From IMG/VR virus record IMGVR_UViG_3300038345_000103, positions 1 through 64,000 of that record: a stretch of DNA of 64,000 nucleotides. The stretch is one strand, 5' to 3'. The notes under the pieces are model-generated. The model saw only the letters and a list, made by a program, of their open reading frames with translations. It was not told where the DNA came from and did no database searches. Source of the stretch: a virus. Taxonomy: Duplodnaviria > Caudoviricetes. Position numbers and translations under genes: made by a program. Below, in pieces: positions 1 to 64,000 of this stretch. The first letter of the stretch is position 1. Each line of letters starts with the position of its first letter.

Positions 1-860
1 TGGGCACACGTATCCCGTCCACGCTTGTGAACGTATCGCCGGTAACCCGAAGTAGCACGTAACCCGTAAACCCGAGTTGTATGCCCGTACGCAAGCGGAC
101 GCATGCGACCTGCACCGAACCTTGACAAATACTATATGTGTGTGGCATCGTGCACCATGCAGGCACGAGCCGGACTCCACAAGGGTCAGCCATATCCCTG
201 ACATGCCGTCGTCGAAGTGTGGGTGTGTCATGGCATCGAGTCATACAGCGGTCATATGTGAACATTGGGCTGGACACCCGACAAGGGCGTAGCCGGACAT
301 GGTGCATATGCGATAGCCGAGCGGTGGACTGCACTGTTGACTATGTGTCGCAGGTGGTTGCCACGTGATACAGGCGGCGTAGTGTATCCCCACGAGGGTA
401 AGACAGGGTGCACGTAGTAGGCGTAGGTTGTATGGTAGAGAAGAACCTCCGGTGTGTAGGTATGCATATGGGTGATGGCGTAAAGCGGTAAAGGGTGTAT
501 TGGCAGATACGACGGCACGTAGGTGCCCTGAGATGGGTACGGGAACGAATTAAGTTGTGCTAGGCATGATATGAGGTCATGGTATGGGCGGTGAAACTCC
601 GCCATGCAATAAGCTATGATGCAGCGAACGGGGAGAGTGCGACCTTTCCCTATGACTGATGTCACGATAGGAGTATCCTATTCAGGTGGAAGTCCTGCCC
701 ACGGCGAACCCAAAGACGTAGGGGAGAAGTGGGGAATGAGGTCAACAGAGCAAAAAGCCCAAACGTGACCAATCGATAAATAAGTGGGAATAATATGCGT
801 CCAAGGACAGATTGTAATGGACGGCACGGCAGCAGGCAGAACACACGCCTGCTATTTTTA
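1..860 (+). ncRNA. Candidate large structured non-coding RNA (5' end may lie outside the window)
   Basis: About 50-58% GC in lines counted vs about 32% in a late line; no ORF with a convincing RBS; many short stems (514-527, 587-603, 631-650, 667-681, 683-697), two with T-loop-like loops; ends at a terminator. Confidence 0.5.
831..860 (+). terminator. Rho-independent terminator
   Basis: AGCAGGC/GCCTGCT 7-bp stem followed by ATTTTTAT. Confidence 0.7.
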
Positions 861-949
861 TGTCGTTTGTAAGGGGTATCCTTACTTAAGCAGTGGGTTC
901 AAGTCCCACCCTGTCCAATCGAAGTTATAACGGAAACGAGGTATAAATT

Positions 950-1129
950 ATGAACCGCACAATGAAAATGAAGAATGACAAGCGAAAGAAGTTGGAACAG
1001 CAGGCAAAGAAGCTAAAGTTCTATGACTTAGCGTCACACCGTTATTACGCAAGCGAACTGCCGGCAAGTGCCATGTGGTTCGGAAACGTAGATGCGACAC
1101 AATACGGAAAAATGTGGTGGGAGGTGTAA
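950..1129 (+). CDS. Small hypothetical protein (59 aa, not in the ORF track)
   Basis: ATG with GAGG upstream; MNRTMKMKNDKRKKLEQQ...WWEV; packs tightly against the next ORF. Confidence 0.6.
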   Translation: MNRTMKMKNDKRKKLEQQAKKLKFYDLASHRYYASELPASAMWFGNVDATQYGKMWWEV

Positions 1130-1133
1130 TACA

Positions 1134-1367
1134 ATGGCAAAGTGGTATGACAACAGATTTATAAGCATGTTAGATTCAAAAACGCAAATGAAAATCCGTA
1201 ATGCGTTGGAGTGCAAGGGCTATAAGGGAAATGCACTTTTGCACGCCATGGTTGCAAGGGTTAATGACCTTGCGGGAACAATCGATATAGCAAAAATCAT
1301 GGGCTATGACACAAAGGACGTTCGCAGTATATCTGTGTTTGTCGGAACAGAAAAGAGGTGGACCTGA
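1134..1367 (+). CDS. Hypothetical protein
   Basis: GGAGG RBS before ATG 1134; MAKWYDNRF... Confidence 0.65.
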   Translation: MAKWYDNRFISMLDSKTQMKIRNALECKGYKGNALLHAMVARVNDLAGTIDIAKIMGYDTKDVRSISVFVGTEKRWT

Positions 1368-1528
1368 TGAGTTATAACGGATATGCCATAACATTTGTAC
1401 GTGGACACTATGAAGCCTATGAGGGAAATCAGTTCATAGTGTCAGCGGATACTGTTACGGAAATCAAGGAAGAACTGGACAAGCGAGATTGCGAAATTGC
1501 TATGATGGAAAGTGCAGGTTGGAGGTAA
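1367..1528 (+). CDS. Small hypothetical protein (53 aa, not in the ORF track)
   Basis: TGATG overlap with the upstream stop; MSYNGYAITFVRGHYEAY... Confidence 0.55.
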   Translation: MSYNGYAITFVRGHYEAYEGNQFIVSADTVTEIKEELDKRDCEIAMMESAGWR

Positions 1529-1534
1529 ACGGAA

Positions 1535-1744
1535 ATGTATTATGACAGACGTACCGGCACATACTTTACAGTGCCACAGCCACCCAAGGCATATAAAATA
1601 ACGGGCAAGTATGGAAAAACAATCACGCCCGAAGAATTAAGGGAAAACTATGACTATAGCGTAGAGTGGGGCTATACGGACGAAAATTTTGATACTTGGC
1701 GTACGCAATTACTGCGTCAAGGCAAAATAAAAGCGATATATTGA
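1535..1744 (+). CDS. Hypothetical protein
   Basis: GGAGG RBS; ORF track. Confidence 0.65.
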   Translation: MYYDRRTGTYFTVPQPPKAYKITGKYGKTITPEELRENYDYSVEWGYTDENFDTWRTQLLRQGKIKAIY

Positions 1745-1758
1745 AGGGAGGTGATACC

Positions 1759-1932
1759 ATGAGCAAGGTATTAACAAAGTGCAGAGAAATCCTTGCGACA
1801 AAACGTGCTAACGATAATGCGGATATTGAGCGGTTAGTGTCCGCCATAGCAAGACAATTAGGCGTGTCCGTCACAGAAGAACAAATGGAAAGGGCAGTCG
1901 TATATCTGAGACACGGCTGTGTAGTATGGTGA
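1759..1932 (+). CDS. Hypothetical protein
   Basis: GGAGG RBS before ATG 1759. Confidence 0.6.
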   Translation: MSKVLTKCREILATKRANDNADIERLVSAIARQLGVSVTEEQMERAVVYLRHGCVVW

Positions 1933-1947
1933 AAGGAGTGAACGCAC

Positions 1948-2136
1948 ATGATACTTGTAGCAATATTCAGTGTCAACGGAGAACTCGTGTATAGTTTCTC
2001 CGAGTATAACGACTCATCAGCAAGGGAAAGCCTTGACATGATGGGTTTTGTATCGTTGCCCGATAAGGAAGACGAGTATATCAATGCCTACGGAGATAAG
2101 GCATATCTCTACAAGGCAAACGCAAACAAGGCATAA
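1948..2136 (+). CDS. Hypothetical protein
   Basis: AAAGGAG RBS; ORF track. Confidence 0.65.
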   Translation: MILVAIFSVNGELVYSFSEYNDSSARESLDMMGFVSLPDKEDEYINAYGDKAYLYKANANKA

Positions 2137-2144
2137 ATTACGCC

Positions 2145-2174
2145 TTGACAAATAAACACAGAGTACGCTATAAT
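2145..2174 (+). promoter_or_regulatory. Sigma70-type promoter
   Basis: TTGACA-18bp-TATAAT, intergenic, upstream of an RBS. Confidence 0.75.
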
Positions 2175-2195
2175 TGCGTACAGAAGGGAGTTTAA

Positions 2196-2393
2196 ATGTT
2201 AAGAAACATCATTAAGGCAATCTGTGTATTGATATTCATATGCGGATTGTTGCTCTTCATAAGCGAAACGCACGAAACGGCACCGCTTATGGAACAGGTC
2301 TGGCTCTGGCTTAAGGGTTTAGGGCTTATGATACTTGCCACAGTAATTGGCGTTGTTATCGACACAGAAGAGGAGGATACAATCAATGGATAA
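2196..2393 (+). CDS. Small membrane protein (two hydrophobic segments)
   Basis: GGGAG RBS; hydrophobic stretches AICVLIFICGLLLFI and LWLKGLGLMILATVIGVVI. Confidence 0.65.
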   Translation: MLRNIIKAICVLIFICGLLLFISETHETAPLMEQVWLWLKGLGLMILATVIGVVIDTEEEDTING

Positions 2394-4095
2394 GACAAAG
2401 TTAGTACAGCAGGTAGCCAATTTATTAGATGAGTACGGCTACGACTATAATGATTATGCGTTAAGGAACATCATCAATGAGTGGGAGCGGAAAAAGGCAA
2501 ATATCCTTGAAGCATTCCGCAAGCACCCGAACTGGGATGAGGATAGGTTGGCAATCATGTTGCCCGTAGAACTTGAGCGTCCGTTTGATACAGACGGAGT
2601 TCAGAAGTTCGGCGCTTACATTGGGAATAAGGCTCTTGAAGCAAGAGTTTTTGTTCGCGAGGTCAATGGAGTTGACCTGTATGAATGGAGAGACCGTTCA
2701 TCTGTGTACTATAATGTACTGACGTATCTGAAGCAGTCGGAGTTAAAGAATCTGGAAACAGATATTACGCCGTTAAAGGCAGAAATCGGGGCGTTATATT
2801 CTGAGGCTCAGTCTGTCCTGAGTAATTACAAGAGTACCTATGACGGATGGATGACAAGGGAATCATACGAGAAGAAGCAGCGACTGAACAACATAGTATC
2901 GCTTATCTGTGCTATTCGTTCGGCAGATGACTCCGTTATAAATGAGCGGATGATAGTGGAATTTAATGAAGCCGGCTTCAAGGTTCCACATACAGGAGCA
3001 AAAACGTCAAGGGAAATCCGTAAGTTATGCGAAAAGGAAGGTATCTTCAAGGATACTGAGCGAAATGCCCGTGGTTCGCTTATATGTGAGCAGGAGTTTG
3101 CTAATTTTGCAGACGCCTTGAATAAGAAAACCTACAAAGAAACGCTGATTATCAGTGTCAATCCGCTTGACTATTGGACTATGAGTTTCGGTCATAACTG
3201 GTCCAGTTGCCACACGATTGATAAAAGTAATCGTCGTCCGAATAACGGTGGCAATCACTATAATGGCTGTTATAGCGGTGGAACGGAAAGTTATATGCTT
3301 GACTCATCGACATTCATCGTCTACACAGGCGATATGTTTGATAAGATAAAGCGTAACAACTTCCATGTAAGCGAACACGGAGAACTCCTCTGTCAGGGAA
3401 GACTGTATCCCGATGGAAGAGATGGCGGTGATGCCGGTCTGCCCGCTCAGTTCCGTCACTATGTGCAGGAAGTAGTCGCACAGTGTTATGGAATGAATAA
3501 CGAGTGGACAATTAAGAAAGGAACTTCGAATTGCGGTGATTACATTAGTCAGTATCATCCCAATGTCAATTATGAAGATTTCTTCCACTATGAAGATTGT
3601 AACGTTACGTTGAATCGTCAGAGACATCAGGACAGATATATCAATGTTGGTTCAGATATTATCTGCCCCGTATGTGGAGAAAGGCATACGACACAGGAGT
3701 GGATAACCTGTGAGGATTGTCGAAGGGAAGTCTATGCAGTCTGCGATGAATGTGGTGAGGACATCTTTGAAGGAGATGACTATATCTATACAGCCGATGG
3801 CAGATACTTCTGCTGTGCAGACTGTGCAGAGAATGCAGGGTACAGAATGTGTTATGATGACGATGAATGGCATGACGACTGGTTTGAGGACCCGTATGAC
3901 GGAGAATACTATCATGAAGCATCAATAACGTTACATGATGGAACTCAATACGGAACGGAAAGGAACGCTATTGACGATGGTTGTGTAGAAGCCTTCGATA
4001 ATGGCGAGTGGTACAATACCGCTGACCTGTATCAGCATAGCGACGGCGAATGGTACACATTCGAAGAAGAAGAAAACGAAGAGGAGGTAGGTTGA
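2386..4095 (+). CDS. Large hypothetical protein with C-terminal CxxC repeats and acidic tail
   Basis: AGGAGG RBS, ATG 2386; CPVC, CEDC, CDEC, CCADC motifs; central SVNPLDYWTMS..WSSCH block. Confidence 0.85.
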   Translation: MDKTKLVQQVANLLDEYGYDYNDYALRNIINEWERKKANILEAFRKHPNWDEDRLAIMLPVELERPFDTDGVQKFGAYIGNKALEARVFVREVNGVDLYEWRDRSSVYYNVLTYLKQSELKNLETDITPLKAEIGALYSEAQSVLSNYKSTYDGWMTRESYEKKQRLNNIVSLICAIRSADDSVINERMIVEFNEAGFKVPHTGAKTSREIRKLCEKEGIFKDTERNARGSLICEQEFANFADALNKKTYKETLIISVNPLDYWTMSFGHNWSSCHTIDKSNRRPNNGGNHYNGCYSGGTESYMLDSSTFIVYTGDMFDKIKRNNFHVSEHGELLCQGRLYPDGRDGGDAGLPAQFRHYVQEVVAQCYGMNNEWTIKKGTSNCGDYISQYHPNVNYEDFFHYEDCNVTLNRQRHQDRYINVGSDIICPVCGERHTTQEWITCEDCRREVYAVCDECGEDIFEGDDYIYTADGRYFCCADCAENAGYRMCYDDDEWHDDWFEDPYDGEYYHEASITLHDGTQYGTERNAIDDGCVEAFDNGEWYNTADLYQHSDGEWYTFEEEENEEEVG

Positions 4096-4096
4096 T

Positions 4097-5116
4097 ATGA
4101 AGGGAATTAGTAAAGAGTGTAAGCATTTTATAAAACTGTGCAAGATGTCACAGAAGGCACTGAAAAAGTATTTGGTTAACTGGCTTCAGACAATCGGCTA
4201 TAAGCCGGTTGTATCTGACGGCTTTATATATGCAGAGGGAAGTTTACCGGTATGCGTGACTGCTCATATGGATACTGTTCATGCAGACCTTCCTAAGAAT
4301 TTTGAGGTAACAAAAGATAACAGCGGGTACGAAACTATATCCGCTACACAGGGAATCGGCGGAGATGACCGCTGTGGTATCTATATGATACAGGCAATCG
4401 TAAATGACGGCTATCATCCTACCATCCTCTTCTGTGAAGATGAAGAGATTGGCGGAGTCGGTTCAGATAAGTTCTGTTTATCAGAACATATAGGCAAGTT
4501 AAAGGGAATGAAGTTCTTCATCGAACTTGACAGGGCAAACGACAAGGACCTTGTATTCTATGATGATGATAATGACAAGTTCCACGATTTTTGTGAAAAG
4601 ACAACTGGATATAAGACATCGTATGGAACATTCAGCGACATAAGCAACCTTTGTCCTGAAGTCAAGGTAAGTGGCGTAAATATCTCCTGCGGATATTATA
4701 ATGCACATCATCTTAATGAGTACGTTGTAATAAAGGAAATGCTTGATTCTATCAGGGCAGCGGAGAAGTTGCTTGACAAGGTAGATACGGTTGAGCAGTT
4801 CGAGTATAAGAGAAAGAAGTACAGCCACCGTTATGGCAACAATTCTTATTATTACAACGATTACTACAGCGGTTACTATGGCAATTGGAATCAGCCTAAG
4901 AAACAGCCCAAAAGCAAATGGTATGTGGTTGCATACGAGCCGGACACACACAAGTATATCGATGAACTGGTCGAAGCATCAAACGATATGGAAGCCGTAG
5001 GAACATTCCTGTCAATGCATGAGGATTTGCGATATATGGATATTGCAGATTACTATAACGCAGACACCCTGTTCGATAGAACCGGCACATACGGATATGG
5101 TTATGAAGACTATTAA
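4097..5116 (+). CDS. M28-like zinc-dependent peptidase
   Basis: TAHMDTV, GGDDRCG, EDEEIGGVGS and IELDR metal-ligand motifs. Confidence 0.8.
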   Translation: MKGISKECKHFIKLCKMSQKALKKYLVNWLQTIGYKPVVSDGFIYAEGSLPVCVTAHMDTVHADLPKNFEVTKDNSGYETISATQGIGGDDRCGIYMIQAIVNDGYHPTILFCEDEEIGGVGSDKFCLSEHIGKLKGMKFFIELDRANDKDLVFYDDDNDKFHDFCEKTTGYKTSYGTFSDISNLCPEVKVSGVNISCGYYNAHHLNEYVVIKEMLDSIRAAEKLLDKVDTVEQFEYKRKKYSHRYGNNSYYYNDYYSGYYGNWNQPKKQPKSKWYVVAYEPDTHKYIDELVEASNDMEAVGTFLSMHEDLRYMDIADYYNADTLFDRTGTYGYGYEDY

Positions 5117-5131
5117 AAGGGAGGTGATTAA

Positions 5132-5881
5132 ATGGACATGACAAAAATGGAATACGCTCAGGCGATAGCGACAGCCTGTGGCGGTGATGTAAGGACAAAG
5201 CAGGTTACAAATGACATAGAAAAGGTCGGAGTATCGATAGGGAATGGAGATATTGTTCCCTGTATATGGATTGATGAAATGTATGAGCGGAAGATGTCTA
5301 TCGTAGAAGCATCGGAGATAGTGGCAAACTCATGTAAGGCAGCTCCTCCGCCTAACTTCCGCCCGCTCCTTGAGTATGAGAACATAAAGGATAAGCTGAC
5401 ACTCTGCCTGTGCAATAAAAAGATGGTGACAAGTGTATACAGGAGTGCAGGCGAGTTTGGCTTTGACGACCTGATACTTGTGCCTTATGTGGATATTGAT
5501 AATGAGCATATGGCAAGGGTTACTAGGGAAGTGATTGAGTATTGGGGCGTAACGGAACAGATTATCTTTGATACTGCATGGAACAATATGAAAGAAGATG
5601 ACTATATGGTCGTATTCTGCAGTGATAAGTCAATGCTGAGTATCACTAACAAGTCACAGTGGCGTGGAGCAGTCGGCGTCATAGTTCTGAGGGATATGTT
5701 AAAGCAGAAGTTTCCGAACGGATATTATGTCCTGCCCATATCAACGGATAAGGTGGCAGTATCTGACAGCAGTAAGGAGCCAATAGATATGGTCAATATG
5801 GCGGTCAAAGTGACAACCGCAAACGTACATCCTGAGAAAATGTTATCAACACATGCATATGAAATAAAAGGGGGCGATTAA
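5132..5881 (+). CDS. DUF5688-like protein
   Basis: Resembles the family pattern (GVSI..IVPCIWIDEMYE; LSITNK..GA; YYVLP.S); recognised by eye. Confidence 0.6.
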   Translation: MDMTKMEYAQAIATACGGDVRTKQVTNDIEKVGVSIGNGDIVPCIWIDEMYERKMSIVEASEIVANSCKAAPPPNFRPLLEYENIKDKLTLCLCNKKMVTSVYRSAGEFGFDDLILVPYVDIDNEHMARVTREVIEYWGVTEQIIFDTAWNNMKEDDYMVVFCSDKSMLSITNKSQWRGAVGVIVLRDMLKQKFPNGYYVLPISTDKVAVSDSSKEPIDMVNMAVKVTTANVHPEKMLSTHAYEIKGGD

Positions 5882-6244
5882 ATGACAGCAAAAGCATTGC
5901 CTGTAAACATTTATAAGCATAAGGGAGATGATTGTAGCAACGGCGGTATCTCGTCACGCTATAATGAAATCCTTCTTTTATGTGACGACGGTTTTATCAA
6001 TGTCGATATGGACAATCCGCCCGAGAACCTGTGTAAGGTGGTTAAGCGGAATTTGTGGGGCAAAGATTATGTTCATATCGAACCTGTCAAGGAAATTGGC
6101 AGGGATAGAACTGGCTATATGTATGGCGGTTGTATTGTATCAACAAGCGATAGCCGCTTTGGAAGAGCAACGGGGGTTGATTACCCCGTTGACCTTCATG
6201 ACAGAACGGAAACATGGCAAGAGTATGATATGATGAGCAGATAG
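5882..6244 (+). CDS. Conserved-looking hypothetical protein
   Basis: RBS; DCSNGGISSR motif typical of Firmicute phage/ICE early genes. Confidence 0.75.
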   Translation: MTAKALPVNIYKHKGDDCSNGGISSRYNEILLLCDDGFINVDMDNPPENLCKVVKRNLWGKDYVHIEPVKEIGRDRTGYMYGGCIVSTSDSRFGRATGVDYPVDLHDRTETWQEYDMMSR

Positions 6245-6255
6245 GGGGTGAGTGT

Positions 6256-6534
6256 ATGAAATATGTTGGCATTATAACTATCGATGATAAAAGGTGTTGG
6301 TCTGAATGGCATAGTGGTAGCACATCAAAAACATACAGAAGCGACGGCTATGACACAAGGGAAGAGGCACAGGCATGGATAGACAGTCAGTTACCAAACA
6401 TTAAGAATGATGATGGCAAATACAAGGTTGATACAATAATTGCAAAGTTTGACAAAAAGGATTTAGTCGGGCAGTTTCCTAAGATTGACTATATGTTTAA
6501 CAATGTCCTGTGGCATAAGAATGTAACAATGTGA
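6256..6534 (+). CDS. Hypothetical protein
   Basis: ORF track; operon packing. Confidence 0.65.
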   Translation: MKYVGIITIDDKRCWSEWHSGSTSKTYRSDGYDTREEAQAWIDSQLPNIKNDDGKYKVDTIIAKFDKKDLVGQFPKIDYMFNNVLWHKNVTM

Positions 6535-6697
6535 TAGGGAGGTAAAGGATGGCTAAGGTGCGTTGTAATAATCATAGATGTGTTTATAATAAAAGAGCTT
6601 ACGAAGAAGAGATGTACGGTGAATGCACGTTAGATAATTTAGTGTTTCTTGATAGCCATGGAGAATGTGAAGAGGTTGAATATGCAGATAAGGAGGA

Positions 6698-7183
6698 ATG
6701 CAGATGAATAGTGAATATATAGGCAAATTACAGTTAAATGACAAGGTAGACATTACAGACCCGTGTTATGATAAGGATGTGTGGTGTCGTATGACAAGTG
6801 AATGCAAGTCTGGAGAATACACCGGATATGCAACTGTCGCTGATACGGGATGGGGAAAGCGAGTTGTATCTATTGCCATCTATAAAGATGATAAGATTGT
6901 AGATATAGACTCAATGGAACTGATTGGTAATATCGGAGTTGATGCAGGACTTGCAGGCTTCTTCAATAATAAGCCTGACTTTATTGGTCACGAATGGCAT
7001 GACTTCTTAGATAAATTCATAGACTATGATGAAGACAAAAATTATTGGGATTGTGGCTACGGCTTATTCTCCGAATCAGGCTATGGAGATGGAAGTTATA
7101 ATGTATATGCAACTCCTAATAGGGATGCATTTATGATTGTGTTCATCGGTGACGACGATGATGACGACGATTACGAAGATTAA
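6698..7183 (+). CDS. DUF4241-like protein
   Basis: DITDPCY, IGVDAGLAGFF and SGYGDGSY motifs; acidic tail. Confidence 0.55.
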   Translation: MQMNSEYIGKLQLNDKVDITDPCYDKDVWCRMTSECKSGEYTGYATVADTGWGKRVVSIAIYKDDKIVDIDSMELIGNIGVDAGLAGFFNNKPDFIGHEWHDFLDKFIDYDEDKNYWDCGYGLFSESGYGDGSYNVYATPNRDAFMIVFIGDDDDDDDYED

Positions 7184-7328
7184 AGGGAGGATAAAACTAT
7201 GTTAGACAGCAAGCAGGAAAGATGTCAGGATTGTATGGCTCTCGTAGAAGGCGACAACAAGGAATGGATTTGCGATGAGTGCGGTAAGGAAATTCATGAA
7301 GTGGACGAATGTCCGGAGGGAGTAGAAG

Positions 7329-7706
7329 ATGAAAATACTGCAGACGATTAATTATCATATTAAGGGAACTCCCAAGATGAGCGAATCACCGGTTGGTTCG
7401 GCAGATAGTAATTATCTTCAGGCAACGGTGTATTATACAGAGGGTGGATATTCGTATTTCACATATAAGAATACACCAAGAGGATATTTAATGTCAGTAG
7501 TAGATGTGCAGATGGCAAAGAAAAACGGGATAGTGTCAGTAGCCCATACATTATTTAATGAGCGTGGCAGAAAGCACATGATTAAAGAAGTCACAAGGCA
7601 GAGCAAAAAGGCAGAAGCTGAAGCACTTGAATACTTTAAGGCAAACATAGTGGATTTTGTCAACAAGGCATATCCCGAATATACCATAGAGGAGGAGGAG
7701 GCATGA
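7329..7706 (+). CDS. Hypothetical protein
   Basis: GGAG RBS; ORF track. Confidence 0.7.
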   Translation: MKILQTINYHIKGTPKMSESPVGSADSNYLQATVYYTEGGYSYFTYKNTPRGYLMSVVDVQMAKKNGIVSVAHTLFNERGRKHMIKEVTRQSKKAEAEALEYFKANIVDFVNKAYPEYTIEEEEA

Positions 7707-7707
7707 A

Positions 7708-7893
7708 ATGAACACAGAGACCAAATTATACGAACATAACATGGCACAGACTAAAGCCGATATTATTCAGGTATTCGTAAAAAAGGTAAAAGACGATATT
7801 GACAGATTGCCACGCAAGGCTGGTTGTATTCCAATAGCTGATGTGGATATAATCCTGTCATATCGCATGAGGGAGATGATGGGTGATGGATGA
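7708..7893 (+). CDS. Hypothetical protein, paralog of 9847-10077
   Basis: MNTETK..KADIIQVFVKKVKDDI resembles MNTEMK..KTDVIKIFVERIKKDI. Confidence 0.65.
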   Translation: MNTETKLYEHNMAQTKADIIQVFVKKVKDDIDRLPRKAGCIPIADVDIILSYRMREMMGDG

Positions 7894-8109
7894 TAAAAAG
7901 GAAGAGCGTTTTGGTTGTCGTCAGTGCGACTGCAAGTACTATAAAGGTATGCACTGCAGTATGGCAGACGAAATGGAAGATGAACATCGTGATTGGTTTG
8001 TCCGCAAGGGAACTGGCGGATGTTATTATTACGATTCAATAAGAGAGGGGTGAAACCATGGAAAATGATTATGTGACTATTGAATTTATCAATGATAGGG
8101 GGCGAGTAA

Positions 8110-8415
8110 ATGAAACTTGTTATTTGTTTACCTGATAATATGGTAAAGATGTGCGGATGGCATAAGGAAGGGATATGCGAACTGACGGACTTTGAAGTAA
8201 ATATGTTAGCCGAAGCGATAGATAATGGAAAGCCACTCCCTAAAGAACACGGAAGAATGATTGATGCAGATGAACTCTTGTCAAAGGAAAGACCAAATGG
8301 AATATCCGATGATGTATGGGAAGAAAGCCACATTTATAAAATGCTGACAAATGCACCGACAATCATAGAAGCTGATAAGACAGAAAGTGAGGAAGAAAAT
8401 GGACGAGAAAGTTAA
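8110..8415 (+). CDS. Hypothetical protein; C-terminal half duplicated in 32431-32709
   Basis: HGRMIDADELLSKERPNGISDDVWEESHIYKMLTNAPTIIEAD is shared. Confidence 0.75.
   Translation: MKLVICLPDNMVKMCGWHKEGICELTDFEVNMLAEAIDNGKPLPKEHGRMIDADELLSKERPNGISDDVWEESHIYKMLTNAPTIIEADKTESEEENGRES
8258..8372 (+). repeat. Dispersed direct repeat, copy 1 (copy 2 at 32570-32684)
   Basis: 100 bp identical (8258-8357 vs 32570-32669), 115 bp with one mismatch. Confidence 0.9.
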
Positions 8416-8926
8416 AAACAGATTATTTGAAGCGGTTGATATACTTAATGCTGAACTTGTAAAGCATAATGAAGCTGTTTGTGATTTTAAAACGGAATTG
8501 TTTACAGATGATGTATGTCAGATGATAGACACTATTTGTAATTCTCGTGGTCTAGAATATACATATAAGACTGAAGGCAAGACATTGTTCTCTATGTATA
8601 ACTTTTCTTTTAATGGTATTAGTATTAGGTGCAAGTATGGCAAAATCATACCTAAGGCTGATGATAGTACATTGGATAGTATATGTCATATAGCGAAAGA
8701 ATTAGAGAGAAGTAAACAAGCATTTAAGTTACTTCAGGACGAAGCAGGCAATATCATCAAAGATATTACCACAAAATATAAGAGTGTTACAGAATCACAA
8801 AATGCAAAACTTGATGAAGTATTTGCGATGTTGAAGGGGTATGATGCTCCGGTTAGACATATAAAGGTGACAGTAGAATGGATAGAGGGAGAAGAAGATG
8901 GAATGCAGATGGCAGATGACAGATAA
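8399..8926 (+). CDS. Hypothetical protein
   Basis: GAGGA RBS before ATG 8399. Confidence 0.7.
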   Translation: MDEKVKNRLFEAVDILNAELVKHNEAVCDFKTELFTDDVCQMIDTICNSRGLEYTYKTEGKTLFSMYNFSFNGISIRCKYGKIIPKADDSTLDSICHIAKELERSKQAFKLLQDEAGNIIKDITTKYKSVTESQNAKLDEVFAMLKGYDAPVRHIKVTVEWIEGEEDGMQMADDR

Positions 8927-9097
8927 TAGCTGGCGTACAGCATGTGGTGTTAAGGGCAGATTACATAGAGGCTATAAATATTGCCCCTATTGTGGAAAAT
9001 GAATTGGAAACGTAAAGAGGAAGAAAATCTTTTTGAAGACACATTTAACAAAACCATGGAAATTTTAGGTTATACCACTAAGAAGGGAGAATAAAAC

Positions 9098-9328
9098 ATG
9101 ACAGTAGGAACTTTAAGAACAATCCTTAGTTGCTATGACGATAAACAGAAAATCGTCATAGGACAAAGACAGAATTATGGCTCTGATTTTGTTTACAATA
9201 TCTGCGAAGACATTGAAGAGCACGGCGTAAACAAGTTCTATGGAAAGGATATTCCGAACGCCGTAATGTTACTTATGGGAAGCCAGATTGGCACGATTAA
9301 AGACACGGAGGGAGAAGACGATGAGTGA
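9098..9328 (+). CDS. Hypothetical protein
   Basis: AAGGGAG RBS. Confidence 0.7.
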   Translation: MTVGTLRTILSCYDDKQKIVIGQRQNYGSDFVYNICEDIEEHGVNKFYGKDIPNAVMLLMGSQIGTIKDTEGEDDE

Positions 9329-9842
9329 TGTATTAACAATTGAAGAAGTAACAAATGAGCAGGTCATTGTAAAGGTAAACGCTAAAGACGCATTGACTGT
9401 AGCACGACATCCATATTTAAGCAGCGATATAGCTTATATTACAATAACACGTGGAAAGAATCACATCTTTACAGTCATAAAGGAAGACGGCACGACATGG
9501 GATTTCCATTTCGGTGAAAGTGGATATACCCTTGTATCAGATGGGATAACAAAGTTAAAGCAAAAGGTTTTAAGTTTCCTTGATGATAATTGTATCCCGA
9601 TTGATTATAATGGCGGAACGCTTACAGGTGCCACTATTTATTATAACAGCGGTTACAAAAAGTGGCAGTTAGCAATCGATACGTCAAAAGGTAGATTTAT
9701 GGTGTGGTCCAGTAAGGCAACTGATTTCACATCTGCGGTTGAAGAATTTAAGCCTTTCGTTGAAGCACACTGGAATCAGTCTACAGCGGTAACTGGCATA
9801 ACTGTATGGAAGGCGGGTAATCCGAAATTTAATGTGAGGTGA
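9321..9842 (+). CDS. Hypothetical protein
   Basis: GGAG RBS before ATG 9321. Confidence 0.7.
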   Translation: MSDVLTIEEVTNEQVIVKVNAKDALTVARHPYLSSDIAYITITRGKNHIFTVIKEDGTTWDFHFGESGYTLVSDGITKLKQKVLSFLDDNCIPIDYNGGTLTGATIYYNSGYKKWQLAIDTSKGRFMVWSSKATDFTSAVEEFKPFVEAHWNQSTAVTGITVWKAGNPKFNVR

Positions 9843-9846
9843 TAGC

Positions 9847-10077
9847 ATGAATACAGAAATGAAAGTTCGTGACTATGATAACTTTATGGCAGTCCATGAT
9901 GTATATACCAGAGCATATAATGCGGGGAAAACGGATGTCATAAAGATATTCGTAGAACGGATTAAGAAAGATATTGGACATATGAAGTTTATTGACGGTA
10001 ATGCTTTTGCGATTAAGCGCGAAATAGAACAAGTTATAAACAAAAGAATGAGGGAGGCATTAGGCAATGAAGATTGA
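9847..10077 (+). CDS. Hypothetical protein, paralog of 7708-7893
   Basis: GAGGTG RBS; sequence similarity to 7708-7893. Confidence 0.65.
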   Translation: MNTEMKVRDYDNFMAVHDVYTRAYNAGKTDVIKIFVERIKKDIGHMKFIDGNAFAIKREIEQVINKRMREALGNED

Positions 10078-10131
10078 GTGCACAACCACAAAGACAATTT
10101 ACAAGGACATGAATGGAAAGGAAAGGTAAAA

Positions 10132-10800
10132 ATGAGCAGACCGAAAATTAAAAAGTATATTACAACAATGGTAAAACGAATTAATGCAGAAACTGATATT
10201 GGTGCAAGATACGAAGCAAAAGAAGCATTGATTGAGCGGTTATGGAAAGCATTAAATGACGTAGATTACATCTCTTATGAAGATGGATATGTTTACAATC
10301 GCTACATCAATTTTGATTCTAATTGTGGACTGTCGATAATTCAAAATACCACAGATTTAGAACACATTATTGAAGCAGTAAAGGCTTCAGGGAAATCATT
10401 AGACGAACTTACCTTTAAGGATGTTGTATCGCTGTTTAATGATATATATGATAGACGTGAAGATTGGAAAGACCTTATCAATGAAGATTATACCTTCGAT
10501 TATACGCCGGATGAGTTCGCCGAAGCAGTACTGAGTATCGCAGATGATTGGGTTGGTGAAGATAAATTCAAGGAAGATATTCATAAATATGCTTTAATGA
10601 ATACATTGAATGATGTATGGAAATATCTGTGCAAGGGAAAGCCCGGAAACGGTACATGCTTATCGCAGTTCTATGTATCAAATCCTAATGAAGTTGCTCA
10701 GGCATTTTGGAATGGCGTGCTGACTGTCCTTGAGATTGAGGGGAAAATAACAAGCGAACAGGGCATAAAAATCTGGAACGAATTAAACGGCAGGAAGTGA
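10132..10800 (+). CDS. Hypothetical protein
   Basis: AAAGG RBS before ATG 10132. Confidence 0.7.
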   Translation: MSRPKIKKYITTMVKRINAETDIGARYEAKEALIERLWKALNDVDYISYEDGYVYNRYINFDSNCGLSIIQNTTDLEHIIEAVKASGKSLDELTFKDVVSLFNDIYDRREDWKDLINEDYTFDYTPDEFAEAVLSIADDWVGEDKFKEDIHKYALMNTLNDVWKYLCKGKPGNGTCLSQFYVSNPNEVAQAFWNGVLTVLEIEGKITSEQGIKIWNELNGRK

Positions 10801-10997
10801 TAGATGTGATAAATATGTGGTATGGAAACCTCATAACAGAAGTTGACAACATTGATTATGGTTTTAATGAATCCGACTGCTCATATCATGGAACGATGTA
10901 TATCAAAGAGAAAGCAGTCGGAGACTTTGTAGCATTAAGTTATTCAGAAATATGGAAAACATTTAAGCATTTAAGAGGAGGAAAGCATTATGCCTAA
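10797..10997 (+). CDS. Hypothetical protein
   Basis: GTGA overlap with the upstream stop. Confidence 0.6.
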   Translation: MIDVINMWYGNLITEVDNIDYGFNESDCSYHGTMYIKEKAVGDFVALSYSEIWKTFKHLRGGKHYA

Positions 10998-11646
10998 CTG
11001 GACAAAAAACGTGTTGATTTTTAAGAAGAAAGAAGATTTTAAAGGATTCCTGTCAAAGTATGTAGACGAAAAGGGAGATGTTAATTTTAACAGGATTATT
11101 TTAAGACCGGAAGAGTTAAACGATACGATTTCAGGTGGAAAGATTATGGAGTGTATTGCCTGCTATCTGTTCAGTACAGAAAGTAAGGATAAGGCACTTG
11201 AGATTTTAAAGGAAATAGATAAAAATTTCCATGTGCCTAACATAGAATTAACAGCGTTTGAAATCAAAGCGAACTTAAGGGAATACTGTTTTAATCTTCG
11301 TATGTTTAACAGCGAATATGAGACAGGAGCAAAAAAGGATTATACGCCAGAAGAAATTGGCGAGCATTATTATAATCTGTATTTGAAATATGGACATATA
11401 GATTGGTACACATGGTCTTGTGAGAATTGGGGAACCAAATGGAATGCTTGCGATACATATATTGACGATAAAAAAATGATGATTTCTTTTGATACTGCGT
11501 GGTCGCGTCCTTGTGGAATTTATAAAAAGATAGCCGAGGATAACCCCGATTGGGATATACAAATTCGTTTGGCGTATGAAAATGGTGGTAAATACAATGA
11601 AAAGATTAGGAAGGGGGAATATATAAATATGTATGAAAGAATATAG
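10990..11646 (+). CDS. YubB/DUF1281-like ferredoxin-fold protein
   Basis: MPNW start; DWY.W..ENWGTKWNA and FDTAWS.P signature motifs. Confidence 0.75.
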   Translation: MPNWTKNVLIFKKKEDFKGFLSKYVDEKGDVNFNRIILRPEELNDTISGGKIMECIACYLFSTESKDKALEILKEIDKNFHVPNIELTAFEIKANLREYCFNLRMFNSEYETGAKKDYTPEEIGEHYYNLYLKYGHIDWYTWSCENWGTKWNACDTYIDDKKMMISFDTAWSRPCGIYKKIAEDNPDWDIQIRLAYENGGKYNEKIRKGEYINMYERI

Positions 11647-11824
11647 TAGAAAGGAGTTTGAACGGATATTAGTAAACAATGGCTACATCATAGCAAGGCA
11701 AAACGGGAAACACTGTATGTGGAAAAAGGACGGAATGCATAATATTGCCGTCCCGAAACACAAGTTGAACTTTATGATATGTAAAAGGCTTATCAAAGAA
11801 AATAATTTAATTATGGAGGATTAA
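11633..11824 (+). CDS. hicA: HicA-family mRNA interferase-like protein
   Basis: 63 aa; ILVNNGY..RQNGKH.MW....IAVPKH matches the HicA pattern (G-S/K-H, VP.H). Confidence 0.7.
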   Translation: MKEYSRKEFERILVNNGYIIARQNGKHCMWKKDGMHNIAVPKHKLNFMICKRLIKENNLIMED

Positions 11825-11827
11825 AAC

Positions 11828-12760
11828 ATGAGTGCATTTGTAGAATCAATGTTTTCAGTAAGAGAAGTGCCGTGGCATTCGTTAGGCAGGATAGTTAAAG
11901 ACGCCCCCACAAGCGAAGACGCTATTAGATTAGCGGGGCTTGATTGGAACGTAGAACAGAAACCTATATTCTTAGAGGACGGAACTAAGATTACAGGTAA
12001 TTATGCAAACGTTCGTAATAAGGACAACAGAGTTTTAGGTATTGTCGGTGACCGTTATAAGATAGTCCAGAATCTTGATGCGTTTGCATTTACGGATGCA
12101 TTGCTTGGCGAGGGAGTTAAATATGAAACAGCCGGCTCATTAAAGGACGGCAAAACAGTTTGGTTATTAGCGAGAATGCCTGAAACAGTTAAGATATTAG
12201 GAGATGAAATTGCTCCCTATCTTGTATTCACTAACACACATGACGGAAGTGGTGCTGTAAGGGTAACAGCTACTAATGTTAGGGTATGCTGTTTTAATAC
12301 CCTTAACATGGCACTCAAGAAAGCGAAACGAGTATGGTCAGCAAGACATACCGGTTCGATACAGAACAAACTTGACGATGCAATGAAAACCTTACAGTTT
12401 GCTCATGAATATATCGAAGCCACAAAGCAGACGATGGAAGATTTGCATAAGGTAAAATTACCGGATGATGACCTGTACAAGACAATTCAGCGTATCATTC
12501 CTATCGATGAAGATTTAACGGAAAGGCAAAAGGCAAACCTTCAGAGAATATCGGATGACATCTTATACAGATATACATTCGCACCTGACCTTGTTAATCT
12601 TGATAAGACAGGAGCAAGATTAGTACAGGCTGTAGCAGATACAACAAGCCACATCGAGCCGGTCAGAATGACAGCGAATTATAAGGAAAATCATTTCAAG
12701 GCAATGCTTGATGGAAATGATTTACTTGATAAAACAGTTAATATTTTACTTAGTGCATAA
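11828..12760 (+). CDS. DUF932/DUF945 phage-plasmid protein
   Basis: MSAFVESMFSVREVPWH, YETAGSL..GK.VWLLA, NTHDGS, RV.C.NTL motifs. Confidence 0.85.
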   Translation: MSAFVESMFSVREVPWHSLGRIVKDAPTSEDAIRLAGLDWNVEQKPIFLEDGTKITGNYANVRNKDNRVLGIVGDRYKIVQNLDAFAFTDALLGEGVKYETAGSLKDGKTVWLLARMPETVKILGDEIAPYLVFTNTHDGSGAVRVTATNVRVCCFNTLNMALKKAKRVWSARHTGSIQNKLDDAMKTLQFAHEYIEATKQTMEDLHKVKLPDDDLYKTIQRIIPIDEDLTERQKANLQRISDDILYRYTFAPDLVNLDKTGARLVQAVADTTSHIEPVRMTANYKENHFKAMLDGNDLLDKTVNILLSA

Positions 12761-12772
12761 GGAGGTAGAACA

Positions 12773-13189
12773 ATGGGAACACGCAGTATTATTAAGTTTG
12801 TTGAAAAGTATGATGAGGAATATGAGTTGGTAACCATATATCAGCAGTATGATGGTTATCTTGAGGGCGTCGGACGTGAACTTGCACAGTGGCTGAGCGA
12901 CAAAGAGATTATCAATGGCATTGGCTTAGGAGATAATACAAATCGTGCTAATGGAGCGGGGTGTTTGGCTGCACAGTTTATTAAGGAGTTCAAAAAAGAA
13001 ATCGGCGGATTGTATATACGTCCGTCTGATGCCGAACCTCAGGATTTCAATTACAGAGTTGTTATAGATGGAACTGGTAAAGCAGATGACGTAATAAAGA
13101 TAACGGTTACTCGGTATCGTGACAAAGAACCGATATTCGTCGGTACACCGAGCGAACTGTTAGCATTAAGCAAACGAGAGGAGAATTAA
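12773..13189 (+). CDS. Conserved-looking hypothetical protein
   Basis: MGTRS..IYQQYDGY.EGVG pattern typical of phage early genes; RBS. Confidence 0.75.
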   Translation: MGTRSIIKFVEKYDEEYELVTIYQQYDGYLEGVGRELAQWLSDKEIINGIGLGDNTNRANGAGCLAAQFIKEFKKEIGGLYIRPSDAEPQDFNYRVVIDGTGKADDVIKITVTRYRDKEPIFVGTPSELLALSKREEN

Positions 13190-13192
13190 GAA

Positions 13193-14026
13193 ATGGGAAA
13201 GACAACACCTGTTGTTAAATGGGCTGGCGGAAAACGTCAGCTCATTCCCACTATCAAAGAAATGATGCCTGAACATTTTAATAGGTATTATGAGCCGTTC
13301 TTTGGTGGTGGAGCGTTGTTCTGTGAACTTGAACCAAAGCAGGCAACAATCAATGATTTTAATGAGAAACTGATAAACGTTTATAGAGTTATCAAGAAAA
13401 ACGCTGATGGCGTCAGCAAGGAACTTACGGAAATTGAAGATGAGTATAACGCACTTCCCAGTATGCCGATGAAGGATATGTTTTATTACGAATATCGTAG
13501 TAAATATAATCGTTTCAGTCTGTTCCATGAGTGCATTGAAGATGAAAAACTTGCGGCTCTATTTATTTTTCTTAATAAGGCAGCCTTCAACGGCTTATAT
13601 AGGGAAAACCGCTTAGGGCAATTTAACGTGTCTCCGGCTCATCGTAAGACGATTAAGTTATGCGACACTGATAATATTGTTAGGATGTCAGAACTGCTCA
13701 AGAAAGCGAAAATAATGAGCGGTGACTTTGAGCGGGCTTGTAAGGATGCAAAGGCAGGTGACTTTGTATTCTTTGATTCGCCCTATTATGATACATTTGA
13801 TGATTATCAGGCAGGCGGTTTCTCTACGGATGACCACATGAGATTATTTAATCTGTTTAAATCATTAACGGAAAAGGGTGTGTACTGTATGCTGACCAAT
13901 AACGATTGTGATTTCATAAAGGACTTATATAAGGACTATAAAATAACTACAGTCGGTGTCAAACGAATGATAAATTGTGATAGCAAAAAGAGAACTGGAA
14001 CGGAATTAATCGTTATAAATTATTAA
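13193..14026 (+). CDS. dam: Dam/DpnM-family N6-adenine DNA methyltransferase
   Basis: KWAGGKRQL, YYEPFFGGGA (motif I), FNGLYREN, FVFFDSPY (motif IV variant). Confidence 0.92.
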   Translation: MGKTTPVVKWAGGKRQLIPTIKEMMPEHFNRYYEPFFGGGALFCELEPKQATINDFNEKLINVYRVIKKNADGVSKELTEIEDEYNALPSMPMKDMFYYEYRSKYNRFSLFHECIEDEKLAALFIFLNKAAFNGLYRENRLGQFNVSPAHRKTIKLCDTDNIVRMSELLKKAKIMSGDFERACKDAKAGDFVFFDSPYYDTFDDYQAGGFSTDDHMRLFNLFKSLTEKGVYCMLTNNDCDFIKDLYKDYKITTVGVKRMINCDSKKRTGTELIVINY

Positions 14027-14034
14027 GGGAGGCT

Positions 14035-14568
14035 ATGTTTATGAATGAGTATATCTCACAGGGAGCGGTGGCTAATAGGAATGGTTCAATGTTTGAAGCG
14101 GTTTTGCTTCCTGTATTCCAGAGATTTGGTTTCCCAGTTTATAGCGAAAGGGAAATACAGATGAATCCAACATTGGTTGAGAACTGTAATAAGTTTGTTA
14201 TGACCAATGCAAGTTATACAAGTATATACGGCAGTTCTAAAAGTCGTACGGAATATCTTATCATTCACGTTGATAGACAAATCAGGGTGGAAATTAAGTT
14301 TCAGGTAGCAAACGGCTCAGTTGATGAGAAGTATCCATACATGTTACTCAATGCCATATATGCTTTCCCCGAAAGGGAAGTCATTCTTATCGTTGATGGT
14401 GGCGGATATAAAGAGGGAGCAAGGCAATGGTTACAGGATATGATTAATCTCAACTGGCTCGATTATCGCGGAATGGGTAAGGATATAAAGTTAATGACCA
14501 TAAGTGAATTTATCACATGGTTTACTAAAGAATTTGGGAGGACAAACAATGCCGAGATATATCAGTGA
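14035..14568 (+). CDS. PD-(D/E)XK nuclease, putative restriction endonuclease
   Basis: NG..FE, RTEY..IRVEIKFQ..NGSVDEKYPY and IVDGGGYK motifs; directly downstream of the MTase. Confidence 0.7.
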   Translation: MFMNEYISQGAVANRNGSMFEAVLLPVFQRFGFPVYSEREIQMNPTLVENCNKFVMTNASYTSIYGSSKSRTEYLIIHVDRQIRVEIKFQVANGSVDEKYPYMLLNAIYAFPEREVILIVDGGGYKEGARQWLQDMINLNWLDYRGMGKDIKLMTISEFITWFTKEFGRTNNAEIYQ

Positions 14569-15247
14569 GAAGGTGCTTAAAGATAGAGCACAGAATTTAT
14601 TAGAAAAGCGAAACAAGATGCTGAAAGATGCAGATGAGTTGCATGTAAAGATACAGCAGGGAAACAAAAAGACCGGTGTGAATTGCTGGACGGTCTCATT
14701 ACTGCCTGTTGTTGATTGCGTTAACTGTAAGGAGTGCTCAAAAGACTGCTATGATTTAAAGTCGGATATGATTTACAAATCAGTCGTTGAAGATAGATGT
14801 AGAAATTCTGTTATCCATAAACAGGACAGAGAACGATACTGGTCAGAGATTGACTTACAGATTAAAGCGAACTTTATCAGAGAATTACGTTTAAATGTTG
14901 GCGGTGATTTAGATGATGAAGATTTTCACTATGTTGCTGAACTTGGACGTAACAATCCAAAAATTAAGATATTGTTCTTTACGAAGAATTATAAGGGAAT
15001 CAATAAGTATTTAAGTCACGATACTTTTCCTGACAACGTAAGAGCGATACTAAGTGCATGGATAAATACGCCGATGGATAATCCATATAATCTGCCGTGT
15101 GCTCACGTTTTATATGAAAGCGGGGCAACCACTGCTCCTGATTATGGTGCCATATATTGCAAGGGAAATTGCAGTGAATGTGCTTTTAATGAAGATGGCT
15201 GTTGGACATTAGGCAAAGGCGGTCATGTAATCTTTAAGGTACATTAA
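14549..15247 (+). CDS. GP88-like (radical-SAM-related) protein
   Basis: GNKKTG..SLLP, CxxCxxCxxxCY, LRLNVGGD, FFTK, C-terminal C.GNC.EC. Confidence 0.65.
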   Translation: MPRYISEKVLKDRAQNLLEKRNKMLKDADELHVKIQQGNKKTGVNCWTVSLLPVVDCVNCKECSKDCYDLKSDMIYKSVVEDRCRNSVIHKQDRERYWSEIDLQIKANFIRELRLNVGGDLDDEDFHYVAELGRNNPKIKILFFTKNYKGINKYLSHDTFPDNVRAILSAWINTPMDNPYNLPCAHVLYESGATTAPDYGAIYCKGNCSECAFNEDGCWTLGKGGHVIFKVH

Positions 15248-15260
15248 GGAGGTGATATAG

Positions 15261-15494
15261 ATGTACGTAGTGGGACAGGAAATCAACATAGGTTATTATG
15301 GTGGATTTCACAATCAAACAAAAATAATCAGTAAGGCAAAGATATTCACAATCGACAATCAATTCATCACAATACATGTTGCCCTGTCTCACGGCGGGCA
15401 TAGAGAAATGTTTGGTTATGATTATCAGTTAAAAGAATTAGAAGAAAATTATGTAAAATGGAAGGGAGATAAGACATGTATAAAGTATTGTTAA
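15261..15494 (+). CDS. Hypothetical protein
   Basis: AGGAGG RBS. Confidence 0.7.
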   Translation: MYVVGQEINIGYYGGFHNQTKIISKAKIFTIDNQFITIHVALSHGGHREMFGYDYQLKELEENYVKWKGDKTCIKYC

Positions 15495-15760
15495 GTGCTT
15501 GTGGCAATATAGACCACAACGAAAACCCGAATGATTCAATCGTTAACAAGAGAAATGTTCCTTCAAAGGAAGTGCAGGCGGCAACACTTGATGGATGTAA
15601 AACGGCGGTGTTGGAATATATCGATTATTATGATTTAGGTGCCGGAAACTGGACTGGTGGACAGACCTATAAGAATGATGAATATATAGGACGCTTTTCA
15701 TATAACGGAAGATTCTGGGGAGCAGATACAGATTATGGAAAGGGGCAGCAACATGGATAA
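15476..15760 (+). CDS. Conserved-looking hypothetical protein
   Basis: GNIDH, LGAGNWTGG and IGRFSYNGR motifs; RBS. Confidence 0.7.
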   Translation: MYKVLLSACGNIDHNENPNDSIVNKRNVPSKEVQAATLDGCKTAVLEYIDYYDLGAGNWTGGQTYKNDEYIGRFSYNGRFWGADTDYGKGQQHG

Positions 15761-15944
15761 GGCAAAGTTATGTGGGTTTATCTTTTGTCATGGGCATAAA
15801 GATTTTTCCATATGGGAAACAGATGCTATTAACAAAGAAGATAGCGAAGCAATTCAGAAGATTCTCAGCAAGTATGATACAGAGGGAACAAGCGTAAGAA
15901 ACTGTTGGGATTCAATATCAGACATTATGAACGAAGAATATTAA
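15753..15944 (+). CDS. Hypothetical protein
   Basis: ATG 15753 overlaps the upstream stop. Confidence 0.6.
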   Translation: MDKAKLCGFIFCHGHKDFSIWETDAINKEDSEAIQKILSKYDTEGTSVRNCWDSISDIMNEEY

Positions 15945-15961
15945 TAAAAAGGAGATAAGAC

Positions 15962-16861
15962 ATGAACGCATTAATCACAAAAGTTATTTTTAATAATCCC
16001 GCAACTATCGTATTTTGGAATGACAATACTAAGACAGTAGTCAAGGCAAATAAGGATGATGTATTTGATGCTGAAACAGGATTGGCAATGGCAATCACTA
16101 AAAAGATGTGTAATAACATCCATTGGAAGAATGTATTTCAGATTATTACCACCGACGACAAGATTAAGGGAAAGATTAACAGACGAAAACTTGGCGATGA
16201 TAGAACCATAGCATTGTGTTATGCAAGAGCATATTATCACAATGATACAAATTGGTATAAGAAGTTTTCTGCATGGCTTCCTAAAGAGAAACATGTCGAT
16301 AATCAGAAACAGGTCGATAATCATAGTTATGGTGATTGGAAGGAGACGAATCCTGAATCAGAAGCATATATCGCGGCTCCTCCTGTTTTATCAGCAGAGC
16401 CGACACTTAATGACAAGATTATTGCAATGTTCAATGCCGGACGGAGCATTAATTCTATCAGCAAGGAAACTGGAATATCAGTTTACTATATAAAGAAATA
16501 CATTGATACAGCAACCACTCCCAAAGCAAACAAGGGAAAGGCAAATAGGATTATCAAGGCTGCATTAAAACCTAATAGAACAAGAGCATCTTATACTGTT
16601 CGTACTCAGATAGATTTTCCTAAATATCTTGATAAGAATACTTGTGAAGAAATCTTAGCCCAGACCAAAGAGAAATATAAGGATAAGCCGAAGTCACATT
16701 GTATGTCTGAACTTCAGAGATTGTTTATAGCAGAATGTAAAAAGCATTATATAGCCACTCATTATGGTCATGGTTATGATATGTATGCTATTGCAAAGAC
16801 ACTTGGTACTAATGCTTCAGCAGTTCAAAAGATATGGAACGCGATAAAGAGAGGTGAATAA
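15962..16861 (+). CDS. Hypothetical protein with a phage N-terminal domain and HTH-like segments
   Basis: KVIFNNPATIVFW.D.TKTVVK...FD.E.GLAMA; GRSINSISKETGISVYYIKK HTH-like segment. Confidence 0.75.
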   Translation: MNALITKVIFNNPATIVFWNDNTKTVVKANKDDVFDAETGLAMAITKKMCNNIHWKNVFQIITTDDKIKGKINRRKLGDDRTIALCYARAYYHNDTNWYKKFSAWLPKEKHVDNQKQVDNHSYGDWKETNPESEAYIAAPPVLSAEPTLNDKIIAMFNAGRSINSISKETGISVYYIKKYIDTATTPKANKGKANRIIKAALKPNRTRASYTVRTQIDFPKYLDKNTCEEILAQTKEKYKDKPKSHCMSELQRLFIAECKKHYIATHYGHGYDMYAIAKTLGTNASAVQKIWNAIKRGE

Positions 16862-17084
16862 TATGACAGTAGCAGATTTATTAGCAAGGATTGAATCATA
16901 TCCTAAGGGATTTGAGTTTACACTTCCGTATAATCAGATGACAGAAAAAGTACAGAAAGATACGCATAAGATAATGAGGTTGGCAACGGACAAGGGTTTG
17001 GTTGAAAGTATTGCAATCGGTGCCGGTTGGGATGCTGATGGAACTTTTAATGGATTCCAGAATGAAACGTTTAAGAGATTATGA
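16854..17084 (+). CDS. Hypothetical protein
   Basis: GAGG RBS; overlap with upstream gene. Confidence 0.65.
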   Translation: MNNMTVADLLARIESYPKGFEFTLPYNQMTEKVQKDTHKIMRLATDKGLVESIAIGAGWDADGTFNGFQNETFKRL

Positions 17085-17292
17085 AAGGAGATAACAGATG
17101 GAGGTGATAAGATGACAGAACGGGAAAGGATATATGATATGTTAAGCTTTACTCTTACTGAGTATGAAAACAGTCCTGACAGAAAGGAAAGTGGTTGGGC
17201 AGAAACATTATACGATGTATTAGTAGAAGTGCAAAGAAATTGGGAAACAGTTATTACGGCAGATAAAAGCTAAGTTTGAAAGGAGAAATATT

Positions 17293-17601
17293 ATGAAACG
17301 GTTGATAAAATCAATTACACCTTATGCAAACTTATACAGAGACGACCAAACAGGTATAGCTTGGATTGCAGACGGAAGTTCGGGTTGTGGTTTTTCAGTT
17401 CATAGCAATATAATGGCAAATGGTTCTGTAAGAGGCATGAAAAATCTTGGTTATTGGGGAAAGAAAGATAGAACGGTAAGAAGCCATGGTTTTATATACA
17501 ACATTGATTCGTTTGTTTGTGATAAAGATTGTGAATTTGAAATGATAGTCGCAAGTGAATGTAGATGTCAAGGTTGTTTAGAGAGACGCGATAACAGTTG
17601 A
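17293..17601 (+). CDS. Hypothetical protein
   Basis: AAAGGAG RBS. Confidence 0.7.
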   Translation: MKRLIKSITPYANLYRDDQTGIAWIADGSSGCGFSVHSNIMANGSVRGMKNLGYWGKKDRTVRSHGFIYNIDSFVCDKDCEFEMIVASECRCQGCLERRDNS

Positions 17602-17622
17602 GTTCGAAAGGAGAGGATAATT

Positions 17623-17928
17623 ATGGGCTATAAGATTACAAGAGATGGCGGAAACGTTTTTGTTGTCGCGGATGAGCAGTATTTTATTGAAAAAGACTGT
17701 GAAAATTTATGGGAAAAAGAGCGTATCTATTATAAGAGAGGTGCGTTCGCCATAATGGTAACGGAAAGGAAGAATACACATCCTCTTTGTACGCTAGGTG
17801 TTGAAGACGATGGGACTATTTGTTTTACTCCGATAAGTACATGTTTTGATGCCAGTTGGTTAAATGATTTAATCAAAGTGGCATATAATACAGCTTATAA
17901 ATTACAAACAGAAAAGAAAGGAGAATAA
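17623..17928 (+). CDS. Hypothetical protein
   Basis: GGAGAGG RBS. Confidence 0.7.
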   Translation: MGYKITRDGGNVFVVADEQYFIEKDCENLWEKERIYYKRGAFAIMVTERKNTHPLCTLGVEDDGTICFTPISTCFDASWLNDLIKVAYNTAYKLQTEKKGE

Positions 17929-17930
17929 AT

Positions 17931-18440
17931 ATGAACGTATTTGATAATGTATTTTATTATGAAACTGACAAGGGAAACGTTGGTATAGTTCGGGCTGACA
18001 ATGAAGCCGATGCAAGAGAGCGGGTAGAAAATTATTATTATGAAGATATAACAACCATTACATGCTGTAGTGATATAGAAAAACATGATTATGGTGTTGC
18101 TCCTTTATTTGGTGATGCTCCTGTTCTTCGGACTAAAAATGGATATGAATATGAAATTAACATTAACCCTGAAGATATGAATACAAAAGATAAAGATATA
18201 TGGGGAGCCGCAATGCTCTGGCTTGATGATGAACGCGGCGTTGATTTTAACTTATCGTATGATGATGGACTTAATCAGTCGGCTATCTATAAGGCAAGTT
18301 GCGATAAATATATGGAAGACCTTACAGAAACCTTTTCTCATTATGAGATAGACTTTTCCGATATATTTTGGAAACAGAAACTTATTGATGAGATGGAACG
18401 CGTAGCAGAAGAGTTTTGGGGAAAGGAGACAAACACATGA
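17931..18440 (+). CDS. Hypothetical protein
   Basis: AAAGGAG RBS. Confidence 0.7.
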   Translation: MNVFDNVFYYETDKGNVGIVRADNEADARERVENYYYEDITTITCCSDIEKHDYGVAPLFGDAPVLRTKNGYEYEININPEDMNTKDKDIWGAAMLWLDDERGVDFNLSYDDGLNQSAIYKASCDKYMEDLTETFSHYEIDFSDIFWKQKLIDEMERVAEEFWGKETNT

Positions 18441-18646
18441 AAACATGGAGAGTAACATTAGTAAGCAAATCTTATTATGCGGTTGATATTCAGGCTGAAT
18501 CAGCAAAGGAAGCGGAGAAAATAGCACAACGGAATTTAGACAGCAATGATGAGTATTTATCATCATTAGAGATATATGCTTGTCAGAATGATGTAGTCAA
18601 AAGAGCAACTATGGAAATGGAGGATTTGGTAAATGTGGATGGCTAG
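18437..18646 (+). CDS. Hypothetical protein
   Basis: ATGA overlap with the upstream stop; AAGGAG RBS. Confidence 0.6.
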   Translation: MKTWRVTLVSKSYYAVDIQAESAKEAEKIAQRNLDSNDEYLSSLEIYACQNDVVKRATMEMEDLVNVDG

Positions 18647-18854
18647 AATTGGTGGATGGACCGATGTAATTGCGTTTAGCGAAAACAAAGATAAAGCACG
18701 GGATTTAGCAGTACAGGCAAAGAAAGCACGGTGTCGGGATGACTTGGACAAATGGAACTGGCAGACAGTTTCAGATTATTATGGAGCAACATTACATTAT
18801 GTTTGTGATGGCTTGCTTATTATTGAAGGAGATGATACGAATGAAAACCGGTGA
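18633..18854 (+). CDS. Hypothetical protein
   Basis: GGAGG RBS; ORF track. Confidence 0.55.
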   Translation: MWMARIGGWTDVIAFSENKDKARDLAVQAKKARCRDDLDKWNWQTVSDYYGATLHYVCDGLLIIEGDDTNENR

Positions 18855-19017
18855 TAGAGTGAAGATAATATCAGTTCCTGATTATTGTCGGGAAGATTTA
18901 GGTAAATACGGAACTGTAATGGAAACCAAAACATTTTATGGTGGTGTTGATGTCCTGCTTGATGGAGATGATGGACTGACTGCTATTTATGAGCAGCAAT
19001 TGCAAGTTCAAAATTAA
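18841..19017 (+). CDS. Small SH3/KOW-like hypothetical protein
   Basis: MKTGDRVKI...GKYGTV..V.V.LD pattern; AAGGAG RBS. Confidence 0.55.
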   Translation: MKTGDRVKIISVPDYCREDLGKYGTVMETKTFYGGVDVLLDGDDGLTAIYEQQLQVQN

Positions 19018-19021
19018 GCAC

Positions 19022-19050
19022 TTGACAAATTGCCTACTGTACGATATAAT
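19022..19050 (+). promoter_or_regulatory. Sigma70-type promoter
   Basis: TTGACA-17bp-TATAAT, intergenic. Confidence 0.8.
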
Positions 19051-19083
19051 AGCGTCACAACGCAACTAATAAGGGAGGTAAAA

Positions 19084-19344
19084 ATGACCTTAGCAGATTT
19101 AAATTTGGTGTTAAAAAAATATAATATTCCTGAGAATGCTACGATAATAGTATTTACTGATGAAGATTTTTGGGAGTTAAGTATAGTTCGCATTTTTTAT
19201 AATAAGATAAGCAATCAATTGTGTATTTGTGGTAATGATGAAAACAATATAAATCTTTTTGACCATGCTGAAGAGCGTTTTAAGAAAAGAGATGGTTGGA
19301 AACAACTTTATTATCGTGACGAATGGAAAACTTTATTTGATTAA
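19084..19344 (+). CDS. Hypothetical protein
   Basis: GGGAGG RBS before ATG 19084. Confidence 0.65.
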   Translation: MTLADLNLVLKKYNIPENATIIVFTDEDFWELSIVRIFYNKISNQLCICGNDENNINLFDHAEERFKKRDGWKQLYYRDEWKTLFD

Positions 19345-19358
19345 GGGAGGATAAAACA

Positions 19359-19589
19359 ATGAACAAAGACAGACGGAAACGGATTTTAAATATAATTGAA
19401 AAGATAAGAGATAACTTATCAGATTTAGATATTATTCAGGATGAAGAGCAAAATGCATTTGATAATCTTCCTGAAGGACTTCAGTATTCATCACGAGGAG
19501 AGGATATGGAAAATGCTATTGATGCAATAGCAACTGCAATAAGTGATATTGGCGGAGCACTTGACGATTTAGAGGGCGAGGTGACTTAA
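19359..19589 (+). CDS. Conserved-looking helical hypothetical protein
   Basis: MNK.RRK..DEEQ.AFDNLPEGLQ.S.RGE.ME.AI pattern common in Firmicute phages. Confidence 0.75.
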   Translation: MNKDRRKRILNIIEKIRDNLSDLDIIQDEEQNAFDNLPEGLQYSSRGEDMENAIDAIATAISDIGGALDDLEGEVT

Positions 19590-20276
19590 ATGTTTGGTGT
19601 TGTAATGATAGTGATATGGTTTGTTTGTTGGATAATAAAGTCAGGACAGCAGACCAGCCGAAACTCATATCTGAGAACCTATTCAGGAGACCAGTATATA
19701 TATAGAGACCTTGCAGGCGTAACAATGCTTAAGAGTAACAATCAGATTGTAATAGAACGAAAAAACAAATCAACGGGGCATCGGGTGTTTTATGATAAGC
19801 ATGGTAGGGTAGTTCTTGACGCAACGGAAGATGAGATGCGTAAAAAGATAAGTGATAATCCTGAACAGCCGGTGGCATATGATAAGGTAAGGTTTGCAGG
19901 ATATTATATAAAGCGAATCGCAAAAATGGTTGACGGCAAGATGAAGTTCTATACTACGATACATTATAAAGATGCCGATTTTATCGTTGACCTTGACACA
20001 TTAAAGATAATTGCCCCTACAAGCAACCAGCTTAGATACGAATTGGTCTGCAAGTCAAGGGGTTATTTAAACTACACCGATGAGGGGTTTCGGGAAGTTA
20101 TAAACGAATTTAATTCATTAGATGAGATAGACAGACATGGTATGGTCGCTGAATTTAACGGTTCTCATTTGGCTAATATGGATGGCGGTTACTGGTCAAG
20201 CTATCTATATAACGAAAGGCAACCTAGAAAGCAGTGGAGTTATTTCTACAGGAACGACAGACCATGGATTAAATAA
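19590..20276 (+). CDS. Membrane-anchored hypothetical protein
   Basis: N-terminal hydrophobic helix MFGVVMIVIWFVCWII. Confidence 0.7.
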   Translation: MFGVVMIVIWFVCWIIKSGQQTSRNSYLRTYSGDQYIYRDLAGVTMLKSNNQIVIERKNKSTGHRVFYDKHGRVVLDATEDEMRKKISDNPEQPVAYDKVRFAGYYIKRIAKMVDGKMKFYTTIHYKDADFIVDLDTLKIIAPTSNQLRYELVCKSRGYLNYTDEGFREVINEFNSLDEIDRHGMVAEFNGSHLANMDGGYWSSYLYNERQPRKQWSYFYRNDRPWIK

Positions 20277-20288
20277 GGAGGTGTGATT

Positions 20289-21260
20289 ATGTCAGCAAAT
20301 GTATATGATGAGAAATGGCAGAAGAACCTAATGGAACTGATTGTTAAGCATCCGAACTATTACTTAAGGGAGTTTGTAAATTTCAATACGAAGCTTGCAT
20401 ATAAGTCATTGCACGGTTATGTATATGCTATTATAAGGTTTATGGATGATATACGGAAACCTGTAAGGAACATCGGATTTGACGACTATACAAATTATAT
20501 GGCAAGCATAAGAGAAATGTCTCCTTCGGGGCAGATAGTAATCTATTCAGCATTAAAGAAATATAGCAAATATTTGTATGTTTCAGGTAAGACTGATAAG
20601 GATTATATGGAATCGATTGAGCGTCCTAATGCAACAGAGCGTCAGTCAACTATCAGCAAGAGAGAAAAGGGATTTCTTTCAGATGAAGAGATACCCAAGT
20701 ATCTTCAGAACGTAAGGAACGCTGTCGGTTATCGTGAAGCAAAGTACTGGAAAGAAAGAGACATGCTCTTAGTTCAGCTTTTTCTTAACACCGGGTTAAG
20801 ATGCTCAGGCGTTTGGAAGTTGGATGTATCTGATATTGATTTTGAAAATCATATGCTGACAACAACAGAAAAGCGTGGTAAGGTAAAGTCTTATGTTTTA
20901 ACAGACGAATTAATTGACCTGATAAATGAATGGCTTGAAGCAAGAGACTCGCGGGCAATTAAGGGAGAGGAAGCGTTATTTGTATCGGAACGTGGTACAC
21001 GGCTTTCTATAGAAAGAATAGCGGAGATAATTCATGCTTATGCGTCAAATATTGACGGCAAGAATATTACACCTCATAAATTAAGAGCAACTTTTGGAAC
21101 TCAGGTGTACAGTGCGACAAAGGATATTTATCTTACTCAGACAGCGATGGGGCATAAGAGTCCTCAGACAACAGAACTCTATATCAGAGGTCAGGCAAAT
21201 AAAAGCATGATGGTTGCGGCTGATATAATGCGTAACATCACTCTAAAAAATTTTGCTTGA
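20289..21260 (+). CDS. Tyrosine recombinase (SPbeta YopP/SroD-like by position)
   Basis: TGLR, EKRGK, HKLR, MGH and ELY catalytic motifs intact. Confidence 0.9.
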   Translation: MSANVYDEKWQKNLMELIVKHPNYYLREFVNFNTKLAYKSLHGYVYAIIRFMDDIRKPVRNIGFDDYTNYMASIREMSPSGQIVIYSALKKYSKYLYVSGKTDKDYMESIERPNATERQSTISKREKGFLSDEEIPKYLQNVRNAVGYREAKYWKERDMLLVQLFLNTGLRCSGVWKLDVSDIDFENHMLTTTEKRGKVKSYVLTDELIDLINEWLEARDSRAIKGEEALFVSERGTRLSIERIAEIIHAYASNIDGKNITPHKLRATFGTQVYSATKDIYLTQTAMGHKSPQTTELYIRGQANKSMMVAADIMRNITLKNFA

Positions 21261-21304
21261 CAGGTGGATAAATAAAAATATAATGGGAGAAGGGAGGTGT
21301 TGAT

Positions 21305-22510
21305 ATGTTACGAAAACACGAACTATTGGGAGATTTACGGAAATTATTAGCTTTAAATGTGGCTCAGAAAAATTGGCAGAAGGATACTGCTACAAGCATT
21401 CATGAAAAGCGAAATATCCCTATTGAAATACTGATAGATATTCTTACGCAAAGAACAGATATTGAAGATTATAATGAGTTTACCTTATTCTGTATTGCTG
21501 AAGCCTGCAATCTGAAACACGGGTTAGATTACTACTTCACTCAGTCAGAAATCAATGATTTTAATCATTATGTCCTGAAGACAACAGAAGTAAAGTTCCC
21601 TTATAAATTTGAGGTCATAGAGGTTGTTGAAAATTCACAATATATAGGCAAAACATCAGTTAAAGAACTGATAAGATTGCGTGATGCTCAGCTTATTAAT
21701 TATAATGAGAATGCTCAACGAACCCTTAAACGGATGAAAACCGAGGGTGGTGTTGAAATATCCTCAATCGACTTAAACCGCAAGGCTGTAAACGAAATCA
21801 TGCATGACCTTACAACCGGTGAATTTATTCCTAACACTCTGACTTTCGGCATATCGCCCGATACCGACTTCGAATATAATAAAGAAAGCAGAACGTTGAT
21901 AATCAAAGATAAAATCAGATTTGATATTCTCGACGGCTATCATCGTTATATCGCCCTGTCTAATAAGTACAACTTAGACAATCGTTTTGATTACCCTATG
22001 GAGTTACGCCTTGTAGTATTCCCTGAAACAAAGGCAAGACATTTCATCTTTCAAGAGGATAAGAAGACTAAGATGCGGAAGATTGATTCCGATGCTTTAT
22101 CTGCTACTGACCCTGCTAACGAGGTCTGTGCTAAGATAAAGAACAAACTTGCCGGTAATATCCTCGTAGCACGTAACAACGGAATTATCGATGAGTCGGT
22201 ATTATCTGAAATGATTCGCTGTTTATGTATCAAAAACGGTGCTAAGTATGACAACAAGATAAAGAATAGGATAAGCGACGACTTTGTTAATGCAGTTCTT
22301 ATTGGGGAAGATACATTTAACACTATCGACCTAAAGGTAAAGTGGTCAGTATCACTTACTGTTGCGTTTACATTATTGGTATATACATTCAGATTGAATG
22401 AAAAGCTTCTTATCTCTATAGATAAAACCATAAGAGAAAAGAAACTTATTACAGGCAAGACAGTTAACAGGACAGTCATTAACCGAATACGAAAGGAGGT
22501 ATTGGTATGA
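21305..22510 (+). CDS. DGQHR/DndB-ParB-like domain protein (SPbeta YopQ/SroE-like)
   Basis: YNENAQR, FIPNTLT and ILDGYHR motifs. Confidence 0.7.
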   Translation: MLRKHELLGDLRKLLALNVAQKNWQKDTATSIHEKRNIPIEILIDILTQRTDIEDYNEFTLFCIAEACNLKHGLDYYFTQSEINDFNHYVLKTTEVKFPYKFEVIEVVENSQYIGKTSVKELIRLRDAQLINYNENAQRTLKRMKTEGGVEISSIDLNRKAVNEIMHDLTTGEFIPNTLTFGISPDTDFEYNKESRTLIIKDKIRFDILDGYHRYIALSNKYNLDNRFDYPMELRLVVFPETKARHFIFQEDKKTKMRKIDSDALSATDPANEVCAKIKNKLAGNILVARNNGIIDESVLSEMIRCLCIKNGAKYDNKIKNRISDDFVNAVLIGEDTFNTIDLKVKWSVSLTVAFTLLVYTFRLNEKLLISIDKTIREKKLITGKTVNRTVINRIRKEVLV

Positions 22511-23409
22511 ATAAAGAGCGGAAACAAATGTATATGCTTGAAACCGCCAACAAATCAGCCGAACCATTCTTTCTAAAGGTAGAGCCTTATGAAGAACAGT
22601 TTGGCAAAGACCTTGCGGAATTTAGCATAAGGGAAATCTTAAATTTCTATAAGTTGATATGCAGTCCTTCAGTTGATTTCCTTAATAATATCAATTGTCA
22701 GTTCCGTATGTATACAGCATGGTGCCAGTCTCAAAATCTGTTAGCGGATAATCAGAACCATTATAATGAAATCGACTATAAAATCCTGATGTCATGTGTT
22801 AATATCGGATTGATGAAAGACAAAATTATTACAAGAACTAAGCTGTTAAAGCTGTTGACTGCCCTTGCAGAAAATCCAGTTGACCAGTTTATACCATTAG
22901 CGATATTTGAAGGTATATGTGGTGACCAATGTAAAGATTTATTATCCTTAACGATAAAGGACGCTGAAAACGGATATTGTTATATTAAATCAGATGTTAA
23001 GGTTACAATGTCATATGAACTTCAACGTTATGCAAGGCTGGCTGCGTATGAGTATATGTATTATAACAGTGCTTCTATAGGGAAACGTAAAGAGTTTCCT
23101 TTAGACAAAGGCGATAATCATATCATTAAAAAAGTAATCACTCATGGCGGTCAAAATGAAGAAGTCCATTATCATACAATACAAAAGAAACTCCGTAAGA
23201 TGCAAGATGTCTTAGGTGTTGCCGGTTTTACTGTTAAAGCACTTAAAGAGTCTGGACGTATCCATTTAATAACGGAAACTATGAAGCAGTATAATTGCAA
23301 TATAGAAGAAGCCATACAAAAGAATGCAGATATTGAGCGAATCTATGGTGTGCTTCAGTCTTATAAGGCATACGCCTATAAATATAGTGTAGCAATAGGC
23401 GGCGAATAA
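22507..23409 (+). CDS. Catalytically degenerate tyrosine-recombinase-fold protein, putative master repressor (YopR/MrpR/SroF-like)
   Basis: N-terminal E..F.KDLAEFS..EI SAM-like region; AIFEGICG and LKESG replace the catalytic R and HxxR; third gene of the trio. Confidence 0.6.
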   Translation: MNKERKQMYMLETANKSAEPFFLKVEPYEEQFGKDLAEFSIREILNFYKLICSPSVDFLNNINCQFRMYTAWCQSQNLLADNQNHYNEIDYKILMSCVNIGLMKDKIITRTKLLKLLTALAENPVDQFIPLAIFEGICGDQCKDLLSLTIKDAENGYCYIKSDVKVTMSYELQRYARLAAYEYMYYNSASIGKRKEFPLDKGDNHIIKKVITHGGQNEEVHYHTIQKKLRKMQDVLGVAGFTVKALKESGRIHLITETMKQYNCNIEEAIQKNADIERIYGVLQSYKAYAYKYSVAIGGE

Positions 23410-23417
23410 CCGCCTAT
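23395..23417 (+). terminator. GC-rich hairpin at the end of the repressor-like gene
   Basis: ATAGGCGG/CCGCCTAT 8-bp stem; U tract is weak. Confidence 0.35.
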
Positions 23418-23425
23418 AATTTCAT

Positions 23426-23677
23426 ATGAAGGAGAAAATCGTTATGACATTTATTGAGAAAGCAAGCGAATTGGATGTGTGTTATATAACAACAGGCTTA
23501 TGCCATAGCATCATGTTTAATATCTGTAATGTTGAAGTAACGGAAAGCGAATTGGTGCTTAGTGACCTTGACTTCGGTGAGGTGCGGATTCCTCTGGATG
23601 ATTTACCTGTGCCTAATAAAGAACTCGATAATATAATGGAGGTTTGGGAGAGCAAATCAATCCGTTTTGAATTTTAA
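23426..23677 (+). CDS. Hypothetical protein
   Basis: ORF track. Confidence 0.55.
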   Translation: MKEKIVMTFIEKASELDVCYITTGLCHSIMFNICNVEVTESELVLSDLDFGEVRIPLDDLPVPNKELDNIMEVWESKSIRFEF

Positions 23678-23698
23678 TAACAAGTTGAAAATTATGTA

Positions 23699-23727
23699 TT
23701 GACAAATTGTCTAAAATGGTGTATAGT
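23699..23727 (+). promoter_or_regulatory. Sigma70-type promoter of the replication operon
   Basis: TTGACA-17bp-TATAGT, intergenic. Confidence 0.75.
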
Positions 23728-23770
23728 ACGGACATACCCCATTAATAACTAAATATTTTATAAAGGAGAA

Positions 23771-24892
23771 ATGCACATGAACAAATTCAGATTTGTGGGC
23801 AAGGTAGAGTTGAACGCTCTCGATGCCAAAGTCCCGTTCAAGCGTGAAGGCAAAACAAAAGACGGAGAAAACTATGCTTCGTTTAATTGTATTGTTGTGC
23901 CGGCTAAGAACAATCGGGCGTACTGCGAAGCTTATGGTGCCGTTACAGACAAAATCAAGTCGTTCGACTCCGATGGAAATGAGATTTCAATTCCTTGGAA
24001 TGAGAGAACTGATGAAAAATGGACTAAGAGCGTAGCATTCTTCCGACAGTACTCTATTAAACTTGGTGAAGATAAGCATAGCTTCATTTCAAGTTACGAC
24101 TTCGTTAAGTTTCTTATCAGTAACGCATCGTTAATTAAGGATAAGAAGTTTATCGTTATTGGTTCTTTAAATCCTAACGAGTACAACGGAAAAATTACAC
24201 AGAGGTTCCAGCTTCAGAACATGATTGAAATCGCTGATGATGATAATGAAACGCCTCAGCTTGAAACTACGCTTGATTATACTTGGACGGCTGATTCTAT
24301 TGATGATGGCGACTGGACGGAAAAGAAAATTATCAATATCAACGGCTATATCAATCAGAGCATCAACAAGGATAACAAGAATAAGTACATCTTACATCCT
24401 GTTGTCTTTGATGCAAGCAAGATTGACTTTGGTAATGAAAAGCACATGGCTGCCCTTAACATGAAGCTTAAGCAGATAGGTCTTGAATTTGCCAATGGTT
24501 CAATCAAGAACAAAATTAAGAAAGACGCTGTATGCAAACTTCCTTTTAAATGCCGTCTTATCAACGGAGCAGAGGAAAAGGAGTTTGATGAGAGCCAGTT
24601 AACGGAAAATCAGCAGGCTATGATTGCTTGTGGTCTTATGTCTCTTGATGATTTCAAGCCTAAGGGAGCTATCTATGGCGAAAGAAAGACTACATACAAG
24701 CTTTTCAGCTATGACCTTCGTGATGATTATTCGGATGGTTATGTAACAGTTAAGGACTTTACTCCGAGTGATTTGGCTAGTATGGTTTATACTCCTTCAG
24801 TATCCGGTTCAGCTCCTAAGGGAAAGGCAGAAAGTCCTACTCAGACAGTTGAGAACACAGAGGACGGCGTTGACCTTGATTCATTGTTTTAA
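23771..24892 (+). CDS. Putative single-stranded DNA-binding protein (OB-fold)
   Basis: F.FVGKV start; acidic/hydrophobic C-terminal tail DGVDLDSLF; first gene of the SPbeta-like replication block. Confidence 0.55.
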   Translation: MHMNKFRFVGKVELNALDAKVPFKREGKTKDGENYASFNCIVVPAKNNRAYCEAYGAVTDKIKSFDSDGNEISIPWNERTDEKWTKSVAFFRQYSIKLGEDKHSFISSYDFVKFLISNASLIKDKKFIVIGSLNPNEYNGKITQRFQLQNMIEIADDDNETPQLETTLDYTWTADSIDDGDWTEKKIININGYINQSINKDNKNKYILHPVVFDASKIDFGNEKHMAALNMKLKQIGLEFANGSIKNKIKKDAVCKLPFKCRLINGAEEKEFDESQLTENQQAMIACGLMSLDDFKPKGAIYGERKTTYKLFSYDLRDDYSDGYVTVKDFTPSDLASMVYTPSVSGSAPKGKAESPTQTVENTEDGVDLDSLF

Positions 24893-24907
24893 TTAAGGAG
24901 GATTAAC

Positions 24908-26041
24908 ATGGGTAAGTTTGGTAAAAAGGTTGAAATAAACCTTAATCCTTTAGCTTATAATTTTGGACTTTTAGGTGAGTCCGGTATCGGTAAGTCAACT
25001 ATTGTAAAGCAGATGTGTGAAAAACTTGTAGGCGATGAAGGTTATATTGCACTTGACATCGGTAAGGAAGATGGTCATAAGGCAATCTCGGGTATCGTAT
25101 CAGAACAAGTCCCTACATGGAGTAAGTTTGCCGAGGTTATCGATGATATTGTTGAGAATAAAGCAGAAGATTATCCGAATTTAAAGGTAGTTGTTATTGA
25201 TACATATGACCAGCTTTGTGTAATTGCTGAAAAGGAAGTTGTAAGGCTTTGGAATAAAAAGTGTATTGAATCCCAAAAACCTCAGATTGACACCATTAAT
25301 CAGGCATTTGGTGGTTACGGTAAGGGTATCGACAAAGTAAAAGAAATCATACTTGATAAACTTTGGGCATTAAAGAGCGTCGGAGTATCATTCTGTATCA
25401 TCGGGCATACAAAGAGAACGGATATTACCGATGTAATGTCAGAAGAGCAGTATTCAATGCTTACCGCTAACACAACACAGAATTATTTTAACGCTATTAA
25501 AACAAAGCTTGACTTTCTTGGCATGGCTTACATTGACCGTGAAATGGTTAAAGTTAAGACTAAGAACAAGGATAAAGACGGAAACGTTATCGTAAAGAAT
25601 AAGGTGTCAGGTGAGAGCCGTGTGATTAATTTCCGTGATGATACCTATTCGGTTGATAGCAAGTGCAGGTTTGCTAATATTATCGACCAAATTCCCTTTG
25701 ATGTGGATGCTCTTATTAAAGCAATGCAGGACGCTATATTAGCAGAACAAAGTAAGGACGGTATAACACTTGACGATGCCAAAAAGAAACAGGCTGAGGA
25801 AGCCGTAATCGCTGAAGAGAAAGCAAAACAAAACTCCGAAGCAGCAAAAGCAAAGAAAATAGCAGAACAGGAGGAGGTTAAGAGAAGCGATGTACTTAAT
25901 TCGATACAGTCCAAGTTCCCTAATTTATCCGTTGACAAGATAAATCAAATTAAAGAACGCTTGACCGCCGCTGGCTATTCTAAATTTACAGATTCTAATA
26001 TCCCTGTTAGTCTGTTGATAGAGATTGACAAGGACATCTGA
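24908..26041 (+). CDS. AAA_24/Sak4-like ATPase
   Basis: Walker A GESGIGKS; VVIDTYD Walker B; FGGYG, IIGH. Confidence 0.8.
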   Translation: MGKFGKKVEINLNPLAYNFGLLGESGIGKSTIVKQMCEKLVGDEGYIALDIGKEDGHKAISGIVSEQVPTWSKFAEVIDDIVENKAEDYPNLKVVVIDTYDQLCVIAEKEVVRLWNKKCIESQKPQIDTINQAFGGYGKGIDKVKEIILDKLWALKSVGVSFCIIGHTKRTDITDVMSEEQYSMLTANTTQNYFNAIKTKLDFLGMAYIDREMVKVKTKNKDKDGNVIVKNKVSGESRVINFRDDTYSVDSKCRFANIIDQIPFDVDALIKAMQDAILAEQSKDGITLDDAKKKQAEEAVIAEEKAKQNSEAAKAKKIAEQEEVKRSDVLNSIQSKFPNLSVDKINQIKERLTAAGYSKFTDSNIPVSLLIEIDKDI

Positions 26042-26051
26042 TAATTCTTAT

Positions 26052-26087
26052 ATAGTCCGGTGCTTAACAGTGCCGGACTATTTCTTT
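26052..26087 (+). terminator. Rho-independent terminator
   Basis: ATAGTCCGG/CCGGACTAT 9-bp stem followed by TTCTTT. Confidence 0.7.
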
Positions 26088-26098
26088 AGGAGGATGAT

Positions 26099-26596
26099 AT
26101 GTTAGTTAAACTACATGATTACAATAACGACAGTAAGATAGACCGCAAAGACGCTTATAAGGCTCCTAACGGTTTTTATTATTCTTCAGAAGAAGCATAT
26201 CAAACCACCATACAGCGTGAACAACAACGAAAACAGTGTATCGATAAGATGTATGATTATATGGGCTATCAAAGCTTTATGAAGATACCGACTATCTTTT
26301 ACAAGAAGTTAAAAGACTGGGAAGGATATGGCTATAATGTTATCTATCGGGCTATGTTACTTGCAGAAAGTGGTATTCAGAGAGCACTGACATCAAAAGA
26401 GTTCGATAGTGAATTTAATAAGGTAACTTACTTATCAGCAATCATACAAAATCAGCTTAACGATGCCTTAAAATTAGAAAAACGTGAGAAGTCAGTCAAG
26501 GCTGATACTCCTAAGATAGAAGTCGATAATATCAGCAATATTGGACGCAAGACAAATCCTGCTGCCGGCGTCGCTGATTTACTTGGAGGTATTTAA
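26099..26596 (+). CDS. Hypothetical replication protein upstream of the helicase (YorH-like position)
   Basis: AGGAGG RBS; synteny. Confidence 0.7.
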   Translation: MLVKLHDYNNDSKIDRKDAYKAPNGFYYSSEEAYQTTIQREQQRKQCIDKMYDYMGYQSFMKIPTIFYKKLKDWEGYGYNVIYRAMLLAESGIQRALTSKEFDSEFNKVTYLSAIIQNQLNDALKLEKREKSVKADTPKIEVDNISNIGRKTNPAAGVADLLGGI

Positions 26597-26600
26597 TGCT

Positions 26601-28058
26601 ATGGATTTAGCAAGTATTAAAGAAAAAATCAATAAAGACAGAGAACGGATTGAGTGTTCATTTGTCTTTTGCTTTTGGAAAGACCCGACATTATATGATG
26701 ACTATAAAGAAGTCAACATGGGGACAGATGAGACTATTATAACCAAGGATGCGATATTTTATTTTCAACTCGGCAGAGCGTTACGGAGACAGGGATTAAA
26801 CACCTTCGATAATATATCGGTAGCAAACTATCTCGTATCTCACCCTACAGTTAATACCCAGTTTGAAGAGTATGGTGGTTGGCATGAAGTTGAAAAGCTG
26901 AAAAGCCTTGTCAATACCAATAATATCAATTCTTATTATGATGATTTGGTAAAGCGAAATGCTTTAATCACTATAGCAACAAAGTATGATGAATTGTTTG
27001 ATGATATTGGACGTTTTGAAAATGCATCGTCAGATGAAGTATATAAGACGTTTGACCTGTTGAACAGTTCAGCTATCATATCAAGTAAGAACGAGTCCAA
27101 AATTGAGGATATGCATATCACTCCTGAGGATATTGAGTACTTTGAACAGGGTGAAGCACAGGGTATATCTTACTATAATGCAGCCCCACTCCTTAATTAT
27201 ACTACGTTGGGACTTCCCATTGCTGATATATATCTTATATCGGGGCACTCCGGTTCAGGCAAGACATCGTTTGCCTTCAACATGGCAGTCAGTATTGCTG
27301 CGGACGGCAACCCTGTTACTATCTTAGCTAATGAAATGAAGTTGCGTAAATATAAGATATTATTACTCGCATATGTATTAACTCACGAATTAAAGTATTA
27401 TAAGATAACCCGTAAAAAGATACAGATAGGCAGGTGGACTGAGGAAGAGAAACTCAAGATACTTGAAGCGGCTAAAATCATTAACGAAAAGTATCTGAAC
27501 ATCAAATTCATTGAGATATTTGGTAATGATTCGGCTACAATCATGCGTCAGATGAAACAGGCGAACCGCCTGTATGGTTGTTCAGTTTTCTTTTGGGATA
27601 CATATAAGAGTGATGATACGTCATCCGATAAGATGTGGCAGGAACTGCTTATGAGCAGTCGTCGAGTATTTAATCTTGTAGCCAAGGAAGACTGGAGTCT
27701 TGTATGTACCTTTCAGCTTGCTGGCTTTACTACAAATCAGCGTTATCTTGATGCCGGCTGTCTCAGTAACTCAAAGCAGATAAAAGAAGTAGTCAGCGAA
27801 CATATCATGCTACGTAAGCTTTGGCATGATGAATACAGTGGAGAGAAGTTTGACTGTAAACCATACAAGTTTAAACCTGATTCAAAAGATAAGGAATATT
27901 TAATATTAGACCCTGAAAAAACATATATCGTTGCGTTTATCGATAAGACACGTAACGATGAAAATGCAAAGTGTATCTTATTCGAGTGGACAAGTGCATG
28001 GAACAAATGGACAGAGTTAGGTTACTGTCACATCTTAAACGACCATAGGGGCATCTAA
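26601..28058 (+). CDS. dnaB: DnaB-like replicative helicase
   Basis: Walker A SGHSGSGKTS; ANEM, FFWDTYK, TFQL and SKQIKEV SF4 motifs; in-frame ATG 26601 after GGAGG. Confidence 0.88.
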   Translation: MDLASIKEKINKDRERIECSFVFCFWKDPTLYDDYKEVNMGTDETIITKDAIFYFQLGRALRRQGLNTFDNISVANYLVSHPTVNTQFEEYGGWHEVEKLKSLVNTNNINSYYDDLVKRNALITIATKYDELFDDIGRFENASSDEVYKTFDLLNSSAIISSKNESKIEDMHITPEDIEYFEQGEAQGISYYNAAPLLNYTTLGLPIADIYLISGHSGSGKTSFAFNMAVSIAADGNPVTILANEMKLRKYKILLLAYVLTHELKYYKITRKKIQIGRWTEEEKLKILEAAKIINEKYLNIKFIEIFGNDSATIMRQMKQANRLYGCSVFFWDTYKSDDTSSDKMWQELLMSSRRVFNLVAKEDWSLVCTFQLAGFTTNQRYLDAGCLSNSKQIKEVVSEHIMLRKLWHDEYSGEKFDCKPYKFKPDSKDKEYLILDPEKTYIVAFIDKTRNDENAKCILFEWTSAWNKWTELGYCHILNDHRGI

Positions 28059-28059
28059 T

Positions 28060-29052
28060 ATGAATATTTCTGGGATTATCAATACAATAGAAAACAATCC
28101 CGAATTGATTGAAGTAATCCTAGAAGCCCTTGGACATGTCGATGTGAGAGATAGAGGAAGATATTATCAGTGCAGCAACCTTGATGGTGATAACCACACT
28201 GCTATATCAATCCTTAAAGAACGACTGTTATATAACAACTATACAAGAGGGCGTAAAGGAAATATCTTTACCCTTGTCATGGATGAAAAGGATGTTGGGT
28301 TTGGCTCTGCTCTACGTTTTATCGCTCAAACAATCGGATATGATGATTCGAAGAGTAGAGTACACTATCCTTTTTCGGGATTTTATCGTGGACTTGTTGG
28401 CGGCTCAGATGATATTGAACACAACATCCCCGTTTATGATGAAAGCGAACTACCTGAAGCCGGAGCTTTAAGTGAGATGTGGTTTAAAGATGGAGTTGAC
28501 TATCTCACTCAAGAGCGGTTCGGTATTACGATAGACTTTAAAAGCAACAGGATAATTATTCCTGAGCATAATACAGATGGAGAATTAATCGGAGCAAAGG
28601 GGCGTTATAACGGAGAATGCGACCCGTCAGAACGCTGGTCTATGTATCTGCCTTATCCTAAATCATTAGTCTTATATGGATGGCATCAAAACTATACCTC
28701 TATAATGAAAAAACAAATAGTCTTTCTTGTAGAAGCTGAGAAGTCAGTTTGTCAGGCTGCATCTTGGGGATTCAATCTCCTTCTTGCTACTGGCGGACAT
28801 GACATTAGTTCAACACAGGCTAAAAATATTCAGTCATTAGGGGTTGATGTTGTTATTGCTTATGATGAAGGTATAAGTACAGAAGAAATTAAAGAGCAAG
28901 CACGAAAAGTTATCCTTGATAGTAAGTATTGGAGTAATCGTGTTGGCTATATAGACATGACCGGTTTAAAGAGCAAAGTGTCTCCAACTGATTCAGGGTA
29001 TAGAGCATTTAAAAATATTGTAAAAACAAGGACTAAATGGATATATGGATGA
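28060..29052 (+). CDS. DNA primase (Zn finger + TOPRIM)
   Basis: C..DGDN.TA Zn-binding region; IIIPEH, KGR, LYG; VEAEKSV and IAYDEG TOPRIM motifs. Confidence 0.85.
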   Translation: MNISGIINTIENNPELIEVILEALGHVDVRDRGRYYQCSNLDGDNHTAISILKERLLYNNYTRGRKGNIFTLVMDEKDVGFGSALRFIAQTIGYDDSKSRVHYPFSGFYRGLVGGSDDIEHNIPVYDESELPEAGALSEMWFKDGVDYLTQERFGITIDFKSNRIIIPEHNTDGELIGAKGRYNGECDPSERWSMYLPYPKSLVLYGWHQNYTSIMKKQIVFLVEAEKSVCQAASWGFNLLLATGGHDISSTQAKNIQSLGVDVVIAYDEGISTEEIKEQARKVILDSKYWSNRVGYIDMTGLKSKVSPTDSGYRAFKNIVKTRTKWIYG

Positions 29053-29395
29053 ATTAAGATTACTTATACTAAGTCGATATGGTACTGTTCGCTCCTTTGC
29101 GATGGATTATGGAGCGTCAGAGAGTATGCTGAGTCATATTCTTGCTGGCAGAAAAGAAATCCCTGACAAAGAGAAATTTGCTAAGTTGTTATCGATTGAT
29201 GTTGAAACATTAGAAACTTATATAAATCGACAGCCATTAACCAACAAGCAGAAATTTGAAGAGATTTTTGGGTGTCAGCCAAACGCTAAGTGTCCATTGG
29301 CTTCAACGCCTTTATGTAACGATGACTGTAGTAAATGTCAACATAATCAGTTTTGGGAACAAACATTTCATACAAAGGAGAAATTATATGGATGA
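29045..29395 (+). CDS. XRE-like HTH protein with Cys-rich C-terminus
   Basis: SFAMDYGASESMLSHILAGRK HTH; C..C...C..C tail. Confidence 0.6.
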   Translation: MDELRLLILSRYGTVRSFAMDYGASESMLSHILAGRKEIPDKEKFAKLLSIDVETLETYINRQPLTNKQKFEEIFGCQPNAKCPLASTPLCNDDCSKCQHNQFWEQTFHTKEKLYG

Positions 29396-29675
29396 TAATA
29401 TTTATACAGAAGATTGTAATATATCAGGTTTAACTGAATTACTCAATTTTCAAGTATATAAATCTAAAAAGACAGGCAAATATTATGCGTCATTTATACA
29501 CCATACTGGCGGTGGATTTTCAGAATTAATAAAGGCATATGAAAATAATACTTCATTTGAAACAGGAGATTTTAATTTAAGTGGTCATGTATGGCATGAT
29601 TGCAATCTAACTAAAGATGATTATAATGCTTTAGTTACAATAATTAACAAATTAAAACCAGTACAATATAGATAA
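29388..29675 (+). CDS. Hypothetical protein
   Basis: AAGGAG RBS before ATG 29388. Confidence 0.65.
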   Translation: MDDNIYTEDCNISGLTELLNFQVYKSKKTGKYYASFIHHTGGGFSELIKAYENNTSFETGDFNLSGHVWHDCNLTKDDYNALVTIINKLKPVQYR

Positions 29676-29688
29676 GGAGAAAATTAAC

Positions 29689-30006
29689 ATGTTAAATATT
29701 CAAACAGAGGGCGATGAAATCAAAGTAATAGCAGAGGGTACTACACCGGAGGTGTTTAATGAGTTGGGTCTTGTAATTCATAATATTTATAAGACATCTG
29801 TTAGTAATTTAATTGAAGCTAAACCATCTGCTCCAACAATGATACAAGACTTTGTACGTAACCAATTGCTACGTACTATAGCATCAGCAATTGCGACTGC
29901 AGATATGGAATTAACTGAGTCCGGCATTACCACCAATTCAGATTTTGAAGCCATATTTAAGGCTATGTTTGACGATAAGGAGAGAAAAGATGATAGTAAA
30001 ACGTAA
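29689..30006 (+). CDS. Hypothetical protein (weak resemblance to 33106-33447)
   Basis: AAGGAG RBS. Confidence 0.7.
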   Translation: MLNIQTEGDEIKVIAEGTTPEVFNELGLVIHNIYKTSVSNLIEAKPSAPTMIQDFVRNQLLRTIASAIATADMELTESGITTNSDFEAIFKAMFDDKERKDDSKT

Positions 30007-30187
30007 ATATATTACTAATATTGATTTACAACAATACTGCGATAAGAGACATGAAGAATTAGGGTGTGAAGCTTGTTATTCATGCGATTTGAAATTAAGG
30101 ATAAGCAATAGTCAGTGGTGTATTAAAGATGTGCCGGAGCTTAAACAAATGATAACGGAATTTTGGAATGGAGATGTAGAGATATAA
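29990..30187 (+). CDS. Small Cys-rich hypothetical protein
   Basis: AAGGAG RBS; four Cys. Confidence 0.55.
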   Translation: MIVKRKYITNIDLQQYCDKRHEELGCEACYSCDLKLRISNSQWCIKDVPELKQMITEFWNGDVEI

Positions 30188-30204
30188 AAGGAGAGTTAAA
30201 AGGA

Positions 30205-30549
30205 ATGAATACAAAATATAGCGACGAATATATACAAGGTGTAAATGATGTGGTTGAGTGTATTTATAAAATCAGAGCTGCTGAAAATGATGGTGGCATA
30301 CCTCATCATGCTTTAATAAGTATGTTTGGATTATCTAGTCCATCTAACATTTTCATGTCATTCCCTGCTTTAGATATTATAGAAAAGATAAGGCAATGGG
30401 AATGGGAACAGGTTCCTACATTTGACAATGCTATCAAGATTCTTGAACAGGCAAAAGTATATAATAATATAACAGGTTATCGTGACTCTATATCATATAT
30501 CAATCAAGCTATTGATATGTTAAAGCAAATGCAAAAATCAGACCAGTAA
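30205..30549 (+). CDS. Hypothetical protein
   Basis: AAGGAG RBS before ATG 30205. Confidence 0.65.
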   Translation: MNTKYSDEYIQGVNDVVECIYKIRAAENDGGIPHHALISMFGLSSPSNIFMSFPALDIIEKIRQWEWEQVPTFDNAIKILEQAKVYNNITGYRDSISYINQAIDMLKQMQKSDQ

Positions 30550-30706
30550 GGAGACACCAATCAAGAGCCTTAAAGCGTGGAGCAATCTGGAATCCGAAAT
30601 CTTGGCAATCGGTAGTTGGCAGAATGAAAGCGAAATATCTGATTATGGCATTAAGGATTGCTTGGCTATTATTAATAGGCATATAGCAGAAATAAGGGGT
30701 GATTGA

Positions 30707-30738
30707 ATGACAAGAGAAGAAAGAAACATAAAATTAAA
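30707..30738 (+). repeat. 32-bp direct repeat (copy at 31668-31699), with a further 63-bp, 3-mismatch shared block downstream
   Basis: ATGACAAGAGAAGAAAGAAACATAAAATTAAA is identical in both genes. Confidence 0.9.
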
Positions 30739-31162
30739 GCATTTAATCGCTTGTATGAAGTGCGAAGTAAGTGGCAGAGTATGTGATGCAAATTGCCCTA
30801 CTCAATATGAAGCCGGAAATATGGGAGAAATTATAGAAAATCTTAAAGCAATATCCGAAATATTAGAGCAACAGCCTTGTGAGGATTGCATAAGTAGACA
30901 GGTGGTGCTTTCTTATATAGTGAATGATTTGAAATTTGGTGATGAAGAAAATGGATATGATTTAGAACGTAAAATTGCTCAAGAAGAAATATATAATTTT
31001 ATAAAAAAGATGCCACCCGTCACACCAAAGGAAAAGACAGGAAAATGGATTTATAAACAGAGTATATTCGGAGCGGTTTATTGCAGTGAGTGCGATTTTG
31101 AATTAAAGACTAACAATACAAAATTTTGTCCTAACTGCGGAGCAAGGATGGTGAGCGAATGA
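30707..31162 (+). CDS. Mosaic hypothetical protein with C-terminal Zn ribbon
   Basis: CSEC..CPNCGARM; N-terminus shared with 31668-32150. Confidence 0.75.
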   Translation: MTREERNIKLKHLIACMKCEVSGRVCDANCPTQYEAGNMGEIIENLKAISEILEQQPCEDCISRQVVLSYIVNDLKFGDEENGYDLERKIAQEEIYNFIKKMPPVTPKEKTGKWIYKQSIFGAVYCSECDFELKTNNTKFCPNCGARMVSE

Positions 31163-31437
31163 CAGACGAATCTATGAGTTATCTTGACGCATTAACAGAG
31201 ATTAAAAGGTTGAAAGAAGCATTGAATAAGATAAGGGCGGAAATTGAAAAAGAAAGCAATCTTGAATCTAATAGGTTACATTGGGGCGAAGCAATGGGAC
31301 TTAATAAGGCAATAGATATTATCGACAAGCATATTCCAGAATTGACAGAAGAATCTGATGCCGAGTTTATGTGCAAAGCTATGAGTAAAACAATAAATAA
31401 ATCTACTGACGACCGTAATTTTATCGGCGGATTTTGA
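31159..31437 (+). CDS. Hypothetical protein
   Basis: ATGA overlap; L.KIRAEIE..AIDIIDKH pattern. Confidence 0.65.
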   Translation: MTDESMSYLDALTEIKRLKEALNKIRAEIEKESNLESNRLHWGEAMGLNKAIDIIDKHIPELTEESDAEFMCKAMSKTINKSTDDRNFIGGF

Positions 31438-31440
31438 GAG

Positions 31441-31671
31441 GTGATGCAGATGAGTGAGTGGATTCCAGTTACAGAAGATGCTCCACCAAAAGGAACTATA
31501 TGCTTGTGGTGTAATAAGCAAGGAAGCGTATTTATTAGCGCAATAACTTATCGTTCGGAAAATGATAGTTATGTTGGAAAACATGGATATTTTTCCAATG
31601 GATTAGAAAATCATGGAGATATTGTAGCATGGATGCCGTTACCCGAACCATATAAAGAGGTGAGTGAATGA
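31441..31671 (+). CDS. DUF551-like protein
   Basis: MSEWIPVTE..P and VAWMPLPEPY signature. Confidence 0.75.
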   Translation: MMQMSEWIPVTEDAPPKGTICLWCNKQGSVFISAITYRSENDSYVGKHGYFSNGLENHGDIVAWMPLPEPYKEVSE

Positions 31672-32150
31672 CAAGAGAAGAAAGAAACATAAAATTAAAA
31701 CATTATATTACTTGTTTGGAATGTGAATGCAGTGGAAAAGCTTGCGAACCGGATTGTGATATACAATTTAAAGCTGGTAATTTTGGAGAAATTATAGAAA
31801 ATCTTAAAGCCATATCCGAAATAATAGAACAACAGCCTTGTGAGGATGTGGTAAGCAGACAGACGGTAAAAGAAGCTATTTGTGATTACGTTTGTGGAAA
31901 AGATATTAGATGTGTGGCTAATCACGAATGTAACATGAAAAAATTGATTAGCGAGTTACCATCCGTCACACCAAAGGAGAAAATAATACATTGTAAAGAT
32001 TGTAAATATCGAGATTATTGGGGTGATTGTACAAAATGGTCTAAAGAATTAGATGCACATAAAAGTTATATATTGGATGAAAATATGTTTTGTGGATTCG
32101 CTGAATTTAAGGCAGGTGATACAGATGGAAATCTTAACAATGATGCTTGA
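31668..32150 (+). CDS. Mosaic hypothetical protein, paralog of 30707-31162
   Basis: Shared N-terminus; different C-terminal CKDCKY..C..FC module. Confidence 0.75.
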   Translation: MTREERNIKLKHYITCLECECSGKACEPDCDIQFKAGNFGEIIENLKAISEIIEQQPCEDVVSRQTVKEAICDYVCGKDIRCVANHECNMKKLISELPSVTPKEKIIHCKDCKYRDYWGDCTKWSKELDAHKSYILDENMFCGFAEFKAGDTDGNLNNDA

Positions 32151-32430
32151 ACTGTACTTGGGTTTGATTTTACTTTATGTGTTGTTATGGCTTGGACTTT
32201 ATAAGTTGGTGAAATGGCTATGGATTGAAAGGTGATACAGATGGAAACAGTTGTGAGGTAGACAATGAGCGTAGAAAACGAAAAAGTCTGTTGTAATTGC
32301 AAACATAAAAGGAATAGAGATGATAATAACGAGATATACTGTTGGTGTAACTTTACAGGAAGATATTTAAGTTACGCTGAGGTTATGACAGGTTGGTGCA
32401 GACATTGGGCGAAAAATAAGGAGGTATCAG

Positions 32431-32709
32431 ATGGAAACAGTTGAAATTATAATCAAGATTCCTCGTTCTGAATTAGAATATGCCAAGAAAGGTTACACTA
32501 AAGCCAAAGCTGACGTGGTTTACAGAGCAATCGAAAATGGCACTATACTTCCTGAAAATCATGGAAGATTGATTGATGCAGATGAACTCTTGTCAAAGGA
32601 AAGACCAAATGGAATATCCGATGATGTATGGGAAGAAAGCCACATTTATAAAATGCTGACAAATGCACCTACAATCATAGAAGCAGACAAGGATGGTGAT
32701 ACAGAATGA
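32431..32709 (+). CDS. Hypothetical protein; C-terminal half duplicated in 8110-8415
   Basis: AGGAGG RBS; shared segment. Confidence 0.75.
   Translation: METVEIIIKIPRSELEYAKKGYTKAKADVVYRAIENGTILPENHGRLIDADELLSKERPNGISDDVWEESHIYKMLTNAPTIIEADKDGDTE
32570..32684 (+). repeat. Dispersed direct repeat, copy 2 (copy 1 at 8258-8372)
   Basis: Same 100-bp identical block as 8258-8357. Confidence 0.9.
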
Positions 32710-32966
32710 ATATATGTAAAATATGTCAGTTAAGTAGCCCAAGTGGCTGTACCAAGCTAAGCAATGAAGTTTGTCTTAAGGACGCACCCAAATTGATTAG
32801 AGCATCGACTACAAATGGTGATGTGATAAAGGCTATATTTCCCCACCATGATATAGAAGTGAATGAACAAAAGAATTATGTTCAGGTATTCTATGACAGT
32901 TTTTATACCACTTATCCTTTAAGATGGTGGCTTGAACCTTATAAAGCAAAGAATGAAGACAGATGA
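32706..32966 (+). CDS. Hypothetical protein
   Basis: ATGA overlap; TNGDVIKAIFP..WW.EPYK pattern. Confidence 0.65.
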   Translation: MNICKICQLSSPSGCTKLSNEVCLKDAPKLIRASTTNGDVIKAIFPHHDIEVNEQKNYVQVFYDSFYTTYPLRWWLEPYKAKNEDR

Positions 32967-33105
32967 ATTTACATATTACAGATAAAGAAATACAAAAACG
33001 TATTCGCCGGCTTAGATATAAAGGGTGTGCAAATTGCGAAAAACGAAAAATGTGCGAATGGGATGAACAAGGCGGGGATGGACATTTACATTTCATCTGT
33101 CCGCG

Positions 33106-33447
33106 TTGGAAGAAAATAGGAGGATAACAATAATGCTTGATATTAAAATGAATCGTGGCAACGTAGAAAAAATGATGGTCTCTGGTGATTTAGCAGACAT
33201 ATCAGCGGACTTTGTATTATTATATAAGACGATATATGAAAGCCTGTTAAAAGATAATAAAGAACATGCTTTAGCATTTAAAAATAATATTTTTAAGGCG
33301 TTTCCTTATGCAGAAAAACTTGCTGAAAAGGATGTTGCAGAGAACAATGTTAAGGCTATTAATCTGGCTACGTCTGAGGGACGAAGGGCATTTCTTGACA
33401 TGTTAAAAAAGAAAGCGTATGCTGAAGCCGAAGGGCTTAATGAATAA
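33106..33447 (+). CDS. Hypothetical protein (true start probably near 33133)
   Basis: AGGAGG RBS at 33118-33123. Confidence 0.65.
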   Translation: MEENRRITIMLDIKMNRGNVEKMMVSGDLADISADFVLLYKTIYESLLKDNKEHALAFKNNIFKAFPYAEKLAEKDVAENNVKAINLATSEGRRAFLDMLKKKAYAEAEGLNE

Positions 33448-33461
33448 AGGAGGAAAAGACC

Positions 33462-33941
33462 ATGAATGATTTTAAAACAACCGATGATATTATTATTTGC
33501 GAGATGCCAAAAGGAACACATATTGTCGCCCAATATATGAAGGCTACAGACACTCTTAGTGTTTCTCCTAGTGATTTTGCAATGAAGCATCGCGAATTTA
33601 CAAAGGAAATACTGGCAGACAATACTATTTTTGGTACATGGGATGAAGAGACCGACAAATGGTATGTACATGATATTGCCAATATTGATAAAAAGACATA
33701 CTTTACACAAAAGGAATTGTATGATTTCTGTATTGAACATAACTTTTTATGTGTTGATGTAAAATATCGTGGCAAATTCCATTCTGTTGAACACTGCTTA
33801 TCATTCCTTCGTCATGCTGATAAGGATAAGGTTCAGGGCATTTGGGTTAAGCAGGACGTAGCTGATGCAGAAAAGAGAAGAACATGTTTCTATACTCTTA
33901 GCGACAAAGTAATTAATATGGATGAGATTAAAAGGACATAA
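33462..33941 (+). CDS. Hypothetical protein
   Basis: AGGAGG RBS. Confidence 0.7.
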   Translation: MNDFKTTDDIIICEMPKGTHIVAQYMKATDTLSVSPSDFAMKHREFTKEILADNTIFGTWDEETDKWYVHDIANIDKKTYFTQKELYDFCIEHNFLCVDVKYRGKFHSVEHCLSFLRHADKDKVQGIWVKQDVADAEKRRTCFYTLSDKVINMDEIKRT

Positions 33942-33943
33942 AG

Positions 33944-34864
33944 ATGATTAGTATTATTATTCCCTGTTATAATGTAGGGTGGACTATTGGGCGTTGCCTT
34001 GAGTCCATCCTTCTTCAAACGTATGAAGATTATGAAATTATCATTGTAGATTATGGTTCGACAGATGATACTAAACAAGTCATTGATAAAGTAATGTCAG
34101 GAACTTTACAACGATACCATTATCACTATACGCAGAATTACGGCAAGCCCGCTGCTCTCCGCTATGGTATCGCTCAAGCATCCGGCGATTATCTGTTTTT
34201 TATCAACGGGCATGATTTCTTAAATCAGAATATCCTTCAGTTTTTACATCATGGACTGGTCGCAAGTAAGGTTGATTTTATCGTTTGTGATTATAGAAAT
34301 GCCGGTTATCATTCACGTCAGATGAATGTATATAGAACACCTACAGATGTTTATGTTAATAAGCATACGCCGGATATATACATCACAAAAACATGTCAGT
34401 CTAATGTCCATTCTGATTTACGTTTTAACAGAATATGGGGCAAGCTCTTTAAAAAGGAGTTGTTCTCAGGACTTAAATTTACCGATGATGCAGGGGCTGA
34501 AATTACGCTGATGCATAATCTGACGTTAAAAAGCACATTAATCGGTGTAATAAGTAATGTTTTATATTTTCGTACCACACCTCCGAATGTCGTTGTGGAT
34601 ATGTCAATCGCTCAGGCGTATAAAGAGCGTACTCAATATATAGAACAGCACGTCAAGAAATATGGAGCCGCAACTCTTAACCATATGTGTTTTCAATACA
34701 TCATGGCTTTACTGGAAGTGTTTCGCTGTAATACAGATAAGGCAATTAAAACCGACTGCGTACGGATAATCAACGACGTCCTTCAGAAACATCCAAATTG
34801 CCTAATAGATGATAAGGTATCCATATATGTAAAAAAAATAACAAAAGCCTACTTGACAAACTGA
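33944..34864 (+). CDS. Glycosyltransferase family 2
   Basis: ISIIIPCYN, EIIIVDYGSTD, ALRYGI..ASGDYLFF; the DxD motif reads NGHD. Confidence 0.85.
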   Translation: MISIIIPCYNVGWTIGRCLESILLQTYEDYEIIIVDYGSTDDTKQVIDKVMSGTLQRYHYHYTQNYGKPAALRYGIAQASGDYLFFINGHDFLNQNILQFLHHGLVASKVDFIVCDYRNAGYHSRQMNVYRTPTDVYVNKHTPDIYITKTCQSNVHSDLRFNRIWGKLFKKELFSGLKFTDDAGAEITLMHNLTLKSTLIGVISNVLYFRTTPPNVVVDMSIAQAYKERTQYIEQHVKKYGAATLNHMCFQYIMALLEVFRCNTDKAIKTDCVRIINDVLQKHPNCLIDDKVSIYVKKITKAYLTN

Positions 34865-34881
34865 TTAAAATTTGCTACCAT
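34853..34881 (+). promoter_or_regulatory. Sigma70-type promoter with extended -10
   Basis: TTGACA-17bp-TACCAT preceded by TGn. Confidence 0.6.
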
Positions 34882-34948
34882 ACGATTAAACAAGTTATAA
34901 ATTAAGTCTATAAAAACTCACAATATAATTTAATACTAGGAGGTTCAC

Positions 34949-35509
34949 ATGGCTTTTGATGATGTCATTATGACTATCGAAAACGATGATATGCGGAAGT
35001 TTGCCCAAAAAGCAATTGCAATTATTCCGCCTTATTTCTATGAGGTTGCAGCCTCTTCTACCGGCAAGTATCATCCGTCCTATGCTTTAGGGCAGGGTGG
35101 TCTTTATAGACATACGCTTGCCGTCGTCAAGTTTGTAAACTATATGCTTGAAATCGACTGCTTTAAGAATCGTTGGGATTCAAAAGGACGTGATATGATA
35201 CGTATTGCGGCTATAATGCATGATTCATTTAAGAGCGGTACTCAGGAAGAATACAAACAAAACAAGTATACCAAACATGAACATCCGATAATCGCCGCTA
35301 TCAAAGTACGTGAACTTGTAGGCTGTGGCATAATTGATGACAAAGAAATCCTACAGATTTCGGAAATCATGGCATCGCATATGGGGCAATTTAATACCAG
35401 TCCTCGTAGTGATGTCGTTCTACCGTTACCCACCAATAAGTCTCAGCACTTACTTCACTTAGCGGACTACTTAGCTTCAAGAAAGGATATTGAAGTTTTG
35501 TTTACATAA
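34949..35509 (+). CDS. HD-domain phosphohydrolase
   Basis: ASSTGKYHP, GGLYRHT, IMHD, HP, SHMG and HLADY motifs. Confidence 0.85.
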   Translation: MAFDDVIMTIENDDMRKFAQKAIAIIPPYFYEVAASSTGKYHPSYALGQGGLYRHTLAVVKFVNYMLEIDCFKNRWDSKGRDMIRIAAIMHDSFKSGTQEEYKQNKYTKHEHPIIAAIKVRELVGCGIIDDKEILQISEIMASHMGQFNTSPRSDVVLPLPTNKSQHLLHLADYLASRKDIEVLFT

Positions 35510-35527
35510 CAAGACGATAATTAAGAA

Positions 35528-35863
35528 ATGATGACACTAATTTCATGGAATCCTGATATTGCATTTTTACAAATGCATAAACTTACCTATGAACAGGTAA
35601 TCAACCTACAAGTAGGCGAAAGCATTTATTACGTCAATCTTGACGATGATATTTCAGGTATAGTGTATGATGCTAAGGTTGTTGCTAAGACGCCTTATCA
35701 ACTTATCTTAGAGTGTAGGGCTATTAAGGAGACTATTGAAATGCAGATGCTTTCAACAAGCGATTATGCTCATCTTGAGGGCTTTGCATTTAATGAAGCA
35801 CGTACACTTTCTAAACAGATACTATATGAAAACTTAATATTTAAAGATGAATTAAGGAGATAA
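35528..35863 (+). CDS. Hypothetical protein
   Basis: ORF track; start uncertain. Confidence 0.55.
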   Translation: MMTLISWNPDIAFLQMHKLTYEQVINLQVGESIYYVNLDDDISGIVYDAKVVAKTPYQLILECRAIKETIEMQMLSTSDYAHLEGFAFNEARTLSKQILYENLIFKDELRR

Positions 35864-36034
35864 CAATGAATCAAACGGAGTTAATACTAATCAAGTTGGA
35901 AGTTCGCGACAGCATATTAAGCCATGGCATTCCTGCCGATGTAAAGCGTGGCACTAATACCGAAATTGCCAAATATGTAAGTGAGTTAGTGGCTGATGTT
36001 ATTAAAGAAAAGGTTATGAAGGGCAGGTGCTGAT

Positions 36035-36541
36035 ATGGATATAAAGATTATACTTCAAACCATGACCATAAATATAGCCACCGGACTTCTGATAATCATT
36101 ATGGCAGGCGGACAGCCTAAGTTAGATGGTTATGCTAAAATGATGGGCATTGATACAAAGTCCAAAGAGTTTAAGACGGAACTCAATCATATGGCAGGAG
36201 CAGTGCAAATAGAGAATGGCAACAACGGCGATGAAATAATATTACTTACGGCTTCTGTAATAGAAAACAGGAAACAAAGTAGCAAATGGAAGGGTTCAAC
36301 GACTGAAGAAGTTGTACTTGCTAAAGAGGGACATTGCTGGCAGTACGCTCCTGTTACACGAGAAGGGTTTAAAACCAAAAAAGCCAGTAAACGTGTAAGA
36401 TATTTATGTAAGTTTGTATTGATATTTGGTCCGGTATGTCCGTCTAACGTAGTATACCAAGCTCAAGGCACGAACGGAAGCGGCGTATATAAACGTTGCC
36501 CTGTTAAAGGACAAAAGGACGAAATTTTTTGTTATGAATGA
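36035..36541 (+). CDS. SleB/Hydrolase_2-like cell wall hydrolase with N-terminal hydrophobic anchor
   Basis: VQIENG...ASVIENR...TTEEVV...QY pattern; VYQAQ..NGSG. Confidence 0.5.
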   Translation: MDIKIILQTMTINIATGLLIIIMAGGQPKLDGYAKMMGIDTKSKEFKTELNHMAGAVQIENGNNGDEIILLTASVIENRKQSSKWKGSTTEEVVLAKEGHCWQYAPVTREGFKTKKASKRVRYLCKFVLIFGPVCPSNVVYQAQGTNGSGVYKRCPVKGQKDEIFCYE

Positions 36542-36553
36542 AAGGACAGTATT

Positions 36554-36793
36554 ATGTTAAAGAGCGTCGTTGTACTTTTAGCGTTTACTATTATATTCAT
36601 TATAGTTGTCATTATTGAATTACGTTTGGAAGCGGCAGAATACTATTATAATTGCTATAAACGTATGCAATTCTCTTATAATGTAACGGACTTTAAGTGT
36701 GCCGGTCTTGGTCATAACATATGTACAAAATGTCCTTATCATAAACGTCATTTAAAAAGCATAAACAAGTTGAAAAATAAGGAGCGAACATGA
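36554..36793 (+). CDS. Small membrane-anchored Cys-containing protein
   Basis: N-terminal transmembrane helix; C..C..C. Confidence 0.6.
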   Translation: MLKSVVVLLAFTIIFIIVVIIELRLEAAEYYYNCYKRMQFSYNVTDFKCAGLGHNICTKCPYHKRHLKSINKLKNKERT

Positions 36794-37344
36794 AAGTTGA
36801 TATTTTTACCACGGATAAAAAATATGGAATCATATATGCAGACCCGCCTTGGAAACAAAGTAAGGGTGGCAAGAAATCAGTAAGAGCCAATAGTAGTGGC
36901 ACCGCATTAGATTATCCTGTTTTAGGTACAGATGATATTAAGAAATACCTTCAGGCGGCTGATGCGTTAACCGTAGGAGACAGCGTTTTATTCTTATGGA
37001 CTATTGATAAATACTTATTTGATGCTGAACTTATTGCCAAATCATTAGGTTACAAACTTCATGCTCGTATGATATGGGATAAAGTTACCGGTATACCGGC
37101 AGCCTTTACTGTCAGATATGCACATGAATATCTGCTCTTTATGTATAAGGGCAAACTGTTACCTATTGCCAAAGAAGAACGTGGCAAAATCAGTACTGTC
37201 TTTAGAGAGCAGGTCAAAAGGCATAGTCAGAAACCTGAGATTGCTTATCAGATAATAGAAAGATTGTATCCTTATCACGATAAACTTGAACTGTTTGCAA
37301 GGAATCAGCGTGAAGGTTGGGATTGTTGGGGTGACGAAGTATGA
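36790..37344 (+). CDS. MT-A70-family adenine methyltransferase
   Basis: IYADPPW, LFLWT, HEYLLF, HSQKPE and ELFAR motifs. Confidence 0.9.
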   Translation: MKVDIFTTDKKYGIIYADPPWKQSKGGKKSVRANSSGTALDYPVLGTDDIKKYLQAADALTVGDSVLFLWTIDKYLFDAELIAKSLGYKLHARMIWDKVTGIPAAFTVRYAHEYLLFMYKGKLLPIAKEERGKISTVFREQVKRHSQKPEIAYQIIERLYPYHDKLELFARNQREGWDCWGDEV

Positions 37345-37691
37345 CAAATTGTCCGAACTGTAGTGGCTTATTAAAGCCCGACTCATGCAAATGTGAATTT
37401 TGCGGTTCTTATTTCTTTGATTTTTGTGGAATTAATTTTGAAGAACATAAGCCATTTTATATGCACATAAAGACACAACAGGGTGTTGCAACAATGAAAG
37501 TGTTACCGGGTATAAGTACATTTGAAGAAACATCGGAGCCTACTTATATCACAGATGCAAAGCATAATACTATAGTGGCAATGCATTATAAGTGTTCAGC
37601 CAGTTTGCACATTGATTTTGATTGTTTGCCAATGGATGCTGAGGGTACGTTAGTTAAACTTGATGAGGAGGCTGCAGATGGGAAGATGTAA
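37341..37691 (+). CDS. Zn-ribbon hypothetical protein
   Basis: CPNC..CEFCGS. Confidence 0.7.
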   Translation: MTNCPNCSGLLKPDSCKCEFCGSYFFDFCGINFEEHKPFYMHIKTQQGVATMKVLPGISTFEETSEPTYITDAKHNTIVAMHYKCSASLHIDFDCLPMDAEGTLVKLDEEAADGKM

Positions 37692-37989
37692 TTGCGATAC
37701 TTGTGGGTATCATATCAATGGTAAATGTGCTCAAGAAGCCAACATGACAAATGAGGAGTATGAAGATTATTTTATTTTTAAAATCAACTGTCCTCATTAC
37801 AGTACTGGAGTTAAGGATATTAATACAGTCATCTGTGAATTTATGTCAGATACATTCGGCAAGCCTTGCAAATTGGCAGTCTCCGTTCCGACTAGATGTA
37901 ATAACGATTGTGCCGATTCAGCACAGGCTTGTTGGATAAGAACATTCTTAGCTATAAAGGAGAAAAACGATGGACAAAATAATACCTGA
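37678..37989 (+). CDS. Cys-rich hypothetical protein
   Basis: GAGGAGG RBS before ATG 37678. Confidence 0.65.
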   Translation: MGRCNCDTCGYHINGKCAQEANMTNEEYEDYFIFKINCPHYSTGVKDINTVICEFMSDTFGKPCKLAVSVPTRCNNDCADSAQACWIRTFLAIKEKNDGQNNT

Positions 37990-38338
37990 TGATATAATCG
38001 ATGACTCCTTATGTATTCATACGTCAATCGATTTTAAACAGGGTATCTTAACTTATTGGATAGATGCCGTGTTTTCCTCAGTTGATAATGTTACATATGA
38101 CATAAACATCGAACACCGTCGAGACAGTTCAATAATGATATGTCGTAAGAACGATAAGCGGTTTAAGTTTTATTTTTCTCCATATGTATCTCAACGGTAC
38201 TTAAGGTTTGTTTTGCCTGAGTACGCTAAAAGTAAGCCGGCTATCAATCATAAGCTTGAAATTATATCATTTATTAACAAGATTATTCAACACAATCTTG
38301 GATGTGAAGAGGTGACAGATGAAAACTTATTTCATTAA
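37970..38338 (+). CDS. Hypothetical protein
   Basis: AAGGAG RBS. Confidence 0.65.
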   Translation: MDKIIPDDIIDDSLCIHTSIDFKQGILTYWIDAVFSSVDNVTYDINIEHRRDSSIMICRKNDKRFKFYFSPYVSQRYLRFVLPEYAKSKPAINHKLEIISFINKIIQHNLGCEEVTDENLFH

Positions 38339-38510
38339 AAAGTGGCGTGCTATTGCGATGCTGAAATATATTAAGGCTAATATACATCGTTCTAATATTC
38401 TTGAAATAATTGATAAGTATATTGATTTTACAAAAACAGTTGAAGAAGAATTGGAGACGGAACAGAATGAACCGAGACAACAACGAACAAATACAGCAAT
38501 TACAGAATAG
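38319..38510 (+). CDS. Hypothetical protein
   Basis: GAGG RBS. Confidence 0.5.
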   Translation: MKTYFIKKWRAIAMLKYIKANIHRSNILEIIDKYIDFTKTVEEELETEQNEPRQQRTNTAITE

Positions 38511-39531
38511 TGGCGTAGAGCTTTATTCTATATCTAAATTAGATAATATTAATAACTGCTTATATGCGTCATATCTTACTTATCGCAAGGGGATTAAGGG
38601 TAGTAATAATATCTATGCTATCACGGGAACCAAGATGCATGAGGTGCTTGAGTCTATTGCTAAAGGTGAAGCTACCGAAAAAGACCTTATGCCGGCGATG
38701 GAAACAGAGTTGCTTAACGTAGAACTGTTTGGATTTAAATTCCCTACCGAACAAATTCGTGACGGCTGGATACAGGATATGACGCACTTTTGTAATCATT
38801 ACAAGATGCCTGAGGGCATCTATGACACAGAGCAGTTATTTTTATATAAAACCGATGATGGTCATTATCTTAGGGGCTATATAGACCTTATCGACCATCA
38901 CTTTGATGGTACGATTGATATTTATGACCATAAGTCCTCAAGTATGTATTCAAGTAAAGCTATTGAAGAACATGCACGGCAACTACTTGTTTACATGCTT
39001 GCTAAACAACAGGAGGGCTTTAAGGTCAATAAGGTTGCGTGGCACTTCATGAAGTACGTAAATGCCACTTATAAGAACAAGAAAGGACAATTGACCACCA
39101 AGATAATAGAACGGCGTAAAATAGGCTCAGAATTGCTTAAATACGTATCTGAGAAAATCGACATGAATAACCTTGGTAGTGACCTTATATTGAATGAGTT
39201 TGTCAAAACGAATGATATTAATGTCCTGCCGAAAGAAGTCCGTAAGGAGTTTACTATTGAGCCGTGCCTTGTTGAGTTTGAGGTAACACAGGAAGCAATT
39301 GATGAATGTAAGAAATATATAGCGGACACAATTGCTAAATGGGAATCGCTGAAAGATAAGGATGAAGCAGCGTATCCTCCGCGTTCATTCACTACAACAC
39401 AAAAGAATGGCAAGGTTGTAGACGATAGTTTCTTTTGTAGTCAACTTTGTGGTCACTTTCAGCGTTGCCAATACATACATGATTACCTGTTAACAGTAAA
39501 TAATCAAAAAGAAGCAGATGACTTATTTTAG
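38467..39531 (+). CDS. PD-(D/E)XK (RecB/Cas4-like) exonuclease
   Basis: SISKL..C, GTKMHEVLE, GYIDLI, IYDHKSS, QLLVY and C-terminal C..C..C. Confidence 0.85.
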   Translation: MNRDNNEQIQQLQNSGVELYSISKLDNINNCLYASYLTYRKGIKGSNNIYAITGTKMHEVLESIAKGEATEKDLMPAMETELLNVELFGFKFPTEQIRDGWIQDMTHFCNHYKMPEGIYDTEQLFLYKTDDGHYLRGYIDLIDHHFDGTIDIYDHKSSSMYSSKAIEEHARQLLVYMLAKQQEGFKVNKVAWHFMKYVNATYKNKKGQLTTKIIERRKIGSELLKYVSEKIDMNNLGSDLILNEFVKTNDINVLPKEVRKEFTIEPCLVEFEVTQEAIDECKKYIADTIAKWESLKDKDEAAYPPRSFTTTQKNGKVVDDSFFCSQLCGHFQRCQYIHDYLLTVNNQKEADDLF

Positions 39532-39539
39532 GAGGGCTT

Positions 39540-40709
39540 ATGGGAACTAATAATTATGTACCATATCATGTCCATACATATTATTCTCTACTAGACTCCT
39601 GTACATCTCCTGAAGATTATTGCAAACGGGCAGCCGAAGAGGGTATGAAAGCCATTTGCTTTTCCGAACATGGGAATATCTATAATTGGATGAGTAAGTG
39701 GAAACTATGCAAACAATATGGGCTTAAATATCTACATGGTATTGAGTGTTATATCACGGCGTCGCATGTCCCAAAGGTCAGGGATAATATGCATACCATT
39801 CTGATAGCAAAGAACATGGAAGGCTTTAAAGAAATCAACCGGCTGTACTTTTTATCAAACCAGCCTGACCACTTTTATTATAAGCCAAGGTTATCTATTG
39901 AGGAGTTTCTGAATATCAGTGATAACGTTATTAAAATATCAGCCTGTATTCAGTCGCCGCTATGGAAGCTCCATAAAGATTTAGATATTATGGACAAACT
40001 GCTTAAGCATTATGATTATTATGAGATACAGTATCATGATTTTGAGGATAATAAGGACTTCACTACATTGCTCTGTTATTATTCAGTTCAATATCATAAG
40101 CCGCTTATTGTCGGTACAGATACACACAGCATTGATGATTATAAGGCTGAATGCAGAACAATGCTACAGTATGGTAAGACCGAGGGTGACTGGGGAGCTT
40201 CTGAAAACTCCTGCGACCTGACCTTCAAAACATACGACCAACTTGTTGAAGCGTTTATGAAACAAGGTTTTCTACCTAAAGAAACGATTCTTGAAGCTAT
40301 TGAGAATACAAATGTGATGGCTGATAGCTGCGAAGTATTGGAGTTTGATACACATGACAAGTACCCGTATTTATATGGTGACAAAGATGAAGAAGTTATG
40401 TGGGAGACCATTAATCGCAACTACAAACAAAAGATTGACGCCGGTATTATCCCTGATGACAAGGCTTATTTAGACCAAATCAATGAGGAGATGGCAGTAT
40501 TCAAGAAGGTCAATATGGTCGGCTTTATGTTGTTTATGTCTGAAATGATGACGTGGGCACGAACAAATCATATTGCAACGGGATTCTCAAGAGGTTCAGT
40601 ATCAGGTTCTGTGGTAGCGTTTGTTACAAACATCACTGATGTTGACCCGATTAAATGGCATACGATATTTTCTCGATTCTGTAATGAACACAGGGTCGAA
40701 GCTGGAGAT
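39540..40709 (+). CDS. dnaE: DNA polymerase III alpha (DnaE-like), exon 1: PHP domain and start of the catalytic domain
   Basis: HVH..SLLD, SEHG, GIE, GTDTH, RGSVSGS, FSRF...GD ending at the intron junction. Confidence 0.95.
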
Positions 40710-41551
40710 TAACAATGTGTCATAGTCTCCCTACATGGTGACATGTAGTAAAAAAGTCTGTGAACCTATAAGTATGTAGGGTGTCAAGATGACAATTAAG
40801 GAACTGTAGGAAATGACAGCTAGCATCTTGGCTAACAGGGGAAGCCTGAAAAGGTAATCCTGTGGTAAGTTAGATAAGTTATGAAAGGACAGCACGATGG
40901 GATTTGAAGAGATTCGGGAACGATGGCATGTTATTGATGGATTTGAGAACTACGCCGTAACTGAGAGCGGTAAGGTGTATAGTATCAATCCTTATCATCG
41001 TGGCGACAAACTGCGTGAAATCTCAAAGCGTGGGATTTATGATTCCAAACGTTATTTATCTGTTTCTTGTTGCAAGGACAATAAAGAATATTATCTGCAG
41101 ATACATAGACTGGTTGGGAAGTATTTCCTTGACGGTTACTTTGATGGAGCAGAAATTGACCATAAAGACAATGATAAACATAACAACCATTATACAAATC
41201 TTGAATGGGTAACACATCGTGAGAATATGCGTCGTTCATTTATAAGAATGAGTCCGGTGAGGAATTTTAAATTGTGGAGTCTTGTATCTCCTGAGGGTCT
41301 TGTTTCTCCTGCCTTAAAAGGACATGGCGAAATAGTGCAGTATATACAAGTTAATAATTTAGATATTTCAATCTCAATGTTAGAGAAGCACAAAGTTCAT
41401 CACGGATACAAACTCATTAACTTATCTAAAAACTGCAACGACTAATTGTAGGGTACAAGCATGGTGAAAGTCCAAACCCGAAGCGCAGACCTCTCGTTAA
41501 GACGAGATGAAGAGATAGTCTACTTCCCTTATGCGAATAAGAGTATAAAGG
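40710..41551 (+). mobile_element. Group I self-splicing intron in dnaE
   Basis: Exon ends GGAGAU, pairing with the internal guide GUCUCC (U-G wobble); P10 TGTGTCA pairs with 3' exon TGACACA; R motif GCAACGACTA and S motif AAGAGATAGTC; terminal G; removal restores in-frame GD-IDTD. Confidence 0.93.
40897..41445 (+). CDS. Intron-encoded NUMOD4/HNH homing endonuclease
   Basis: IDGFENYAVTESGKVYS, IHRLV, IDHKD.DKHNN..NLEWVT..EN; stop codon overlaps the intron R motif. Confidence 0.92.
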   Translation: MGFEEIRERWHVIDGFENYAVTESGKVYSINPYHRGDKLREISKRGIYDSKRYLSVSCCKDNKEYYLQIHRLVGKYFLDGYFDGAEIDHKDNDKHNNHYTNLEWVTHRENMRRSFIRMSPVRNFKLWSLVSPEGLVSPALKGHGEIVQYIQVNNLDISISMLEKHKVHHGYKLINLSKNCND

Positions 41552-43393
41552 ATTGACACAGATTGGTACGATGATGATAGAGGAAAGATTTATAATTACA
41601 TAACAAACCGATTCGGCACTGAAAAAACGGCTTTTATTCTTTTGTTAGGAACCTTAGCAGATAAGAATACTATTGATACCATTATACGTGGCATACGTAA
41701 GATGAAGCCAAATTGTAAATATACCGATGAGGATGCGGCTTATATTAAAGATTTATTTGGAAAAGATGAACAGGCTGCACGCAAAAAATATGCTGATGTA
41801 TTTTACTATTACGATGGTTTAATCAATACGCCGGTATCGCAATCGCAACATCCTGCAGGTATTGTTGCAAGTCCCATAAATCTAATTGAAGCCTGTGGAA
41901 TGTTTTTAGGAACAGACAAACAACAGATACTTCCACTTGATATGGAAGATTGTCATAGCATGGGTCTTATCAAGTATGATATTCTTGGACTTAAGACTAT
42001 TGGAGTTATTGATAAAATCTGTAAAATGATAGGAAAACACTTTCCTTCAGCACATGAAATCAATTTTGATGACCAAGCGGTTTATGATGATATGAATGAT
42101 AATCCTTCAACGATATTTCAGTTTGAATCTTCTTATGCAGGTGGTTGTTTTAAGAAGATGGGCTGTCATAGCATTGATGATATTACGTTAGTTAATGCGG
42201 CTTTACGTCCGGGCGGAGCATCGTATCGTGATAGATTGTTTAATCATGAAATCAATGATAATGGGTCTAAAATTATCAATGATATTTTACAGGAGAGTTA
42301 TGGATTTTTGTGCTATCAGGAGGAAATTACGGCTTTCCTGCAATACGTTTGCGGGTTCAGCGGTTCCGATGCAGACTCAATAAGACGTGCCATAGGTAAA
42401 AAGGACGCAGCGAAGATAGAAAAGGCTCTTCCTCAAATCCTTGAAGGCTATTGTTCTAAATCAGATAAACCACGAGAAGTTGCAGAACAAGAAGCAAAGA
42501 ACTTTTTAAAAGTTATTGAAGATGCTAGCGAATATATGTTCAATAAAAATCATGCTGTTGGTTATAGCTTATTGTCATATCTTTGCGGTTATTATCGACA
42601 CTATTATCCTGTTGAATATTGTACTGCTTATATCTTATGTGCTAAAAATCAAGATGACTTTTTAGCCGGCAGAGCGTTGGCTAATTATATGAACATCAAA
42701 ATTATGGATATTCAGTTCCGTTATGCTTCATGGGATTATCGTCCTGACGCTAAGAATCGGACTATCTACAAGGGATTGCTTGGCGTTAAGTACATGAATA
42801 AAAAAGCGGCTGAAGCATTATACTCATTAAGGAATGTTCAATTTGAAGATTTTGTTGACCTATTGTTCCAAGCTCAACAGAAGAAAGTTGATGCAAGACA
42901 GTTAAGCATCTTGATTCAATTGAATTTCTTTAAGGAGTTTGGCGGTATCAGTTACCTGTTAAAAATACTGGAAGTTTATAAGAAGTATAAGGATAGGAAA
43001 CAGGCTGCTACAATCATACGTAATGAGATACAAAACTTTAGGTCACGACAAGCTACTGATATTGAAGCAATCGAATATGAGTTCGATGCTATAGGAACAT
43101 TAAGCCGTGTTTGTCCTGAAATGCCTAAGAGTTATTACTTTATCGTTGGTAAAAAGGGCAGAGCAGGACAGCTATATCAGATGCCGACTGGAAAAATTTA
43201 CAATATCAAATTCACTAAGAAAGAATTGTTTGATGTGGGTATGCTGATTAAAGTTACCTCTGTTAAACAGGATAAACGATGGTATAAAGATGAGAATGGC
43301 AAGTGGCAACAAAGAAAAGGTGAAAATGAAAATGAATTTGAACCTGTCATTCATGAATTTTCCGTACTAAACGGCAAACAAGACGAAAATTAA
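41552..43393 (+). CDS. dnaE: DNA polymerase III alpha (DnaE-like), exon 2; spliced product about 1003 aa
   Basis: Begins IDTDW in the same frame as ORF 41642; QHPAG, KYDILGL, IFQFES, RPG, YQE and FNKNHAVGY motifs. Confidence 0.95.
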   Translation: MDTDWYDDDRGKIYNYITNRFGTEKTAFILLLGTLADKNTIDTIIRGIRKMKPNCKYTDEDAAYIKDLFGKDEQAARKKYADVFYYYDGLINTPVSQSQHPAGIVASPINLIEACGMFLGTDKQQILPLDMEDCHSMGLIKYDILGLKTIGVIDKICKMIGKHFPSAHEINFDDQAVYDDMNDNPSTIFQFESSYAGGCFKKMGCHSIDDITLVNAALRPGGASYRDRLFNHEINDNGSKIINDILQESYGFLCYQEEITAFLQYVCGFSGSDADSIRRAIGKKDAAKIEKALPQILEGYCSKSDKPREVAEQEAKNFLKVIEDASEYMFNKNHAVGYSLLSYLCGYYRHYYPVEYCTAYILCAKNQDDFLAGRALANYMNIKIMDIQFRYASWDYRPDAKNRTIYKGLLGVKYMNKKAAEALYSLRNVQFEDFVDLLFQAQQKKVDARQLSILIQLNFFKEFGGISYLLKILEVYKKYKDRKQAATIIRNEIQNFRSRQATDIEAIEYEFDAIGTLSRVCPEMPKSYYFIVGKKGRAGQLYQMPTGKIYNIKFTKKELFDVGMLIKVTSVKQDKRWYKDENGKWQQRKGENENEFEPVIHEFSVLNGKQDEN

Positions 43394-43395
43394 GA

Positions 43396-43425
43396 TTGAC
43401 AAATCGTATTGTCCTATGTTATATT
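43396..43425 (+). promoter_or_regulatory. Sigma70-type promoter
   Basis: TTGACA-18bp-TATATT preceded by TGn, right after the dnaE stop. Confidence 0.6.
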
Positions 43426-43449
43426 TAAAATGCGTAGGACATATGGCAG

Positions 43450-43523
43450 TGGAAGTGCCCGTCTTTCTCCTTTATATCGAACAGGCACGAATTAAGACAG
43501 AACCCATTTCACGGGCACTTCCA
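43450..43523 (+). ncRNA. Candidate small RNA or structured leader
   Basis: Perfect 13-bp inverted repeat TGGAAGTGCCCGT/ACGGGCACTTCCA closing a 48-nt loop; just downstream of a promoter. Confidence 0.5.
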
Positions 43524-43540
43524 ATTTGAATGGAGGTCAT

Positions 43541-43813
43541 ATGCAAATCGGAGATACATGTTATTTCTGCAACGTGGTTCCACAATGCGGAATATATGAA
43601 TGTGAAGAACTAAAGATAAGAACGGTTACCGATAGATATTATGTCGGTGTCAACATTAAAACAAAACAAGCCACTGTATTTACTGAAGATATGATTGATA
43701 CATATGTATTTGTTCATCGGATAGATGCAGTGCAAGCACTAAGAGATTACGAGGAGAAAAAGAATGGACGTGGAAGTATCACCCAAGTACAAGGGCAAGA
43801 ACCCGAAGTCTAA
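43541..43813 (+). CDS. Hypothetical protein
   Basis: GGAGG RBS before ATG 43541. Confidence 0.7.
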   Translation: MQIGDTCYFCNVVPQCGIYECEELKIRTVTDRYYVGVNIKTKQATVFTEDMIDTYVFVHRIDAVQALRDYEEKKNGRGSITQVQGQEPEV

Positions 43814-44042
43814 AAATGAACTGGCAATGACACCTTCGCAATACAAGGTTACAGAGTTCATTGAAATGATGACTGCAAAACTAACCGGAGCCGAAGCTAT
43901 AAATACTGCAAACGCACTACAGTGTTTATGCGATTGGACTCAGAACGGCGGATATAAATCATTAGCGAAGAGTAGATGGTATATCAATAGATTGATTAAA
44001 CATCTACAGACACAAAAGGATGACAAGGAGACAAAAGAATAA
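43764..44042 (+). CDS. Degenerate DUF3310-like protein
   Basis: GAEA..AN.L..L..W..GG..SL.K..WYI.RLI resembles DUF3310; the HY and KY residues are missing. Confidence 0.5.
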   Translation: MDVEVSPKYKGKNPKSKNELAMTPSQYKVTEFIEMMTAKLTGAEAINTANALQCLCDWTQNGGYKSLAKSRWYINRLIKHLQTQKDDKETKE

Positions 44043-44045
44043 GAC

Positions 44046-44125
44046 AAAAACGACAGAAACAACATAGGGCGGACAACTTAAGGTCAAGAACATCGAAGGA
44101 TATTATGTTAGTATCTGTCGTTTTT
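44046..44125 (+). other. Intergenic long stem-loop (sRNA or bidirectional terminator)
   Basis: AAAAACGACAGA/TCTGTCGTTTTT 12-bp inverted repeat plus inner AACATA/TATGTT. Confidence 0.5.
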
Positions 44126-44144
44126 TATACCCTCAGGAGGATAC

Positions 44145-44327
44145 ATGATGTGTCTTAATAATGGCGATTGTGCAACGTGTTCTAATGCTGTTGCAATTAT
44201 TAAATATTCATGCGGTGGCGATGATACAAAATGCGATTATCGATGTGGAGCCTGTAAAGACCATATTGAGATTGTAGTTCAATATATCTGCAAGGATAAT
44301 TTAAAAACAAAGAGGAAAAAGAAATGA
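44145..44327 (+). CDS. Small Cys-rich protein
   Basis: AGGAGG RBS; 8 Cys in 60 aa. Confidence 0.65.
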   Translation: MMCLNNGDCATCSNAVAIIKYSCGGDDTKCDYRCGACKDHIEIVVQYICKDNLKTKRKKK

Positions 44328-44509
44328 TAACTTGTGATGAAAATTGCAGTACATGTCTTTATGCTGACTCTAAGTATGAATATGTATGCACCGCTATTCC
44401 TAAAGGGCAAGCAACCTGTGGAACAACCTGTGAATATTGTACTTATGGAACACGTAGAATCAAAGAATACTATTGCAAATTAAAACATACTATAATAAGG
44501 GTGAGATAA
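44324..44509 (+). CDS. Small Cys-rich protein, likely paralog of 44145-44327
   Basis: ATGA overlap; similar C..C..C and C..C..C...Y.CK spacing. Confidence 0.65.
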   Translation: MITCDENCSTCLYADSKYEYVCTAIPKGQATCGTTCEYCTYGTRRIKEYYCKLKHTIIRVR

Positions 44510-44697
44510 TGTACGAAGCGGCTTATAAACATATATACAGTACTTTTGTTCAGCGATTAATCACTACATCAAAAAGCAATGAATGGAAGCAGGGCGTGAA
44601 TGAGGTATTGACCGAGATGGAAAAAGTAATACCCGAAATAAAAGTAATCAGAGAAGACCTTGAAACATGGACGGAGGATTTAAAACATGGAAATTAA
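44509..44697 (+). CDS. Hypothetical protein
   Basis: ATG 44509 overlaps the upstream stop. Confidence 0.55.
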   Translation: MYEAAYKHIYSTFVQRLITTSKSNEWKQGVNEVLTEMEKVIPEIKVIREDLETWTEDLKHGN

Positions 44698-45265
44698 AGA
44701 TAGTGGAGACAGAAGAGAGTTTGCCGGCGGAGGTGTTCGTGATATGGCAGAGGGCAAGGGCGCCTGTCATTTACTGCCATTAGATATTGTTGCCGGTGTC
44801 TATGAATATGTTGATAAAACAGGAAAAGATAATATTATATTTAACCCTGCTAAGGTTTTAAATAATATCAATGAGTTTATTAGACGTGGATGCACTAAGG
44901 GTATTTATGATAACATCGCAGCTTTTGCTTATTGGCATTATCAAACACTTGAAACAGCTATGCTTGAAGTTGCAATTCACTATGAAATGGGAGCAAAAAA
45001 GTATGAACCCCGAAACTGGGAGAGGATTATGGAGACCGATACTTTTGTTGATTCAGCCACAAGACACTTCTTTAAGTTCATGCGTGGGGACGATGACGAA
45101 CCGCATGACAGAGCATTTTTATGGAATCTATTAGGTTTATTATGGACAGTAAAACAACTTGCAAAGAAGGACATCGCCAATGACTTACAAACAGGCTTAT
45201 TTGACACTATACGGCAAAATGCAGCAATGGTTACAGGACAGTCGAAGTCCCGTCTCGAAAAATAA
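44687..45265 (+). CDS. DUF5664 dATP/dGTP diphosphohydrolase-like protein
   Basis: KDSG.RREF.GG.VRD..GKG, HYEMGAKKY..RNWE, DSA.RH..K...D.DEPH. Confidence 0.75.
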   Translation: MEIKDSGDRREFAGGGVRDMAEGKGACHLLPLDIVAGVYEYVDKTGKDNIIFNPAKVLNNINEFIRRGCTKGIYDNIAAFAYWHYQTLETAMLEVAIHYEMGAKKYEPRNWERIMETDTFVDSATRHFFKFMRGDDDEPHDRAFLWNLLGLLWTVKQLAKKDIANDLQTGLFDTIRQNAAMVTGQSKSRLEK

Positions 45266-45345
45266 TTCTTTGAAGCAGGACTACTCATTATCGCGTTGTG
45301 TTAATATGGCACGCATGTTGTTAGGACAAATAGAGGAAGAGACTA

Positions 45346-45678
45346 ATGAATGAAATATTAAATGATTTTATTATGGGCAAACAGGATTTAAAAACCACAG
45401 AAGATATGATTATTCAAACATTAGAGGATATGGCAATACATCTTAAGTCTTGTCCGTTTTGCGGTGGAGATGCAAAACTAATCAAGAAACATGAGTGTAT
45501 AGACATGCAATTCGACGATGACCATGATTATGCACATGTTGAATGCTCCAAGTGCGGCTCAAGAGGTACAAGATTTGAGGCTCGTAATGCAAGGTATCAT
45601 TCAGATACTTGCAAAGCAGAACTCGAAGAAATTAAACATAAAGCTATCGAAGCATGGAATAGGAGAATTACAGCGTGA
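45346..45678 (+). CDS. Lar-family restriction alleviation-like Zn protein
   Basis: LKSCPFCGG.A, VEC..CG and AIEAWNRR motifs. Confidence 0.7.
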   Translation: MNEILNDFIMGKQDLKTTEDMIIQTLEDMAIHLKSCPFCGGDAKLIKKHECIDMQFDDDHDYAHVECSKCGSRGTRFEARNARYHSDTCKAELEEIKHKAIEAWNRRITA

Positions 45679-45935
45679 TTACAGCACAAGAAGCAAATCT
45701 TAAAACACGTAACAAAACAATTATTAAGGAAATAGAGTCTCTAATAGAAACTCTTATTGATAATGGTATTGATAATGGATTATATAACTGTACTTTTAAT
45801 TTTGATTTAGATACTCCCATTGAAATACAAGCCTATATTATTCAAAAGTTACGAGACCTTGGCTATGAAGTATCTACACCAGTTACGCGTACCATAATTA
45901 TTGAATGGTTAATCAGGGAGATGGCAAAAAAATGA
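45675..45935 (+). CDS. Hypothetical protein
   Basis: GTGA overlap; MITAQEA..LRDLGYEV pattern. Confidence 0.65.
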   Translation: MITAQEANLKTRNKTIIKEIESLIETLIDNGIDNGLYNCTFNFDLDTPIEIQAYIIQKLRDLGYEVSTPVTRTIIIEWLIREMAKK

Positions 45936-46204
45936 GAATATTATTTAAAAACAAACATAATGAGTATACTTTAATTGAAACAGATAGTGTAGGAGTATCA
46001 AAAGGTTATTTTTATTTTTCACATGAATATTTAGTTGCCCAAGAAACATCGATTTATACACGTGCAGATTTTCGTTTCAAACTTTCAAGCGATGAAGTTG
46101 GAAAATCTATTTTATATACACTTTTAGATGGGAAATGGCTTAATTTGGAAGATGAGTCGCTTGAAATTTATGATGTTGATAAGCGTGAATATATAGAATA
46201 TTAA
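45932..46204 (+). CDS. Hypothetical protein
   Basis: ATGA overlap at 45932. Confidence 0.6.
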   Translation: MRILFKNKHNEYTLIETDSVGVSKGYFYFSHEYLVAQETSIYTRADFRFKLSSDEVGKSILYTLLDGKWLNLEDESLEIYDVDKREYIEY

Positions 46205-46229
46205 ATATATATTTGAGGAAGGAAATTAG

Positions 46230-46466
46230 ATGCCTATGCAAAGACCTGAAGAAATAGATAAAGCCATAGCAGGATTACAAGACTTTGATACGGTGTCTTG
46301 GTATCAAGATTGGTTTAATGCTGTATACGTTTACATTGAAAACCTTGAAACAAAAGGACAATGCCTTAACGAAATTTTGGAGTATATGAACGACTCTACT
46401 GTAACATGGAGAGATATTAGCGATGATATTATCAACAATATATTAAAAAAATACAATTTCAAATAA
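46230..46466 (+). CDS. Hypothetical protein
   Basis: GAGG/AAGG RBS. Confidence 0.6.
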   Translation: MPMQRPEEIDKAIAGLQDFDTVSWYQDWFNAVYVYIENLETKGQCLNEILEYMNDSTVTWRDISDDIINNILKKYNFK

Positions 46467-46490
46467 TATTAAACTTTTATAGGAGAATAT

Positions 46491-46700
46491 ATGTTGTTTA
46501 GAGAAGATGGAAAGATAATGTTTAAGGCGCATTGTTTAAAAAGTTATGACCGTCCTTTAAAACCATACAAAGAATTTATTGAAGCATCGTCTGAAGAGGA
46601 AGCGGTCAAAGAGTTATTAAAAAAATATATTGCAGTTCCAATTATTAGACCAGAAACACATATTTTTATTGATAGGTGGGAACGTAAAAATGGACAATAG
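46491..46700 (+). CDS. Hypothetical protein
   Basis: AGGAG RBS. Confidence 0.6.
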   Translation: MLFREDGKIMFKAHCLKSYDRPLKPYKEFIEASSEEEAVKELLKKYIAVPIIRPETHIFIDRWERKNGQ

Positions 46701-46977
46701 AGATATTTTAACAAAATATTTTACAGATGATAATATTAAAAACATCTGGGGAACCATGTATGGTGGGAAGGACCCTGAAACTGAATGTATTATCAGTATC
46801 GCTAAAAATGCTTTAGAACTTACTCGTGATGCAGATGAATTTATTTATATTTGGGGATACCCGGGACCCGATGCCAACCTTTATAAGTTCTCAGATTATG
46901 GCATAACATGGGCTTTTACAAGAGAAGAATTGTCTCAATACAAAACTTACGAAGAAAAGCACTATAAGGGAGAATAA
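46690..46977 (+). CDS. Hypothetical protein
   Basis: ATG 46690 overlaps the upstream gene; WGYPGPD..YG.TWA motif. Confidence 0.6.
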   Translation: MDNRDILTKYFTDDNIKNIWGTMYGGKDPETECIISIAKNALELTRDADEFIYIWGYPGPDANLYKFSDYGITWAFTREELSQYKTYEEKHYKGE

Positions 46978-46983
46978 CGACTT

Positions 46984-47055
46984 AGCCCCTTCACCAAATG
47001 GCAAGGTACAGGATTTTGATTCCTGCATGTACTGGTTCGAATCCAGTAGGGGCTG
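46984..47055 (+). tRNA. trnQ: tRNA-Gln(TTG), CCA not encoded
   Basis: Acceptor AGCCCCT/AGGGGCT; D arm ACC/GGT; anticodon arm CAGGA-TTTTGAT-TCCTG; T arm ACTGG-TTCGAAT-CCAGT. Confidence 0.95.
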
Positions 47056-47237
47056 TGCAGATAACTAAGATATTGTTATCTACATCATAGTCAGTGAGAA
47101 ACAGACTATAAACAATTCTCGTCGTTACAACGGCACGAATATATATTGAGAGAGGGTGCTTGTAGATATATATTTTTGGAGAGGTTTCGAGAACCACCGT
47201 TATTCCTCTATAAAAAAAGCGGAACGAGGGGCATCCT

Positions 47238-47415
47238 ATTCAGGTGGTGGAATGGGTAGACACAAATACAAATTCACGAAGATTTCAGCAGTTAACGGTT
47301 GGCGGTCATGCGAGGGTTGAGACTACGTGCCGAAAAAGCGGAACCAGTTGGAGAACATATACTCAAATCGTGAAGAAAAAGACCGTATGTAAGGTTCGAA
47401 TCCTTACCCTGAATA
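47238..47415 (+). ncRNA. tRNA-like RNA with a 124-nt insert in place of the anticodon/variable arms
   Basis: Acceptor ATTCAGG/CCTGAAT; class-II-type D arm GTG-GAATGGGTAGA-CAC; T arm GTAAGG-TTCGAAT-CCTTAC; ATAC/GTAT closes the insert. Confidence 0.7.
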
Positions 47416-47435
47416 TATTTTTAGAGGCGAAGCGT

Positions 47436-47630
47436 ATGAATAAAGAAAATAAAAGCATTGGAAAATGGATACCTCATTGGGTAAATAGTGATTATTTTAA
47501 TAATGAGAATCTTTTATATTTTTTAGTGTCGCATGGATGTTATTGTTCATTATGCGGATATTGGCATAAATGTGACCCATATCCAAAGTTCTGTCCTAAA
47601 TGTAAGGCGGAATTAAAAGAACCATTTTAG
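47436..47630 (+). CDS. Small Zn-ribbon protein
   Basis: GAGG RBS, ATG 47436; CSLCG..CPKC. Confidence 0.6.
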   Translation: MNKENKSIGKWIPHWVNSDYFNNENLLYFLVSHGCYCSLCGYWHKCDPYPKFCPKCKAELKEPF

Positions 47631-47764
47631 GAGACAATATGATAATACAAACTATTGATGGAAGAATCTTATATGTTGATATGTATGGACATATTTTGGC
47701 TGAATATTCAGATGGACAATGGTATGCATATATATTAACCCAATAAACAATTTTAGGAGAAAAA

Positions 47765-47974
47765 ATGGGCAAAAATAAACCACGTAAATTCCCAAATAAG
47801 AAACAAAACAATTATGTTTATCCGTGTCCATATTATGAAAATATTAATGGCAATTATTATTGTGAAGGCGGGGAAACAAATTCAGCTAGGATATGCAAAG
47901 GTAATCAACATAATTGTATAAAAACTTTATATCATCGTCTTGCAAGCAGAAGTGATAAATGGGGGAATGTTTAA
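47765..47974 (+). CDS. Small Cys-rich hypothetical protein
   Basis: AGGAG RBS; CPYY..C..C..C. Confidence 0.65.
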   Translation: MGKNKPRKFPNKKQNNYVYPCPYYENINGNYYCEGGETNSARICKGNQHNCIKTLYHRLASRSDKWGNV

Positions 47975-48285
47975 TGAAATTATTAAAATCAGGTTTGGTG
48001 TCCAAGGATGGCATACATTTTAATTGCAACTATTGTCGATGTGAATTTCTTATTGAAGACAGGAATGATTGGACAATTCAATGGTTAAAAGACTTGGCAA
48101 ATAACCCACCTAAAAAAGTGGCTGAATATTATGTGCGATGTCCAGAATGCCATACAGAACATTGTATCGGCTGCAACCCCAATAAGATTACTCACAATTT
48201 GATAACTCCTTTTCAAATTATGTTTGATAGGGAAGATTGGGATGAAAGATACGATATGGAGACCGAATTAGGAATTATCGAATAA
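47974..48285 (+). CDS. Zn-ribbon hypothetical protein
   Basis: CNYCRCEF..CPECH. Confidence 0.65.
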   Translation: MKLLKSGLVSKDGIHFNCNYCRCEFLIEDRNDWTIQWLKDLANNPPKKVAEYYVRCPECHTEHCIGCNPNKITHNLITPFQIMFDREDWDERYDMETELGIIE

Positions 48286-48308
48286 CCAAACAATATGAGA
48301 ATTAAGAG

Positions 48309-49493
48309 GTGATGTATATCGACAAATTGTTGCAGTTTGCTCAGGAGCATGGTATGATAGACCTTGCTCTCATACAGCAAGAATACGACAAGATGAAACG
48401 ACAACAAATTCTTGAAGGTCAGAAGATATGGCAAGCCTCAGACGGACGATGGAAAACTTATATTGAAGTTGCCGGTAAGAGGAAATTGATAGCCAAGAGT
48501 GACAGGGCAACTCTTGAAGCCACTATCTTCAAAATGCTGAAAGACCCTATACTTACATTCAAAGAATGCTTTGACTGTTGGATTAAGGACAAGCTTGATT
48601 ACGGAGAAATCCAACGTCAAACCTATGACCGATACACGGCAGATTTTAAACGTTATATCCACAACACTGAACTTGAACATCTTAATATCAAAAATATCAA
48701 CGAACTCTTTCTTGAACAATTTATTAAACAGCAGATTTCCAATAATAAATTGACCGCTAAGAACTGGGGTAACATGCGTATTATAATCAACGGCACCATG
48801 ATATATGCCCATAAACACGGCTACACTGATTTTCGAATCAGTTTATTTATGTCGGAACTGCAATTATCAAACAAAATGTTTGAGCGAAAAATCGTTAAGG
48901 ATAAAGAACAAGTGTTTGATAAAAATGAAGAAGATAAGATAAAGCAGTATGTAACCGACAATCCGTCCATGCTTGGACTTGGTGTGGTGCTAGCCTTCCA
49001 TACAGGTCTCAGGATTGGCGAAGTGGCTGCTCTTAAATGGGATGATTGGAAAGATGATATTCTGATAGTTCAACGTACTGAAATCAAATATAAGAATGAT
49101 AAAGGTGAATGGATAGAAGAGGTAAGAAACTTCACGAAGGGCAGAGATGGTATTAGAGAAGTCGTCCTGACAGAGGAAGCAAAGAGGGTACTGTATCAAC
49201 TTTATTCTTACACTGGACCGCAACACGATTATATTTTTATGCGTGACAATCAACGGATTAAAGCCGCATGGCTGTCAAATAAAATCGAATCGATATGCCG
49301 ATGTATCAATATTCCGCATCGTAGTTTTCATAAAATACGAAAGACATATGCTACTACGTTAATAGACGCCGGCGTAGGTGAGAATGTCATTATAAACCAG
49401 ATGGGTCATACTGAAATCCTCACCACCAAAAGATTTTACTATTATAATAAGGAAGAGATTGCCGACATCAAAACCCAACTTGATAAAGTGTAA
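48309..49493 (+). CDS. int: Phage integrase (tyrosine recombinase)
   Basis: N-terminal arm-binding region; SAM-like domain; GLRIGE, FTK, HKIRKTY, MGH and FYYY motifs. Confidence 0.93.
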   Translation: MMYIDKLLQFAQEHGMIDLALIQQEYDKMKRQQILEGQKIWQASDGRWKTYIEVAGKRKLIAKSDRATLEATIFKMLKDPILTFKECFDCWIKDKLDYGEIQRQTYDRYTADFKRYIHNTELEHLNIKNINELFLEQFIKQQISNNKLTAKNWGNMRIIINGTMIYAHKHGYTDFRISLFMSELQLSNKMFERKIVKDKEQVFDKNEEDKIKQYVTDNPSMLGLGVVLAFHTGLRIGEVAALKWDDWKDDILIVQRTEIKYKNDKGEWIEEVRNFTKGRDGIREVVLTEEAKRVLYQLYSYTGPQHDYIFMRDNQRIKAAWLSNKIESICRCINIPHRSFHKIRKTYATTLIDAGVGENVIINQMGHTEILTTKRFYYYNKEEIADIKTQLDKV

Positions 49494-49636
49494 TCAAGTG
49501 TAAATGCATCAAACCCTTGTATTTTCAAGGATTTATGCGAATCAGATACGATTCGAATCCCATTAGGTGCGTTAAAAACCCTTGAAATATGGGGCTGTTC
49601 GAAATCGCATATTGTTACTGTAATCAAAATGTAACC
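49488..49636. other. Putative attP: tRNA 3'-end-like core with flanking arm-type repeats
   Basis: TTCGAATCCCATTAGGTGCG (49552-49571) reads as T-loop + T-stem + acceptor strand; TGTAATCAA-n-TGTAA repeats near 49489 and 49619; AAACCCTTG on both flanks; immediately after int. Confidence 0.7.
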
Positions 49637-49660
49637 AAGGAGAGACGCTGTATGAGAGCA

Positions 49661-50716
49661 TCACTTGGTTTTGGCTTTTAACTTAGTCTTATTATCTTTT
49701 ACCATTAAATTCTTACAACCCTTTTCTGTTACATACAGATAATATTTTTCTATATCACTTTTCTTTTCAAAAGTGTTACTGGTTATTATAACAGTATCAA
49801 CACAACTATTATCAATATAGATTCCCGTACACTTGTTTTCTCCCAAAGAGCCAGTACAAAGATTATTATAAAAATAAATACCCTCGCATTGTCCGTCTTT
49901 TATTTGCGGGAAAGTTTTCTCTCCTAATAAATCATAGGAAAAATCCTTGTTGTATATCCTTGCCACACGTCCATATTGATTAAAAATATTATCATGTACT
50001 TCAACATCGGTCATACCTATTAACGATAAACATGACTGACTTCCAGTACATGTGAAGGTGTTGTTCTTTATCTCAATATCACGATGTGTTCTACCTCCGA
50101 TAATCTGCGAATGTGTACCGATACAAGCCGTAGGATAATCACGACTTGATGATTTATCGAACTTACATTCTGAAATAACAATACCCTGACACATTGTACC
50201 ATCATAACATTTTGATTTCTTTGAACTTCCTTCTTTCCAAAACCCACCGGCATATGCAGCATCTATCTGTATCATTTCTTTATACGGTACTTCTGTATTA
50301 CAACCTAAGAAATTACAGCATAAAATAACTACATCTTTTGAACTGTTAATTTCAACCGCATGACATCTTGTATCTAAAAATGTACAATTTAAAATAGCAA
50401 CCTGATGACTATGAAAGAAGGTCAGCAAATTATCCGGCGAATACTTTCCCATACCCTCAAAGATACCATCATTGATAGTTATATTACCATCGCCATTATA
50501 TCCCTTGGTTGATGTTTTACAGTTATTTAAAAAGATACTCTGTATATTAGCACATCGTCTTAAACGGGCACCATTCATATTAAGCACAGAATTAGCCTTT
50601 AATATCAATTGCTTTGTAATATTATAAGTGCCTTTCTGCCATGCAATTGTACCACCTTTATTTAACTTCTGCTGTATGGTGGTCATTGAGTCGCTTGTAT
50701 ATATCATATATATCAC
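49661..50716 (-). CDS. Right-handed parallel beta-helix (pectin-lyase-like) protein
   Basis: GGTI..KGTY.I..L.L..N..L start; repeated I.NC.F / I.NN.F rungs; HAVEI, EMIQID. Confidence 0.75.
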   Translation of the reverse strand: MIYMIYTSDSMTTIQQKLNKGGTIAWQKGTYNITKQLILKANSVLNMNGARLRRCANIQSIFLNNCKTSTKGYNGDGNITINDGIFEGMGKYSPDNLLTFFHSHQVAILNCTFLDTRCHAVEINSSKDVVILCCNFLGCNTEVPYKEMIQIDAAYAGGFWKEGSSKKSKCYDGTMCQGIVISECKFDKSSSRDYPTACIGTHSQIIGGRTHRDIEIKNNTFTCTGSQSCLSLIGMTDVEVHDNIFNQYGRVARIYNKDFSYDLLGEKTFPQIKDGQCEGIYFYNNLCTGSLGENKCTGIYIDNSCVDTVIITSNTFEKKSDIEKYYLYVTEKGCKNLMVKDNKTKLKAKTK

Positions 50717-51000
50717 CTGTTAATATATTGTTGTTTTCGATTTTCTTTGATTGCTATAAGCCGTTGCAGTTTTTGCGTATAAATATCATCTGCCGATAAT
50801 CGCCGTAATGATACAAGCAGATATATCGGCAGATGATAAGGAATACGCCTATGAATAACCATATCAATCAGATACTTAGCAGTCTTAAAATTTCTTATGT
50901 GGGTATGCCCATCTTTAAACTGCTTATCTTTATTGATTACGATAAATTCAGCATCTGCACGAATTATAACAAAGTTCTCTTTACTGTAAATTTGATTCAT
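50713..51000 (-). CDS. Conserved-looking hypothetical protein
   Basis: IVINK.K.F..GHTHI..FKTAK.LI..SL.RLS pattern seen near lysis genes of Firmicute phages. Confidence 0.7.
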   Translation of the reverse strand: MNQIYSKENFVIIRADAEFIVINKDKQFKDGHTHIRNFKTAKYLIDMVIHRRIPYHLPIYLLVSLRRLSADDIYTQKLQRLIAIKENRKQQYINR

Positions 51001-51214
51001 TGTTATTATCGTTATGAGTCTTATTATAATTAAGTGTTGAAATACCTAATAATGCTCCTAAAAAGCAGTCTATAGCAGTTATAGTACCAACTATCTGTTC
51101 ACCATAAGGCAAACCCCAAATTGTCGCTAATGCGAAATAAAGAGTACCTAAAGCGGGTAAAACAACCTGAGCTATAAATTTAAGTAAATCATAAATGTGA
51201 TTTGAGAATTTCAT
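50981..51214 (-). CDS. Holin (Dp-1-like)
   Basis: YD.LKFIAQVVLPALGTLYFALATIWGLPYGEQIVGTITAID.FLGALLGIS, two transmembrane helices. Confidence 0.88.
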   Translation of the reverse strand: MKFSNHIYDLLKFIAQVVLPALGTLYFALATIWGLPYGEQIVGTITAIDCFLGALLGISTLNYNKTHNDNNNESNLQ

Positions 51215-51303
51215 CTGTCATCCCTACCTTTCCCTTTTAATAAAAGTAAATACCATGCTGCTAATAGCAAATAAAGTAAGATTCCTAAAATCCATTTCAA
51301 CAT
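51211..51303 (-). CDS. 30-aa hydrophobic peptide (not in the ORF track)
   Basis: MLKWILGILLYLLLAAWYLLLLKGKGRDDR; start overlaps the recombinase stop, stop overlaps the holin start (ATGA). Confidence 0.55.
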   Translation of the reverse strand: MLKWILGILLYLLLAAWYLLLLKGKGRDDR

Positions 51304-52310
51304 CTCATATGCACCACCCCTACTTTCTTAAAGAATCCTACTAACATATCGTCAGATGTTGCATCATTATAATGATTAACCATCTCCGGCGAATCCCAAC
51401 CGACAAATTCCTGAACAATATTCTCAGGGACGCCAGCCTTCAAAAACTGCGTTGTGGCATAATGTCTGATACTATGCCAATAAAAATCCTTGCCTATCAT
51501 AGTTGTCAATTGGGCAGCCCAATAATCCATTGAATCTACGGTAATATGTTCAGCCGGATTTGCAGTTTTAGGGAATAACCATATACTGTCAATACCCTTT
51601 GCCTTTCTATCATCCAACCACAGCTTCAAATACGGGTCAAATGGCTCCTTTAATATATACAGGTATATTTGTTTACCCTTGGAACCTTTTCCTTTAGTTA
51701 TGACCTTTTCAGGCGTCTTATAGAAGATGTTTTCCAATACACACTCTGGTGTAAAGTATGATACCTTAAAACGTGTAATCTCTGCTTTACGTCGAGCAGA
51801 GTTCATAGCAAGGCTTAACGCACATGCTATTTCATATTGTTTCTTTTCTACCAAAGTATCTAATATTGATTGTAGTTCCTCCGGTTCAAAAACGGTTTTA
51901 TCACGCACTAATACTTTAATAGGATTTTTAATCTTATTAATAATCGGACGAAAATCTTTAAATTCTTCTTCTTCATCAAGAATGTCTTCAATAAAACTTG
52001 ATAATGAAGACAAGGTTGACTTCACACGACGTAATCTGTTTGGACTCCATTCCCATTCAGACAACGCTTTACCTTGAAACTTTGTTAAATCTTTCTTTGA
52101 AATTTCAGTAAATGGCTTATTATCATTATCCGTTACATTCCAACAAAAGAAGAAGTTTAAGTCATACTTATACTGTTCAATCGTTGTCTTTGCCTTATCT
52201 GTAGATTGTAGATATTCAAGAAATGATGTAATTAAATAAGCATTTTGTCTATGAAACTTTGCAATTAATTCAGGTTTCGTAATAAAGTTGAGTTTTGTTT
52301 GTCTTGACAT
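51297..52310 (-). CDS. Tyrosine recombinase in the late region (SPbeta YomM-like position)
   Basis: SARRKAE, TKGKG, HSIRH, VGW and NHY motifs; AAAGGAG RBS before ATG 52310. Confidence 0.85.
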   Translation of the reverse strand: MSRQTKLNFITKPELIAKFHRQNAYLITSFLEYLQSTDKAKTTIEQYKYDLNFFFCWNVTDNDNKPFTEISKKDLTKFQGKALSEWEWSPNRLRRVKSTLSSLSSFIEDILDEEEEFKDFRPIINKIKNPIKVLVRDKTVFEPEELQSILDTLVEKKQYEIACALSLAMNSARRKAEITRFKVSYFTPECVLENIFYKTPEKVITKGKGSKGKQIYLYILKEPFDPYLKLWLDDRKAKGIDSIWLFPKTANPAEHITVDSMDYWAAQLTTMIGKDFYWHSIRHYATTQFLKAGVPENIVQEFVGWDSPEMVNHYNDATSDDMLVGFFKKVGVVHMRC

Positions 52311-53224
52311 CCTTGTTCTCCTTTCCAAATACTTAGCCACCTTTGACGAGTAGCCGTATAAGTATCTTCACTTTTAAAATCCTTTGGTATCCTTGTTATA
52401 ATCTCTTGTAAATTTGTTATCCTCGTTATGTCCAATGGTACACGATAACCATTAATGCCATTCTTAACTACATCACGGAATATCGGTATATCACATACAA
52501 TCACCGGCGTACCAATCATCAATGCTTCATGTACTGCCCGACAATATCCTTCAGACTCTGATAATTGAATCAAATAATCCGCATCAGAGATACGTTGATA
52601 TAAATCTTCCTGAGAAATCTGTTGATAACAATGAATCATATTATAATGATACATACTTGTATCACAATAATTATCCCAAACAAAATCCACATTCATCTTA
52701 CATAATATCTCACATAGCTGCTGCATACGCTGGCTGCCCTTTTTAGGCTGTATACGGGTACAGCTTATCAATCGTAACTTCTGATGCGATTGTTTTGGTT
52801 TTAACTTTGGTACTGGCACCAACAAGCCCTCGACATAACTACATGGTAATCCAAATCTTTTTGTAAAATTCTCTGCCGCATAACGTGATACTGCTATATA
52901 GTTTTCATTAATACAAAAAGAAGGTGGAACTTTATAATCAATCCCACCATAATCACAATGCAATATTGTATATGCCTGCTTACATTTCACATTCTTTGGT
53001 GCAGGTTTCCAATTATATGAGTTAATAAATATGTCAGTTACATAGGTTGCTGTCTTATCATAAAACTGAAAGTCATCAAACTGGTACATGAACCGCCTTG
53101 ATTGGTCATCGGTCATGATTGTTATCTCATAATCATCTTTAAATGCATTATAGAATGACAACAACCACGTATAAATCCCGTTAATCCATTTAAGATTTTC
53201 AACGTACAATAAAATCTCTTTCAT
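52265..53224 (-). CDS. Glycosyltransferase, GT-B fold (GT4-like)
   Basis: NGIYTW, RIQPKKG, SESEGY..VHEAL..GTPVI (EX7E), NGINGY. Confidence 0.85.
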   Translation of the reverse strand: MKEILLYVENLKWINGIYTWLLSFYNAFKDDYEITIMTDDQSRRFMYQFDDFQFYDKTATYVTDIFINSYNWKPAPKNVKCKQAYTILHCDYGGIDYKVPPSFCINENYIAVSRYAAENFTKRFGLPCSYVEGLLVPVPKLKPKQSHQKLRLISCTRIQPKKGSQRMQQLCEILCKMNVDFVWDNYCDTSMYHYNMIHCYQQISQEDLYQRISDADYLIQLSESEGYCRAVHEALMIGTPVIVCDIPIFRDVVKNGINGYRVPLDITRITNLQEIITRIPKDFKSEDTYTATRQRWLSIWKGEQGCQDKQNSTLLRNLN

Positions 53225-54047
53225 TCATCATTCCTTTTATTTCTTCACGTAATTGTTGTATATCCTCTTTGATTGTTTCGTCTTTGATTTCCATATAAGT
53301 CCGATACATAGTATACAACAACAAACCCTTTTCATTTCTTATTAACTCCGCATCTTGAACTATTTCTTCAAGAAACTGCAATCGTGCCTGATGAGCCAAA
53401 ATTAAATCCTTTGTTTTATATAGATTACGTCCGGCTATTTGTCCACCAAACCGATAATAATATGTAATCATCGGTAGGAGAGCAATACTTTCTGCTTTCC
53501 ATACTAACTTATGAGTAGTGAACGTATCGTTATGTGTTAGTCCAGTTGGGAATTTTATATCATTAAATAACTTACGCCGATATAATTTATTCCATACTGT
53601 ATTAAAAGTCACATTAAAAGCCCTAAATGGGAATCCACATATCTCCATCAACACTTGACGCTTGTCAAATATAATAGGCTTATCAGAACCTGAACCTAAG
53701 TTAACATCTGCCTTTTGTGTATATCTACCTACAGCAATATCAGCATTGGTATCTATCAGTGTTCGCATTAGTAATTCCAACGTCCGGCGATAGATATAAT
53801 CGTCCGCATCCATAAAATATAGATACTCTCCTCGTGCATATAATAAAGCAATATTCTGTGCTTCCGCTTGCCCAACATTATGGTCGAGGGTGATTTGTTC
53901 CACACCCTCAAACTCATAATGCCGTTGACTACCATCATCAACAAGGAGAAACTGTATTTTAGAAAATGTCTGATTTAATACTGAATCCACAGCTTGCTTA
54001 AGCTGGTCATATGGAGTATTATAATATGTCATAATTACAGTAATCAT
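53199..54047 (-). CDS. Glycosyltransferase family 2
   Basis: ITVIMTYYN, LLVDDGS, N.G.A.A.N.AL..ARGEYLYFMDADD, VWNKLYR. Confidence 0.9.
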   Translation of the reverse strand: MITVIMTYYNTPYDQLKQAVDSVLNQTFSKIQFLLVDDGSQRHYEFEGVEQITLDHNVGQAEAQNIALLYARGEYLYFMDADDYIYRRTLELLMRTLIDTNADIAVGRYTQKADVNLGSGSDKPIIFDKRQVLMEICGFPFRAFNVTFNTVWNKLYRRKLFNDIKFPTGLTHNDTFTTHKLVWKAESIALLPMITYYYRFGGQIAGRNLYKTKDLILAHQARLQFLEEIVQDAELIRNEKGLLLYTMYRTYMEIKDETIKEDIQQLREEIKGMMNERDFIVR

Positions 54048-55840
54048 AATATATCCTGTCCAATATATAACTTACGCATCTTACATCTGTTTATATACAA
54101 ACGGCAAAACCATTCAGCATATGTATTGCTATTTAAACAAACAAAAGGGATAGGTTCAGTTGAGGTGTTAAATTCTTGATGGGTTGCCTCTGAACCATCA
54201 ATGTAGATTGTGATTTTTGATATTAATCCGTTAGTCAATTCAACCTTAAATCGTACGGTATGCCACTCATTATAACTCATCGATAATGCTGTATTGCCTA
54301 TACTATACGTATGTCTTTCGAGAGCTTCGCTGGCTTCTTCTATTTCAATATATGGAGGATAGCTTCCCGCCGGATAAAATCCAAACATAAATACTTGACG
54401 GTCAACTGTATGTAAACTACCATAGCGGTCTTCGTATGTAAATGGAGTAAAGAATCCAAGTTCTATATTATCCAAAGTATAAAAATTTACTTCCATATCA
54501 ATATAGAATGTACATGTAGTAGGTATGATTCGATTGTTTATGTTAGCATAATCATACAACCAACCAAGGTATGCATTGTCATTTTCACCTGTATCTAATA
54601 CACCATTTGATAATGTCCATGTAGGTTCGTCATACATACAATCAAACATTTGACCTTGAAGAGCAGTGCGAGGCTCCATAGCAGAACTATCAATTGTAAA
54701 TGAACAAGTTCTTGAACTATCATATCGAACACTATCTCTGCCGTCAATTGAGAAGTCTGCATTGAAGAAATTACCATCCCAAACAGGAGGAGCATCAAGA
54801 GGTCTAAGATATGTTATCCTTGCATATCCATTACCGGCTTTAGGCTTTTTTTCGATTGCTGCGACTGAATGATTTGATTTAGGTATTGTATAAGCATCTT
54901 CAGTAGTTACCTTTGCAACACCATATCCATACATCTTCTTATTAGTCAAGAGAGTGTTACCTATATATCCACTACCTGCACCTGCAGGACTGACACCCTC
55001 TTCAGCACCATAACCGCCATATAAACCGCCACCACCACCGGGAGCGGCTCCTTGTCCAAAAGCATACCCTGTTGATTGTGTTCCTGATTTACCTGTAATG
55101 GTCTGTCCACCATACTGAGGATTACTACCTGCGGCTCCACCACCACTAGCAGCATAACTACCTAACGGAACAGTATCAACCAAATTTCTAACATTAGATT
55201 CCAGTTGCAATACAACCTTTGTTGCGTCAGTAGTATCTACAGCTTCGCCATCATTAATATCTGCAAGAGTACTTAACGATAAAATCCCATTTTTACCGGA
55301 TATTGCCGGAACACTTGACCACTGATAAGTCACGGGTAAACTACCATTTATATACAAATTGAGTTCGGCACTTGTTAAAAAAACTGCGCCATAATCATAT
55401 AAATCATATTTCTTGTATCGATAGTCTATACTATCTTTATTTGTAATGTAAGTAAATAAAGATTGTAAATTTGATGTACCCGTTAATGTTAAATTATGGT
55501 CATTACCATAATAATAGTTATATACAGGTGTACCGACAAAACCGCTAAATATTTGCAAATATAAGCCGGTGTTATTTCCGGTTGTTTGTATAAATTCTTC
55601 ATTTGCAATATATAAATCGGTAATACCCGACGGAATATTAAACGCTGACACTATATAATAGCAAGTTCGATTATTGCCATAATCGGGCGCAATAATACAA
55701 GCATTATATCCTAAAGCGTTTACATTTGCTAAAACTTGAGCAAAAGTTCTGTAAGTGTCCGCACTCGGTGCGGGGTTGCGACCATTTTCAAAAGGATACT
55801 CGTTTGTATCGTCTAAAGGTTGTAACCTTGCATATGCCAT
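54044..55840 (-). CDS. Tail-tip/receptor-binding protein: variable N-domain, C-terminal part of a glycine-rich domain, lectin-like C-domain
   Basis: GTQ..FGQG..GGGGGLYGG..GSGYIG..MYGY..GNGYARITY; position downstream of the tail genes. Confidence 0.65.
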   Translation of the reverse strand: MAYARLQPLDDTNEYPFENGRNPAPSADTYRTFAQVLANVNALGYNACIIAPDYGNNRTCYYIVSAFNIPSGITDLYIANEEFIQTTGNNTGLYLQIFSGFVGTPVYNYYYGNDHNLTLTGTSNLQSLFTYITNKDSIDYRYKKYDLYDYGAVFLTSAELNLYINGSLPVTYQWSSVPAISGKNGILSLSTLADINDGEAVDTTDATKVVLQLESNVRNLVDTVPLGSYAASGGGAAGSNPQYGGQTITGKSGTQSTGYAFGQGAAPGGGGGLYGGYGAEEGVSPAGAGSGYIGNTLLTNKKMYGYGVAKVTTEDAYTIPKSNHSVAAIEKKPKAGNGYARITYLRPLDAPPVWDGNFFNADFSIDGRDSVRYDSSRTCSFTIDSSAMEPRTALQGQMFDCMYDEPTWTLSNGVLDTGENDNAYLGWLYDYANINNRIIPTTCTFYIDMEVNFYTLDNIELGFFTPFTYEDRYGSLHTVDRQVFMFGFYPAGSYPPYIEIEEASEALERHTYSIGNTALSMSYNEWHTVRFKVELTNGLISKITIYIDGSEATHQEFNTSTEPIPFVCLNSNTYAEWFCRLYINRCKMRKLYIGQDIL

Positions 55841-55875
55841 TTAATACACTTCCTTTCTACGGTAAAACCGTTATT

Positions 55876-56445
55876 TTATACTATGCCTGCTTGTAACCAA
55901 TTGTAAATCAAGGACATTTGTTCAGCAGTCGGCTCTTCTTGATTATACAAATAATGGGTGCTGGGCAAGCCTTGGTTAATCAAAATATTAGTAACTGTAC
56001 TTGGGAGATAAATTCCTATATATCCACCCATACCAGTATCAGAGGAATTTTGGTCACCAAACGTATAATAATATGTTATCCCACTTTTAGTTTTTTCCGT
56101 ATAAGGATTGGAGTAGATACTAGTTATAGACCAACCATCGGCGTATATAAATTTCTTAGAAGACTGATAATCATTTATACCCCTATCGGCAGCTATGATA
56201 CTTTGCCAGTTTTCACTAACTTCTAAATAATCTTTATCACACAAATGAATAGTATCAGAGGAAACATTAAATCCTATAACTTCAACACCTTGATACCCAG
56301 ACTCACATCTTGTATAAAATGCATTATAATTATAATTGCCAATAATATCTAAAATCTGTGTTACAGTTCTAGATGTTGATTGACTTTGTGTGTATCCTCT
56401 TATAGGAATTTGTTCACCAAGATTAGTGAATATTTTAACACTCAT
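55876..56445 (-). CDS. Tail-associated variable-domain protein
   Basis: AAGGAGG RBS; resembles the N-domain of 54044-55840 and the C-domain of 57344-62245. Confidence 0.6.
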   Translation of the reverse strand: MSVKIFTNLGEQIPIRGYTQSQSTSRTVTQILDIIGNYNYNAFYTRCESGYQGVEVIGFNVSSDTIHLCDKDYLEVSENWQSIIAADRGINDYQSSKKFIYADGWSITSIYSNPYTEKTKSGITYYYTFGDQNSSDTGMGGYIGIYLPSTVTNILINQGLPSTHYLYNQEEPTAEQMSLIYNWLQAGIV

Positions 56446-56458
56446 TTAATCGTCCTCC

Positions 56459-57286
56459 TTAATATTCATCAACATATACAAATGAGGGTTTTGCAACTTG
56501 GTTTGTAGCATCAATTAAAAATCCAACGTTGATTTTGTTTATATCCGCAATTGTAGTACCAACGGGAGAATCAAAAGAATAAATGGCTGTAGAACCCGAA
56601 TAAAGTGTAAAGGTTATTTTGCTATTAGCCACTTTGACAGTCATTTTGTTATTATCTCCTGACCATAATATATCAATCTCGCTACCATCCCACGCACTAC
56701 TATCTATTGCAAGTCCACTACCACCACCACCAGCTACGATTAAAACATCGCTTAAGTGTGACGATAATTCTGAAAGAAGTCCCGTTCTTGTAGCTATATG
56801 TGTTGCTCCACCACCAAAGGATGAAACAAGATATTCAGTTCCTGTAATTGCTAAATAAGCATTATGTAGGTCATTAGTATCTCCCTCAGATATTAAATGC
56901 TCCACATAAAACCTAGTTTGGCTTGACGAATGATAACATATAAAAATCTGCCCTTGTTCCGTTTCATCATCAACAGCAAACGCAAGTCCAGTAAAATAAT
57001 TTGTTTGCCAAATGGCAGTATTGGCTATTTGGTTCCACTCTACACCTTGATTCATACGATATGCTTTAACACGAAGTGAACCGCTATTATTATTCAAATA
57101 ATCAAGTTTTAAAGCATCTTTATTAAAAAATGTAAACCAATCAGATACCGTTCCATAATCATATAGATTTTTACCTTCAGTGTACATTTTCGAGCTACTT
57201 TCTGCCTGATAAAATAATGACGTAACATTATTCAAAATGGTATTTGTAAATCCATCGCCCTTAATTGTTGCCTGCCTTACCGACAT
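56459..57286 (-). CDS. Tail-associated protein carrying the middle part of a glycine-rich domain
   Basis: AGGAG RBS before ATG 57286; GGGATHIA..GLL..L..VLIVAGGGGSG. Confidence 0.65.
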   Translation of the reverse strand: MSVRQATIKGDGFTNTILNNVTSLFYQAESSSKMYTEGKNLYDYGTVSDWFTFFNKDALKLDYLNNNSGSLRVKAYRMNQGVEWNQIANTAIWQTNYFTGLAFAVDDETEQGQIFICYHSSSQTRFYVEHLISEGDTNDLHNAYLAITGTEYLVSSFGGGATHIATRTGLLSELSSHLSDVLIVAGGGGSGLAIDSSAWDGSEIDILWSGDNNKMTVKVANSKITFTLYSGSTAIYSFDSPVGTTIADINKINVGFLIDATNQVAKPSFVYVDEY

Positions 57287-57304
57287 TTTGTTCAACTCCT
57301 TTTT

Positions 57305-57337
57305 TAAAAAAAATAGGGCAGCGAATTAACACTGCCC
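57305..57337 (-). terminator. Rho-independent terminator after the large tail gene
   Basis: GGGCAG/CTGCCC stem followed by a long T tract on the - strand. Confidence 0.7.
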
Positions 57338-57343
57338 GCAATA

Positions 57344-60300
57344 TTAAATCTCTTCGCCGTCAACATATATAGTATCATATTTATTTTTAGGGGTATAGTA
57401 AACTAAAGGCATAGCTGCCGCACCCGAATATGCCTGTCCGACATAAGATGTTCCATCTGTTGTCGTATACATATTGGAAAATGTAGCATAATATTGTTGC
57501 TGTACAAGACTCGTTCCGTCATCAGATAATTTAAATCTAAAATACTCTTTAAATTTATTCGGAAAGTTCCAACAAGTATAATATGTTCCTGATGCAGGGT
57601 CTTGTATTCCATCGTTATCCCAAAGTTTTAATCCGTTTCCAAGTGCAAATTCGTCAGAGCGGAAAGCTGCCACAAGGTATCCTCGAATATCTTTCGCACC
57701 ATTAAACAACAAAAATGAATCATATACATTACTACCCGTTGCCGCTACAAGCATTTGTGCTATTTGACTTATTGTAACTTCTGCTCCTGCCTGATTGCTG
57801 ACTTGCTCTATCGGGAATTTGGTATTAGGAGATGGTAATAAATATGGATGTGCCACTGGAGGGGCAACTCTATCTCCACCACCATTATAACCATTCTGAC
57901 CACCAACAGCAATATAAAGAACATCGCCCTCATGAAGTTCAACTTCACCCGTACAGTATCCGCCATATCCGCCATCATAAGTGTTAATAGTTCCTCCTTG
58001 GGCACCCCAAACTTCAAGCTGATATACACCACTAACAGGAACAGTCCACGATTGGACAGTGCCTGTATAATTAAATTCATATGAACCTGAGCGTGAAATT
58101 ACATAGGTATTGCTTTCCTTTGATGTATCATCAACTAGAGCAAATATCTTTACATATACATCACCTATCGGAATATCAGATATTTCTGCAATCTGAGAAG
58201 TATAAGCTTGTATTGTAAAGTTTCTTTGACGATATGCTAATATACCATCGTCCTCATCTTCAGGTTCTGACCCTAACTTATAAACAATTTTAAGGTCATT
58301 ATAGAAGCCGGGGAATAAGCTATAATTTACACTGCCCAAAGTATCTTCCACAATAATGCTGTCAATATAAGGAGCATCACCTGTATTAATAGCATCCATA
58401 TCGCTTGACAGTTTATGTTCTGATGTAACTGCATATACAGTATAATAATATTTACCCTTAGACTGATACTTAATGGTATTATCAACATAAGGAGTACTTT
58501 TATACTTATCACGATTTGATTCTCCACTATATTCAGTTAAGATTGTACCATCAGTAATAAAAGTATCTCCTTCATAATATGATTCTGCAGGAGAGCCAGC
58601 TTTACGAACCACAATAGTTCTTTCCCAAAGAGCAAATAATTCATCGGCGGGGTCATCCCACTGTACTGTTGTTACCTGCTCATCGTCATCATAATTAACT
58701 GCCAAATTGTAAGGAGCATCCAATGTATCCTGTTTGGGCTTTGCATTTGTGGCATACACAAAAACATCAATTGTTTCTGAAGGTGCAGTACCTAAATACT
58801 TAAATTTTAATTTATTCTTTGCCTTTTTAATACACACAATACCAGCATTATAGTAATCTACTGCACTTGCGTAGGCAGGAGTGATATATAAGCATTGTTT
58901 TTCTTTTGTACCCTCATCATTATCTTTCGTAATACCAATAACATCTATTACTTGACATTGTTCATTATCCCAATCATTAGGGTCAAGAGCAATCTTAACA
59001 TACTCCGTACCTAACAAAATGTTATCCATATAGACACGTTTAAAATATCCAAACTTCCAAGGAAATTTATGTGAACCAATATTACATTCACCGGTTTGGT
59101 CATTTGATGCACCGTGCCCATCATCTTTTGAGTCGCTTGCTAAAAGGTTTCTGCTTCGAGTTAATGATACATAATAACGTTTACCATTCTGTCCGGCGAT
59201 AGGGGCACTACGCAATTTCCACGCATTATGTGCATGGTCAAGAGCATAACTGTTATCATCAGCCGTAATAACAGGATACCCTCCGACATAACCCGCATCA
59301 GCATAAATCGTACCTTTAATACGAAGTTCTCCCGTTGTACCATCAGAATATAAAGCTGGTGTTCTTATAAGACCATTGATAAGATTAAACAAGCTACCTG
59401 AATCCGAAAAGTACTGTCCTGTAGTAAAGCGGTAATTTGCCGACTTGATTTCACCAGTCATGATATTATCACCACTGATTACAGTTTCACCATCAGTAAG
59501 GTCACCCTCAAATACAACAGTACCACCAAGCGTGATATTACCTGTTGTACTTATATCAATACCATTATACTTAATAGTAATAGTACTTGCCCTGTCACCA
59601 TTTTGTACCGTAAGAGTAATCCTATCTAACTCTTGAGCAATCAATGAAAGAGCCTGTTCAGCCGAAATCTTTCCTTCAATCAAACCATCAAGCACATTAA
59701 AAGTTGTATTAACAGTACCGCCCATCATACCCTGACCATAAGCATCACTATAAGCATAGTCATTTGATATATTATCAGACCTTTGTACTAAGTTAGATTG
59801 TCCCTGATTATTTGCCTTATAGAAATTATTAACAACATCCAACGTTTTTGCCATAGACTTACGCATTCTATTAACAACACCATTATCCAATGATATGTCA
59901 GCAAAGTTGACATTGATAGCATCAAGGTTTTCAAAGTCCACTTCATAATCAATCAGACGGAGTTTATATAAGATTCCATTGCTATCCATAATCCTTATCC
60001 AGTTACCAACCTGAAAATTATCCCTTAATGCCGAAAATTCATCAATAACAAGTAAGTTCTGTAGATTTGTACTGATGTTATAACTATACTTGTTATTTTC
60101 CTTAATCTTATATTCAGCCTGAAGAACAAACTCATAAGCACGTTTTATCAACTCAGAATTACTTAAAGAATCAGAAATAAATGCACTGTCAGTATAATCG
60201 AACTTCTTACGGAAGGACGTGGATATATAATTATCATTTGAAAAATCAGCCTCACGCCTGAACGCATTCAGTTCAACCCATTGTTCCGGTGTAAGATTAT

Positions 60301-62245
60301 TTTCAAGTTTCATAATGGCTATAGTATCTGTAATCATTTCCCATAATTTAGCCACCATAGATGTTGTTGAATCTTTAAAGTCAACGGCTTTGACTTCGCT
60401 TTCTCTTTCACCTAATGCACTTTGAATTATTCCTATTTTACTCTGAATCTGAGCATATATTATATATGCATCGCTGCTCCAATTATCAGCCCCAATACTG
60501 ACAAGCATCTCAAGGGCTTTAGCAAAACAATCACCAATACTTTGAAGCATTTGATATGAATAATATCTCAGGGCATTATAAAAATCGCCAGTACTGATAA
60601 TATATAAATTTTCAATCGATGTGTTACCCTGACTTCTATTCAACAATGTTTGCATAACACTGTTTTGAGCATAATTATAAATGTTCTCATTGATTGTAAT
60701 ATATAATGTGTTTGTTACCGCAGTATCTGATTTATCATAATAATTGGTTACAGATAATCTACCATACCATGTATATGTATCACTACCTCTTGAAAGACCT
60801 TGATAAATAACCTGAATATCATATAAAGGGTTTGATTTAATCTTGGCATAATTAACCACCGCAGCCGACGCCTGAGCTAACGTTAATGTATCTATATTGT
60901 ATACTGCAACAGGCGACAATGCTTCTTCTGTTAATTCGGCAACAATTTGAGCCGCCGTTGTACTGTCATTTTCAACTGAAGGCATAAGTGAATGATTAAG
61001 ATATTCACCCATATCTAAAGCACCATAATAAGTCTCAATCAATTCTGAATAACCAGTAATAGAATCAACAGGCTCGACAGTAACGCTCGGGTCTAAAGCA
61101 CGATATTTATTAACAATATAATTATAATATCCATAAGGCAATAACGACATGTCGAACACATGTGTGTTTTGATAATCATTATACAAACTTTCGTACGTAT
61201 TTAAAGCCGTCTTTAATCCGTCGCTCATTTCATTTTTCATCTCATCAGAAAATGACCATACGTATCCCCCATTAGGATTACACTGACGAATTGCAGCAGT
61301 CATTAAATCATCCCCGCCGGTCACATGGTAACAGTTACATATCGCTTCACTATTCCTTGTTATCGTGAGATTATTTCCAAGGCTCTCTCTGCTCACCAGA
61401 ATGCCCGTATTTGCCCCGAAACCCTCATTAAGGTCAGAACTACCACACTCAGGACAAACGCCCGTAAAATGACCACGATAACCGCAATCATTACAGCTTG
61501 TTAAAGCATCATATACATTAACCGTTCTATTATGTGTTACACTGCAATCAAAATCAACAATAATAGATTCTTCTTCAGCGACAGTCTTTAAACATTCCAT
61601 GATTGCATTACCATTAAATTCAAAAATACGCTGAATATCCATGATGCTCTCATCAACATGTCCGATTGTGTAATGTGGAGCATAACTAAATATCTTATGT
61701 AGGAGAGAAGAGTCTCTTAATATCTGCATTCTGTATGCGATTGTTTCTTCCTCTGTTTCTTTTGTGTATTTAGGGTCAGAGTTCCATATATCGTCATACC
61801 TATCTAAATCTGTCGGGTCTCTATATAATACAACAGGAAAGTTTGCATCATAATCCGGCAATATGATAGCAGCCTCAGTATTTATCTGAAGTCCATACAC
61901 CTTTATCAAATTCAATTCTGCTTCTGCTAAACGTGTCAAAGTTAAAGATTTATATACTCCATTTTCATCTTCAGACGTATCACATTCAATCGCAAAATAA
62001 CAATCCATTTCTAACACGTATATGAGCTTATACATGTTGATTTCATTCCAAAATGGTGTAAGTGTATCCCCGTCATTTTTATAGACCTTAAAAGCCATTT
62101 CAGGGGCATTCTCGCAACTATTCTTAAATACTACATCTTTAATATTAGTCAGAAGCCCAACCCTTTGCCCGCCTTTACTTGTCAAAATACACGTCGGATT
62201 CTCCGCCTTATTGGAGGTATCAAAGTTTAATGTTAAATTAATCAT
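57344..62245 (-). CDS. Large tail protein (Tal/hub-like N-terminus, coiled region, FN3-like segments, N-terminal part of a glycine-rich domain)
   Basis: 1633 aa after the Dit-like gene; FQVGNWIR..YKLRLIDYEVDF; FNYTG.VQ..P.SG.Y.LEVWGAQGG. Confidence 0.85.
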   Translation of the reverse strand: MINLTLNFDTSNKAENPTCILTSKGGQRVGLLTNIKDVVFKNSCENAPEMAFKVYKNDGDTLTPFWNEINMYKLIYVLEMDCYFAIECDTSEDENGVYKSLTLTRLAEAELNLIKVYGLQINTEAAIILPDYDANFPVVLYRDPTDLDRYDDIWNSDPKYTKETEEETIAYRMQILRDSSLLHKIFSYAPHYTIGHVDESIMDIQRIFEFNGNAIMECLKTVAEEESIIVDFDCSVTHNRTVNVYDALTSCNDCGYRGHFTGVCPECGSSDLNEGFGANTGILVSRESLGNNLTITRNSEAICNCYHVTGGDDLMTAAIRQCNPNGGYVWSFSDEMKNEMSDGLKTALNTYESLYNDYQNTHVFDMSLLPYGYYNYIVNKYRALDPSVTVEPVDSITGYSELIETYYGALDMGEYLNHSLMPSVENDSTTAAQIVAELTEEALSPVAVYNIDTLTLAQASAAVVNYAKIKSNPLYDIQVIYQGLSRGSDTYTWYGRLSVTNYYDKSDTAVTNTLYITINENIYNYAQNSVMQTLLNRSQGNTSIENLYIISTGDFYNALRYYSYQMLQSIGDCFAKALEMLVSIGADNWSSDAYIIYAQIQSKIGIIQSALGERESEVKAVDFKDSTTSMVAKLWEMITDTIAIMKLENNLTPEQWVELNAFRREADFSNDNYISTSFRKKFDYTDSAFISDSLSNSELIKRAYEFVLQAEYKIKENNKYSYNISTNLQNLLVIDEFSALRDNFQVGNWIRIMDSNGILYKLRLIDYEVDFENLDAINVNFADISLDNGVVNRMRKSMAKTLDVVNNFYKANNQGQSNLVQRSDNISNDYAYSDAYGQGMMGGTVNTTFNVLDGLIEGKISAEQALSLIAQELDRITLTVQNGDRASTITIKYNGIDISTTGNITLGGTVVFEGDLTDGETVISGDNIMTGEIKSANYRFTTGQYFSDSGSLFNLINGLIRTPALYSDGTTGELRIKGTIYADAGYVGGYPVITADDNSYALDHAHNAWKLRSAPIAGQNGKRYYVSLTRSRNLLASDSKDDGHGASNDQTGECNIGSHKFPWKFGYFKRVYMDNILLGTEYVKIALDPNDWDNEQCQVIDVIGITKDNDEGTKEKQCLYITPAYASAVDYYNAGIVCIKKAKNKLKFKYLGTAPSETIDVFVYATNAKPKQDTLDAPYNLAVNYDDDEQVTTVQWDDPADELFALWERTIVVRKAGSPAESYYEGDTFITDGTILTEYSGESNRDKYKSTPYVDNTIKYQSKGKYYYTVYAVTSEHKLSSDMDAINTGDAPYIDSIIVEDTLGSVNYSLFPGFYNDLKIVYKLGSEPEDEDDGILAYRQRNFTIQAYTSQIAEISDIPIGDVYVKIFALVDDTSKESNTYVISRSGSYEFNYTGTVQSWTVPVSGVYQLEVWGAQGGTINTYDGGYGGYCTGEVELHEGDVLYIAVGGQNGYNGGGDRVAPPVAHPYLLPSPNTKFPIEQVSNQAGAEVTISQIAQMLVAATGSNVYDSFLLFNGAKDIRGYLVAAFRSDEFALGNGLKLWDNDGIQDPASGTYYTCWNFPNKFKEYFRFKLSDDGTSLVQQQYYATFSNMYTTTDGTSYVGQAYSGAAAMPLVYYTPKNKYDTIYVDGEEI

Positions 62246-62258
62246 TGCATCACCTCAT

Positions 62259-63059
62259 TTATACTACAATCTTAATAATAGGTCTGTATTTAATTACCAT
62301 CGTACATGCCATTGAAGCCGTAATCGCATTAGCCCGTGAAGCCGCACTATTTGCTACTCTAGGGAAAATATAATTAAAATCATCAAGTAAGGTTGTATGC
62401 CCGCTATTTGAACTTGCAATTGAAGGATAAGTAAATGTTATCTTCTCATTCGCAGAGCAGTTCTTAACAATCGTAGTTCTATTTTCCAATGCATTAGTAA
62501 TAGATAAATTACCGCTGGCACCACAAGTAACCTCAACACTTGAAGGATAAATATATCCTATTTCGTCTGATGTGTCGTTCAATGTTTTTGTTAATGCATC
62601 AGATGTAAATGTGAGAGTAGAAGTAACCTCAGCCTTAACAGCGAACGGACGATTAGTTTTCATACTCAATTCAATACCATACATATCACCGCCGACTAGT
62701 ACGGCACTTACATTAAACGATGCTTCAAATGTAATATCTGTCCAACCCGTAGCATCAAACACTAATGGTCTGAAAGTCTTTTTATTTAACCACCTTGCCA
62801 ATGTTGAGAATTGCTCCGGTGTAATTATCATGTCCTTCTGCTCACTGACACAAGGCGACTTACAAATATAAAATGTTGCTTCTAAGCACTTATCATACTT
62901 ATAATCAGCCAGTAATTGCTTAGCACCCTTTTGCACAGGTACTGTACTAAATGATATTTCGGAACCAGTCGCCCGTTCCCCACCATTATCAAACGAACAT
63001 ACAGTATACCCTAATGTGCTTAATGTAGTACCATCATAAGTAAAATCCTTTACGTACAT
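62259..63059 (-). CDS. Distal tail protein (Dit-like)
   Basis: DFTYDG..LS.LG, WLN.K.F..L.F and TN.PF motifs; between the tape measure and large tail genes. Confidence 0.75.
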   Translation of the reverse strand: MYVKDFTYDGTTLSTLGYTVCSFDNGGERATGSEISFSTVPVQKGAKQLLADYKYDKCLEATFYICKSPCVSEQKDMIITPEQFSTLARWLNKKTFRPLVFDATGWTDITFEASFNVSAVLVGGDMYGIELSMKTNRPFAVKAEVTSTLTFTSDALTKTLNDTSDEIGYIYPSSVEVTCGASGNLSITNALENRTTIVKNCSANEKITFTYPSIASSNSGHTTLLDDFNYIFPRVANSAASRANAITASMACTMVIKYRPIIKIVV

Positions 63060-63071
63060 ATTATACCTCCC

Positions 63072-63371
63072 TTATGGCAGTAATTTATCAACCCTACGTT
63101 GCAATCGTGTACTGCCCATCATTTTATTACGAAATTCACGCATCTCCTGTAGAAGCTGTTCATATTCCTTATTCTTAGCCTCTACCTCTGCAACCGCCTG
63201 TTCCCATCGTTGATTTATCTGTTTAAGAGTTTCAATAAGTTCAGACTGCTCAATATCCGGCTCCATACACTTATTGATTAACTCATCATTTTCCAATTTA
63301 ACTTTCCCCAACTCTTCCTTGAGAGTTTTGTTTAATCTTTGTTCACGTTCATATTTGCTTTTATAATCCAT
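63072..63371 (-). CDS. Coiled-coil hypothetical protein
   Basis: AAAGGAG RBS; heptad-rich sequence. Confidence 0.65.
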   Translation of the reverse strand: MDYKSKYEREQRLNKTLKEELGKVKLENDELINKCMEPDIEQSELIETLKQINQRWEQAVAEVEAKNKEYEQLLQEMREFRNKMMGSTRLQRRVDKLLP

Positions 63372-63391
63372 ATCCTTTTATCTCCTTTTAA

Positions 63392-63425
63392 TAAAAATAG
63401 AAGAGGAGCTGTTACACCCCTCTTC
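63392..63425 (-). terminator. Rho-independent terminator
   Basis: GAAGAGG/CCTCTTC stem with TATTTTT on the - strand. Confidence 0.6.
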
Positions 63426-63434
63426 CTGTTAACA

Positions 63435-64000
63435 TCACTTATATTTACGTAATGAATTTGAATTGCTATTCAGCATATTATAAGTCATGCTCTGAATAAG
63501 ATATTCGAACGACTTATTCTTCTTACATTCATCAATAAATGATGCATAGTCTGTTACATTCTCAAGATTAATTGACATATTATAATTTACAGAGTTAGGC
63601 ATTCCATATACACTACTAGCAGCACGATTGAAGTCTAAGCCTCTCTGACTCATAGCATTATAAATTGCATACAGCCCCTGATTATAAGCCTGCTGGAATG
63701 CAGCACTATTTAATACGTCACTTGATACTGACTGCAGTTTAACACCACTTGTTGTAGTAACAGTAGACGATGTTGTCTTTGTTAAAGCACTCGGATTCTT
63801 TGTTTCCTTAACAACATCAGCATCAAACTTTCTCGCTAAAGCCTCAAGGTTCAAATTAAATTGCTTTGCAGACCCTGCAAGACTTTCAATATTAGCATAA
63901 AGTTCTGAACGATTAATCTTTTCATCCGAATACTGTTTATAATAATCCTGCAGTTCCGGTGTAATCTTCAAGACGCTCTCTCTAATACGTGATACATCGC
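63435..64000 (-). CDS. C-terminal fragment of a probable tape measure protein (5'-truncated by the window)
   Basis: Frame stays open to the window edge; N..INL.NV.D...F..C-terminal pattern; position upstream of Dit. Confidence 0.7.
   Translation of the reverse strand, partial: DVSRIRESVLKITPELQDYYKQYSDEKINRSELYANIESLAGSAKQFNLNLEALARKFDADVVKETKNPSALTKTTSSTVTTTSGVKLQSVSSDVLNSAAFQQAYNQGLYAIYNAMSQRGLDFNRAASSVYGMPNSVNYNMSINLENVTDYASFIDECKKNKSFEYLIQSMTYNMLNSNSNSLRKYK

Follow-up and report, generated by a model that had tools for sequence, protein, structure and literature searches.

A large structured RNA element with a pistol ribozyme head and a tRNA-like tail in SPbeta-like metagenomic phages

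The locus and its relatives

The window, that is the whole stretch of 64,000 nucleotides that was analysed, covers the initial 64 kb of an IMG/VR phage fragment of 75 kb, and its base 1 coincides with the contig end. DNA of this phage is present in the sequencing runs SRR18765426 and SRR1725612. No credible ORF is found between positions 1 and 949, where the + strand frames do not exceed 76 aa and the two longest frames (137 and 111 aa) lie on the - strand, in line with a preliminary description of the sequence that had noted at least 860 nt devoid of any. The same region had been depicted as GC-rich in an AT-rich genome, and its G+C content indeed amounts to 0.50-0.57 over 1-800, compared with 0.38-0.48 further on and approximately 0.42 in the remainder of the genome, together with a strong excess of G over C. 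The non-coding element extends to approximately 917-920 and is followed by a short gene for a basic protein of 59 aa. The main parts of the locus are listed below, negative coordinates being positions upstream of the window as read from contig L185 (window base n corresponds to L185 base n+4051).

-63 to 14, + strand: two tandem hairpin modules, each made of GAUGUC, a covarying stem of 3-4 bp closing an AAUUGG loop, and GAAUGUAUC
1..14, + strand: 3' half of the second tandem module, severed by the contig start
15..238, + strand: variable 5' region of lineage-specific length and sequence, largely absent or different in L002 and L190
239..802, + strand: conserved core, closed by helix 285-291/796-802, with nested helices 292-319/450-479
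805..917, + strand: tRNA-like four-way junction, from covariation (alignment A4) and the MFE fold
950..1129, + strand: gene for the 59-aa basic protein, which always follows the RNA

Homologues of the element were found at the same position in intergenic regions of seven other metagenomic phage contigs (54-99.9% identity), between a gene of approximately 215 aa and the conserved 59-aa gene. The comparison set was composed of the loci anchored on the 59-aa gene (six full or nearly full copies and the partial L186) and of L002, as follows.

L185: 99.9% identity to the window, full length
L184: 95% identity to the window, full length
L188: 77% identity to the window, full length
L187: 63% identity to the window, full length
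L189: 63% identity to the window, cut at its 5' end
L190: 54% identity to the window, full length
L002: 54% identity to the window, carrier found through its 582-aa neighbour
L186: partial copy, seventh further locus found through the 59-aa anchor

The 59-aa gene was the key anchor in this search, its carriers being preceded by approximately 1.1 kb of non-coding DNA and by a gene of about 206-219 aa, all on one strand. The 582-aa protein encoded downstream has many relatives; among those with readable DNA, the L002 contig is the only one to carry a homologous non-coding stretch (582-aa protein 47% identical, non-coding blocks of 70-74% nucleotide identity), and the element is absent from L004, L005 and L006, three contigs anchored on that same neighbour. 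All family members were recovered by profile HMMs. Against 50,697 phage records, blastn of positions 1-950 gave no match, and tblastn gave no match for the 59-aa protein and one weak match for the 582-aa protein. Exact-block scans of IMG/VR with three conserved 15-19-mers returned chance matches only, and the matches listed for a metagenome scan with a 17-mer conserved in just two lineages were chance matches as well. A two-block pattern scan of GTDB gave a single match, in an Oryzibacter genome, which was set aside as due to chance; it was not recovered by nhmmer with the family profiles. Being tiny and restricted to uncultured large phages, the family is unlikely to be detected by standard surveys of intergenic regions.

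The 59-aa gene displays a third-codon-position excess (53/41/116, p = 8.5e-11). Its product, 61-81% identical at the amino acid level among carriers (76% between the window and L002), has no Pfam, PHROG or Atlas match and is represented by only 7 clusters in 5.8 billion proteins, all of them adjoining the RNA wherever the DNA is readable. On the other side of the element, the upstream gene (L185:3220-3855) always precedes the ribozyme described below in carriers, with 30-43% identity between its products, for which an all-helical model consisting of a long helical hairpin and a small helical domain was obtained (pLDDT 83), with no Pfam, PHROG or Atlas match and no significant PDB or viral structural match. 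An assignment of this product to 'sigma-70 region 4' (two rows, E 0.4-0.6) was rejected as too weak. At the same place, contig L005, which is without the RNA, has a 220-aa gene with no detectable relation to the upstream gene of the carriers at E<1e-4, so that the module may be a three-part one made of protein, RNA and protein. Among carriers, the identity of the RNA (54-77%) and of the 59-aa protein is higher than that of the upstream protein or of the 582-aa protein, which implies a stronger constraint on the RNA and its small companion than on their neighbours.

To the left of the element, the opposite strand of relatives encodes structural and packaging functions (TerL, YonG-like, HU and an 830-aa protein); from there on, the order is an A+T-rich stretch of 1.1-1.9 kb that contains many promoter-like sites, the gene of approximately 215 aa and then the element. 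This gene order places the element at the head of the rightward early region, where the preliminary description had put it. In a phage with 98% identity to the window in the 582-aa protein (P0001 contig, ENA ERZ1029114; P0004 contig), the gene table shows tightly packed small genes at the expected site of the RNA, hence the cassette formed by the RNA and the 59-aa gene may be present or absent between near-identical phages.

Within the element, no reading frame is conserved in the homologues, and the 137-aa and 111-aa frames of the - strand are not kept. In comparisons with each relative, substitutions follow no codon periodicity (p = 0.64-0.88), and only a sixth or so of the indels separating the element from its relatives are divisible by three. 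In three relatives gene callers do place ORFs of 137-194 aa on the - strand of the element, as would be expected if these frames encoded proteins on the - strand, but the frames differ from one relative to another and the 137-aa product matches only itself among 5.8 billion proteins. Such coding is regarded as extremely improbable.

The conserved core and its compensatory changes

The core scores between 294 and 381 bits against all relatives in nhmmer comparisons and contains invariant blocks at 353-367, 434-449 and 778-788. In addition to the closing helix and to those nested directly inside it, a further nested long-range helix is formed by 614-617/784-787. Since the long-range helices (285-319 with 450-479 and 285-291 with 796-802) are compensatory, at least 285-802 constitutes one closed domain. 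The core has many covarying hairpins, three of which are described here.

368..433, + strand: long hairpin with helices 368-380/421-433 and 382-390/406-413; 19 pairs, 13 of them compensatory, 96-98% paired
582..607, + strand: T-loop-like hairpin with helix 582-591/599-607; 4 of 8 pairs covary, 98% paired
683..697, + strand: T-loop-like hairpin with loop UGRAAGN, 100% paired; CAGG/CCUG becomes CACG/CGUG in L002 and L190

The resemblance of two loops to T-loop motifs had been pointed out earlier and is preserved in the relatives: the U-G-N-R-A pattern is kept in six of seven for the loop UGAAACU of 582-607, the hairpin being deleted in L187, and in all seven for the loop UGGAAGU of 683-697. Among the stems that had been proposed at the same time, GGCGG/CCGCC (587-603), GGGAGAG/CTTTCCC (630-650) and CAGG/CCTG (683-697) carry compensatory changes in relatives. 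The stem GGCAC/GTGCC (514-527) is not conserved and has to be replaced by the overlapping hairpin 523-528/535-539, which is, and ATAGG/CCTAT (667-681) is located in a variable insert. A promoter-like site (GTGACC-18-AATAAT, window 765-794) might have served the tRNA-like module as a promoter of its own, but this idea was dropped because the bases of the site sit in covarying long-range helices.

Covariation was evaluated on 7 sequences, representing about 5-6 independent lineages, in alignments A2 and A3 for the element and A4 for the 3' domain. The consensus structure, obtained with RNAalifold from A3, comprises 163 pairs, 73 of which are changed on both sides. As this count is circular, five sequences served to train the structure, and L002 and L190 were withheld for testing. 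In these two, double changes kept pairing in 68 instances and broke it in 36, whereas controls with partners shifted by 1-3 columns had 17-29 kept against 33-52 broken. With training and test sets exchanged, 128 were kept and 73 broken, against approximately 45-64 and 61-101 in the slid controls. In long-range helices (more than 120 columns), pairing reaches 91.6% and compensatory changes occur in 16 of 33 pairs, versus 1-7 after sliding and 0/500 shuffles; in the helix of longest range, 285-291/796-802, the variation consists mostly of G-C/G-U changes. For the 3' domain, 94% of the cells are paired and 23 of 48 pairs are compensatory (1-5 when slid, 0/500 shuffles). Compensatory changes among the homologues are thus well above controls.

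The two ends of the element

In each relative whose 5' side is intact, a pistol ribozyme (RF02679) is present at the 5' edge of the element, directly past the stop codon of the upstream gene, with scores of 73.3 (L184), 66.6 (L187), 62.7 (L188), 56.1 (L185) and 40.7 bits (L190) for a gathering score of 34.5. The L002 copy matches with 28.9 bits over model positions 24-68, corresponding to the P2-P3 part only, and falls below the gathering score because of an insert after P1. The pseudoknot joining the P1 loop to the P2-P3 junction (A3 columns 21-27/59-65) is paired in 100% of cells, with 3 pairs changed on both sides (UCUAUGC/GCAUAGA, UCUGAGC/GCUCAGA and UCACGGC/GCCGUGA). Judged by its sequence, the 5' head of the family is a true pistol ribozyme, of which cleavage is predicted at a G|U dinucleotide (model positions 63-64, L185:3964/3965, equivalent to window position -87); the downstream product would then retain only five ribozyme nucleotides. 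The contig of the window itself gives no pistol match because it begins 87 nt downstream of the cut site, its base 1 being L185 base 4052. The 5' end is therefore cut off by the window, as had been suspected in the preliminary description, and the ribozyme can be presumed to belong to this phage through the 99.9% identical contig L185. In L185:3965-4000, the UGGUG that would be left after cleavage (GGUG being the 3' strand of P2) can pair with a CACC about 20 nt downstream, and by eye both sides are changed in L184 (GGUA/UACC) and L187 (GAGG/CCUC); this pairing could be a post-cleavage hairpin that releases the product.

The first tandem hairpin and the pistol both lie upstream of the window, at L185:3895-4051. 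Both modules have conserved flanks (GAUGUC and GAAUGUAUC), a conserved AAUUGG loop and covarying stems (A2/A3), with 7 of 11 pairs in copy 1 (columns 130-142/149-162) and 3 of 4 in copy 2 (columns 193-196/203-206). The palindromic AAUU core of these loops, broken in L002, is at most suggestive of homo-oligomerisation. Beyond the hairpins, A3 columns 215-500 consist mostly of gaps or of positions that cannot be aligned across lineages, with no conserved ORF.

At its opposite end, the element folds into the tRNA-like junction, composed of the following features.

805-810/911-916, + strand: acceptor-like stem, 5 of 6 pairs covarying
826-830/862-866, + strand: 'anticodon' stem of 5 bp, 2 of 5 pairs covarying
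831..861, + strand: intrinsic-terminator-like hairpin, stem 832-837/847-852, 9-nt loop, U run 853-861
869-885, + strand: variable-arm-like hairpin of 6 bp, 4 of 6 pairs covarying
893-909, + strand: T arm with loop UUCAAGU, 2 of 5 pairs covarying

Each helix of this domain is paired in 83-100% of cells, and the four-way junction is reproduced by the MFE fold of 799-921 (z = -2.98). Two registers were possible for the 'anticodon' stem, and covariation in L002 and L190 decided between them. As in a tRNA, an acceptor stem is combined with a T arm bearing a U-U-C-R-A T-loop: the T stem occurs as GUGGG/CCCAC, GCGGG/CCCGC and CUGGG/CCCAG, always paired (100%), around an invariant UUCRAGU loop. A D-like segment, UGUARUGGACG, is conserved as well, and A917 occupies the place of the discriminator base, CCA not being encoded. 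The domain departs from the cloverleaf by a terminator insert of approximately 31 nt in place of the anticodon loop and by 7 nt between the variable arm and the T stem. ARAGORN reports no tRNA at 805-917 in the window or at the corresponding place in five relatives, and the tRNA model (RF00005) has no match there at E<=10 in the window or in L185.

The preliminary description had let a terminator close the region at 831-860. The terminator itself is found in all 7 relatives, with a G+C-rich stem whose sequences differ yet remain complementary, followed by 5-11 U, and termination is predicted; the closure does not hold, as the element continues to approximately 917. A simple terminator scan missed 831-861 because its loop limit of 8 nt is exceeded by the 9-nt loop. 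The hairpin takes the position of the anticodon loop, inside the 5-bp stem, an arrangement with no counterpart among the known tRNA-like modules compared, and because it precedes the T arm many transcripts may never hold the complete tRNA-like fold. Past the terminator, L189 has an extra 6-bp hairpin within the U run (approximately 1010-1045), and L190 an extra 89-aa ORF (2210-2479) between the tRNA-like tail and its 57-aa gene.

The start codon of the 59-aa gene lies only about 33 nt past the tRNA-like end, which leaves no room for a promoter, and the downstream genes consequently need read-through. This gap and the conservation of the terminator would suit a giant cis-acting leader whose structure controls the embedded terminator by attenuation or antitermination and so sets transcription into the 59-aa and early genes, and the T-loop hairpins recall Stem I of T-boxes. 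At 1 kb, however, the RNA would be several times the size of any known leader, it matches neither T-box nor any other cis-regulatory Rfam family, and no switch is visible since the terminator hairpin and the tRNA-like fold are compatible. Moreover, release from the upstream message by the pistol would be in keeping with a product rather than a leader, and the leader interpretation is considered unlikely.

Several lines of evidence bear on the strand and on the molecule that is under selection. The fold energy of the element compared with shuffles gives z = -2.2 for the + strand and z = +0.1 for the - strand, and over all helices 135 cells hold G.U pairs versus 19 that hold A.C. This tolerance of G.U identifies the + strand as the one read and speaks against a role confined to the DNA, such as an origin, a pac site or an attP containing the 3' part of a tRNA gene. 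Such a role would be in keeping with the position of the element near a divergent junction, beside the terminase and structural module in relatives, and with the likeness between its T arm plus 3' acceptor strand and the tRNA fragment carried by many attP sites. However, the two acceptor strands covary, which shows a whole tRNA-like fold to be maintained rather than a 3' fragment; the + strand is the one on which ribozyme, T-loops and terminator are read, and the A+T-rich stretch upstream is a better candidate for an origin or pac site. A DNA-level role is hence judged highly improbable.

It could also be argued that the locus is a string of independent small elements placed side by side, namely a ribozyme, repeated hairpins, an RNA of medium size, a degenerate tRNA and a terminator. 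The 5' 240 nt do vary between lineages, approximately 100-190 nt of them missing in L002 and L190, and the tRNA-like module resembles a free-standing tRNA-Stop in another contig, L193. Opposing this, the compensatory long-range helices bind at least 285-802 into one domain, the order and spacing of the parts are the same in every member, and neither promoter nor terminator separates them. This arrangement is therefore thought quite unlikely.

Nature of the RNA and comparison with known families

Homologues, compensatory changes and the strand signal support the earlier proposal of a giant structured non-coding RNA, possibly of a new class. Most probably, positions 1-917 of the window represent the 3' nine-tenths of a structured non-coding RNA gene of approximately 0.95-1.0 kb, belonging to a rare family outside Rfam that is carried by SPbeta-like large metagenomic phages. 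The most likely kind of molecule is a stand-alone processed RNA of the GOLLD/ROOL type, though of a new and rare family. The RNA family is real, rare and undescribed, and is unrelated to GOLLD and ROOL despite the general kind that they share.

At gathering thresholds, Rfam has a sole match in the whole window, a distant tRNA-Gln, and GOLLD and ROOL have none in the whole window and 9 loci. The canonical tRNA-Gln (UUG; window 46983-47056) is also the only RNA gene reported by Rfam or ARAGORN in the window. Apart from Pistol, no family of Rfam 15 matches the element, including T-box, OLE, HEARO, raiA, group I and II introns, RNase P and tmRNA, and only chance-level matches (mir-379, ALIL, plastid UTR and YrlA, E of about 1) were returned. 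No match to GOLLD (RF02032) or ROOL (RF03087) appears even at E<=10 (window 1-1000; L185 3700-5100) or E<=5 (L187-L190), nor to OLE or group II introns at E<=10, in agreement with the preliminary description, which could assign the RNA to neither GOLLD nor ROOL.

GOLLD is a phage-encoded RNA of 800-1000 nt with an ornate multi-domain structure, whose 3' part is conserved and whose 5' part varies (RF02032; Weinberg et al. 2009; bioRxiv 10.1101/2024.12.08.627333), and cryo-EM revealed that it forms a homo-oligomeric nanocage (bioRxiv 10.1101/2024.12.08.627333). The RNA described here is likewise phage-borne, of similar size, ornate, and divided into a conserved 3' and a variable 5' part; it differs from GOLLD in that its tRNA partner is a non-decoding look-alike with a terminator replacing the anticodon loop, and in having a dedicated 59-aa gene as well as the upstream gene of approximately 215 aa. 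ROOL belongs to phages of gut and rumen Firmicutes and to their prophages, and frequently lies close to tRNAs (RF03087; Weinberg et al. 2017, PMC5737381). It too is large, structured and phage-borne, but it averages 581 nt (PMC5737381), its motifs differ and cmscan does not match it to the present RNA. The covalent link to a tRNA-like structure is, together with size, ornate fold and phage origin, the parallel with both families.

An association of pistol ribozymes with phages and Firmicutes has been described (Harris et al. 2015, PMC4604425), and the published descriptions consulted, including that one, assign them no biological role. Here the pistol is only the head, 70-85 nt long, of a 1-kb RNA, and its position suggests maturation of the 5' end. 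At the other extremity, an acceptor/T-arm mimic likewise ends a larger non-coding RNA in the vertebrate MALAT1/mascRNA. As with MALAT1/mascRNA and the bacterial Y RNA YrlA (RF02553), the terminal tRNA mimic could recruit RNase P, RNase Z or the CCA-adding enzyme; the weak match to YrlA (20.5 bits for a cut-off of 69) does not make the RNA a member of that family. We know of no tRNA-like 3' processing module with an intrinsic terminator in the anticodon position. The devices that form the ends of the element are unusually explicit.

A life cycle can be proposed from this anatomy. Transcription would proceed rightward from the A+T-rich divergent promoter region and yield a transcript shared with the upstream gene of approximately 215 aa, since no terminator is found to separate this gene from the element, within which the weak site at 765-794 is the only promoter-like one. 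Just past the upstream stop codon, the pistol would cut at the G|U and free an RNA with a 5'-hydroxyl and five ribozyme nucleotides still attached. Its body is expected to fold into the variable 5' part with the two AAUUGG-loop hairpins, followed by a core of approximately 560 nt with long-range helices and T-loop-type hairpins. The 3' end would be set by the intrinsic terminator (853-861) and protected by the hairpin that replaces the anticodon loop of the tRNA-like junction. Where transcription reads through, the acceptor/T-arm module would form in full and offer RNase P and RNase Z a substrate; their cuts would separate the RNA from the mRNA of the 59-aa gene and of the early genes behind it. 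The lack of an encoded CCA matches RNase Z substrates of Firmicutes. Depending on which end is used, the predicted mature length is approximately 890 nt (RNase P site), 946 nt (terminator) or 1,004 nt (tRNA-like end). What results would be a stable RNA that stands alone, broadly of one kind with GOLLD and ROOL, and that probably acts with a partner.

The small co-conserved basic protein suggests a ribonucleoprotein, and the 59-aa protein is the obvious candidate partner of the RNA; GOLLD and ROOL are not known to have one. As a tentative extension, rather doubtful as it stands, the RNA may be the core of a new phage RNP or of an RNA-only assembly, in which a 1-kb RNA released by the ribozyme with a 5'-hydroxyl and partnered with the 59-aa protein would contact tRNA-processing or translation factors of the host at an early stage of infection through its T-loop hairpins and the tRNA mimic at its end, acting for instance as a decoy that counters tRNA-directed defence or as a cage like that of GOLLD. 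If so, it would represent a giant RNA of a new functional class and not merely one more unexplained family.

To our knowledge, only a handful of bacterial and phage RNAs reach such size and structure (rRNAs, group II introns, GOLLD, ROOL, OLE and raiA), and we know of no phage-borne giant RNA with an established function. Ends that are apparently set by a self-cleaving ribozyme and a tRNA mimic would offer a concrete and testable maturation pathway, by which the pistol would gain a biological job in the 5' maturation of a giant RNA. Full-text literature searches gave no description of a module combining a pistol, a large RNA and a tRNA mimic.

A comparable arrangement was observed in contig L193 (IMGVR_UViG_3300031998_000064). 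At 1640-2655, approximately 950 nt of non-coding DNA past a terminated gene (fold z = -2.4, no Rfam match) are followed by a class-II-like tRNA of 93 nt, called tRNA-Stop (anticodon UUA) by ARAGORN. The 950-nt region gives no alignment to the RNA family described here by nhmmer, even with --max. The tRNA-Stop shares with the tRNA-like tail the D segment, the 6-bp variable arm, a UUAA linker and the T arm, and L193 may hold an analogous pair of large RNA and tRNA.

Follow-up and report, generated by a model that had tools for sequence, protein, structure and literature searches.

A tRNA-Leu-type frame around a conserved, structured cargo: a non-decoding RNA gene of a rumen phage and its relatives among phages

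Comparison of 22 distinct homologues has shown that a tRNA-shaped element of 178 nt in a rumen phage (window positions 47238 to 47415, plus strand; RNA positions 1 to 178) is conserved and, as judged from its patterns of base substitution, structured as RNA on the plus strand, and that it is neither coding nor decoding. The window, that is, the whole 64,000-nt stretch of DNA that was analyzed, belongs to a 75-kb IMG/VR viral contig that is about 47% complete by estimate. A split DnaE and two tyrosine recombinases are encoded on this contig, and the host lineage belongs to the rumen Lachnospiraceae. We consider it likely that the element is the gene for a stable, non-decoding noncoding RNA that is framed and matured like a tRNA and whose insert, here called the cargo, is the functional part. 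It represents a new cargo type in a large, uncatalogued variant of the phage "tRNA-like stable RNAs."

Architecture of the frame and the cargo

The frame is made up of a 7-bp acceptor stem, U8-G9, a D arm of the tRNA-Leu type, and a T arm, and it has no anticodon arm (Table 1). The initial annotation, made from the letters of the window, had described an intact acceptor stem of 7 bp that is extendable to 8, a Leu/Ser-type D arm, a TTCGAAT T loop, and an insert of about 124 nt, and these observations hold: the acceptor ATTCAGG/CCTGAAT can be lengthened by one further T-A pair, and the D arm has a 3-bp stem and an 11-nt loop. The tertiary partners of a tRNA (U8-A14, 15-48, and G19-C56) are present along with the three arms. 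Among the 22 homologues, T8, A14, T151, C56, and A58 are invariant and A15, G19, and T54 nearly so; G18 and A21 of the D arm are likewise invariant in the window type. The invariant T151 takes the place of U48, within an "AUG" that precedes the T stem throughout the family. The T stem has 6 bp (G-TAAGG...CCTTA-C), so that the acceptor/T stack amounts to 13 bp and not 12, and its outer G-C pair is invariant in all 54 distinct members of the superfamily described below.

Other parts of the frame drift. The discriminator is A in 9, T in 10, and G in 3 of the 22 homologues; it is A in the window and G in L175 and L192, the window's nearest relatives. A73 is an identity element for LeuRS of the E. 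coli type, and a conserved discriminator A73 was found neither among the 22 homologues nor in the superfamily, in both of which the base is variable. The T loops of many relatives depart from the canonical sequence (TGCAAAT and CGCAAAT, with 16-nt loops in three), and some tRNA enzymes may therefore not read the frame. Within the window type, the D loop (GGG or AGG) appeared to correlate with the T loop (TT or TG), but this did not extend to the wider family.

Table 1. Coordinates of the RNA gene, its predicted structural elements, and neighboring features (window positions; RNA positions in parentheses)
Feature	Position	Strand	Remarks
tRNA-Gln(UUG)	46983..47056	+	No other ordinary tRNA on the 75-kb contig; lies 181 nt before the RNA gene
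Promoter-like site TTGAGA-17-TATATT	47146..47174	+	64 nt upstream of the RNA gene; best match of the region, 10/12, consensus match only
Acceptor 5′ strand ATTCAGG	47238..47244	+	Pairs with 47408-47414; 7/7 pairs changed on both sides in 22 homologues
U8-G9 linker	47245..47246	+	TG invariant in 54/54 superfamily members, including those found from the 3′ pattern only
D arm, tRNA-Leu type, GTG-GAATGGGTAGA-CAC	47247..47263	+	2/3 stem pairs covary; 18-mer is that of ordinary phage tRNA-Leu genes
Cargo domain, in place of anticodon and variable arms	47264..47388 (27-151)	+	About 124-125 nt; ~90% identical in 22 homologues; no frame conserved as open
Helix A TTCACGA/TCGTGAA	47273..47279 / 47368..47374 (36-42/131-137)	+	100% paired; 2 pairs covary
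Helix G TCAGC/GCGGA	47285..47289 / 47338..47342 (48-52/101-105)	+	Covariation at 48-105 and 51-102
Pseudoknot B GGTC/GACC	47304..47307 / 47381..47384 (67-70/144-147)	+	Crosses helices A and G; 98.9% of cells paired
Helix H TGCG/CGTG	47309..47312 / 47326..47329 (72-75/89-92)	+	100% paired; one-sided changes only; moderate support
Hairpin C GTT-GGAG-AAC	47347..47356 (110-112/117-119)	+	3/3 stem pairs covary, up to 4 pair types
Pseudoknot K (tentative), CTC with hairpin C loop GAG	47362..47364 with 47351-47353 (125-127/114-116)	+	Double compensation, one lineage only
T arm, 6-bp stem GTAAGG/CCTTAC and loop TTCGAAT	47389..47407	+	5/6 pairs covary; C56, A58, and T60 invariant
Acceptor 3′ strand CCTGAAT and discriminator A	47408..47415	+	No encoded CCA
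Zn-ribbon ORF	47436..47630		Begins 20 nt downstream of the RNA gene
Integrase gene, tyrosine type	48309..49493		0.9 kb downstream of the RNA gene

The structural model of the RNA was revised after an all-against-all covariation scan of an alignment (A2) of the 22 distinct sequences, which come from rumen viral and metagenome contigs and from a Eubacterium ruminantium prophage. In the final model, 96.8% of the cells are paired, and 25 of the 46 pairs have changed on both sides, a count taken over homologues that are related sequences; the search for homologues and covariation that the initial annotation had proposed thus gave a positive answer. None of 500 shuffles reached the observed scores, and slid controls were 26 to 47% paired. 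Taken singly, the sequence folds with an unexceptional minimum free energy (z = -0.7), and the case therefore rests on the comparison across sequences. The conserved G.U pairs U72.G92 and G73.U91 are compatible with the plus strand only.

In helix A, one pair is UA in 12 and CG in 10 sequences and another is AU in 14 and GC in 8. Pair 48-105 of helix G occurs as UA, CG, and GC, and pair 51-102 occurs as GC and AU with zero mismatches; the noncanonical A50.G103 is replaced by C-G in L162. Pseudoknot B has pair 67-147 as GC, UA, and AU and pair 69-145 as UA and CG, and its 3′ strand is preceded by an A-rich linker, GAAAAA, that is identical in 22 of 22 sequences; A-rich linkers lie upstream of both 3′ strands in this region. 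In helix H, G73.U91 becomes A-U in L174 and G-C in L142. Pseudoknot K is tentatively predicted from the compensation to GGA/TCT in L161/L170, the sole lineage in which it occurs.

Of the internal helices proposed in the initial annotation, GGC..GTC/GAC..GCC is real in the form GGTC/GACC, although as one part of a pseudoknot and not as a simple helix. The proposed ATAC/GTAT stem at the base of the insert is present as letters, but the alignment holds six unpaired cells and zero compensation for it, and T151 is better read as U48. The GGTT/AACC helix showed no covariation and several breaks, A105 covarying with T48 instead. Three further candidates (hairpin 93-95/102-104, hairpin 49-52/61-64, and helix 80-84/125-129) were dropped from the model, since position 102 covaries with 51, 105 with 48, and 125-127 with the loop of hairpin C. 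The GGAG of that loop resembles a Shine-Dalgarno sequence and was considered as a ribosome decoy; intramolecular pairing with CUC explains it better.

Homologues, selection, and RNA class

Homologues were collected by several routes. A search with the 18-mer of the D arm returned 25 viral loci, some of which are ordinary tRNA-Leu genes (82 to 84 nt); the others, of 114 to 170 nt, share the same 5′ end, receive no call from ARAGORN, lie in phage tRNA clusters, and all have the extra base pair in the T stem. The insert of the window was found again in two loci, L059 and L062, of a search with a 3′-end pattern. Searches with a block internal to the insert added four viral contigs, a contig of a Lachnospiraceae metagenome-assembled genome, on which a terminase gene adjoins the element, and, in Eubacterium ruminantium ATCC 17233, a truncated copy; a block across the 5′ junction added 19 metagenome copies. 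In 401 sampled Lachnospiraceae genomes, the element was present only in the E. ruminantium prophage (1/401); a BLAST search of cultured phages matched solely the tRNA-Gln. One locus, L134, is a chance match within unrelated sequence.

These homologues differ in where they tolerate change. The acceptor stems have been rewritten with compensation (ATTCAGG, TGAGTGG, ATCTCGG, TCTCTAG, and others) to the point of sharing almost no bases, yet they remain paired, and the cargo keeps an identity of about 90%. L192 and L175 have the acceptor and the cargo of the window and differ from it in the D stem, D loop, and T loop. The cargo is always framed, in 8 of 8 complete viral or genome copies, and even the truncated E. 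ruminantium copy retains the 5′ half of the frame. In the window's type, comparison of the aligned copies has thus shown purifying selection that is concentrated on the cargo and not on the frame.

Selection for a protein is not what is seen. All three reading frames contain stops in every homologue except L130, which has one frame open, and the 128-aa ORF of the window that overlies the element (47244-47630) is therefore taken to be accidental. A 21-aa ORF within the insert was rejected as well, being broken by frame-shifting indels in L059.

The surroundings of the element vary from locus to locus. In L059, L062, and L130, it lies inside phage tRNA arrays, with pistol ribozymes nearby in two of them. 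In L162, a promoter-like TTGATT-18-TG-TATAAT stops 5 nt short of the RNA's first base, and the last base is immediately followed by an intrinsic terminator; these predicted signals would make this copy a self-contained RNA gene. The copy in the window is followed by no terminator, and with a gene beginning so close downstream, a cis role for that mRNA may apply to this copy. The downstream gene is retained in L175 and L192, and among the nine loci compared there was no protein neighbor common to all.

Standard tools do not recognize the element. Over the whole window, ARAGORN found only the tRNA-Gln and called the element neither tRNA nor tmRNA, whether introns were allowed or not; run with introns and tmRNA on the superfamily, it made few calls, which were inconsistent and spurious. 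The comparison with Rfam suggested in the initial annotation likewise returned only the tRNA-Gln at the gathering score, and nothing over the element at E<=10 on 46900-47700. A decoding tRNA (RF00005) is rejected, the 5-bp anticodon stem and 7-nt loop being absent from the window and the 22 homologues. tmRNA lacks a D stem and is marked by the alanine identity pair G3.U70 and by a conserved, stop-terminated tag ORF; here, pair 3-70 is T-A, a D stem is present and covaries, there is no conserved tag frame, the length is 178 nt, and ARAGORN (-m) and Rfam are negative, the likeness being that of a tRNA-like acceptor/T-arm domain around pseudoknots. A tRNA with a group I intron is rejected on the lack of anticodon halves and of any Rfam match at E<=10 and on an insert that ends in C and not G. 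The view of the initial annotation that this is a candidate tRNA-mimic noncoding RNA, neither tmRNA nor intron-bearing tRNA, is thereby borne out by covariation, by the stops in homologues, and by the negative ARAGORN and Rfam results.

tRNA-Sec is characterized by an 8/5 acceptor/T stack, a 6-bp D stem, and a UCA anticodon; the element shares the 13-bp stack, but as 7/6, and has a 3-bp D stem and no anticodon. In HDV-like ribozymes, P1 and P2 cross as helices A and B do here, and the fold further includes P3/P1.1 and, between P4 and P2, a joining strand with a catalytic C; the GAAAAA linker has no catalytic C in 22 of 22 sequences, and Rfam gave no match. YrlA-type bacterial Y RNAs, too, are non-decoding, mimic the D arm, T arm, and acceptor of a tRNA, and occur in phages, but their ends form the Ro-binding stem and a loop closes their "acceptor" (Chen et al. 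2014, PMC4201824). In the RNA described here, the ends form the acceptor, which is the opposite topology; Rfam gave no Y RNA match, and no Ro60/TROVE protein (PF05731) was found on the 75-kb contig, about 47% of the genome.

One frame and many cargos among phages

The RNA of the window belongs to a wider superfamily. The 3′-end pattern (ATG, T arm, and CC) yielded 105 viral loci with 46 distinct sequences, nearly all of which have, 82 to 205 nt upstream, a perfectly complementary 7-nt acceptor strand followed by TG and a Leu-type D arm. Among 54 distinct members, in which the search patterns imposed some of the conservation of the T and D arms but left the 5′ half of the 3′-pattern set independent, acceptor pairs 2 to 6 each occur as four or five pair types and are at least 98% paired. 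The discriminator in these 54 is A in 21, C in 17, T in 15, and G in 1. The RNA of the window has all of the traits that define the family: the acceptor has 7 bp and is compensated, TG stands at positions 8 and 9, the D stem has 3 bp and its loop is of the Leu type, A-U-G leads into a T stem of 6 bp whose outer G-C pair is invariant, and an anticodon loop is lacking. The cargos are unrelated and structured, of about 30 to 150 nt, at more than 100 phage loci that are mostly tRNA arrays. A second cargo type (141 to 143 nt, about 50 copies) likewise shows many compensatory pairs in its insert, so that both of the cargo types examined covary. On some contigs, a second member of about 103 nt stands in tandem beside the window's type.

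A covariance model of the frame (R1) gave 78 bits for the window, which is in its training set, and 26 to 42 bits for genuine phage tRNA-Leu genes. Outside the training set, it matched positions 6647-6756 of Bacillus phage SPP1 at 66 bits (E about 1e-13); set against at most 42 bits for tRNA-Leu, this score indicates that SPP1 clearly has a member of the family. Class II tRNA-Leu (RF00005) resembles the window RNA in the acceptor, U8, the identical 18-mer of the D arm, A15-U48, G19-C56, and the T loop; unlike it, the window RNA is without an anticodon arm and an ordinary variable arm and has a 13-bp stack and an unfixed discriminator.

The closest named likeness is with coliphage RNAs. RNA1 (T5s03) and RNA2 (T5s06) of phage T5 (NC_005859) lie in the phage tRNA cluster and are annotated as "tRNA-like stable RNA with unknown functions." In T5 RNA1, an acceptor of 7 positions is followed by TG at 8-9, a D arm of the Leu type (CCG-GAATTGGTAGA-CGG), a non-tRNA insert, and a canonical T arm; this RNA differs in its 5-bp T stem, its mismatched first acceptor pair, and its unrelated cargo. 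It aligned to the R1 model end to end at 38 bits, a score that lies inside the tRNA-Leu range and therefore does not support common descent with the family that has the 6-bp T stem. The species 1 and 2 RNAs of phage T4 (rnaC and rnaD) are small, stable, and encoded within the T4 tRNA cluster, and rnaC has a tRNA-like T arm at its end and acceptor-like pairing around a non-tRNA core of about 90 nt. Neither has a Leu-type D arm or a 6-bp T stem, the R1 model misses both, and the sequences are unrelated; rnaC and rnaD are functional analogues only. To our knowledge, the function of the stable tRNA-like RNAs of T4 and T5, which have been known for decades, is still unexplained. In the literature searched, to which the supplement of a csRNA catalogue (PMC10690425) did not belong, we found no description of the tRNA-Leu-frame family.

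RNAs of the T4 and T5 type are therefore not oddities of two coliphages: at more than 100 loci of uncultured phages and in SPP1, many unrelated cargos share one Leu-type frame, for which the 6-bp T stem is diagnostic.

Possible roles of the RNA and competing explanations

We postulate that the RNA would be transcribed together with phage tRNAs, or in their manner, and that its frame would let host RNase P and RNase Z, possibly with the CCA-adding enzyme, excise it precisely and would confer tRNA-like stability. RNase P and RNase Z recognize the acceptor/T minihelix plus the elbow, and in Firmicutes, tRNAs whose genes lack an encoded CCA owe their maturation to RNase Z and the CCA-adding enzyme. 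The 13-bp stack, the absent anticodon, and the unconstrained discriminator may bar the RNA from aminoacylation and translation. The cargo, whose sequence is far better conserved than the frame, would be the working part, acting in trans and most likely binding a host or phage factor. The initial annotation had offered three roles for a tRNA mimic and was right as to the kind of RNA, whereas two of the three roles appear unlikely. The third, a scaffold processed by RNase P and RNase Z, would fit best, given the tRNA arrays, the lack of an encoded CCA, and an acceptor, T arm, and elbow that are conserved while the rest varies. A decoy for anticodon nucleases is unlikely because no relative has an anticodon-like loop, and the drift of the discriminator makes charging unlikely to be a conserved role.

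Selection on the cargo and not on the frame in the window's type suggests modular phage effector RNAs. It is possible, although on balance doubtful, that phages use a single frame derived from tRNA-Leu as a cassette for the expression, processing, and stability of interchangeable RNA modules. Such a cassette might, equally tentatively, be the natural counterpart of the engineered "tRNA scaffold," with the cargo of the window as a module that has a specific target. It can be imagined, with no more confidence, that a module of this kind is an inhibitor RNA against a host defense or housekeeping protein or a ligand-binding or catalytic domain.

The main rival to a functional cargo, which we regard as rather unlikely, holds that the tRNA frame itself is the working part, serving as a decoy or sponge for a host factor such as a tRNA-targeting defense nuclease, a toxin that modifies the acceptor end, or a processing enzyme, and that the cargo merely tunes or blocks that factor. 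The frame alone is indeed common to the whole superfamily, the RNA has been kept on a contig with just one ordinary tRNA, and phage tRNA clusters are known countermeasures against tRNA-cleaving defenses. Yet in the window's type it is the acceptor, D stem, T loop, and discriminator that drift while the cargo is nearly invariant, and the anticodon loop, the usual target of such nucleases, is absent. Another rival would have the element work in cis on the downstream genes, the Zn-ribbon ORF and the integrase, either by directing the processing or stabilization of their transcript ("tRNA punctuation") or as their leader. In its favor, no terminator separates the element from the Zn-ribbon ORF in the window, and the downstream gene is the same in L175 and L192. 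Elsewhere, tRNAs or other genes follow the element (L059, L062, and L130) or a terminator does (L162), no downstream gene is common across loci, and a bare processing signal would not need an invariant pseudoknotted domain of 125 nt; we consider this explanation improbable.

The remaining explanations regard the element as a tRNA gene in some other state. That it is a tRNA-Leu gene with an unrecognized intron, from which splicing would generate a decoding tRNA, is very unlikely, even though real tRNA-Leu genes have the identical D arm, one locus (L015) may be an intron-bearing tRNA-Leu(UAA), as judged from the sequence after its D arm, and the contig's DnaE gene presumably contains a group I intron. 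Neither an anticodon stem or loop nor a variable arm is present in the flanks of the insert; Rfam gave no group I match at E<=10, and ARAGORN with introns allowed found nothing. The putative 3′ junction is preceded by C and not G, and a 6-bp T stem and a drifting discriminator are foreign to tRNA-Leu. The smallest known group I introns of tRNAs have roughly 200 nt, well above the 124 nt of this insert. An attP remnant tied to the neighboring tyrosine integrase would agree with the position of that gene and with the frequent use of tRNA genes as integrase targets. Against it, six loci with related integrases (59 to 69% identity) all lack the element, the majority of copies are found in tRNA arrays away from any integrase, the gene is full length, whereas attP normally comprises only a 3′ tRNA fragment, and the internal helices covary, all of which leaves this origin highly improbable. 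A decayed tRNA with a random insertion would account for the failure of tRNA finders to call the element, but we regard its probability as negligible in view of the 25 compensated pairs and of an insert that is about 90% identical across phages with nearly unrelated acceptors. The initial annotation had argued against simple decay from the intact pairing at both ends, and the covariation and the compensated rewriting of the acceptor agree with it. It had also named an ordinary tRNA with a random insertion in relatives as the finding that would speak against its reading; the relatives show instead an insert kept at about 90% identity.

Standard annotation overlooks these RNAs entirely: neither tRNA finders nor Rfam detect them, and ORF callers overlay them with spurious genes. 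The member in SPP1 has 110 nt, the re-annotation paper for that phage mentions no tRNA or noncoding RNA, and the RNA makes the question of function testable in a tractable host. It lies in a "moron" segment of the SPP1 genome and overlaps the annotated gene 10.

Variation within the family

Members of the phage tRNA-Leu-frame family occur in tandem: at three loci, a second member with a different cargo adjoins the window-type RNA (see the table). The T arm also varies, since in three homologues the insertion of 9 nt, GACAG[C/A]AAT, enlarges the T loop to 16 nt; in other homologues, the TTCGAAT loop is replaced by TGCAAAT or CGCAAAT. A further cargo type, present in L011 and in the L034 type, has within it a second hairpin that resembles a T arm, GGGTTCGATTCCC, bracketed by TTGGAG/CTCCAA; this hairpin is a tRNA-like minihelix nested within the tRNA frame.

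The family extends to the model phage SPP1, in which an unannotated member lies within the "moron" segment of genes 8-10. The coding sequence annotated as "gene 10" (6525-6734, minus strand) overlaps this member, and the gene 10 protein is noted in the same record to be in conflict with the conceptual translation.

Features of the window and of the loci (L-numbers) and genome compared with it
Feature	Location	Strand	Remarks
192-aa ORF	window 44687-45265	+	N-terminal domain of dATP/dGTP diphosphohydrolase (PF18909; E = 6.6e-15)
128-aa ORF	window 47244-47630	+	spans whole RNA gene
Tyrosine recombinase, first	window 48309-49493	+	
Tyrosine recombinase, second	window 51297-52340	-	
Second family member	L174 1032-1133	-	different cargo, ~103 nt; adjoins window-type RNA, gap 5 nt
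Second family member	L160 634-736	-	as L174
Second family member	L161 549-652	+	different cargo, ~103 nt; adjoins window-type RNA
Homologues with 16-nt T loop	L130 5165-5352; L133 5427-5614; L175 245-431		
Family member with internal T-arm-like hairpin in cargo	L011 3718-3862	-	L034 type likewise
SPP1 family member	NC_004166 (L204) 6647-6756	+	110 nt; 66 bits with frame covariance model R1
Truncated RNA-gene copy and HEARO/IscB neighbourhood	L135 233-445; L139 8924-10171	-; -	Eubacterium ruminantium ATCC 17233 prophage
Pistol ribozyme	L059 649-709		above Rfam gathering score
Pistol ribozyme	L062 1292-1362		above Rfam gathering score

A prophage copy joined to a HEARO RNA

In the E. ruminantium prophage, the copy of the RNA gene ends at position 132 of the RNA and is adjoined by a HEARO (omega) RNA (149 bits), which is followed by an IscB gene (RRXRR and HNH); the missing 3' remainder was not found within 10 kb downstream. 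Because the break abuts the HEARO RNA, sequence of the tRNA-like gene would serve as the putative guide bases of the omega RNA.

Surroundings of the RNA gene

The 128-aa ORF is in frame with the genuine Zn-ribbon gene, which encodes 64 aa and starts at the ATG at 47436; gene callers could extend this start across the RNA gene. Between a promoter-like site and the RNA gene lies a hairpin with an A-rich tail (47175-47224) and a loop of 18 nt, which scored below threshold against the preQ1-I riboswitch (19.5 bits; cutoff, 39; E = 0.25); since this hairpin is not conserved upstream of the RNA in homologues, the resemblance is probably due to chance.

The diphosphohydrolase domain of the 192-aa ORF is typical of modified-purine phages; no PurZ-like (PF00709) gene was found across the 75-kb contig. 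Both tyrosine recombinase genes lie less than 5 kb downstream of the RNA, which is absent from six rumen viral contigs bearing relatives of the first recombinase. Elsewhere, the two pistol ribozymes share phage tRNA arrays with the window-type RNA.
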